A program made the translations under genes and the position numbers. Positions 1 through 64,000 of a stretch of DNA of 64,000 bases are shown here, in pieces. The number at the start of each line of letters is the position of its first letter. Within the stretch, counting starts at the first letter, position 1. The stretch comes from the human T2T-CHM13v2.0 reference genome, Homo sapiens. The notes beneath the pieces were generated by a model, which worked only from the letters and a program-made list of their open reading frames with translations, had not been told where the DNA came from and searched no databases. The stretch lies in NCBI RefSeq assembly GCF_009914755.1, contig NC_060926.1; one strand, written 5' to 3'.

Positions 1-1537
1 GCACAAGTGTGTGAACTGATGACATCAGGGCAGAGTAGCCCCTCTTTGCTGGAGATCTGTGTTGAAATCTAAAAGTTGTGATCAAATTTTCATTTTCCAG
101 AAATACTTATCAGCCATCTTCATTTCAGTAGTTCTGTCCTTTGCGTTGGCAGTCTGCATTTAATCCTGATGCAGGTTGGATATAGAGCATGTAGGCAGAT
201 AATGTTTATGTGTTTAAAAACTGCAGAAATTATGATTGGAAGCCATGCTAAAAGCCGAATGTACAGGCCTGGCCTGCGGTCCGCTGAAAGGATAGTACCT
301 TATCATCTTGCCTAACATAAGAGTGTCAGGCAAATGCAGGGAAGCCCTGTTGGAGGCCACTGGCATTGGAGGCTTATTTTTCATTGAAGTATGAAGTTAC
401 TTTGAATGAGCAGTGCTAGTTTCTGAAAAATCATCCTTTTCCTAAAGTGTGTAAGTTAAAGAAGGGTGGCAAGATGTAGTAGTGGGAATTTTCGCCTTAG
501 AAAGGAGGCTTAGATGGTAGGTTCCACATGTGCACAATAATTAGTAATGCGTTTGTGACCAGCTTAGTGCCAGAAGCCTTTGCTGTCTTTTGGTTGACCG
601 CTGTGGGGTAGGTTTCCAGAAGCGCAGTGGCTGGCACAAAGGGTGTGGCATTATGGCTACTGCGTGCCCTTAATGGCCCTTCACCCCACACCTTCTCCAG
701 TGTTGTTAAGGCATGCTGATTTTGATGGACGAAAAACAAAAACGTTGATGACCAGTGAAATGGTCCTTGTCATCGCGTGTGAGTGTTTTGGGCGTCTCTG
801 ACCTGCCTGTTCTTTGGTTTCTCTGGGTTCTTACTGATTTGCTTGCACGTGCTGTATGTTAAGGACATCTGCCAATTTGCCAGTTTTTGCATGAGTGTTT
901 CTTTTTCAGTTTGTTTCTACTAATTATATTTGGTTTGGTTTCTGATTTGCCTAAGTGTTAAACTGTTATGTGCTTGAGGCCTCTAATCTTTTTTTTGGTA
1001 ATCTGTCCAGAGATTTGAGAGGTGAAGATTTGTGCTTTATCATACATTTTTTTTTACTTAATTTCTTATGTTATCTCTTACTTTAATTCATGGTATAAGG
1101 TGAGGCTCTGAATCTATTTTGTCAGAATAATCCATCCGTGGTTCCAGGATCACTTATTCATTGAATGCTTCTCTCCTGCTCTGTGAAGCCTTTTGTAGTC
1201 TGGGTTACGGGCTTTTTTGTGTGTGGTGTTTTTTACTTCCACTTTTTTATTTTTACTATTAGTTTTCTATCATTGTTCTTTTCCAAAAAGTTTTAAGCCA
1301 TCTTATTTGCTTATTCTTCCGGATGAATTTTAAAAACTCTTCATGACTCAAGAATTCCACTCTTGCAAAATAAACTAACGTCTCAGAATTTAACTGGACT
1401 TGTGTTAAATATATGCTTTCATTAGTTTAGGAAGTTTAGGCACCTCTAACTTCAGCTTAGTGAAGGTGTCCCCCTCTTCTGAGAACACGTTGCGTGTACT
1501 TGGTTGCGTATGTTGGTCACAGTGGTTGCTCGCTGGT

Positions 1538-1552
1538 TTATTTTATTTTATT

Positions 1553-1603
<51 letters not shown>

Positions 1604-1880
1604 TTTTGAGACGGAGTCTCACTCTGTTGCCAGACTGGAGTGCAGTGGCGCAATCATGGCTCACTGCAACCTCACTGCAAGTGATTCTTCTGCCTCAGCC
1701 TCCTGAGTAGCTGGGATTACATGTGTATGCCACCACGCCCAGCTAATTTTTTGTATTTTTAGTAGAGACAGGGTTTTACCATGTTGGCCAGGCTGGTCTC
1801 GAACTCTTGACCTCAAGTGATCTGCCCGCCTCAGCCTCCCAAAGTGCTGGGATTACAGCTGTAAGCCACTGTGCCTGGCC
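1538..1880 (-). mobile_element. AluS-type SINE with (TTTA)n tail
   Basis: Reverse Alu motifs (gagacggagtctcactctgttgcc...cccaaagtgctgggattaca) preceded by a (TTTA)n array. Confidence 0.95.
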
Positions 1881-2540
1881 TGTTGTTGCCTCTTAATCCA
1901 GTAGTTCTTCTGTTGATTCTTTTGGCTTTCCTAAGCAGACAGTTGTATCATCTGCTCTTCTTTTCTAATTGCTTCTGATATGTGCATCTGTGTTTACTGG
2001 TGAGCTTGTGCTCTAGGGTTCTTTTGTATGGTCTTAAGAGATTTTATTAGCAGACATTTATGGGCTTTTTGACACTGAGCTTCCCTGAGCTATCAACAGC
2101 TCAGTGGACTCCTGTCTTCCCCTCCTGCTAGCCGGGCACTGACCTCCCTGTGGGTTCCCCAGCAAAGCTGGCACTCTGCCTGAACATTCTGCCTCGCTTA
2201 AGTAGGTTCTCATTTGGGCAAATGCTCAGTACCCAGAGGTGTGTGACACACTGGACCTCTGTGTCTTGCTCAAGGGGATGAATGAGACTTTACTACAGGG
2301 TGTGAGGGTATCACATTGTTAAACATATTTAGACTCTTAAAGTCATTCTGGAATCCCTGCAGAATCCAGAAAGCATTCTGCCTGAGAATATTATAATTTT
2401 TGCTTATTTCTAAGTAGTGCATACAGAGCTGATCACTTTGACTTAATGAGTACATTTTAATTTCATTTGTTTGTTAACTGCTTTACATTACATTACAGAT
2501 TAAGTTTAATATATATTTTCATTGTGCAATTTTATGTCAG

Positions 2541-2642
2541 GAAGAAGGGACCCTAAAACCAGTGAAAATAGTCTTTCCCCTGAAAAGGAACATAACTTTT
2601 CCTACTGTAAAGCTAAGAAGGAACATAGCATGAAACAGCTTG
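2541..2642 (+). CDS. TRAF3IP1: Candidate additional TRAF3IP1 cassette exon (102 nt, phase 1-1), not in the canonical 691-aa protein as I recall it
   Basis: Acceptor ttttatgtcag|GAA, donor TTG|gtaagc. The frame is open: (G)RRDPKTSENSLSPEKEHNFSYCKAKKEHSMKQL(G). Acceptor context and phase match the exons at 4151 and 10286. Confidence 0.6.
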
Positions 2643-2929
2643 GTAAGCTAAGTGAACCATAGTGGAGGCTGTGAGTGAATGTTGAGAGTTGAAAGCTTTA
2701 CTGCCTGGTCCTGTGCTTCTGCTTGGTCATTGAACATGTGGAAGTCTGTGGGGGTGGTTGGCATAGGTGTGGCCCTGCTTGACCTGGGGCCTGCGCTCTA
2801 GAACACTGCCTTCTGGCCAGGGTGGAGAGGGGGCAGAGGGACATGTTGGCCCCATGCAGGGCTGCCCCTGGCCAGGTGAGGATTTCCTACCCTGAGTCAA
2901 TCACAGGCTTAAATTGTCCATTTGAGCCT

Positions 2930-4055
2930 TCCTTCACTGATTCTGCAGACATTTATGATAATAAAGAGAACACAGGGGTACATATGTGCATGTTAGTTTG
3001 TGATGAATCTTCAAGGAAAATGAAGCCAAGAGGAGCAGGAATGAGGGGCGTGAGCAGGGAGGGCCTCTCTGAGGGAGGACATCTGGACAGAGAGCTGACT
3101 TGGGTGAAGGAGGACATGCAGGTGTGTGAGTGGTGAGGTGGGTGGAGAGAGGAACAGTGATAGGGGAAAGGGCCGGGCCAGGAAGCAGGGCCTGGAGCTG
3201 CTGGTCCCGGAGCTGCTGTTCCCGGTCCACAGCAGCTGTGTGGTTTACAGTGAGTGCACACAGAAGTCCTTGAAGAGTTTTAAGCAGCACCGAGGCAAGA
3301 TTTGACTTAGGTTGTAGAAGGCCTCCTTTTAAAACTGTGGAGTGGCAGGAGTAAAGGCTGCAGCGCAGCGAGGAGGGGGCCATGGCATCTGGATGAGAGG
3401 AGGTGATGGTTTGGACCAGAGTGCCAGTGGTGACAGCAGAGTGGGTTTACTGTGCTGGCAGGTTGGATGCCACTTGTTTGAACGGAAAGGAATCAAAGAT
3501 GAGATTCATTGTGGGAGGGGTCTGGGCTCCTAGGGGGTGGCCTTTATTGACATAGACGGTTCTGGGAGACACTGGTTGGTGGAATGGGTGGCAGTGTTAG
3601 GAATTCTGTGTTGGACAACAAATTTGAGATGGCTATGGACCAACCAAGTAGAAACATCTAGTCGACAGCTGGATATATTGACTTGGAGATCAGGAGAGAG
3701 CTGGAGAAACCAAAGGGAAAAACAAAAAATGGAGAGTTCTAGCATACAAGTGATGTTTACGGACATGGACCTTTGCGCAGTAATTAGTCCAGGGGCGTGT
3801 GTAGGTAGGAAAGGACGTGGTGAACTCCAGAGCTTGCTGTGGTCCCCCAGGTCAGAAGAGGAAGAGGAGGAGGAGGAAGAGGAGGAGGGAGGATCATCCT
3901 TGCAAAGGAAACAGAAGGCCAACAAGTTGGAGGAAAACTTGGAGAGGAAGAAAGTGTTAGGGAAGGAGAGGGGGCTTCTTGTCAAGCTCTAAGGAGGGGA
4001 ATCATGTGGAGGCTGAGAATTGACCATTTAGTTGACAAGACAGTTTGCTGGTGAC
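2930..4055 (-). mobile_element. Degenerate LINE-2 fragment(s)
   Basis: The minus ORF 3530..3985 contains LSPDLQVNISSCRLDVSTWLVHSHLKF, resembling the L2 RT-end motif (LSPELQTHISNCLLDISTWM). Boundaries are rough. Confidence 0.6.
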
Positions 4056-4150
4056 CTTGGTGTAATGTAACCCTTATAAATCCCAGCTAAAACAACCAAA
4101 CACAAAATCTTTTATAATATTTTAATCTGTTGTTAACTATTTTATGTCAG

Positions 4151-4246
4151 GAAGGAAGGAGGATAATATTTCAGCTAAAAGTTTAGACTCCATAGTGTCT
4201 GGAATAAATAATGAGCCAAATCAGGAAACGACAACATCAGAAATAG
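4151..4246 (+). CDS. TRAF3IP1: TRAF3IP1/IFT54 coding exon (~exon 8, 96 nt, phase 1-1, cassette)
   Basis: tgtcag|GAAGG...AAATAG|gtaaga. Translates (G)[31 protein letters not shown](G), matching recalled TRAF3IP1. Confidence 0.93.
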
Positions 4247-6598
4247 GTAAGAAAAATATATTCTTTAGTTTAAATTCCTCACCACTTTAATGTGAATGGT
4301 TATATCTCAATGTAGTTATACATTGTTAAAAAATTATTCTAACTACTTTAATGTTCATGAAACTTTTTCATGATGTATTGAAGACTGGACATAACTTGAG
4401 GTTTTATTTGCTTTAATATGCTAAGTTATGTAACTTTATTAACTCAGCTTTTAGTTAATTATATGCCTTTTTATACATAGATTATTTTTACATTTCAGTC
4501 AAAATGCTTTCTTAATCTTGCTGTCGGGATCTCACAGTGGTGTGGCTGATGACATAGAGAAACGGTTTTTATGTCTTCGTCCTGCTCTGCTTTATTCTAC
4601 TCAGAAAATGCTCGCAGTAGAGATGTTTAAAGTGCTAGTTAGGCACGTTGGGGAAGTTGGCCTGTCACAGCCAATCACATTCAGTCCAGCCGTGTGGTGG
4701 GTGTGCCCAGCCCTCGTCCTGCTGCCTCAGAGGGGGTGGTCCTTGGTTCAGTATCAGTAACCACTGTCATCTGTGACTTCAGACGGAATTCTTCAAGATG
4801 CTAGAATTCTTCAGTTTCACTTAAGGTAAAAATAGTGTAAAATTAGACTTTAGGGGAAGAGGAAATTTTTGCTGGGCCCAACTTGCCTTGTATCTGTCTG
4901 ACTTTTACACGTTCTGGAGCGTAGCTGGAATACCGATCAGCACATCCTTCTCTCTCTGTGTGCGTTCCCCTGAGAGCTGGCATTTCCAGGAGTGGGCGCA
5001 CTTGGTACAGCAGCCGCAGTGTGAAAGATGATCTGTGGTTATTTTATTCCAAGTAGGGTGACTATATGGGAGTTGTCTGGGTCTTCAGTAGCATGGGATG
5101 GCGGAGGAAAAGGTGACTGAGCTGGAGCAGGGTGTTTCCACTGAAGAGAGCCCCTGCCATACAGGCATGCATGTTACCATTCAACCACATCTTGGTGATG
5201 TATGTTTTCTTTTTGTGGGAGCTTTCCTCATCTCCAGGCGCCTGGGGGGAAACACCCAGGCACACTGCAATCCTGCACTGCAGGAGAGGGCAGCAGGCAG
5301 TGGCGAAAGCCTGAGGGGTGGACTCCTGGTAGCCCCCACCCAGCTAGCTAGGACCTCATCTCTGAGGCCACAGGGATGACTCCCCACTTCCTGCTTACCT
5401 GCCTCATGGCCTTGAGCCAGCCACGTGAGTGGGTTCTCTGAGCCACAGTTTCCTCGTCATAAATGGGCGTAAAGATACCTGCCTTGAGGGTGAACGAGGT
5501 GTCCATTAAGTGGTGGCTTGCCCCAGGCACGCCGCGGTCTAACCCGCTTTATCACGGATCACCTCTGCTGAGCTGCCAGCCCCAGATCAGGGCGAGACAG
5601 CGCTCATCCTGAGATGGGCAATGGATTTAGAACAAATTGAAATCATTCTCCAGACACGTAGTGAGGACTGTGTAGGTAATATCAACAAGTGTGAAGATAA
5701 CACAAACCCAGGCAGTAAGAAGCACAAACTGCAAACGTGGTTTCTGGGTTGAACTTTTTGCAGAGATTGGGATGGAGCCTGATGCCACCTGCTGGGGAGC
5801 AGAGTCTCCCGCTGTCCTTGGGTGGCAGTGTGCGGTGGGTGGCGGGGCGGGGGGGTTGGGAACAGTGGCCAGGAGCAGAGTCTGGGCTCTGGAGAGACTC
5901 CCGGTCCCTTGTCTTTCTCCTCCCCCCGACCCTGGCCCTGCTCCCCTAGGGTCCTGCCACAGCGCGGACCTGGGGTCTCTGTCCTCGCAGTTGCAGGTGT
6001 TACCTTGCACTGGTCATGGTTTAACATTTGGAATTCAGAGTTTGCTGGCAGTTGTTACAGTTCCTTAATTTCTTCATTGAGGGTGCACTGCTATTGGGTC
6101 TGGTTAATGAGCTGGTCCTCACAGTACCTTTCCTTCTTAGTGCTTCGAAGAAAAGTCCATGTTGTCAAAGCCGGCCTTTGTTGCACTGACTGACCCGGCC
6201 CTCGTGAGCCCTGTGCCCATAGCCTGGGTCATCATCAGAGAATTTGTGGGTTTTATTGTTACCATTTTGATTTTTTGGGTGGATTAAAGAGTTCAACAAG
6301 GAATTTATCCATTTCTTTTTCAAAACATGAACAATTTCTTCCTGTACTCCAGTTGTTATGCAAGCTGTAAGGCATGCTTTGTTCGCTTTACAATTGTGTG
6401 ACAGTTCCAGGTTTTTCTGGAACATTAAGTCAGGTCTTTATTTTGCTTAGTTTCCCTCATTTCATTTTTGCTTACTTCTCTAACTGTTTCTATTGTGAAA
6501 AATATGGAAAAGTAGAAAGAATAGTACAACTAGTGCCCATATACCTCTCACCCAGATTCACTAGTTTTACGTTTGCCATTTTGCTTAATGTACAGTTA

Positions 6599-7110
<512 letters not shown>

Positions 7111-7713
7111 ATATAGTTACATATTTTAATGAACTGTTTCAAAGTATGTTAAAAAAACATCCTAACACTTTATCTCTAAATACTTCGACATGCAGCTTTA
7201 AAAAAAAGTACATTTTCCTACATAGCCAGAAAAGTATTGTCTAACTGAACTCAGTTATTGCTTCCTGATAGCATCTAAAACCCAAGCTGTATTCTAATTG
7301 TCCCAGAAATGTTTTTCTATTCTTTTTTTTTTTTTTAAAAAAAAAACACTGGCTATTTGATGACATTTAACTTAGTGTAGCTAAAATTTGCGCAGAACAC
7401 TGGCCGAATGATGGACCTCTTTCAATTGTATTTATGGGCCGTACGTCTGATTAGTTTCAATAACAGTGACTGATAGGGACTGGCCCCTCCCAGCCGGGCA
7501 CAGTGCTCCTTGCTGTATGCACAAGATCTCATTTGACTCAGGATGGCTCTGTGAGGCGGGGCAAACTGGGCAAACTGCGGCTCAGGAAGGCTGAGGGACC
7601 TGACCAAAGCATAGCCCATGGAGAGAGGAAGCGCCAGTGTTCCACCCTAGGGCGTCTTGAGCCAGGGCTCACATTCTCACCTACAAGGTTCATTGGTTAC
7701 CAGGTAGCTCTAG

Positions 7714-8078
<365 letters not shown>

Positions 8079-8883
8079 GTCATTTTCATTTTATAAGTGC
8101 ATTATTTATTTGTTTAAAACTATTATTTGACAAATTGGTTAGTCCCTTCTCTGTGATTATGAATTGATTCTACAGTGTGGTATAATTAGTGAGCTATAGT
8201 CTGTTTTCATGTTCTTTCTCTCGGTGTGAACTTGGGGTTTAGTAAAGCTTACATAAGAATACCACTAGAACTTTGAAAAGGTAAAATTGTGAAAGTGTCA
8301 TTGGTCTCTGAACTACAGAATGAAGATAATGCATTTATAATTTGCTTACTGTGATGGTGAATATGGTAGAGTATGGAAAACATTTGACACTTTGAAATCA
8401 AGTACACAACTTAAAATTATTAGAGTGTTTTCTTCTAAAGTTGAGCATCTACAACCGCCAAACTTATGTTTATTTTTAGATTTTTTTTTGTTAAGAACTT
8501 AATATTTCATGTTTATTCTCTGGTTACCCTGAGTAAAATATAAATAACTGTTTGAATCAGACTATTTAAGTCAGTATCATTTTCACAGATTGATAAAAAT
8601 GTCTTTGCAAAATTATGTGTCATCTATTTTATGTAGTTCTATTACATTATAAATAAAACAGTTATATGATAGTTAATGTCAGGTTGATTCTGATGTAAGC
8701 TGTTTTGAATAGTTTTAAGAATTATAAGATTGTGTTTCAGGAAAGGGAACATTTTACAATTTTATTTTTGTCTCTCAGTTTCTTTTTAGAGTGGTAGGTC
8801 CTTTGACTGAAGCTAGTTTTCCAGCTCTGGGTCCTGCTGTAATATAGAACCTATTCCTCTAGCCCCTCATCTGGGCCCCCTAT

Positions 8884-9747
8884 TTTTTTTTTTTTGAGAC
8901 AGAGTCTGGCTCTGTCACCAGGCTGGAGTGCAGTGGCACGATCTCGCTCACTGCAACCTCTGCTTCCCGGGTCCAAGAGATTCTCCTGCCTTAGCCTCCC
9001 GAGTGGCTGGGACTACAGGCATGTGCCACCACACCCGGCTAATTTTTCTATTTTTAGTAGAGATGGGGTTTCACCATGTTGGCCAGGATGGTCTCGCTCT
9101 CTTGAGCTCATGATCCACCGGCCTCAGCCTCCCAAAGTGCTGGGATTATAGGCGTGAGCCACCACACCTGGCTCCTACCCTTTTTTTTTCAGACATGATC
9201 TCGCTCTTACATGCAGGCTGGAGAGTGGTGGCATGATCATGGCTCACTGCAGCCTCGACCTCCTGGGCTCACGTGATTCTCTTGCCTCAGCCTCCTGGGT
9301 AGCTGGGACTACAGGCACCTGCCACCATGCCTAGCTAATTTTTGTAGATATGAGGTTTCGCTATGTTGCCCAGGCTGGTGCCTGCCTTGGCCTCCTAAAG
9401 TGTTGAGACTTCAGGCATGAGCCACTGTGCTTGGCCTTTTTTTTTTTTTTTTTTTCCCCGAGATAGGGTCTTACTCTTTGCCCTGGGCTGGAGTGCAGTG
9501 GCGTGATCACAGCTTATTGCAGCCTAAACTCCTGGACTCAAGTGATCCTACCATCTCAGCCTCCTGAGTAGCTGGGACTACGGGTGTGTGTAACCATGCC
9601 TGGCTAGCTTTTTAAATTTTATATTTTTTTGTGTAGACGAGTTCTCTCTGTGTTACCTAGGTTGTCTTTACTCCTGGGTTCAAGTGATCCTCCCACCTAG
9701 GCCTCCCAAAATGCGGGGATTATAGGTGTGAGCCACTGTGCCCAGCC
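8884..9747 (-). mobile_element. Three tandem antisense Alus (~8884-9173, ~9181-9436, ~9437-9747)
   Basis: Three poly-T tails, each followed by a reverse Alu body. The middle copy has an internal deletion. Confidence 0.93.
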
Positions 9748-10285
9748 TGTTTTTTTTTTCACAGCAAAAATATTTTCTCAGGTATTTGATATTTTTTCTA
9801 TCTTCATAAACTTTGGAACATCAGTCAGTAATTAGTAGACAATATGTGGAAGTTTTCAATATGGCCAGGACTGTGCACTGTGTCCAAAATATTTTTCTTT
9901 TCTTCCTGCATTCCTGAAACAGCCGCCTACTTGCAGCCTCTCAGCTGCTGGGTCTGGCTCTACTGGGGAGGTGAGTGGAGACTGGCAGTGTCAGGTAGCT
10001 CCAGAAATGGGGGGCGGGGGCAGTCTGCTCCTCCTGGCCTGAGTAGACCAAGGATCCACTCATAGTCTGGGGTGTCCTTTCCCTTTCACCCCAGAGCCGC
10101 CCATGGGGGAGGAACATTCTAGATGCATGTTTTCTAAAAGCTGCCTTTGGTCAGTCCTTTGTCAGTCCTAACTTGCAGTGTGGGAAAACATAGATAAGTA
10201 AGTGTGCTCTATGTTAATGAAGCCGCTGATCACCGGCCCTTTGGTGTACAGTCTTAATGACTAATTTTAAACTGTTTTATGTCAG

Positions 10286-10387
10286 GAACAAAAGAAGCTA
10301 ATATTAACTCAACTAGTATTTCAGATGATAATTCAGCTAGTCTGCGGTGTGAGAATATTCAGCCCAACCCCACAGAGAAGCAGAAAG
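10286..10387 (+). CDS. TRAF3IP1: TRAF3IP1 coding exon (~exon 9, 102 nt, phase 1-1, cassette)
   Basis: tgtcag|GAACA...CAGAAAG|gtaaga. Translates (G)[33 protein letters not shown](G), visible in ORF 10279..10497. 96+102 nt = 66 aa, the recalled difference between the 691- and 625-aa isoforms. Confidence 0.93.
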
Positions 10388-13243
10388 GTAAGAATGGTCC
10401 AGTTTCGCCCTTTACTGGCGAGAGCAGAGTGAGCCCTCCAGAACCTTCTTCTCAAAGGGCCGCAGCCCAGAGCCCGAGGTTTTCCTCTTGGGTCTGAACG
10501 TGGCAAGTGATTCACAGTGATTCACTTCTGCCTTTTTGCATAAACTAGAATCGAACATGGTGGTTTCTTGATAGCATGGGACCCACTCGTGTGCTCCCCC
10601 GTGCTCTGTAAGTGAGAGGAGGTGGCATGTTTCATCACTTGGGGGGTGTCATGAGTGGTCCCTGAAAAGTTTCGGGATCACTACTTGGAGAGCCCCACCA
10701 GTCAAGAGGTGTACCCCCCAGACTTCATGGTCACAGTGCTGTGGCCACCATGATTTTTCTGTCTGTCATTTTCTTTGAGTGTTGAATTATACCTCAGTGG
10801 GATTTTACTTTCACCATAAATTTTCTCAGCCTTTAAAAAAACTTTGGTAAAATAGCCATTCAATGTTTGTGTTTTGAGGCCTTGGAGCTCCTAACAGGCC
10901 TGCAAGGGTACCAGTGCCCAGGTAACCAAGGCTTGTGCAGGTGGCAGCGGCAGGGTGGGGTGTGGCCAGGGGAGGGCTGATGTTTGTTGATTTGTTCAAA
11001 CAGAAAATTATCTGTTGAAGGCCTACTGCATGTCAGCCCTGAGGCTGGGAGCGCATGAGCCAGTGAGGTCAGGCTGGCCTCCTGCCTTCCTGGTGCAGAT
11101 GAGGCTCGAAGATCAACCGAAATCGTTTGATGGGGTGGCAGTCTGGGACGGGAGGGGCCTTGGTTGGTGAGGGTGGCCCAGAAAGCCTGCAGGGCAGAAG
11201 GGGCTGTATAAACCAAGATCCCGGCTGGGATGCGACTGCAGCAGGGCTGGCTCAGCCCAGAGGAAGGGCCAGAGCCAGGTCCCTGTGCCAGCTTATGGAG
11301 TTTAGCCTTTATTGGAAGAGCAGCGGGAGGCTAATTATATCTTTAGGAGGAGCAGTATAATGATATTTAGATTTTAAAGAGTGGCCATGTTAATTAGGGA
11401 GGGTTAAAGATTGTGCAGAGAAGAGAGAGAGGCCTGGACTGTGGAGGCGCCCTGGGAGGGGAGAAGTGGTAGGATTCCAGGGCTGCTGGCACGTGCTGGG
11501 GGAGCTGGCCTGGAGCGTAGAGGGAAGGCCCAGGCTAGAGAGGAGCTGTGAGAGTTGCTGGCGCTGGGTGATGGCAGGAGCCTGGGTGGGGACTGGGTCA
11601 CCTAGGACGAGATTGTGAGTGCAGGAGCTGGCAGAGCACTGGCGCTGTGGAAGCACAGGCGTCGGGGAGGATGGTGTGGGCCATGTGGCAGGTGCCTTGG
11701 GTTCTGGGTAACGGGGACTGGATGTATCCATTGAAAGGTAGAGAGTTCACTGTGCTGACTTTCCTTCTGGGTATCGGCCTTGTGGTTGAATAACTGCACC
11801 TCTCAGGCACCTTTTTGAGTGCTGTGTTAATCCAGGGTCTGTTCCTAACACCCTGGTGTTTTGAAGAAAGAGCCGGGGATTTGAAACTGTGTCTGCTGCC
11901 TGCCCCCAGGTCGCACGAGGACTCTCAGTGCTGGTTTCTGCTAAGCACACGCTCCAGGCCGCACAGCCATGAGGAAAAGATCTTCTGCCACCTGCTCTTG
12001 GTCCCCAGCAGTCCCATCCCAGGGTTGAGCTGAGTCCTCTGCCCCCATTGGCCCAAAGTGCTGGGGTCTCTGAAACTGCCCTTGTAGTGGCACTATCTGG
12101 AACCACATTCTCCAGCCCCCTGCTAACCACTGTGCCCTCCAGTCCCCTAGGCCCTGGTGGGTGCCAGGCTACCCCCTGTGCTGTGGCACTTTGTGGGGTG
12201 TGACCTCTGGAGGTTCTCAGGCCCATACTAATAGAGTCCTCTAGAGCCTCCCGGTTCCCCTTGATCCACAAGCTTGGCCCCCTCTCTCCCTGCCAGAGCC
12301 ACCCTCTTAAGGCAGCATTTATGAGCTCGTGGCTGTTATGCTCACAGAAAGTCCTCCTGTGAATAAACGAGCTAGAGGTGTCTGTAGAGTGCTCCTCACT
12401 CTGCTCGGTGTGGACCCTCACAATAACCCAGGCTGATTTCTCGAGGCTGCATGAACTGTTCCTGTCTGAGGCGGGGCCGTGTTAAACGAGGCGCTGCATC
12501 AGGCCCTGCTGCCTCCTCTCTGCCGTATAGTGTGCTGGGCTGTCATGTGAATCCATGCGCTTTCTGCTCTTCTGCAAATGCGTTCGTGCATCTTAAGAGT
12601 GTGAAACAGAGATTTCCCACCTGTGGTTTTGAATCACCCCACCCCTGTGGTGCCACTGCTCATTTACTTTGACCGTTTAGGTCACATTTGTCCTCAAGAC
12701 AACACTTGAAGAAAAAGGATCCTGGGTGAAGGTGCAGAGGTGGGCCTCTGTTGAGCTGGAAGATTTTCTTCTGCTTTCAGGAGCTGATGGAAAAATGCTT
12801 ACCAATCATGTCTATAAGATGGGCTGTTGTTGACTGTCTCCCAGTCTTTGGAACGGCCCGGGATTTGGTTGGCCGGGTTCAGACTGTTGCATCGTTCCCT
12901 CACATTTGGATGCGCTTTTTCTGTGGCTCTGGCTTTGTCGATTCTTGTCTCATGAACTTGTTAACTTCCTCTCCGATGTGCTTTCTCCACATCCCTGTGT
13001 CCTGTTTCTATTTAGTACCATTTTATGATGCACAGTTTGTTTGCTCTTTGTTTTTCTATCTTTGAAAATAAAACAAAATGGCAATAGGGACATTAGAAAA
13101 GCGGCTATGAGGAAATGATCTTTTTTTCTTAGCAGACATCCAAAATTATGTACAGTGTGTTTTTTCTCCAATTCTGTTCTCATCATTTAATGTATTGAGG
13201 TTGACTACACGAAAGCTAATTTTCTGATGTGCTTTTTCTTTAG

Positions 13244-13264
13244 GTGACTCCACCAGTGATGCAG
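13244..13264 (+). CDS. TRAF3IP1: TRAF3IP1 21-nt microexon (~exon 10, phase 1-1)
   Basis: ctttttctttag|GTGACTCCACCAGTGATGCAG|gtgagg. Encodes (G)DSTSDA(E), bridging the flanking exons in the recalled protein. Confidence 0.92.
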
Positions 13265-13407
13265 GTGAGGAATGGCCTTAGATACCTGTGTGTCATATCA
13301 ATTGTATGCATGTGTGTGAATGTGAATGTGGACTCTCAGATTCATGCTTTATAAAGTGCATTAGTGAAAGTAACTTATTTTATGGAAAAAGATCATAACT
13401 ACCCTAA

Positions 13408-13728
<321 letters not shown>

Positions 13729-14552
13729 TAATTTGAAATTTAATTTATATGTTTTAAGTTTGAAAACAATACATTTCAGGATTTTTTTCCAGAATATAAA
13801 GTATATTTCTAATATTCAAATTCTGACTATTTTCTGAAGTGTTAATTCCTTTTACTTTAAATAGTGGAGTAAACTTGTCTTAATAGTTTAGGCCTTGTTA
13901 TTTACTGATTAATTCTTTTTATCAAAATGAAGAAAACTTTGTTCAGATTATAAACATAATATGGTATACCAATGTAGAAAAATTTAAAAATGCAAAAAAA
14001 AAAGAACAAAAATTAAAAGCACTGGTAATTCTACTGCTTATAACTTAAATGAATATTCTTCTAGAACCCTGTATATATATATATGCATATGTATATAATT
14101 GTTAGATATATTACTGTACTGGATTGTTTCACACAAAAGGGAGCTGACATGTGACTGTACCATAATTTACTTAGTTACTGATTGATTGTCAGTATTACCA
14201 GTGACGATGGGTGAACATCTTGACATGTGTCCATTTCTCCTCTTGGGTTGTATTTCCTTTAAGTGCTCAGTTGATCAGCCTGCCTTTTGAATTTTATTTC
14301 TGAAGTAGTTGAACCAGTTTGTATTCCCTGGGTTTGAGTGTGCCCATTTTCCCAAATCTTCACTGAGTTTAGATATCAGACATCGATTTTCTCTTCATCA
14401 ACATGATTGATGGAAAAATTGCTCATTTGTATTTGCAATTACAAATGTATTTGATTGCAAATAACTGCAAATACAGATGCAAATAGTATTTTCAAATAGT
14501 TATCTATGTGTGTTTTCCTTTGTGAATTGCTAATTGATTGTCATTTGTTTAG

Positions 14553-14637
14553 AAGGAGATGCTGGACCTGCTGGCCAAGATAAGTCTGAGGTGCCAGAGA
14601 CTCCAGAAATTCCTAATGAGCTTTCATCCAACATCAG
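14553..14637 (+). CDS. TRAF3IP1: TRAF3IP1 coding exon (~exon 11, 85 nt)
   Basis: tttag|AAGGAGAT...ACATCAG|gtctgt. Translates (E)[27 protein letters not shown](R), visible in ORF 14534..14728. Confidence 0.93.
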
Positions 14638-15113
14638 GTCTGTGTGCTTTGAATCCCTTTCCCTCAGCAGAGTGATCACACCTAGGACACTGCTGTGCTT
14701 CTCTTTCTGGCTGCTGCTATTTATTTAGTGCTTGAGCTAACTTATGAGGAATTACTTATACAAAGAATACAAGAAGTATATCAGTTTTCTGTACTGGAGT
14801 TATATCACTATATAGTGATATAATATTTTGGAGATTTAGGGGAATTCAAAATTATAGCTGAATTATGTGATGTTTTGATTAGTGACAGTTGTTGGTATTT
14901 TGAAATTACTGAAAATACAAGTGGAAAGATGGACACTTTCTGATTGGTCGGGTTACTGGGACGTTCCTCCTCTTCTGCAGAGTAGCGTGTCCTAACCAGC
15001 ACATTGATTATGGCTTGGAGATGAGAGTTAACATTCACCTGGGCTTTCTTTTCCAGTTTGAAATGTATAAGCCTTTCATACTCCTTTTTTGGTTTTCCAA
15101 TATTTGGGTTTAG

Positions 15114-15197
15114 AAGAATTCCTCGGCCTGGGAGTGCAAGACCAGCCCCTCCCCGGGTCAAACGGCAAGACAGCATGGAGGCGCTACAAATGGATAG
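15114..15197 (+). CDS. TRAF3IP1: TRAF3IP1 coding exon (~exon 12, 84 nt)
   Basis: tttag|AAGAATT...GGATAG|gtaagg. Translates (R)[27 protein letters not shown](R), containing the IFT54 [10 protein letters not shown] motif. Confidence 0.95.
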
Positions 15198-15576
15198 GTA
15201 AGGCTGGCTCAGCAGGGCAGTTCCAGCCACACAGTGTGTTCTCCAGTGGGCATGGTGCCTCCGCTAAGAGAAGGGGGAGGGAAGCAGCACATGGTGCTGG
15301 AAACATGCTATTGAGGAACAAAAAGTGAGGGTAGGCCCTCGCCTCACACCATAGGCCAACAGACATGTCAGATGGATGAAAGAGAAAAACCATGCATACA
15401 TGTAAAATACATCTTCACATCTATGGGAAAATGTTGGACTGCATTTCTCTGACCCCTAGATTGAAGACTTTCTAAGCGTGAAAACAATAGGGGAATTAGG
15501 AAAAAATAGGGGAAAAAAATTAGGGGCTTAATTGCAGAAAAATTAAAAATAGAAGGTGATCAAAATGTTATAAGCA

Positions 15577-15870
15577 GGCTGGGCCTGGTGGTTCACGCCT
15601 GTAATCCCAACATTTTGGGAGGCCGAGGCGGGCGGATGGCTTGAGGTCAGGAGTTTGAGACCAGCCTGGCCAATGTGGTGAAACCCCCGTCTCTACTAAA
15701 AATACAAAAGTTAGCTGGGCGTGGTGGCGTGTGCCTGTAGTCCCAGCTACTCAGGAGGCTGAGGCAGAAGAATCACTTGAACCTGGGAGGTGGAGGTTAT
15801 AATGAGCTGAGATTGCACTGCTGTACTCCAGCCTGGGCGACAGAGTGAGACTATCTCAAAAAAAAAAATA
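15577..15870 (+). mobile_element. AluS-type SINE
   Basis: ggctgggcctggtggttcacgcctgtaatccc... to an A tail. Imperfect TSD ending ATAAGCA. Confidence 0.95.
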
Positions 15871-16320
15871 AAGTCATAAGCAATATAAAGACAAACAACA
15901 GATAGGATGGATCAGAGTGGGTTTCAGATCAAATAAGAGGCAGGGATTGGAGGCAGGAGTAGATGTGTTTTTCTAGGAGTTTTGCCACAAAGAGAAGGGA
16001 AGGAATAAGACTAGAAAGTGGGAAAGGTGGTGTCAAGGGGAGTTATTATTTTTCTAATGACGGGAATGATCCAGTGGAAAGGGGAAATTGATGACGTAGG
16101 CGACGTGGGACAGGGGTTTGGTGGAGCAGAGTCCCCGTGTGGGTGTGGGAACGGGCGCGGAGGTGGAGTCGGCACATGGTGTGATGCAGATTCTTAAGGT
16201 GATTTTCTGGTACTTATTTTTCTCATGAGCCGTAAGAGGGTCTGGGGGAAGAGGAGTGTCAGAGGAGAGAGGGGCTGGGTGAAGTCGCTGTGCACGAGAG
16301 TGGGCTAGTGAAGAGACTGG

Positions 16321-16515
16321 AGCAGAGGTTTTCCTCTAGGGGTGATCCTACTTTGGGGACACTGGGCCATGATCTGGAGACATTTTCTGGTGTTCTGATG
16401 AAGGGGAGGGGTTAGGGCAGGGCAGTTGCTGAACCTCCTACAATGCACAGGACAGTCTCCACCACAAAGGAGGATGGGCTGCCTGCCCATAGTGCCTGGG
16501 CGGAGGCCGTGGCTG
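16321..16515 (+). mobile_element. MER20-like hAT DNA transposon fragment
   Basis: ggggacactgggccatgatctggagacattt and cctacaatgcacaggacag resemble the recalled MER20 consensus. Confidence 0.7.
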
Positions 16516-17625
16516 ACAGCTGACTTCAGGGCAGCATCTGGTGGACTTGGGCGTAAAGAGACAGAAGATGGTGTGGCGGGGCCTGTTCTGCAGCTGCAGT
16601 TGGCTACACCTACAGGCACTGGGGGGCACAGGCTGTATTAAACAGGGCTCGGCTGTGCCAAGCAAGTGCACCGAGAGAGAAGGGAAGGAGTAGGAGTATG
16701 TGGAAGCGCCACGGTCATGACCAATGTGGGATTTATGCCAGTGAGTGAGGGAGGAGCCCTCGGGGTGAAGGTCAGGAGGAGGCATTAGGATTGAGAGGCT
16801 GAAGGTGCCGGATGGATAGAAGGATTGTTGGAGTCAGGTCCTAGGGCGGTGAGCTGGGAATATAGATAGTGGTGGTAAAGGAGTGGGGCGCTTGGATTTG
16901 AGGTTGGAGCTTGCTGTTAGTGGTAGTGACAGGGGTGCCCCTGGGAGTGGGCGTCGAGTGTGGGAGGTGGGATCATCCCAGCAGGGTTCAGGGACCCAAG
17001 GCCAGGATTTTGGAAGGATCATTTCTCAATAGTTGAAATCACAAGTAAGACAGGAGCACCGTTGGTGAGAGTGGCGGGTCCAGGAGGACTGGGTGGGACC
17101 ATGGGTTGGCAGCTGATGGCAGCAATGATGGGGTCGAGGGTGACAAGATTTAAAGTTGGCAGTTTTTAGGGAGAGTGATCTGGAAGCCGAAGCAAGCATA
17201 AGGAAATTACTGACCTTCCCTCTGGGCCCGTGACAAGAGGCCGGTGGGAGGAGCAGCAGCTGCAGCTGAGGGCTGTGGGGAAGCTGTGTCCTGGAGAGCA
17301 AGGCGGGACAGAGAGGGCCTGCCGATCACGGCAGGCACAGGGGCGCAGGTGTTGAGGAGGTGGATCGTGGGCCACAGTGAGGGTGTGCTGGGAGCGTGAG
17401 AGACGAGGGACGGGAGCCTGGACTTCCTGGTACTGACAGAGCAGCGGGTTCGAAGTGAGGTTGGTCCTGGCGGAGCCACACAGGTGGTTGTTGAGTGTCT
17501 CAAGGACCCAGTTGAGGAAGTCGAGGATGTTTGGGGCAATGGGTGTTATTTTCAGAGGTCGTTCCCAAGTGTCTACATTCCCTCTGGACCTTGTGCATGG
17601 CACTGAAGCAAGGGAGGATTTTGGG

Positions 17626-17658
<33 letters not shown>

Positions 17659-17733
17659 CGCGCGTGTGCGTGCATGTGCTTGTGTGTATGCGTGTGTGTG
17701 TGTGTGTGTGTGTGTATGCATGTGCACGCATGC
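17626..17733. repeat. (TG)n(CG)n(TG)n alternating purine-pyrimidine tract
   Basis: Read directly. Includes about 7 consecutive CG dinucleotides. Confidence 0.95.
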
Positions 17734-18613
17734 AGCACTGCGATAACGGGGCAGGGGGAGTTAGGTGATTGCTTAAAGCACAAGTGTGTAGGGAAGAAAC
17801 AAAGGCAGGAGGGGCCATTAAGGAGCCTGTAGAGTGTTTGGGTCGGGGGCTCACATTTGTACAGAGTGAGCTGACAGTGGCCTGAGTGAGGAGGAGTGGG
17901 GCAGCTGTAGGTGGGGCAGTTCTAGTAGGTGGCCCTGGAGAGCATGAGAGAGCCCTTGGGTGAAGGCTGTCACCAAGGAGGACAAGGTCTGGGGCTGGAG
18001 GGCCAGGCTGTTGGACGCTGACTTGCCCAGAATGATGTGGACTTGGGTGGAGCGCAGTGTGTACGTGGTGCTGAGCGGGACATAGGGCAGCCACTGTGAC
18101 TAGGAGTTGAATGAGGGGCCTCCAGCTGGCTGTGTGAAGAGAGGTCTGGGGTCAGCCCTGGTCAGTGGGACCCCAATGTGGCCCCTGCCCTGAGGTTTGT
18201 GACCCAGGGCAATAAGCGCCTCCAGGTAGAAAGCAGCAGGTGAAGGGCTGGTGTCACTGAGAGCGCAGTCAGGGGAGAGGCGGAGGCCCTGAGGGTCTTT
18301 GTGCAGTAGAGGGCATGACGAGGCTGTGGGGACGGGAGGCCAGGTGTGGACCAGGAGGCCTGGGCAGCACAGGGACGTGGGGAAGCTGGGTGGGGGTGGA
18401 GGGCGAGGCTCACAGGGACTCAGGCCTGGAGGGCTTGCAGAGGACACTGTTTGCAGACAGTCCATCTTAGCTTCAGCGGGTAGCTTGAGATGCTGTTCTA
18501 GCTAGAGATGGTTGGTGATTAGATTCCTCTCTGCCGACCTCTGACACAGTTTCAGATGCTTGGGACTGATGAAAATGTGTAATTCTAATTTAATCTAATT
18601 TCTTTTTATTTAG

Positions 18614-18737
18614 GTCAGGGAGTGGTAAAACCGTTTCAAATGTGATTACAGAGTCACACAATTCTGACAATGAAGAGGATGATCAATTTGTGGTGGAAGC
18701 TGCCCCTCAGCTCTCTGAAATGTCAGAAATTGAAATG
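18614..18737 (+). CDS. TRAF3IP1: TRAF3IP1 coding exon (~exon 13, 124 nt)
   Basis: tttag|GTCAGGG...GAAATG|gttagt. Translates (R)[41 protein letters not shown]. Confidence 0.95.
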
Positions 18738-18959
18738 GTTAGTTAACCGAAATATGATGTTTTTTAATAATAATGTTTTACCTTCATTGAGATTAATAGT
18801 CTAGCTTTTAGATTTATGTAGACAAAAATGTCCTGTAATTTTTCAGTTAGTTTTCTACCTTCGTTAATTTTGTTGTTCTTTTTTTGAGATCCACAGAAGC
18901 ATGATCTTTAAAATTCAACAAGCCTGAATCTTCTTTTTCCCCCTTCCTTTCCTGCTCAG

Positions 18960-18996
18960 GTAACAGCAGTGGAACTAGAAGAAGAGGAGAAGCATG
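18960..18996 (+). CDS. TRAF3IP1: TRAF3IP1 coding exon (~exon 14, 37 nt)
   Basis: Long pyrimidine tract, ctcag|GTAACA...AAGCATG|gtgagt. Translates VTAVELEEEEKH(G). Confidence 0.93.
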
Positions 18997-19567
18997 GTGA
19001 GTCCTGGGCACGAGTGTGCATGTATGTCCATGTGTGTGTGCTCATGCACCTTCTCCACGTGGGCCTGGAAGGATCCAGTGCAAGGGACTGTTGTGTGCCA
19101 GGTTCTGGTCTGGGTCACACTGGCGGGATCACACTGGTGGTACATAGGACCCTGCGGGCATGGATTACTCTTAAGGCGATGGCTGCTGCTCCCCATCCTT
19201 AGAGGAGGGGGAGGGCACAGTTGGAAGCTGGAAACTCACTGGCAACTGTCCTGCAGATGACATCTCGTCTCTTCCGTACGATTAAATTGTGGAAGTAGAT
19301 GATCTCTGAGGCCCTTTGCAAGTCTAGTTCTGGAATGTTATTGTTGGTTTTCTAGCTGGACAACTCAGTAGTGCAAACCCCGTTCCCCACACCAGGGTTT
19401 GAGTATCCTGGAACACAGTTTCTGCAGAAGAGGCAGGCTGAGTACTTTCCTTTATAGATCTGTTCTCACAATATGACTTTGTTTCCTGGCACCTATCACA
19501 GGTGAGTAACGAGGGCTTGTTGGTTTTGGGGGTTTGGGGTTTTTTTTGGTATCTATATGAAGCCACC

Positions 19568-19860
19568 CTTTTTTATTTGAGGCGGAGTCTTGCCCTGTCA
19601 CCCAGGCTGGAGTTCAGTGGTGCTATCTCAACTTACTGCAACCTCTGCCTCCCGGGTTGAAGTGATTCTCGTGCCTCAGCCTCACAAGTAGCTGGGACTA
19701 CAGGCGTGCACCACTATGCCTGGCCAATTTTTGTATTTTTAGTAGAGACAGGTTTTCGCTACGTTGGCCAGGCTGGTCTCCAATTTCTAACCTCAAGTGA
19801 TCCACCCGCCTTGGCCTCCCAAAGTGCTGGGATTACAGGCATGGGCCACTGTGCCCAGCC
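19568..19860 (-). mobile_element. AluS-type SINE
   Basis: Full reverse Alu dimer. Confidence 0.95.
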
Positions 19861-20327
19861 TAGTCACGGATTTTTAACATAGTGGATGTGTTTCATTTCA
19901 GCCCATCTCAGTTTTTCTTATTAATGTTCAGATTGCCCAGTATTTGACCAGGGGAGCCTATTGGAGTTATTTTCTGGGGGCCTTTAGACACATCCCAGTA
20001 CACTCTTTAGCTTCCTTGTTTTCTGATACGACAAGGTGTTTCCAGCTTATTTTGTGTACTTCCTGCCCCATAACTGCCTCATTTCTCCAAGGCACCTGGC
20101 CGCTTACTGCTCTGGGTTGCTTCTTGTTTCCAGGCATTTTCACTGCAAAAGCAGGGATATACTTTTTTAAAATAAGAAAGTATATTCTGACTTAGTGATG
20201 ATATTTCCAATTCCGATTTAGGATTGTAGGGTTTTGCCTGCATTCTTTGGTTTTATATATGCATCTCTTCCATCTCATGCCAAAAAGCCTGGCTCCCAGC
20301 AACAGCGGCTGTCCCCATGCTTTATGA

Positions 20328-20735
<408 letters not shown>

Positions 20736-21008
20736 CAAGGACTTTTTTTTTTTTTGGTAGGTATGTCTGCCTGTTTGTTGGGTATATCCTATTAGGGATG
20801 TACAGTCAGTTACCCTGTTTTAAAGTTGTGAAACAATTCTCTAGTGGCGCATGCTTGCCAATTGGATATCACTAAGTTTATTTCATTTTGCATTCAACCT
20901 TTAGGCATTAGTGTTGTTTACCTTTTTAATGTAAGATAATTCGCATGATTTTAAGGTCAGATGTACAAAACCAGGTATAATCAGAAATGTGGGGCTTTGA
21001 CCCGTCTT

Positions 21009-21080
21009 CTCTACCCTCTACTCTCCCTGTCTCCTCTACCCTCTACTCTCCCTGTCTCCTCTACCCTCTACTCTCCCTCT
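21009..21080. repeat. 25-bp pyrimidine-rich tandem repeat, ~2.9 copies
   Basis: CTCTACCCTCTACTCTCCCTGTCTC starting at 21009, 21034 and 21059. Confidence 0.9.
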
Positions 21081-21791
21081 CCCTGTAGGTAACAGTAAAA
21101 TAGGGCTTATACTTACATTTGAAAAACAAACAAATAAATAAATGCATATGCATGTGCATGTGTATTTACTGATACCTACACTTATTTCCATCTTGCTCTT
21201 TTTAATTTGACAGCAGATGCAGGCTTTCATTTTGCAGCAATGCAGAGAAACCATCCTCATTTCCTTCATAGCCACGTCGTCCTCCACCGTGTGGACGTAC
21301 CCTCGTTTATTCAGTCAGCCTCGGGCTGATGTATGCTTGGGTGAAACACTATTCCAAAAAACTTCACATGATATTTATCCCATGAGTAAATTCTGAAAGA
21401 AGTGGAATAGTCTTGCCCCAGTGTAAAAGAAGTATCCGTACTTAGAAGCATTTCTTGTTATTTCTGTTTGTAATAAATGGCTATATTTTTGGATGTCAAT
21501 CTACACTCCTTCTTAATCTTTGAAAATAGAAAATCTATTTTATTTCTAAAGCTTTTTACTTTTCAAGGAGCTGATTTCCCTGAAACACTTTGAAATGTGA
21601 TAATTTCCACTACCAGCTGTCTATCACTCTTGTGTACTATCTCCTTAACAAATAAAGATTATTTGAAACTGTTTCAGCATAAAAAGAGATAGGATAAAAA
21701 CTTAGTGTTTTTCCCACCATCCCACCCATTTAGAATAGGTTTTTGGGATAGAGAATAAACTTTTAACATAAAATCACTGATTTTTCAACAG

Positions 21792-21868
21792 GTGGACTTG
21801 TGAAAAAAATTTTGGAGACGAAGAAAGATTATGAGAAATTGCAGCAGTCACCCAAACCTGGGGAGAAG
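21792..21868 (+). CDS. TRAF3IP1: TRAF3IP1 coding exon (~exon 15, 77 nt)
   Basis: caacag|GTGGACTT...GAGAAG|gtaatg. Translates (G)[25 protein letters not shown], containing the IFT54 GLVKKILE motif. Confidence 0.95.
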
Positions 21869-21968
21869 GTAATGGAATGATTTCCATAAACACTGGCATT
21901 TTAGCAGTCTGTTTCATGCATTTACAGACTTTTACAAGTTGGAGCATCTTTCAATATTACCATTATCA

Positions 21969-22419
<451 letters not shown>

Positions 22420-22554
22420 TCAGGAGCCAAGAGCCAAAGGCCTGTTGGGCTCTGACTCCCTGACTCTCCCCTTCTGGCCTTGCCCATCCCTTCTCCCAGG
22501 TCCTGTTTGCAGACTGGGAGGCTGGCTGCCTGATCCTGGCTGATTGCAAAGTAA

Positions 22555-22865
<311 letters not shown>

Positions 22866-23901
22866 GGGAATGTTTTTAAGTCTTTTTTTTAAATACGTGT
22901 TCTATTGTACCTGGTTCCCCGCAGTCTCCCTCACACATGTGTGATGTGCTTTTGTTGGGACCTGTGGCCTCTTGCCAGCCACTACCCTTTCCTTGGGCAC
23001 ATGACCACTAGGGCGGGCACCTGTGGGCCAACAGGGTGTGTCTCAAATGCCACAGCCAGGTTTCTCTTACAGTCACTTTAAAGAGGAAGAAGAATTTTTT
23101 TTTTCTTTTAAACAGAAGTTTCTTGGATATTTAGCCTAATAACTCAACAATTTAAAAAAGTTTTATATATAGGGATGTGTGCACACATACGTACACACAC
23201 ATGCACACATATATGTATTTCTCCCCAGCTGAATTAATGGTTGTTTTAGATAATTTTGCTTAACATGTCCTAGTTTGTCACAAAGCTAGGGCCTGAAATA
23301 GCCAATGAGAACTGTGCAATTGAGACTAACAGTAGAGGGAGCCCTTTTAACAATAATAACTGGAGAATGTTGTCGGCGGAGGCTTTGCTGACAGCACCAC
23401 TGTTTGCCTTGCTGAAAGGAGAAATGCCTTCTGCAGTTTGTTTTTTCATTGATGGAATGTTAATACATTATAGTCCTTTCTGTATGCATGAGGGGTTGTC
23501 CTGGTGTCCCTGGTGGTATTTCTGAGACCCAGTCGAAAACCCTGAATGTGTCCCTCCAGGCTCCTAGTGGAGGTCACCTTTGAAGCCTCCATTGGTTTCA
23601 ATTTTATAGCTATGATTTTTACGCAAAGCATATTAGGATTGTGTTTCAAAGTCTCCTTGGAAGAGTAAATTATTTCAGATTGGTAAATCTTTGGGCTTCA
23701 GAAGATGAAAGGAAAAGTGTCCTTTTTTGGTAAACATCTGCTGTTTTGAAAAAGAGTGGTCAGTGAGAACTTCAAAGTCAGGGTTGATGTATGTTACAGT
23801 TAGGGGAAAATCAGCAAGTGTCTGTATGATTTTCTTTAGGATATTGATAAACATCAGACTTAAATTTAACTTGTTGGTCTTCTTAAAACATTTTTGTTAC
23901 A

Positions 23902-24012
23902 TTTTTTTTTTTTTTTGAGTCAGAATCTCGCTCTGTTGCCCAGGCTGGAGTGCAGTGGCGCGATCTCGGCTCACTGCAAGCTCCGCCTCCCGGATTCACG
24001 CCATTCTCCTGC
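23902..24012 (-). mobile_element. 5'-truncated AluY-like fragment (~100 bp) with TSD
   Basis: Only the 3' end of the right arm is present. TACA(T)n lies on both sides. Confidence 0.85.
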
Positions 24013-24042
24013 TACATTTTTTTTTTAAATAAATAAAAATGT

Positions 24043-24416
<374 letters not shown>

Positions 24417-24696
24417 CTACTTTGGATGTGCCTCGTGGTGTTTTTTGAGTTTCTAATGTCACCCTCGTGTTGATCTGTTATGCAGGTTGCTTTCTTCATG
24501 CAGCATGTTTCTCTCTCTCATGTTTTGATACATGTAGATGTAGTTTATTCATTTTAATTGAAGCCTTATAGTCCATTATTTGCTTATTAATTACTCTATT
24601 GATGGACATTTAGGTTTTTCAGCCATTTCCTTTCATAGACAATGCTTCCATGGCTCCTCTCCATGCCTCCTAGCATTCAAGAGCCAGTGTCTCTTC

Positions 24697-24908
24697 CAGC
24701 AAGAATCAGGCCACTTTCTGTAAAGGGCCAGATAAAAATACTTCAGGCTTTTTGAGCCAGATGGTCTCTTGCAACTATTGAATTCTGCCGATGTGGCATG
24801 AATGCAGCCGCAGCATTAGACCATGTAAATGAGCATGTGTGGCTGTATTCAATAAAACGTACTTTACAAAAACAAGGTCCAGGCTGTGGGCTATAGTTTA
24901 CTGATTTC
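24697..24908 (+). mobile_element. MER58A-like DNA transposon
   Basis: ttctgtaaagggccagata...gtgtggctgtattcaataaaac...tatagtttactga resembles recalled MER58A. Confidence 0.75.
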
Positions 24909-25522
24909 AGCTTTGGGGGTTATGCCCAGGCTTAGAAGTGCTGTGCCAGGAAGTACACAGATCTTTAGTTTCACCAGATAGGCCACTTTCCTCCTCAAAG
25001 TGGCTGTACCAATTTATTCTCCCAGTACAATGAACATCTGTTTCCAAACATCCATGCCAACGACAGTCAAGATAGTGAACACACTCATCACCCTCCACAG
25101 TGTCATGTGCCCTTGGTGAGCCCATCCTCCAGCCCATCTCCATGTTCCCCTTACCCCACGCCCCAACCCCAGCAGCCACCCCTCTGCTCTGGTTCACTGT
25201 GCTTTAGTTTGCATTTCCTAGAATTGTGTTTAAATGGAATCATGTGATGTGCACTCTTTGAGGTTTTTTTTTCAGTCTGGCCGTTTTTACTCAGCATAAT
25301 TATTCTGAGATTTATCCATGTTGTTGCAGCGTGTATCTATAGTTTATTTGTTTTTATTGCTGAGTAGTATTTCATTGTATGGATATACCACAGTGTGTTC
25401 ATCCATGTATCAGTTGATGAACATTTGAGTTGCTTCTAGTTTGGACTATTATAAATAAAGCTGCTGTGAACATTAATGTTCAAGTCTTTGTTTTGACAGA
25501 TACTTTCATTATGTTGTATGAA

Positions 25523-26062
25523 TACAGTAGAACCCCTCTTATTTGCAGGGGATATGTTCCATGACCCCTAGCGGATGCCTGAGACTGTGGATAGTACCAA
25601 ACCCTGTATATACCATGTTTTTTCATGATACGTTCCGATGATAAAGTTTACTTTATGAATTAGGTTCAGTAAGAGATGGACAATAACTGATATTAAACAG
25701 AACAATTTTAACAATATGTCAGCACCACTCCCTTGTACTTAGGGGCCATTGTTAAATAAAATAAGGGTTACTTTAACACAAGCACTGGGATACTGCCACA
25801 GTCTAGACTATCTGATAACTGAGAGGGCTACTAAGTGACTAACAGGTGGATGGTGTGTACAGTGTGTATATATACTGGACAGAGGGATGATTTATGTCCT
25901 CAGCAGAACTGTGCAAGATTTGATCACCCTACTCAGAATGGCATGCAATTGAAAACTTATGAATGAATTGTTTATTTCTGGAATTTTCCATTTAATATTT
26001 TCAGATTGCAGGTAACTGAAACTGCAGAAAGTGAAACTATGGGTGGGGATAGGACTGTTGTA
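25523..26062 (-). mobile_element. MER44/Tigger-family DNA transposon inserted into an old antisense L1
   Basis: Begins TA|CAGTAG. Contains gaattgtttatttctggaattttccatttaatattttc and gtaactgaaactgcagaaagtgaaac. L1M-like sequence resumes on both sides. Confidence 0.75.
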
Positions 26063-26131
26063 CCTAGAAGTGGGACTGCTGAGGCATACGGTAAGTGTGT
26101 GCTTAACTTTTTAAGAAACTGCCAGACCATA

Positions 26132-27115
<984 letters not shown>

Positions 27116-29467
27116 AAACTTTTCTATTTTGATGTAAAATTTAAACAGCCTTTTTCTTTATACATTATTTATTTTTTTTCTTTTTGTTTTGGCCAAGAGT
27201 TTAAGGTGCAGTTATACTTTATTTTTGATTTTGTCTGAAGAAGCTGTCCTATCCTGGTTGTAAAGGTAGTCTCTAGTTTAGTCTTCTTTTTCACGTCTAG
27301 GTCTCTGCGTGGTCTGGAAGTGTGATTTTCTGCTGTGTGGTAGCCAGCCGAGGCTTCCTTACCCCGCCTTTGTACCCCCACCTCTCTAGGGAGCCCAGGC
27401 ACTACGTGTTTCCGGGCTCTGCTGTGTCTCTCCTTGTTTCAGCACTATGGTTTTACCTCTGGGAAAGCCTTTCTAAATGTTCCTCCACTCCTCCCCGACT
27501 CTCCAGGTTGTCTTGATTGTGAGTAAGTCTTTATGGCTTTATATAATTGTGGGATCAGTTTGTGTGGTTCCATGAAAAACCTTGTTGTGATTTTGACCGG
27601 AATCGTATTGATCTTCGCTTGACTTGACTTTTACCACTAACTTCCACTCCATTGCCTTGCCTGTCTTTGGAGCAAAATGCCTTAAAATAATCGCTTATCT
27701 TTTGCTGTCTACAATCTACCTCTTCCCACTCTCTCCTAACCCCATTCCAGGGAGGCCGCTGGCTCTCCACCTTCATCCGAGTTGCCTGAGTTGCCCTCGG
27801 CAGGGTCACCTGACCTCTCAGTTGTTATATCTGCTGGTTATGTCTGTGTCCTGCGACAGCGTTTTGATGCTGTTGGCCACTCTCTCCGTCCTTGGCATGG
27901 CCTCCAGCACAGCACTCTCCTCTGGCGCCCCTCCTGCCGGGCCAGTCCCCCTTCTCTCTGTCCTTTGCTAGTTCCTTCTCTTTTCATTCTTTTCTTAGTA
28001 TCACCATCTTAATGTTATTAGCTGTCCTTTCAAACTAATTTTTTTTTTTTACTAAGTCAGCTTCCTTAGTGGTTATATTCCATTTTTCTGTTTTTTCTTT
28101 CTTATTTTGGTAATTAATGTTTGAATCTGTTAGGTTTAGATTTACCTGCAAGCAAAAGAAAGCTAAAACATTAGTGGCGTAAATGAAGTATAAAGTGTTT
28201 TATCTCATGGGTCAGTCTAGAGGTAGCCATCCAGGTGGCAGTGACCCTGACGCCTTCTGCCTCATTCCTCCACAGCATGATGTGACCTCCCTTCCTCAGG
28301 GTGCCTCACAGGCCAGCATAGCTTCAGCTTCCAGCCAGCAAGAGGGAGAAAAGGGAGGAAGGAGAAGGCCTGCCCTTCTCCTTCAGGATATTTACTGGAA
28401 GTTGGACAGCACTTCCACTTATATTATGTTGGCTAGAACTTAGTCACAAAGGAGACCATGAAGTGAAATCTCTATTTTAGGCATCCATTTGCATAGCCAG
28501 AAATCAGGAATTCCATTATCACAAACTAGAACGTGTCAAATTTTCTCAGTGCCTGCCATGCTCAGAAAATGGTAGTGCTTGCAAGGCACATGGGTAAGTG
28601 GAAGAGGCTGCCTCCCTGGCTAGAGGCCGAGGGTTCCTGGACCCAGCACACGTCTCACATGTGGGCCGCACACAGTGGCGGGAAGCTTTGCCAAAGCGGA
28701 GATCAGAAACAGGGTCGACCAGCTGTCTCTTCCACAATGTTTCTCTAGGAAATTGTTTATTTCATTCATGTCTTACAGTCATGGCATAAAGATGTTTGAA
28801 GTAGCCTTTATGATTTTAAAATATCTTATCTATACTTAGTTTTTCTTTTCTTCCCAAAATTTTGTGTCTTTTTATTTCTTGGTGAGACTTTGAAAAAACT
28901 ATTAAAATAAACACTCTCTAGCAAAGAATCAACTTTCAGTTTTATAGATACTCACTTTTGTTTTATTTGATTAATTTCTACTCTGTTATTCCTTTTAATT
29001 TCTTTGGGCATTGACTTTTCCTAGTCTCTTGAATAAAGCACACAGCTCCTTTATTTTGAGTCGTTGTCGTTTTAAACCTACATATATTTCCGATTGCACA
29101 GCTCCTTTTAAGCATGGTTTATCCTTGACTTCTAAATTCCTTGAATATTGAAAATTGATATTGAATATTAAAAATTCCTTGAATTTTAATATGAAGTACT
29201 TTGTTACAATTTTAACATATGGGCAGTTGGGATTCTTTTTTTAGTTTTTTACACATAAAGATTTTTAAAAGTCTTTTTAATGATAATATCTAATGTAATG
29301 AAATTGATTATTTGGAATTGATGAGACTTTTAATGTGGCCTATTTGGTGGTCAGTTTTGTGTTTCAAAGTACTTGCAAAGCTGCTTACTTCTAGACATAC
29401 TTCAGGTCCAGGCTTCCACATACCGTTGTTGATTTCACAGAGAGGCAAATGTAAGACTATATCCTCA

Positions 29468-29775
29468 GGCCAGGTGCGGTGGCTCACACCTGTAATCCCA
29501 GCACTTTGGGAGGCCGAGGTGGGCGGATCACGAGGTCAGGAGTTCAAGACTAGCCTGGCCAACACAGTAAAACCCCGTCTCTACTAAAAATACAGAAATT
29601 AGCCGGACATGGTGGTGTGTGCCTGTAGTTTCAGCTACTCAGGAGGCTGAGGCAAGATAATTGCTTGAACCCAGGAGGTGGAAGTTGCAGCGAGCCGAGA
29701 CTGCACCACTGCATTCCAGCCTGGGCAACAGAGCGAGACTCTGTCTCAAAAAAAATATATAAATAAAAATAAAAA
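29468..29775 (+). mobile_element. AluS-type SINE
   Basis: Forward Alu with TATCCTCA on both flanks. Confidence 0.95.
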
Positions 29776-31168
29776 TGTATCCTCAAAGCATGTATGCTGA
29801 ATCTATCATCATTATCGATTTATACATGTTATCATAATAATTGCTTATTTTCTCTCTGTCTCATTAAAAAATACAAAACAGGTGTTTTCTGTGCTTTTCA
29901 CATAAATTGTGGTGTGCCCTTCCTTAGTCTTGATACTTTTTATTTTTTTGGAGGATTTTTTCAATGCTAAAGAAATGCATATTTGTAATTTGGGCCTCTC
30001 TCCAGCCTGTCTTTGAAGTTGCATTGGAAGTAAAGCCATTTCTTATTGTACTAATGGACTTGAATAATACATTATAGAATAAATATGTGAATCAGATTGC
30101 TTTAAGCGTTTTCTTCATTATCCTGACTTTTTTGCTCTCTTTTCAAGAGGAAATATAAACTTTGTTAATAGTAAGATATTAGCTCCTGCCAGCGTTTTTT
30201 TTTTCTTTCTTCAGGTTTATGAAGAAGTTTTTGAAAAACCATCAAAAGAACCATTTTATTACAGTGTTTCTTAGGCTTTCTAAAGGTTTATATATGAGGA
30301 TGCTTTAGGCTAATGGCCAACAGTTTTGAAGACTGTTCACTCACTTTAAAGTATTTAAATATTTCTCACTCCTAATTTTTCAGTCTCCTTTTACATGATC
30401 TTCCCTTTGTTTCTCTTTTTCATTTTATATCTAATTATTAATAAATATGATTTTTAGATGCTTTTTCTTTTCATTTAAATTTTTTATTTTGAAATAGCTA
30501 TTGGAGTACTTCTTTTTGTAGATTTCCTTCTTTCTTCATTTTAAGGTTTTGTGACTGCTCTCTTCTCTACTTTCTTGATCTTATAAACCGTGCCTTGTTC
30601 TGGGACTGCTAGACGTCACGCCCATATCTTGTCCTGGTGAGAACAGGTGGGCATGTATTGAATTTGACCTGCATATATGTTTTTTGTTGCCATTCTGAAA
30701 GAAAGTTGTAATAAGCAAGCAAATATTGCTAGAATGACTAGCATGGATGACTGTCTTAAAGAGGCATTTATTTGGGAATGTAAGAACTTCTTGTATCTTG
30801 AAATGCCTCTTGATGGATACAATGACCTTATCGTGAACAAGTTATGTTTTAATTAAAGTCAGTGGCATATAACAAATAGTATTTAGCTAAATTGTTGATG
30901 AAAGTCAGGGATTTGAGTCTTAAATTATTTCACTTTGGTGATAGGAATAGATCCTCAAATTTCTTTTTTTGGTAGGTAGATGGTGCAGTTTCATCACAAA
31001 TACTATAACTCTTTCAGAAAAATGCTATTCAGAATCTCTCCTTACCTGAAAATTCTACACCTGACAACAGTATTTTTAGTTTGGGTATTTTTGGTCTTAG
31101 TATTATTGGATTTTTCCTTTGCTAGGAATATTGTTTCCATTGAAATTGTTGTTAAAGAAATAAAAATG

Positions 31169-31493
31169 GGCCAGGCGCGGTGGCCAACGTTTGTAATCCT
31201 AGCACTTGGGAGGCCAAGTCAAGCAGATCACTTGAGCTTAGGAGTTAGATACCAGCCTGGGCAACATAGCGAGACACCATCTCTACAAAAATTAAAAACA
31301 ATCAGACATGGTGGTGCATACCTGTGTTTCCAGCCACTCGGGAGGCTGAGGCAGAAGGATGGCTTGAGCCCACAAGTTTGAGGCCGCAGTGAGCCAAGCT
31401 CGCGCCACTGCACTCCAGACTGGGTGATAGTGTGAGACCTGTCTCAAAAAAATAAAATAAAAATAAAAATAAATAAATAAATAAAAATAAAAA
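31169..31493 (+). mobile_element. AluJ-like SINE
   Basis: Diverged forward Alu with an (AAAT)n tail. Confidence 0.93.
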
Positions 31494-31752
31494 GAGACAT
31501 ACTCTGTTGGTAAGACTTTAATAGTTAAATTGGGAACTACTGAAATTGATTCTAATCATGAAGGGTTATATGGTGGGGTTTTTTGTTTGTTTCTTAGAGG
31601 TTTTGTTTTTGTTTTTAAAGAAATAAGGTGATAGTTTTATGTTCCCAAGTAAAATCTCTGAATGCAGTATCTTACAATATGCAGGCTGGAGATTTTAAGT
31701 TTTGGATATAAAATTTGTTACCACCCCATTATCTTATAAAAAATCAGACACC

Positions 31753-32037
<285 letters not shown>

Positions 32038-32670
32038 TCAGGCACCAGCTATATCATTTAAAATATTTATAAACATATGCCATGGGTGTATTATAGACCA
32101 CAAAAATGATTTGGAAGCCATTAAAATATTACATGTATATGAACTTTATAAAGATAATTAGGAGGAGATAGGCCTTTTCTCTATAGACAAATAAAGTTCA
32201 TGATAAGGATAAAATATGAGTTCTTTACCTGAAAAAAAAATAGATACACATATAAATGACTTAAGAAAACTGTATTATAAAAATGTGTTTAGCTGTATTG
32301 TCACAAACATTTCCAAATTGATATGCCCATTATCTTCTGGTTCATGATTACTCAGTGAATGATAATATAATCAATAAAGATTTTATTTTTACTGAAAATG
32401 TCACTGAAATTCATATTATGTCCTCGGTTTTTTAGATTTTAGTCAGTTGTGGCCTGATAGGTTATTTCTGGTCTTAATTTCACCAGTACCCTTTTCTGTG
32501 CTTTGCATAAAAAAAAATCTTTATTTTTGATTGGTTTTGACAGCCTGCCTTGGATGTCAATTCAGTTTCTAAGTAGTGTAGACCCTGGTGTTTAAATATA
32601 CTCACTGTGACACATTAATGGATATATGAGGGAATGATGTTGTGTTAGCCCCAGGATGAAAATTAGTGGA

Positions 32671-33017
<347 letters not shown>

Positions 33018-34469
33018 TTAGTCACATTGACTACTAAACAATGCCCCAGCTCAGTGGAGAGAAGTGTAGGAGGTATCTGGAGAGCAGTAAGTAGAGAAAT
33101 CAAAGGGGATGTGGCACAAGTTTCAGAAGCCTCAGCGCCCTGCAACAGAAGACTGAAGATGTGGATCTCACTAGTTTGAAGAGGTGTGAAGACTTCAGAA
33201 GCTACCCAGTGAGACATCATGAAATTGTTAAAATCTGTTAGTCATTAGGCCTTGAAAGGAATGGTTTAGAAACGACCTAGCTGAGCGAGTGGGCTTGGGC
33301 CTTTGGTGCACGCTCAGCATGGGCTGGGGTCCCCTTAGCATGTGGTGGTGGCTGTGACAGCTCTTGCTCCTCGTGGGACTGAGCTTTCTCAGAGAGACTG
33401 TGGGACACGGGAGAGACCGCGGTGGGACTGAGAGCCTGCGCCACCGAGCCCTCTCTGTGCAGGGCTTCCCACGCATGGCCTCCTGCACCTGCACCACAAC
33501 TCACTGCTGAGGAAATTGAGGCTTAGGAGAGTCTCAGTCCCTTGCCCAAGGCCTTGCACTCCAGAGCCTGGATCCAAACTCTTATCTAGCCCCAAAGTAC
33601 AGGTTCTGACCACAGGAGGGAGCAGCACCGCGGCTCCAGCATGCCCCAGGCCCGGAGCCTGTGCCTCCCTGTCTCAGTGCGGGGTGGGCGCGTTGAGCTG
33701 CTTTTTTTGGAGCAACTTATTTCGAGAATTATTTTAATCCTTAAATTCCATATTTCTTCAGCTTCCCTTTGAAAAAAAAAAGGGAAATTTGTGTTTTTAA
33801 AAAGTGTTAGTTAGTATTTTTGTCCTTTCCAAAACATATTCACTTGTGCTTACTGTTGTGAGACACACATGTATTTTTCTAGTTCCCATCTATTATTCCT
33901 TGCTGTCTGTTTCTGACCTGAAAAGCAGCTTCCAGTGAAGAGCTATCACTAGAGGAACAGGACTTGGCTGAATGAATTAGGTTTTATTGAGTTTTTAATT
34001 TAATGTGGGTAAAGCAGGCTCAGGAGGGCTGAAATGGATGAAACAATGGCACAACTTTATTACTTTTCTCCAGGGTATGGATTATAGGGGATATTTTAGA
34101 GTAAAGAAACACTAAGATTCTTGGCATTAAAATGCTTCGATTTCCTATTTATAGCAGTGATGCATATATAATTTTTCATATTGGACTGTTATTAAGGTTT
34201 TTCTGATTGAAATCTCCGTACGGTTTCTTCTGGCCAGTAGACTTCCTCCATCCCCAGATGTGACCCCTTTTAAACTAATAAAGCCTCTTGATAATACTTA
34301 CAATACTTGTCACAGAGGGCAGGACTGACATTCACTTAGTGAAGGGCTTGTATTATACCAGGCTTTGCTCTATGTAAGTTTTATATTTTCAGGAATATTC
34401 TTAAATCCCTTAAAGAAAAAAAATGAAAATAAAGTAGAAATACATTTATTTTAGATATTGTTATTAATA

Positions 34470-34780
<311 letters not shown>

Positions 34781-35939
34781 TAAATAAAATACACTGTGTC
34801 TATACTCTTACATGATGCACCATGTTAGTTTTTAAAACTTGGGAGTAATTTCTGTATATTAGTATTTTGGGTTCTGACTGGGTTTCTAGGTAGCTTAACA
34901 AAGCTTTTATTGTACTACAATAAAAGTACTTTGTACAAGTAGAGTTCATTTACAGTAAAAAATGATAGAAAATAATGCTGTTATTTTAATAGTAATAACC
35001 AAGCAATTAAAGTAAATATATATTTTTAACAATTTTGAAATTAGCTTTCTAAGAAAAGCGGGTTTAGAAGCAGGCAAAGCATTCACTTGTGAAAGACACT
35101 TTTGGGAACTTCAGAGCCTTCAGAGATTAATGGTAGTGATATTAAAAGTGGAGCGCGTTCCACTGTCTTCCATGCGGGAGCTTTCTGGCTCTGCTGCTTT
35201 TTGTTGCAGAAGCATCCAGTCCAGAATGAGTTAGGTGTTTTGTAAGTTTCTTTCAGTCTCAAACAGTCTGTGCTCTTCCCTTGATTTGGCCTTGACAGTT
35301 TTGAACAGTACAGCTATTTTCCTGACTGGCCCCCGGTTTGGGTTTGTGTGGTGTTTCCTTGTGATTAGAGTCAGACTTTGCATCCTGGGCCGAAACCTTC
35401 CAGAAACGAGGCTGTGCTGCCTTTGCTGCGTCTTGCTGAGTGGTTCAAGGTTTCAGATTGTTCCTGACTGCAGACGCTCTCCGTGGCCTCTCGATGTGGA
35501 TGCTGTCTGCCAGCTTCTCTGCAGTCAAGCCGCTCCTTTTCTCTTTGTAATTACTAGCATTTTGGAGGAAGTACTTTGTACAATCGAAGTACCCTGTGCT
35601 TCACTAAGTTTAATCATTTGTTTGTATCATTATGGGCTTGTGCCTTCCACTTGGACTCTGTGGGCTGTAATCTCTTACTGCCATGATTTTCATGCGCAGA
35701 TGGCCTCAGATTTGGCTCTGGAGAGCTCCTTCAAGCTGGCTTTGTGTCCTTTCAGCCTGCGCCCAGCATTCTTTGAGCTGTTCCTTGCTTTCTGGCTCAT
35801 CCTGTTCTTTCCCTGCTCCAGCCCCAGAATCAGCCATTTCCCCAGGAGACCTGGGTCCTTTGATTGGAGAATGGAGTGTTTGCCACTTTTGGAGGTTCAG
35901 CTCTCAGGTCATCTCAGTGAACAGAGCTAGAGGGGGAAA

Positions 35940-36275
35940 ATGTATGTGTCTGTGTTTGTTATATATGCGTGTGTGCATGTCTGTATGTATGTGTGTATAT
36001 ATGTGAACGTGTATGTGTGTCTGTAAGTGTGCATGTGTATATATGTGTGTGCATGTCTATGTGAATGTCTGTGTCTGTGTGTGCATGTGTGTATGTTTAT
36101 GTCTGTATTGTGCATGTCTGTGTATGCGTATGTGTGCGTGTCTGAGTGTATACATGTATACGTGTGCATGTCTGCATGCATGTGTACATGTGTATATATG
36201 CATGGCTATGTCTGTGATATATGTGTATGTGCATGTCTGTGTATGTGTGTGTACATGTGTGTGTGCAAATGTCTG
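35940..36275. repeat. Degenerate TG/TA/CA-rich low-complexity tract
   Basis: Read directly. It is the source of the Cys/Val/His/Thr-rich pseudo-ORFs in the track. Confidence 0.93.
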
Positions 36276-37404
36276 TGCCCTCCCTACCTGGTCTCCCTGG
36301 CCGTGTGGGTGCCCTCTCCCTCCTGTGCTGGGCTCCTGCCTCCATTCTCCCTACCCCGGGCTCTCCCACCCCCAGCCTAGTGTACATGCTTCCCTGGCAT
36401 TGCCCACTTCATGGCTTCAGGACCAAATGGCTCAGGAGGGAAGATCAGTTACTGACTTTCCCCTGGAATGGGCATCTCATAAGGTGAAGACCAGTGCCTC
36501 TCATCTCCCTCTCGTGGCTAGCATAGCAGTGGACGTTAAGTGCATGTCATCAACTGTTGAAGAGATGAATTTCATCGCCAGTTGAACAGAAGTTAGAAGA
36601 GAAAGGGGGAAGTGGAAGGGAATGAATGATAAAATGTGGGGAAGCACTTGCCAGAGGTGAAAAACGAAGCTATGTGCATTTAGGGGAATTACGGACATTT
36701 TTCATGCTGTAGCCTCTGGTGAGCCCCATGCTAACACCAGGGGGTGCTTTAAGCCCATCACGAGGCCTCTGAGTGCTAGGGAGTGGGCATAGTTCTCTTG
36801 TAATGTGGTTTTCTGCCACAATTTGGACATTTGTCGTTTGGACAGTAATATAGATTTCTGAGTAAAATGTGATAAGAACGAAGTTTACTAGCTTTCTGAT
36901 CTCAGTTAATGCGACATTGAAAGTCTGTTTTTTAGAGGTGCTTTGTACTTTTCGTAAAGAGCGTGAAGCTTGACCTTCTATGAGTCTGCACTTGAAAAGG
37001 GCTTTCATGTGCCAGGTAAAAAGGAAACTCACAATATTGGCAGTATTGTTGAGATCAGGTGTTTTTTTCGGTTTGTTTTTGTTTTTTTTGGTGGGGGGAA
37101 CAACCAAAAACAATCCTACAAGTATATTGTACATCAAGAAAAAATAGGTTCTTTTGAAAAGAACCAAAGTCAGATTTGCTGTAGACTTCTCTGTGGCCCT
37201 AAATGCCAGAAGAAAAAGGAACAGTTGCTTCAACATTTGGAGAGAAAGAAACTGACCCAAGATTCTTACTATTTAGCTAGATTGTCATTTCATACATAAA
37301 AACAGTGGAAGACACATCCAGATAATGCAAGAGCTCAAAAAAAGATTGTTCTTATATTCTTCCAAACCTAAGCCTAAGGAAAGCCTGAGTGTGGGCCTGG
37401 GATG

Positions 37405-37708
37405 ACCAGCGCAGTGGCCACTCGCCCATGTGGTGGGGGTATTAGAAAACTGACGAATCCCAACTGAAATATATCCTAAGTATAAAACACACACCAGATT
37501 TCAAATATGGTGTTGGAAAAGAAGAATGTAAACTATCTCATTAGAAATTATTATATTGATTACATGTTGAAATGATTTTGTATATATCACATTAAATAAA
37601 ATTTATTGAAACTAATTTCATCTGTTTCTTTTTACTTTTAAAGTGAAACTAGTAGAAAATATTAAATTACGTATATGGCTTGCATATTTCTATTGGGCAG
37701 CATTGGTA
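37405..37708. mobile_element. MER33/MER3-like hAT transposon
   Basis: attgattacatgttgaaatga...aaattacgtatatggcttgcatatttctattgggcagca resembles recalled MER33. Confidence 0.65.
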
Positions 37709-37921
37709 TAGGTGAAATGAATTAAAATTGATTATTGAAACTGATTAAGCATATAGAATTGAGTATAACTACAGAATTGAATGCAAAATCCCTAAACTAG
37801 TTCTTGAAAAAATAGTTTTGTGGAAGAATAACATAATAATAATAGATGGTAGGGTTGAGGGAGTCAAGGGAAGTAAAATCACATTAAAGTAACATTCATT
37901 TAAAAGTTTTTTTCTCCACTT

Positions 37922-41460
<3,539 letters not shown>

Positions 41461-41816
41461 TCTTCACTTTCTTTATGGTGTCTTTCAATGACATTTTAAA
41501 GACATTTTTAATTTTAATCAAACTTTTCAATCTTTTCTCTTATGGTTAATGCTTTTGGCGAGTCGGTTAAGAAATCCTTCTGTATTCCAAGGTCAGAAAG
41601 ATATTTACTCTTTTTAAAAAAGTAAAGCTTTGTTTTGACATGTACATGCTTAATCCACCTGGAGTTGATTTTCCTGTATTCTGTGGGACAGAAGTGTAGT
41701 TTTTTTCTCTCCTCATATGGATAACCAAGTTTTCCTCCTTTCCCCATTGATCTGCAATGCTGTCTCTGCTGAATATGAAAGTTCCATATGCGTGGAACTC
41801 TTTCTGTGTTCTCTGC

Positions 41817-42146
41817 CCCAGAGGTTAGCAAACTTTTTCCGTAAAAGGTCAGGTAGTAAATATTTTCAGCCATGAGAACCATGTAATCTCTGTTGCCACT
41901 ACTCAACTTTGTTATTGTAGTGTAAAAGCAACCACAGGCAATATATAAATGCATGAGCGTGGCTGGTTTCCAATAGGGCTTTATTTATTTATGGACACTG
42001 AAACGTGAATTTTGTATAACTTTCATGTGCTGCAAAATATTATCCTTTAACTGGGTTTTTCAACTATTTATAAATAAAAAATCATTCTTAGCTCATGGGC
42101 TATAGAGAAATCCAGGTGGTGGGCCGGTCCACAGGCTGTAGTTTAT
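41817..42146 (+). mobile_element. MER58B-like DNA transposon within an old antisense L1M
   Basis: cagaggttagcaaactttttccgtaaaaggtcaggtagtaaatattttcagc...ggctgtagttt. Confidence 0.75.
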
Positions 42147-43019
42147 ACTGCTCCACTGGCCCGCACTGATACCACCCTGCTGTAATGACTGTAGCTTCAG
42201 AACAAGGCCTTGTGTCTGGTAGCAAAGCCCCTGCCGCCTTATGCCTCTTCTTCAGCTATGTTTTGGCAATTATTGGTCTTGTCCACTTCCATCTACATAT
42301 TATAACCTGCTTATTGAGTGCCGTGAAAAACCCTCTTGGGATTTCAGTTGGAGTATTTATGAACAAAACTATCTCTCCATTTATTTAGACTTGCTTTAAA
42401 GTCTTTTAGTGAATGTTTATAATTTGATTTGTTAAGGTTGTTCGTATCTTTTGTTAGATTTATATGTGGGTATTTATAGTTTATCTGCTATTATAAATAC
42501 TGTATATTTATTTAAAATTGTTTTCTAGTTGTTGATTGCTGGTAGATAGTAATGCTGTTGACTTATAACCAGCTTCATTTAAAACTGTTTGCTTTAAACG
42601 TGTCTGTTGAGTCTTTTCTGTTTTCTTCGCTGTAATAGCAGCAAACACCTAATAGGGCACGGTGTGCAGGCTCTGTTCTAAGACAGCTAATAACATAGGT
42701 CATAGTGAGACTCGGGCACTGTTGTTACCCATTTTGAAACTGGGGCATTTGGAGGTTAAGGAACGTGTCCGGGGCCGTATGAGTGGTGAGTGGCAGAGGA
42801 GTGATTCAAGCCCAGGCAATCGCACCCAGAGTCCATGCCTTTAGCCCAAGCTCCGCACCATTGTCTGTGTCATCTGAAAGTCCTGATGGCTTCATTTCCT
42901 TCTTTCCAGTCTTAGGCATTTAATTCCCTCTTACTGTTGCATTTCTGTGGCTAGGCCCTCTGCTAGAGTAGGAATAGTAATGGTGATTGTGGGTAACCTC
43001 GTTTCCTTCCTTCCTGATT

Positions 43020-43197
43020 TTCTTTTTTTTTTTTTTTTTTTTTTTTGAGACAGGGCCTCCCTGTCACCCAGGCTGGAGTGCAGTGGTGCAATCATGGCTC
43101 ACTGCAGCCTTGCTTTCCTAGGCTCAGGTGATCCTTCCTCCTCCCAAGTAGCTGGGACTGCAGGCGAGTGCCACTCTGCCTGGCTAAGTTTTTGTAG
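43020..43197 (-). mobile_element. Alu right-arm fragment (FRAM/AluJ-like)
   Basis: Poly-T followed by a single reverse Alu arm. Confidence 0.85.
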
Positions 43198-46100
43198 GTT
43201 TCCCCCCCCACTGTGGGGCTTGGTTATTAATGCGTGTTAAATTTTACTAAATGCTTTTTCTGGGTCGATTGAGATGATTCTATTATATTCCTTAATTCAC
43301 TATATGATTGTAGCTTTTCTAATATGAAACAGTCTTTACATTCCTTGGATCAAATCAATTATGGTATATTATTATTATTTTTAATCCACTGTTAAGAGTC
43401 TAGTTGCTAATTAGTATTTTTCCATTTATATTCATGAATGAAATGGACCCATAATTTTGTTTTTCTTGTATGATCCTTATTTTTTTTAGTACCAAGGTCA
43501 AGAATGAATTGAGGATATTCTTTGTTTTTATCTGTTCTGGAAGAGATTGTATATGATTGGAATGTATTTCTTGACAATTTGACAGCTTCACATGTAAAAC
43601 CACCTGAGCTTGGTGTTTCTTTGTGGGAAATACTTAAACCATTGTTTTCATTTTTGTATTAATTATGAGAGTATTCAGGCTTTTTAAAATGTGTTTTCGA
43701 GTCCATTTTGACTGTCAGTTTTTTGAAAATTTTCAAGCTTATTGGAAAAAAGCTCTTGCTAGAACTCTTTAATATTTGCTCTGGATGTAGTTTAGTTTAG
43801 TTTAGTTTTTGTTTGTTTGTTTGTTTTTTGTTTGTTTGTTTTAACCAATATTACTTACTTAGGCATTTTTCTTTTTTTAAATATATTTTTCCAGAAATTT
43901 GTCTGTCTGTCTAAACCACTGGCTTTTGGCTTTGTTGTTCTCTTTTTAATCTTTGTTTTTCTTTTCATTGATATCTCCAGTTTTATTTAAATTTTCTTCC
44001 TTCTCTACTATTTTTCTTTTTAAATTTATTAAGTTGGACACCTAAGTTACTAGTTTTTATTTAGCCTTTTAAGAATCTAATGGAAACTTGTTTTATGACT
44101 ATAAATTATCATGTTTTAAAAGTTAGCATTCATTCATTCACCAGCCATCTGGCACCTGCCATGTGCTAGGCACTGTTCTCGGCATTCAGTCAGAAACGAA
44201 TGACAAGGTTAACAACTGTCTTTTTGGCAGCTGTTGAGATGTTCCTATATTAATAGACTTCCTAATGTTGAACAGTTCTTACACACCTCAAATAACCTTT
44301 GCCTGGCCATCATCTATTATTTACCCAATATAAAACTATATTTAATTTGCTGACATTTAAAAATAGAACTTCATCTCTATATTAAAGTGGAATTGGCCTG
44401 GAGTTTGAGAGAGAGAGAGAGAGAGTTTGTGTTTAGGTTTTAGAATCAAGGTTATGTCCATTTTATAAAATTAATTTGGGACCCTGCGTTTTTTCCTGGG
44501 CCCTAGAACAGTTTAAGTCTGATGGGTGATCTGGGTTAAGGGAACTTTGAGGCTGGGCACTTTCTTCGCAGTTTGATCTGAAGCCGGGACCCCCCCCCAG
44601 GCCCCAGGCTGCTGGGTCAGAAGCCTCTTACCATCACTTGCAAACCCAATACCATGAGGCACTCAAGTGGTTTTGCGGTCAGTCTTTGCTGACCAGTACC
44701 AGGTTGCTTCTGCTCTTGCCTTCAGGGGAGGTGGGTCAGGAGTAGAAAGGCCCCAGAGGGAGGGTCCAGTCCTTCTTTGGTGCCCTCTGTGGGACTCAGC
44801 GTTTGGTCCCCACCTCAGGCAGCCTGGCGCTGATGCTGATGCAGCTGCCCTGTGTCAGGTGCTCAGCGGAACCCCAGACTTGTTCTCCTTGTTTCCTGTC
44901 GACTCACTCTTTGGTCGTCTGTGTGTCACTGGGGGCCTGTTTTCTTGCAGTCCAAGGTTACCTGGAGGCTGCTGGTCTCTCGGGCCGGACAACCCCCACC
45001 CCATTTAAGTCCCTGCCCACGAGTCTCCTCTTCAGAGAGGCCTTTCCTGTCCACCTAGCTGTGTGGGGCCTCAGCCGCACACTCACCATCTCTGACCCGG
45101 GCTCTGCTATCCTCACAGCATTGGTCACTGACTGAGACCATGCGACTGACTGAGACCATGCAGCTGGCTGTCAGGATGCTGGTGGAGGGAAGAGTGAGGA
45201 GTGCCAGCTTCAGCAGAACTCCTTATTCTGTCTGCCTTGGCAGCCACAGACACCTGCTCGTGTGAAGGCGGCAGCGTGGTGCCATCACTTGGGTATTTGG
45301 AACTTGACCATCCTGTATGTGAATTTTCCTTTGCTCATCCAGTCCTTAGACTCACTTCTTCTATTCATAATTAATTCTGTGACACGTGTTTTCTGCCGAG
45401 GACCTCTGACCTCGTGGCCACTTCCTGCTGCAGGTTTAGACGGTGGTTTCCTCCCCCGCTCACATGCCAGCCATTCAGTTCAGTGGGTCTCTTGTTGCCC
45501 AGTAACTGCCTTTTATAGCTGGTATTTTTGGAGTGATTACATATGTTAAGAATTTAGAAGGCAAAATGTGTAATAATAACACTGGAGCCAGAATGATAAG
45601 GAAATACTGTAGCAATAGGCTCAATAGAAAATGATTAATATTTTAGTAAGACATTTAAAATAGCAAATCCAATTAGTTAGTACAGAGGTGGAAATAAAAA
45701 ACAAAATAATTGAATAATCACCTCACTGGCCATTTCCAGCATTGATGGAGAAAGACAATTTTAAAGTCCATTTTAAAACTTAGATTCTTTTGCTGCTGCT
45801 GCCTATGAGATGGAAAGGGATTCTAAAATGTAGAGAAAGTGAACTTTACAACCTTATGTCCTTTGAAATTTGCTTAGAGGTTCATCTGCTCAGAGACGTC
45901 TACGTATTAGAACCATTCAGAGAGTGTTTCTGAAATGCTGGTGCCCAGGCCCCTCCCCTCTCAATTAGGATCAGTCTCTGGGCAGGTGCTGGCGCTGGGT
46001 GTAAAATTGCTCCCCAGGTGACTTCGTATGCAGCTGGATCCCTACGGTGCCTTCCAGCTTCTCAGAGGGCCTCTCTGAGCCCTGCAGGAGCCACGTGGAG

Positions 46101-47849
46101 AAGCTGCTTACCTGGGCCCTTTGGTTCCTGTGCACAACGACTGATCCTGTTAAACCCAGAAAATATGGTGTCTTCATGCCCAGGAAGGGAAGGGCCTCTC
46201 CCCCGGGTCCCTGAGTGGTGGGGGTGTCCTCTTGGATTTGGCTAATTTGAACAGGAAGCTCTGCAGTTGAGGCAGATCTTGCAGTATCCCCCTAACCGAT
46301 AGGAAACATGCACTGCTGCCCGACCCAGTGGCCCAGCCCGGCCACTCACAGCATCTTCTTCTCGAGCATGTGGATGGACTTGGAGGCTTGTTTCCAGGCT
46401 GTTGTGGAAGAAGCAGATCCTGCTCTTCCTGAGCTCAGCCTCACCCTGAGCAGCCTCAGTTACCTGTGATTCACCCCCGGCCCCAAGGTGAGATGACCCC
46501 AACAATATTTTAAAGGAAATGCCTGCATCACACCTTTTTGTCTTTGAACTCCTGAAAAATCAAAATAACAGAAACACTGTTGTAAAGTGATTAGAAGAAT
46601 GCAAGAAAATGAGGTAAAAGCATGTTAGCAACCTTCATTTTCATGAAGGTGTGTGAGTCAATGTTTAAATGTGAGTGCTGTAGCCATAAAACAAAGATGG
46701 AGAGCAAGGATCCTTCCTGGGAATATCTTCCATAGAGACTTAAGTTCTTTTGAGTGCTTGAAACCAGTTTTTCCAGATCTCTATTGAGTCTGACTCATTT
46801 GTTTTGGTTTCCTGAGGATACTCTCAAAAGGCTTCATCTGTCCTATTTACAGAATAGCAACTATTTTTCTTGCCACAATGACGGGATTTGGGTAGGATGC
46901 TTGGGTTTTTTTTTTTTTAATTATTTATTTATTTATTTATTTTTTTTTCAGAATTCTGTTTCCATGGAACTCCTGGGTCAGCTAGGGTAGCTTGAACCCA
47001 AGTTTATCTTCCCCCTCTCAGAATCCCAGTGAAATGAATGGAACATAAAAATGGGGCAAAAACCAGTGAGGGTTGCACCCGCATTCCAGAAACTTTAGAA
47101 AAGTTTCTTTGGGACTTGCAGATGGGGCTGGATTCGAGGAGGGCCTGTAGGGCCCACTGAACCCCACTGACACCCTTGGAGGGGGCCATAGGCATGGGTG
47201 GCGGGTGGGGTGCTCTTTGATTCTTGTTCCCTGCTGTGGCTCAGTGGCATTTGGAAGTGGGCCCTGAGGAACTCCCAGGTTCAGGCAGGCTTGCCACCAC
47301 GCTGGAGGCCGGGAAGGTGGGGGCCAGTCCTGTGCCTGCAAGCAGCACTGTGTGGAAGGATGCTGGCCAGGGGCTCCTCCAGTCACTGAAGAGAGATGGA
47401 CCAAAGTTCCCTTGTAGACACCACCCTGATGGGCCACTGCCCTGCACTTGTCCCTGATGGGATCCTCGAAAATGGGTATAAACATTCATTTGCACCACTG
47501 TTACAGGTAGTGAGCAGAGAGAGGGTTCATGAAGCACCTCACGTGAGCAGAACTGACGGGGACCTTTGAGGAAAGCTCATCGTGGGCATGGGGTGGGATA
47601 CTTCTGTAAATATGTTCATCATGCTCTACGAATTTAAAAAATGCCAATGATTAAGCGAAAAGCAAAAAAATGACATGAAGACAGGCTGAGAAGGAAAGGG
47701 GCTGGCGGGTAGGAAGCCACAGATGGGGAAGAGGAGCGCGCTGAGTCAAGGAGGGACTGTTACAGAAGCACACGGATGTGATCAGAGGAACAAAGTATTT
47801 ACCTGAAGCCGTAAAGAAGCAGAATCGACACAACAGAATAAGCAACCAG

Positions 47850-48345
47850 TGATGTTTGGGGCAAACTTGAGAAGCCTTTCCAGAATATGAAGGAGGAAAC
47901 ACCAAAGCCATGGGGACATGTGAGAGAGGAGATGACAGAAAGGGGACAGAGAGCCCGGGTGTGATGGTTGGCATTCATAAGGAGGATACGAAAACAGGCG
48001 AAACAGATGCCACAGTGGTTCTCCTGCATGGAAGACCTGAGTATGCAGACAGGAAGGCACTCCCTGAGTGTCAGCTAAAAAGTACCAATATGATACTGAG
48101 ACACATCCTGGTGGAATCGTTGACTGTCAAGGATAAGAAAAGAGCTCTGCAAAGGACCCAGCCAAAAAAGCTGATAAAAGAACAAAAATCAGATTGACCA
48201 CAAACTTTTGCAACATTAAATGTTGAAAGAATCCAGAAAAATTTCACGATTGTAAAGGAAACATTGCAACAGAAGAACTTTATATAGCAGCTTAAGTTGT
48301 CATTTGCATCTGGAGGCAGTGAAATGGTGTGTTCAGATCAGCAGG
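47850..48345 (+). mobile_element. Ancient L1 ORF1/HAL1-like fragment
   Basis: ORF 47910..48197 contains RHILVESLTVKDKKRALQ, resembling the L1 ORF1p PRHIIV...KEKILKAAR motif. It is followed by aaaatcagattgacc and ttaagttgtcattt. Confidence 0.55.
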
Positions 48346-50092
48346 TCGGGGAGGATGAGGGACATGTGGATGTCTGCCTCCAGGCAGGCCTTTTCCTGGG
48401 AGCGGCACGTCTTCCCTTGGCACCCCATAGATGTCTGAGGCTCAGCAGCTCACAGTCGAGTGTCACCAGCTTCCTCCCAGACAGACCTCCTTTGCTGGCT
48501 CAGCATAGGGCATCACTGTCCCCCAAGTTGCTCAAGAGAGTCCCACCCCTCCCTCCCTGCCCCTCCATCTCTCATAAAGCAAGAAGCCTGCATGCTTCTC
48601 TCTAGTCCTGCTGCCACCCTCTCCTGCCTTCATCAGTTCCCTGGACGGTTGGTCACAAGAGCCTCGTTGCCTCCTCTCTCTCTCCCCCAAGTTGGAAGCC
48701 ACGTGTTTTTATTAAAACTTTGATCTCATTAGGTTTCTGTGCTCCTGAAATCCCTTTGTTGGCTTTTTATCGCCCATAGGATCAAGTCCGAAATCCTCAC
48801 CACTCTCGGGCTCCAGCCACCTCCCTGCCTGTCTCTACACACTGTCCTCCAGCCTGCAGCCTTCCCTTGGCTTCCGGAACCTGCTGGTGGTTTTCACCTC
48901 TGAGGAAGTCTGCACCCAGCTCTCCCCTTTGTCTGGAATACTCACCCACTATAGGCCCACCTGCTGTAGGCTGCCCTCCAGGCAGTCTCCTACCACCCAG
49001 ACTGTGTGGGGCTCCTCTTCCATTCCCCCATCTCCTTGGTGTCTCGGCAACTTGAATCAAACTTGCGGGTCTCTTTTCTGACTAGATTGTGAGAGTCCCA
49101 AGGGCAGTGGGCCCGGGCCCTGGCACACAGTAGGTGCTCAGTAAGTGCTGTGAGTGTGTGGCTGCACATAGTGGTGCTGTCCAGCATAGGCCTTTGGAAA
49201 CTACCTATTAATGAACAATCTGCATTGAGTCTGTCAGTCATCATCCAACAGGTGAATGCTCACTGTCCCACTGCACAGATACACCGTGGCGTTTCCCTAG
49301 GCCCCTGCTGACTTTGGTGCTGGTGTGCTTACAGGCTTTTGCTATAATTAGAAATGCTGAGATGAAAAATCTTGCCCACGTATTTTTTAGCACCTCTCTA
49401 ACGTTTCCTAAGGTAAATCTCAGAAGTAGAATCTTGGGTCGTCTAGATTGTCAACATCTTTCTGTCCCATACCTGAATGTGTTCATTTCCTCATTCTAGC
49501 AAACACTGGACATCTTAATTGATTTTGGATTCCTTGCTAGGAGCTAAACCCGTTTTATTACTTTTCATGTTGCAAATTGAGGTGAATAACTTTTTGTTTG
49601 TGCTAGTTGCATTTCTCTTTTTGTGAATTCCTGTTGTTATTCTTTGCATGGTGTTCTAATTTAGTCCGTTTACACTTAGTGCAGTTGTTGATATAGGGAG
49701 GCTTAAGTCTGTCATCTTGCTCCTTGTTTCACATATCTCCCCTTATGGTTTTTGTTCCTCTTTTGCTTATTTACTGCCGTCTTTGGGGTTGACTATTTGT
49801 TAGTTTTCTACTACATTTTGTCCACTGGCTTGTTCTCTGATTCAGCTGTGGTCTTGCAGGGCCCCCCCCATCTGGATGCATCCTCCTTGGCTCAGTGGCA
49901 CCCTCATGCTCCTCCATGTAGACTCAGCTCTGTGCCCTGGTCAGGCTGTCATCCCCACACAAGATCTGGGGCACTCGTGGGCTGGCCTCCTGAGTGTCCC
50001 TTGTCTCGGGGCTCTCACTTGTATGCTGCCTCCGCCCACGGCTGACAACAGTTGCCTCTGATCTTTTGTTCTGTTTTACACTTGTTTGCTAG

Positions 50093-50480
<388 letters not shown>

Positions 50481-50712
50481 TGATGTCCTTTAAAAAGGAT
50501 TACAGAATCCTAAAACTCTATGGCTAGAATGGAGTTTAGAGATTTCATTTCAGCAAAGATGAAGAAATTTGAACAAAAGGTTAAGAATTGCTAGTAATTT
50601 TTTCCTAAAGCATGTATTTTATTATATAATCAAAAGTGAGATAGAATATATTCTAGGATCGAAACTCTGTTTCCTAATAGATAAATGTATTTGTGACTAG
50701 TTCCCTTAGTAG

Positions 50713-51113
<401 letters not shown>

Positions 51114-51413
51114 TGTAGCATCGTTTAAGTGTTGACTACTTACCTTACATTTAACCAAGAAATTATTCCTGAACCGGATAAAATCACTAGTCAGTGTACT
51201 TTCTCTTAAAAATAAATGACTCATGTAAAATTCAATATCCATTATACTGAAAACCTGTAATGAACTAGGAATAGAAAACTACTTCTTTTTCATGAGAGAG
51301 AGAAAACACCTGTGTCAACAGTCAACATCGTATGTAATAGTGAGTGGCTGGAGATATTTCTACTACAGTCAGGAACAAGGGTGGGTACCATGACCCTATT
51401 TAGATATTCTACA

Positions 51414-52520
<1,107 letters not shown>

Positions 52521-53597
52521 CATTTTAAGGTCCATCAGAAAGGCCAGTTTGAAGATTTCTCTGTTTTGTGTTCTGATCTTTTGCCTTGACCACAGTGACC
52601 CATTGGGGCTCATGCCAAGCTCACTTACGCTGGCTTAACACATAATTCTAAGAGGGTTTCTCATTCATCTTCCAAGGCCATTCACGTTTATCTGTAAAAG
52701 TAGCTAACATTTAATGATATTTTGCTCTGTATGCATTTTTTCTCCTATAGAAATTTACCATTAATAATTATTCATTATAGACAATATAATTATTCTAACA
52801 GCTAACATTTATAGAGCACTTACCATGACTAAGGAATTGCATGTTTTATTTAATACGGTCACCTACAGATGAGACAGGCGTTACACCCATTTGCTAGGTT
52901 AGGAAAATGAGGCACAAAAGTTACCTAGTCCAAGATGATACAGACAGTAAGTCCCAAAGGTAGGAGCTACCCCAGATCTGTTGGGCCCCGGTCTGGGCAG
53001 TTAGCCCTCATCCTGTCCAGCTTCTCATACATCCATGCTAAAGGCTTACCACCCATGTGTAAGTAGATGTAAGTAATTCGTCTAATGAGCAGCGGTCTGT
53101 TATTTGGAAGGCTCCTTTTAACAGCCTATTCCTGACTTGGAGTAGCAGTTTTCTAGCTGCTGCCAGATAACAGTTCAGTAGTTATTATCTTCAGTTGTCA
53201 GATTGTAGAAATGGCATGGGAGTAGAGCTAAAGCTTCCTTTATAGCCTAGAAATAAGATAGTGATTAATGAAAAATAGTTGATGTAAATTTCTAAAACTA
53301 TATGAAAACGGTTTGGCATTACATCATAAAGTTGAGAACACACACCCTTTGACCCAGTAATGCCACTTCCTGTTGCATACCCGACAGTCACGTGCTCATC
53401 TCTATTGGGACATATATAAGATTATTCAGAGTTGTATTTTTTTGTAATAGCCCTAGACAAAAAAAATAACCCAAATGTTGTCCGTCAGTGGCAGAATGGA
53501 TGAATAGTGGTATTTCATTCATATAATAAAACACTATTCAGAAACGCAAATGAACAAAATACATGTAACATGGTTGATTCTTAAACATAATTTTGAG

Positions 53598-54732
<1,135 letters not shown>

Positions 54733-55222
54733 TAGAAAACAAACTTTTGACAGGTTGCATATAAATCAATTCCTGAGGTCATGAGAGAGTATGTTATTTG
54801 AAGCAAATACATACTCTTTTGATTTATTGCCCACCTCCCCACCCTACAATTAATCAGGCTTTTGTTTATTGGGTTTGCTTAATGTCGGGTAGAGCTCTGC
54901 TCAGGAGTGTGGCTGAGCAGTCACATCCAGCAGCGGGGCAGGGCAGGGGTCAGAGGCCTCCATTCCCATGTGCCCTGGATCCTGCTTCCGAGAGGGACTT
55001 CTGGCAGCATTAAAGACCAGACTTCTGAGACATTTTTTTTTACATTTTATTTTGTTTTAGATTTGGGGGTACATGGGCATGCTTGTTAATGGGTAGGGAC
55101 TTGGCTTCTCATGTACCCATCACCCAGTAGTGAATGTTGCACCCAGTGGGTAATTTTTCAACCCTCCCCCTCCCAACCCTCCCGCATTTTGGAGTACTCA
55201 GTGTCTATTATTTCCATCTTCA

Positions 55223-55609
<387 letters not shown>

Positions 55610-56700
55610 TCAAATAAATCTCTAAGGTCAATAATGTGTATTTATATGACTTATAATCAATAACTATAAATTTAAAAATCACTAGAAGTGCAAATGCCCA
55701 TGTTTCTGAGGACAAGTGTGTGTGTGGTAAAATGCAAATAAAATAGTCCCAGAAATAACTGTTCGCTTGAGAAATCTTGGAAGCATTTTCTGAAAAGTGT
55801 GTGCGCACGTGAGCACATGAAGTGGCCCAACGCTGAGCTGCCTTGCCAGAGGCCTTCCTGCCAGAAGGCAGCTGAGTAAACAGTCTTTAGCCCGCAGGAA
55901 AAGGGAGGCCAGCCAGGTAGGAGGCAGGAGGGGACAAGAGGGGTGACTTTGTGTCCCCTTGAAACACACGTGGGCTGCCACCTCTCTGTTTGCCTAACTT
56001 GGAGAAACTGCCTTTAGACACTGGATCCATGGTGAGGGTGCCACAAAAAGGTGCCGTGGGTGGTTCTGCGATGTTCACAGCAGACTTCCTCTGAGCTCAG
56101 GATCACCAACCTTTCAGCGGAGAAAAGAGCTTTGAGATGAATTTCATAGCTGTGGGTTATTTATATTCTTAAAATGGAGATGGAGAAGGAAGTGTGTCGA
56201 TGAGGAAGGTAAATTACATTTTAATGAAAGAACTTGCCTGGACATGACAGCTTGTTAGGTGGTGCTGATAATATCTATAAATACTTTTTTCACTGTGCGC
56301 TAAAGTATTCCAAACATGCCTGGCTAAGAATGTTTCATAGCCAACAAGTTGACAGGAGGTAAAATAACTGTATCAGTGCACAGGAAAAAGCACCCATGCC
56401 TTGTCCTGGGGGCACTTGCAACTTGCTTCTTTCTGGGGAATAAATTTACGATAATGGTTAACATCTACTTGAGGGTTTACTATGTGTGAGGCACTGAACT
56501 GCTTACTTTATATTATCCCATTTAATGTTACCTGAAGGATAAATATTATTATTTCCATTTTCTTGTGAGGAAGCTGAGGTACAGAGAGGTCATTCCAAGG
56601 TCATAAAGTTAGGAGGTGGTGAGGCTGGGTTGTACCAGCCCCTGGAACCACAAGGCACTGACTGCGGGTCCTGCTGCCCCCGAATCCTCCTATGGTCTAG

Positions 56701-57054
<354 letters not shown>

Positions 57055-57824
57055 TGACAGATTTTCAATAATTAACACAGCAGGGGCAGTCATCTAATTC
57101 CTGTGTGGGGGTAATAGATCCTCAAACTACTATTGGATTAAAAGTCTTTAAAAACAAGGTTGTTTTTATCTGGAAAATTGTTGATATATCTACATGAGCA
57201 ACATATAACTCGAGGTCTGTCATCAGAGAGGTGTGCTTTTTAAAGCAAATAATCACGGCTTGATGCGTTCACGCTGCCCCTGCTGTGTTAAATGAAAGCT
57301 TGAAAATTGCCAGAGTGTTGGTGTTTTGCAGCAATGTATTCCAGTGCCTTTATGCTAATAATAAAACCTGTCCTGACTATCACAATCCCAGCCCAAGTGT
57401 ACTTATTTTAAAGTCTTAATCTCTTAAACATAAATTATAAGCTTTAAGATTAGTGTTCCAAATTCTGCTTGGTCCTGTGCAATAGAAATATGAGGAGTTT
57501 GGCCAGATTACCTCTTAGTGTCTTTTTCTACATTGTAACTCTCCAATTTTGTAAGATATTTGTTTATATTAGTCTCCTACCTTAAGGTCCATGCCCTAAA
57601 CATTTTTATATTAGAGTTAACACGATGCCAAATGCACAGGAATTACTTGATAGTCATTATGAATGGGTTTTAATAGAAGTTTGAATTTCTTAACTAAGTC
57701 AATGAGACATTTACTAATTTGTGTATAATAAAGACAATATATTTTTCTCTTGGGAAGTAGCTTATTTTATTGAATTCATTTCAGTCATTTAGCGTCTTAA
57801 TTTAAAGGCATTTTATATAGCCTT

Positions 57825-60470
<2,646 letters not shown>

Positions 60471-60823
60471 TTTTACGTTTTACTTAAAGTCCCAATTATT
60501 TAACACTTTCTATGTGCCAGGCATTATGCTAAAGCTTTCTTGTACTTGTCCAAGCCAGTAAATGGTGGAACTAGGATCTTCATACATAAATCATTTATCC
60601 ACTTCATTAGTTCATTTCACAAATTCTTAGGCAGAGCTTATGTGAATCACAGTGAATCTAGGCACAAGGTCCTGCCCTCCTGAGCCCACAGTCTGAAACT
60701 AGCAGAAGTAATGCAAGTGAATATGTAGCTATGATACGTTCAAATTAAATAAGTTGATTTGTTACAACTGAGTGCATTTACTAGCTCATTCTGTAAGTGG
60801 GTGAGGCAAGGAAGGGCCCCTTA

Positions 60824-62350
<1,527 letters not shown>

Positions 62351-63253
62351 GGAAAGAAGGAGAAAGAACTGATGTTAATTTTCCCAAGCTTATTGATTCT
62401 TATCAACTCACATCAGTTTCTGACATTCAGAGATGTCTGTGATCAAAGCTCATATGAAGAGAATTCTAAATGTTGCATGGCAAAGAACCCAAGAACTCCT
62501 GGCCCAAACCGCATGCAGCTCCCCACTCGTCTCTGCGTCCTCCTCACCTCCTTCACCTGCTGCTGTCTCAACTTGACCCCTTCCATCTGGCCCCTGACCC
62601 CTGGACTCTGTGGCCTCCCTGAGCGGCCAGCACAGTCACGTCTAAGTCGACCTGACCATCTGCCTGCTGGGTGCTGCTGGCTGCTGCTGGCTGCTGCTGG
62701 CGCTGGCTGCCCTGCACATTCTCCATGCCCTCCTTTCCATGGCACCAGTTTCTGCCTCTCCTTTGGGTTTCTTTCCCCTTGCCCCCTGGCAAGCTGGGTT
62801 TTGAAGTCATTTGGGATGGAAGGTGGGCCATTTGAAGAGCTGTAGGGTCAGGCCCTCATTCTGCCAGTCCATTTGGGAAAAATCTTCCATGTCACTAAGC
62901 TCTTGTAACAATAGCTACAAAAGTTGCTTGTTAGTTGGGAACTGAAATCTGCCTGTATAGAGATTTGCCCTCAGATGGATTTCCAGGTAAAGACAGACCC
63001 CCATCCCCATTGAGCAGGGAAGGAGCGGCCCCTCCCTGGCAGTGCTGTGTCCTCTGATGGCGTGCAGCACTTCAGAGTTACTCTGTTAGGCAGCATGGCT
63101 CTCCCTTTGCATGGGAGTGAGTGTCCCACAACCAGCACTGTCTCTGCCTGCGCCTTTCCTCCCAGCCCCATGGCCGTGTGCTGAGTGCACCGGCCCTGTT
63201 CTGCCTTTGGACTGAGGAGGCGTGTTCCTCTTCCTATGTCTCCCTGACTGTAG

Positions 63254-63474
63254 GAGCGATCTCTCTTTGAGTCGGCATGGAAGAAGGAGAAGGACATCGT
63301 TTCCAAGGAGATAGAGAAGCTCCGCACGTCCATCCAGACCCTGTGCAAGAGCGCACTTCCCCTGGGGAAGATCATGGACTACATCCAGGAAGACGTGGAT
63401 GCCATGCAGAATGAGCTGCAGCTGTGGCACAGCGAGAACAGGCAGCACGCCGAGGCCCTGCAGCAGGAGCAGAG
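63254..63474 (+). CDS. TRAF3IP1: TRAF3IP1 coding exon (~exon 16, 221 nt), C-terminal coiled coil (IFT20-binding region)
   Basis: ctgtag|GAGCGA...GAGCAGAG|gtgggg. Translates [73 protein letters not shown](R), in phase with the exon at 21792. Confidence 0.95.
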
Positions 63475-64000
63475 GTGGGGGGTAGTAATGGGGAGGGGGC
63501 CCTGCAGCAGGAGCAGAGGTGGGGGGTAGTAATGGGGAGGGGGCCCTGCAGCAGGAGCAGAGGTGGGGGGTAGTAATGGGGAGGGGGCCCTGCAGCAGGA
63601 GCAGAGGTGAGGGGTAGTAATGGGGAGGGGGCCCTGCAGCAGGAGCAGAGGTGAGGGGTAGTAATGGGGAGGGGGCCCTGCAGCAGGAGCAGAGGTGAGG
63701 GGTAGTAATGGGGAGGGGGCCCTGCAGCAGGAGCAGAGGTGGGGGGTAGTAATGGGGAGGGGGCCCTGCAGCAGGAGCAGAGGTGGGGGGTAGTAATGGG
63801 GAGGGGGCCCTGCAGCAGGAGCAGAGGTGAGGGGTAGTAATGGGGAGGGGGCCCTGCAGCAGGAGCAGAGGTGAGGGGTAGTAATGGGGAGGGGGCCCTG
63901 CAGCAGGAGCAGAGGTGAGGGGTAGTAATGGGGAGGGGGCCCTGCAGCAGGAGCAGAGGTGGGGTGTAGTAATGGGGAGGGGGCCCTGCAGCAGGAGCTG
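63454..64000 (+). repeat. 44-bp G-rich minisatellite, ~12.4 copies, spanning the exon/intron boundary
   Basis: Unit GGCCCTGCAGCAGGAGCAGAG|GTG(G/A)GGGGTAGTAATGGGGAGGG. Period 44 counted directly. The last partial copy diverges (GAGCTG) at the window edge. Confidence 0.98.

What the first reader, a model, noticed from the sequence alone, without database searches (positions are those of the whole stretch)
2530..2648. Intact in-frame candidate exon absent from the canonical IFT54 protein
Seen: a 102-nt stop-free segment (2541-2642) with AG|...G|GTAAG boundaries in the phase (1-1) needed to slot in before the 4151 exon. It encodes 34 charged/Ser-rich residues (GRRDPKTSENSLSPEKEHNFSYCKAKKEHSMKQL). 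It does not look repeat-derived. Recalled: the 691-aa protein runs ...KNSVE-GRKEDN... without this peptide. Inference: a tissue-restricted cassette exon giving a ~725-aa isoform. It may already appear in predicted transcript models; I cannot check that.
Basis: partly seen in the sequence, partly recalled or inferred. Interest (0 to 1): 0.72.

Follow-up and report, generated by a model that had tools for sequence, protein, structure and literature searches.

The report
Annotated alternative exon of TRAF3IP1/IFT54
The 102-base segment is a real, in-frame alternative exon of the cilium-transport gene TRAF3IP1 (IFT54) that is conserved across placental mammals, but it is already in public gene models, so it is ordinary rather than new.

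Summary
Window 2541-2642 is a 102-nt stop-free segment with AG|G...G|GTAAG borders, in phase 1-1. It fits between the upstream 76-nt exon (ends ...KNSVE + G) and exon 4151.

It is not new. The hub table lists it as an exon of other RefSeq transcripts. The exact 34-residue peptide sits in "TRAF3-interacting protein 1 isoform X4 [Homo sapiens]" (701 aa). It is also in all 120 listed mammalian TRAF3IP1 proteins, from primates to xenarthrans, always in frame. It is as conserved as the neighbouring exons.

A rat RNA-seq table has junction reads for the orthologous 102-nt exon. Inclusion was seen in pregnant uterine artery only, at low counts.

[quoted passage not shown] Tissue restriction of this exon is unproven. 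The next two exons (4151, 10286) are testis-enriched linked exons in GTEx: PSI 71 in testis, at most 5.6 elsewhere.

One side observation may be new. The three cassette exons (2541, 4151, 10286) share an identical 14-nt acceptor, TTTTATGTCAG|GAA, which contains an in-frame ATG. This fits an old exon triplication or shared regulation.

The parts
2541..2642 (+). Exon A: a 102-nt alternative cassette exon of TRAF3IP1, phase 1-1. It encodes (G)RRDPKTSENSLSPEKEHNFSYCKAKKEHSMKQL.
   Evidence: The hub table lists it as an exon of other RefSeq transcripts. The peptide is in human isoform X4 and in 120 of 120 listed mammalian proteins.
2530..2543 (+). Acceptor 14-mer TTTTATGTCAG|GAA of exon A. It holds an ATG that is in frame with the exon. 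The pyrimidine tract is weak (10 of 17 pyrimidines at -20..-4).
   Evidence: Genomic read-through ORFs and the mouse model start 'MSGRRDS'.
2643..2648 (+). Donor GTAAGC. With the last exon base it reads G|GTAAG.
   Evidence: Read-through ORFs of other mammals continue '...KQLGK' or '...KQFGK', which is G|GTAAG.
2580..2627 (+). Internal direct repeat inside exon A: CTGAAAAGGAACATA and CTAAGAAGGAACATA, 33 nt (11 codons) apart. It encodes PEKEHN and AKKEHS.
   Evidence: family D8, 87% identity.
4151..4246 (+). Exon B: 96 nt, phase 1-1, the next exon downstream. It has the same 14-mer acceptor (4140-4153) and a G|GTAAG donor. It is present in isoform 1 and skipped in isoform 2.
   Evidence: PMC10320715; ASCOT table.
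10286..10387 (+). Exon C: 102 nt, phase 1-1. It has the same 14-mer acceptor (10275-10288) and a G|GTAAG donor. It is linked with exon B in GTEx testis.
13244..13264 (+). 21-nt exon. The upstream 76-nt exon joins directly to it when A, B and C are all skipped, which is the main somatic form in rat artery and mouse retina.
   Evidence: Rodent tables, matched by exon lengths 76, 96 and 21.

Best explanation
Window 2541-2642 is a genuine, evolutionarily old (at least placental-wide) alternative cassette exon of TRAF3IP1/IFT54. It is already in RefSeq and Ensembl-derived gene models. When spliced in between the 76-nt exon (...KNSVE) and the next exon, it adds 34 residues without changing the frame.

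The insert is basic and Ser-rich. It lies in the unstructured linker between the N-terminal CH-like domain and the C-terminal IFT20/dynein-2-binding coiled coil.

Shown here: the exon's anatomy, its presence in models of many mammals, its conservation, and junction reads in rat.

Inferred:
- It is a minor, regulated exon. It has a weak, purine-interrupted acceptor and a strong donor, and it is skipped in most somatic tissue.
- It is probably used with the testis-enriched exons 4151 and 10286.
- It probably acts by changing the length, charge or phosphorylation of the linker. The S-P-E-K motif and the KAKKEH patch are conserved, and the linker helps load dynein-2 onto IFT trains.
For: Anatomy and phase.

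Annotation: the hub table lists the exon. The human XP 'isoform X4' carries the exact peptide. UniProt entries that are not NCBI X-models also carry it: macaque, snub-nosed monkey, orangutan, rat, cat, panda, vaquita.

Conservation:
- All 120 of 120 listed proteins hold the segment, as 45 distinct sequences.
- It is 34 aa everywhere except 32 aa in the 5 Canis rows.
- 47 of the 120 proteins have all four segments. Among them, mean pairwise identity is 0.81 for exon A, 0.82 for the constitutive upstream exon, 0.83 for exon B and 0.75 for exon C. Invariant columns are 10/34, 7/25, 8/32 and 3/34.

RNA: in supplementary table 10 of PMC7139363, event SE8439 is a 102-nt exon between the 76-nt and 96-nt exons. 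Inclusion reads are 3,2,3 in pregnant animals and 0,0,0 in controls.

Position in the protein: Pfam CH-like domain 5-116, C-terminal region 542-695, exon A at residues 331-364 of the 701-aa form. Solved mammalian structures cover only 1-133.

The linker is unstructured and needed for retrograde trafficking: PMC10320715, passages read.

Exons B and C as linked exons: GTEx PSI 70.9 in testis and at most 5.6 in the other tissues measured (ASCOT Supplementary Data 2). The span 6236 equals 10387-4151.
Against: - I could read no human junction counts or tissue profile for this exon.
- The ASCOT table has one TRAF3IP1 row, and it is not this exon.
- The mouse retina rMATS table lists events for the 72-nt and 96-nt exons but none for exon A. 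That file was cut when stored.
- Rat inclusion counts are tiny, 8 reads in all.
- The 120 proteins were retrieved with a query that contained the exon, so '120 of 120' is a biased count. They are related gene models, not independent proof of translation.
- There is no proteomic evidence. The peptide searches found 0 papers.
- The function in the linker is entirely inferred.
Confidence: 0.85

Rival explanations
1. The main use of this exon is as the first coding exon of a transcript that starts in the upstream intron. Translation would begin at the ATG inside the acceptor (ATG TCA G|GA... = MSG...). The product would be an N-terminally truncated IFT54 without the CH-like domain.
For: The mouse model XP_006529962.1 'isoform X4' (361 aa) starts MSGRRDSRASDNN... 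and runs on through exon B to the C-terminus. The ATG at -9 is in frame in human. It is present in four read-through ORFs from other mammalian DNA. An IFT54(335-625) construct still supported cilia formation, though ciliogenesis efficiency fell gradually with longer N-terminal truncations; incorporation into IFT-B was shown for the 135-625 construct (PMC10320715).
Against: The human annotation gives the exon a spliced border at exactly 2541 (hub table). All 120 long models join it to ...KNSVE. The ATG context TTTTATGT is poor (my own reading of the Kozak rule, recalled). Only one such model was seen. ORF callers need an ATG, so 'MSG' ORFs are a biased sample.
Confidence: 0.12
2. It is low-level splicing noise: a fortuitous in-frame pseudo-exon that annotation pipelines pick up but that has no function.
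For: Inclusion counts in rat are very low. It is absent from the mouse retina table. The bare AG...GTAAG open configuration occurs about twice per 64-kb strand by chance. No paper discusses it.
Against: Length and frame are kept across primates, rodents, carnivores, cetaceans, ruminants, a mole and xenarthrans. Conservation equals that of the constitutive neighbour. The acceptor and donor are conserved in read-through ORFs.
Confidence: 0.06
3. It is a recent, primate-specific or repeat-derived exonisation.
Against: It is single-copy in the assembly. It is present in xenarthran, rodent, carnivore and cetartiodactyl models.
Confidence: 0.01

Closest known systems
RefSeq model 'TRAF3-interacting protein 1 isoform X4 [Homo sapiens]' (701 aa) and its mammalian counterparts
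   Same: It contains exactly this 34-residue insert between ...KNSVE and GRKEDN....
   Different: Nothing differs in the exon itself. That model also lacks the 24-aa SASSGE...KAETE segment, so it is 701 aa, not 725 aa.
TRAF3IP1 exons at 4151-4246 and 10286-10387. Together they are 66 aa, matching the 66-aa difference between isoform 1 (691 aa) and isoform 2 (625 aa).
   Same: They are neighbouring cassette exons in the same disordered linker. They have the same phase (1-1), nearly the same length (96 and 102 nt), an identical 14-nt acceptor and a G|GTAAG donor. They are also skipped in most somatic tissue.
   Different: They are in the RefSeq-selected transcript, and exon A is not. Their bodies are not significantly similar to exon A. 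Their testis enrichment is measured, while exon A's tissue profile is not.
Mouse XP_006529962.1, an N-terminally truncated Traf3ip1 model
   Same: It carries the orthologous exon, followed by exon B.
   Different: It begins at the ATG inside the exon's acceptor, so the exon acts as a first coding exon rather than an internal cassette.
Tandem-duplicated, alternatively spliced homologous exons (general class, recalled from the literature)
   Same: The exons are adjacent, in the same phase and of similar length, and share splice-site sequence.
   Different: Classic cases are mutually exclusive and their encoded peptides are clearly alike. Here the models combine A, B and C freely, and the peptide similarity is not significant.

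Membership tests
Alternative cassette exon of TRAF3IP1 | Canonical AG acceptor and GT donor at the stated borders | tested here: met
Alternative cassette exon of TRAF3IP1 | Keeps the reading frame with both neighbouring exons | tested here: met
   102 nt, phase 1-1. The upstream exon ends in phase 1. Exon 4151 continues as GRKEDN.
Alternative cassette exon of TRAF3IP1 | Present in some transcript models and absent from others | tested here: met
   Hub table. Human isoform X4 carries it. NM_015650.4 lacks it (hub table).
Alternative cassette exon of TRAF3IP1 | Spliced reads across both junctions in human tissue | not testable with these tools
   No human junction database is on hand. The rat orthologue has junction reads.
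Alternative cassette exon of TRAF3IP1 | Conserved as coding sequence in other species | tested here: met
   at protein level only. No orthologous DNA was available, so there is no dN/dS.
Tissue-restricted (testis) exon | High PSI in one tissue and low PSI elsewhere | not testable with these tools
   Measured only for the linked exons B and C. No row exists for exon A.
Exon family made by tandem exon duplication (A, B, C) | Adjacent exons of the same phase and similar length | tested here: met
   102, 96 and 102 nt, all phase 1-1.
Exon family made by tandem exon duplication (A, B, C) | Sequence similarity beyond chance | tested here: inconclusive
   Acceptor: the identical 14-mer gives 3 matches in the window against 0.06 expected. 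There are only 105 copies in 3.1 Gb, and a reversed control gives 111.

Exon bodies are not significantly alike. Shuffles reaching the observed score: A-B 797, A-C 733, B-C 60, each of 2000. hhalign P values: 0.064, 0.022, 0.053.
Repeat-derived (exonised transposon) exon | Many similar copies in the genome | tested here: not met
   One match for the 302-nt query in the whole assembly.

The most novel reading that the evidence does not exclude
Exons 2541, 4151 and 10286 are three copies of one ancestral cassette exon. All have kept the same 14-nt acceptor element, TTTTATGTCAG|GAA, with its in-frame ATG, because it is a shared control point. It would either be a common binding site that switches the whole module on in testis, or an internal start for N-truncated IFT54. 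Exon A would then be the unstudied third member of a germ-cell-specific linker module of an IFT-B protein. I found no paper that says this.
Probability: 0.3. Interest if true: 0.35.

Novelty: already known. Interest (0 to 1): 0.15.

Why it matters
For annotation, it matters little, because the exon is already in the public models.

It has some practical weight:
- Relative to the selected transcript the exon counts as deep intron, so variants in it would be ignored in ciliopathy testing. TRAF3IP1 causes nephronophthisis with retinal degeneration (PMC4617596, abstract and passages read).
- Functional work uses the 625-aa form (PMC10320715).
- In GTEx the exons that distinguish the 691-aa 'selected' form are testis-type.
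- If exon A belongs to the same testis module, it could bear on sperm flagellum assembly and male fertility rather than on primary cilia.

Tried and rejected
- The 33-aa peptide was under the length limit of the search for homologous proteins. I re-sent the window's own 50-aa open frame.
- The representative search with the 33-aa peptide gave 8 hits. Two were unrelated repeat proteins (P0122, P0123). Four were unnamed read-through ORFs. Two were TRAF3IP1 proteins.
- The first MAFFT run timed out and was repeated with lighter settings.
- The protein-profile test of A/B/C paralogy was not significant. Neither was the DNA shuffle test of exon bodies and introns.
- Papers: PMC11304650 concerns exon 6 skipping. 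PMC3154939 concerns coding variants. PMC12674598 and the chicken preprint concern expression only. None touches this exon.
- The peptide-word search found 0 papers. 'TRAF3IP1' plus 'exon duplication' found 0 papers.
- The supplements of the mouse spermatogenesis isoform paper PMC10953240 have 0 occurrences of Traf3ip1 in the 2 files held.
- Depth beyond placentals could not be tested. Only the best 120 of 185 hits were listed, all placental. No vertebrate genomes other than the window's own are searchable.
- No structure or complex prediction was run, because the segment lies in a linker described as unstructured.

Full report
**1. What is in the sequence**

Window 2541-2642 is 102 nt. It is preceded by ...ATTTTATGTCAG and followed by GTAAGC. 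The frame that starts at 2543 is open and reads RRDPKTSENSLSPEKEHNFSYCKAKKEHSMKQL. The other two frames have 1 and 6 stops. The open frame runs 2510-2659.

I mapped a full-length relative onto the window's own assembly and fetched the DNA just upstream of the window. The preceding exon is 76 nt and lies at window -257..-182. It encodes TEISTR...KNSVE and ends GAA G|gtactg, which leaves one base. Exon 4151 starts GA AGG AAG GAG GAT AAT.

**2. Is it more than chance?**

I ran a rule-based scan: YAG acceptor with at least 10 of 17 pyrimidines, G|GTAAG donor, 60-200 nt, a multiple of three, open in the phase-1 frame. It returns 4 segments on the + strand and 2 on the - strand. All 4 on the + strand are annotated TRAF3IP1 exons (2541, 4151, 10286, 15114). 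The configuration alone is therefore suggestive, not decisive. The exon with its flanks (302 nt) occurs once in the 3.1-Gb assembly, so it is not a member of a repeat family.

**3. It is already annotated**

The hub's RefSeq table lists 2541-2642 among 'exons of other transcripts'.

I searched the protein database with the window's 50-aa open frame. This gave 15 proteins among 24 candidates, all primate TRAF3IP1. The first is 'TRAF3-interacting protein 1 isoform X4 [Homo sapiens]' (701 aa). Its sequence reads ...SKNSVEGRRDPKTSENSLSPEKEHNFSYCKAKKEHSMKQLGRKEDN....

That human model also lacks a 24-aa segment, so it is 701 aa, not 725 aa. A gibbon model with everything is 724 aa. I did not see a human 725-aa record.

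**4. Conservation**

A search with residues 312-400 of the human model found 185 proteins among 420 candidates. The best 120 were listed.

- All 120 contain the exon-A segment, as 45 distinct sequences. 87 also contain exon B and 63 contain exon C.
- They come from primates, rodents, carnivores, cetaceans, ruminants, a camelid, a mole and two xenarthrans.
- No afrotherian, marsupial or non-mammal was among the 120. The other 65 hits were not shown.
- The count is biased, because the query contained the exon. The rows are related gene models. Several are UniProt entries rather than NCBI X-models.
- The segment is 34 aa everywhere except in the 5 Canis rows, where it is 32 aa and still in frame.

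47 of the 120 proteins carry the upstream exon and A, B and C together. Among them the figures are as follows:

| Segment | Mean pairwise identity | Invariant columns |
|---|---|---|
| Upstream exon (constitutive) | 0.82 | 7 of 25 |
| Exon A | 0.81 | 10 of 34 |
| Exon B | 0.83 | 8 of 32 |
| Exon C | 0.75 | 3 of 34 |

Over all 120 proteins the invariant positions of exon A are G1, R3 and K24, K27 and K32. The S-L-S-P-E-K and K-A-K-K-E-H motifs vary only at a few positions. Human is the only sequence with F at position 20. The others have S, A or P.

Four unnamed ORFs from the representative library read MSGRRDS...KQ[LF][GC]K. They are read-through translations of genomic DNA of other mammals. 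They show that ATGTCAG|G and the GTAAG donor are conserved, with the last exon base G in three of the four ORFs. ORF calling needs the ATG, so this sample is biased.

**5. RNA evidence**

Supplementary table 10 of PMC7139363 (rat uterine artery, rMATS) holds event SE8439. It is an exon of 102 nt (chr9:98636429-98636531) between a 76-nt upstream exon and a 96-nt downstream exon. These are the lengths and order of the human exons.

- Inclusion levels are 0.308, 1, 1 in pregnant animals and 0, 0, 0 in controls.
- Inclusion reads are 3,2,3 against 0,0,0. Skipping reads are 4,0,0 against 6,3,2.
- Other rows show that most rat transcripts jump from the 76-nt exon to the 21-nt exon: 16,10,11 and 8,7,8 reads.

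So the exon is used, but in a small share of transcripts.

A mouse retina table (PMC4991804, supplementary file 3, cut when stored) has Traf3ip1 events only for a 72-nt exon and for the 96-nt exon. The 72-nt exon is fully included. The 96-nt exon has 0 inclusion reads and 6,7,6,5 / 7,5,2,3 skipping reads. There is no event for exon A.

ASCOT Supplementary Data 2 (PMC6952364) has one TRAF3IP1 row, hg38 chr2:238338362-238344598. Its span of 6236 equals 10387-4151. I therefore read it as the linked exons B plus C. Linked exons are one of ASCOT's four event types. PSI is 70.9 in testis and between 0 and 5.6 in every other tissue measured.

PMC10320715 states that isoform 2 (625 aa) matches most other vertebrates' IFT54. 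The 66 missing residues equal exons B plus C (32 + 34). The 'selected' 691-aa form is therefore a testis-type form. That exon A follows the same pattern is my inference. It was not measured.

**6. Where the peptide sits, and the likely mechanism**

In the 701-aa model, Pfam places the CH-like domain at 5-116 and the C-terminal region at 542-695. Exon A is residues 331-364. Solved mammalian structures cover only residues 1-133.

PMC10320715 (passages read) describes this middle region as an unstructured linker. It suggests the linker is required for retrograde trafficking, probably by helping IFT-B bind dynein-2. It also cites a Chlamydomonas study in which the linker binds IFT dynein.

My best reading is that the exon lengthens this linker by 34 residues. 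It adds a conserved Ser-Pro-x-Lys site (a proline-directed kinase consensus, recalled) and a basic KAKKEH patch. This would tune motor or cargo contacts in the cell types that include it. This step is inference. Nothing here tests it.

**7. Side observation: three cassette exons with one acceptor**

Exons A, B and C are 102, 96 and 102 nt and all in phase 1-1. All end G|GTAAG and all begin with the identical 14-mer TTTTATGTCAG|GAA.

- The 14-mer has exactly 3 matches in the window, allowing up to 1 mismatch on both strands, against 0.06 expected.
- It has only 105 copies in the whole assembly. A reversed control has 111. Three copies on one strand within 8 kb, each at an in-phase acceptor, is therefore not chance.
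- The peptides begin GRRD, GRKED and GTKEA.
- The exon bodies are not significantly alike. Shuffles reaching the observed score were A-B 797, A-C 733 and B-C 60, each of 2000. Profile comparison gave P 0.064, 0.022 and 0.053.

An old triplication with divergence of the disordered coding part fits. So does convergent or conserved selection on a shared acceptor element.

The ATG in the element is in frame in all three exons. A mouse model (XP_006529962.1, 361 aa) starts at that ATG of exon A. Read-through ORFs of exon B start MSG or MLG. I found no paper on any of this.

**8. Verdict**

It is already in public annotation, so the finding is not novel. The claim of tissue restriction remains open, with testis the best guess. 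The shared acceptor of the three cassette exons is a small curiosity worth a look in junction and comparative data.

Noticed in passing
window 2530-2543, 4140-4153, 10275-10288: An identical 14-mer, TTTTATGTCAG|GAA, forms the acceptor of three neighbouring phase 1-1 cassette exons (102, 96, 102 nt). There are 3 matches in the window against 0.06 expected, and only 105 copies in the 3.1-Gb genome. The ATG inside it is in frame with each exon.
   Followed up: partly
window 4151-4246 and 10286-10387: The two exons that distinguish the RefSeq-selected 691-aa isoform from the 625-aa isoform behave as linked exons in GTEx. PSI is 70.9 in testis and at most 5.6 elsewhere (ASCOT Supplementary Data 2). 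The assignment rests on the equal span of 6236 bases.
   Followed up: partly
P0129 (mouse XP_006529962.1), orthologue of window 2532-2642: A mouse model of 361 aa starts at the ATG inside the acceptor of the orthologous exon (MSGRRDS...). This implies a transcript that begins in the upstream intron and a protein without the CH-like domain.
   Followed up: no
P0093-P0098, P0104-P0107, P0115 (ruminant models): In deer, cattle, muntjac and musk deer models, exon A is joined directly to later exons. None of these rows contains exon B, and the last residue is F instead of L. Exon B may be lost or unused in ruminants.
   Followed up: no
window 2598-2600 (codon 20 of the exon): Human has Phe (NFSYC) where the other listed mammals have Ser, Ala or Pro. 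The same residue is in the GRCh38-derived model, so it is not private to this assembly.
   Followed up: no
window 2580-2594 and 2613-2627: There is a direct repeat inside the exon, 33 nt apart, with 13 of 15 bases identical. It encodes PEKEHN and AKKEHS, and hints at an internal 11-codon duplication.
   Followed up: no
window 9589-9970: This 382-nt exon of other transcripts has no AG before it. It starts inside a sequence that looks like an antisense Alu (my recall of the Alu consensus), within a masked stretch (9223-9636). It is probably an alternative first exon.
   Followed up: no
window 10325-10387: An alternative acceptor inside exon C gives a 63-nt form. The rat table pairs the 96-nt exon and a 63-nt exon as 'mutually exclusive' (MXE1096). 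Several ruminant and rodent models use the short form.
   Followed up: no
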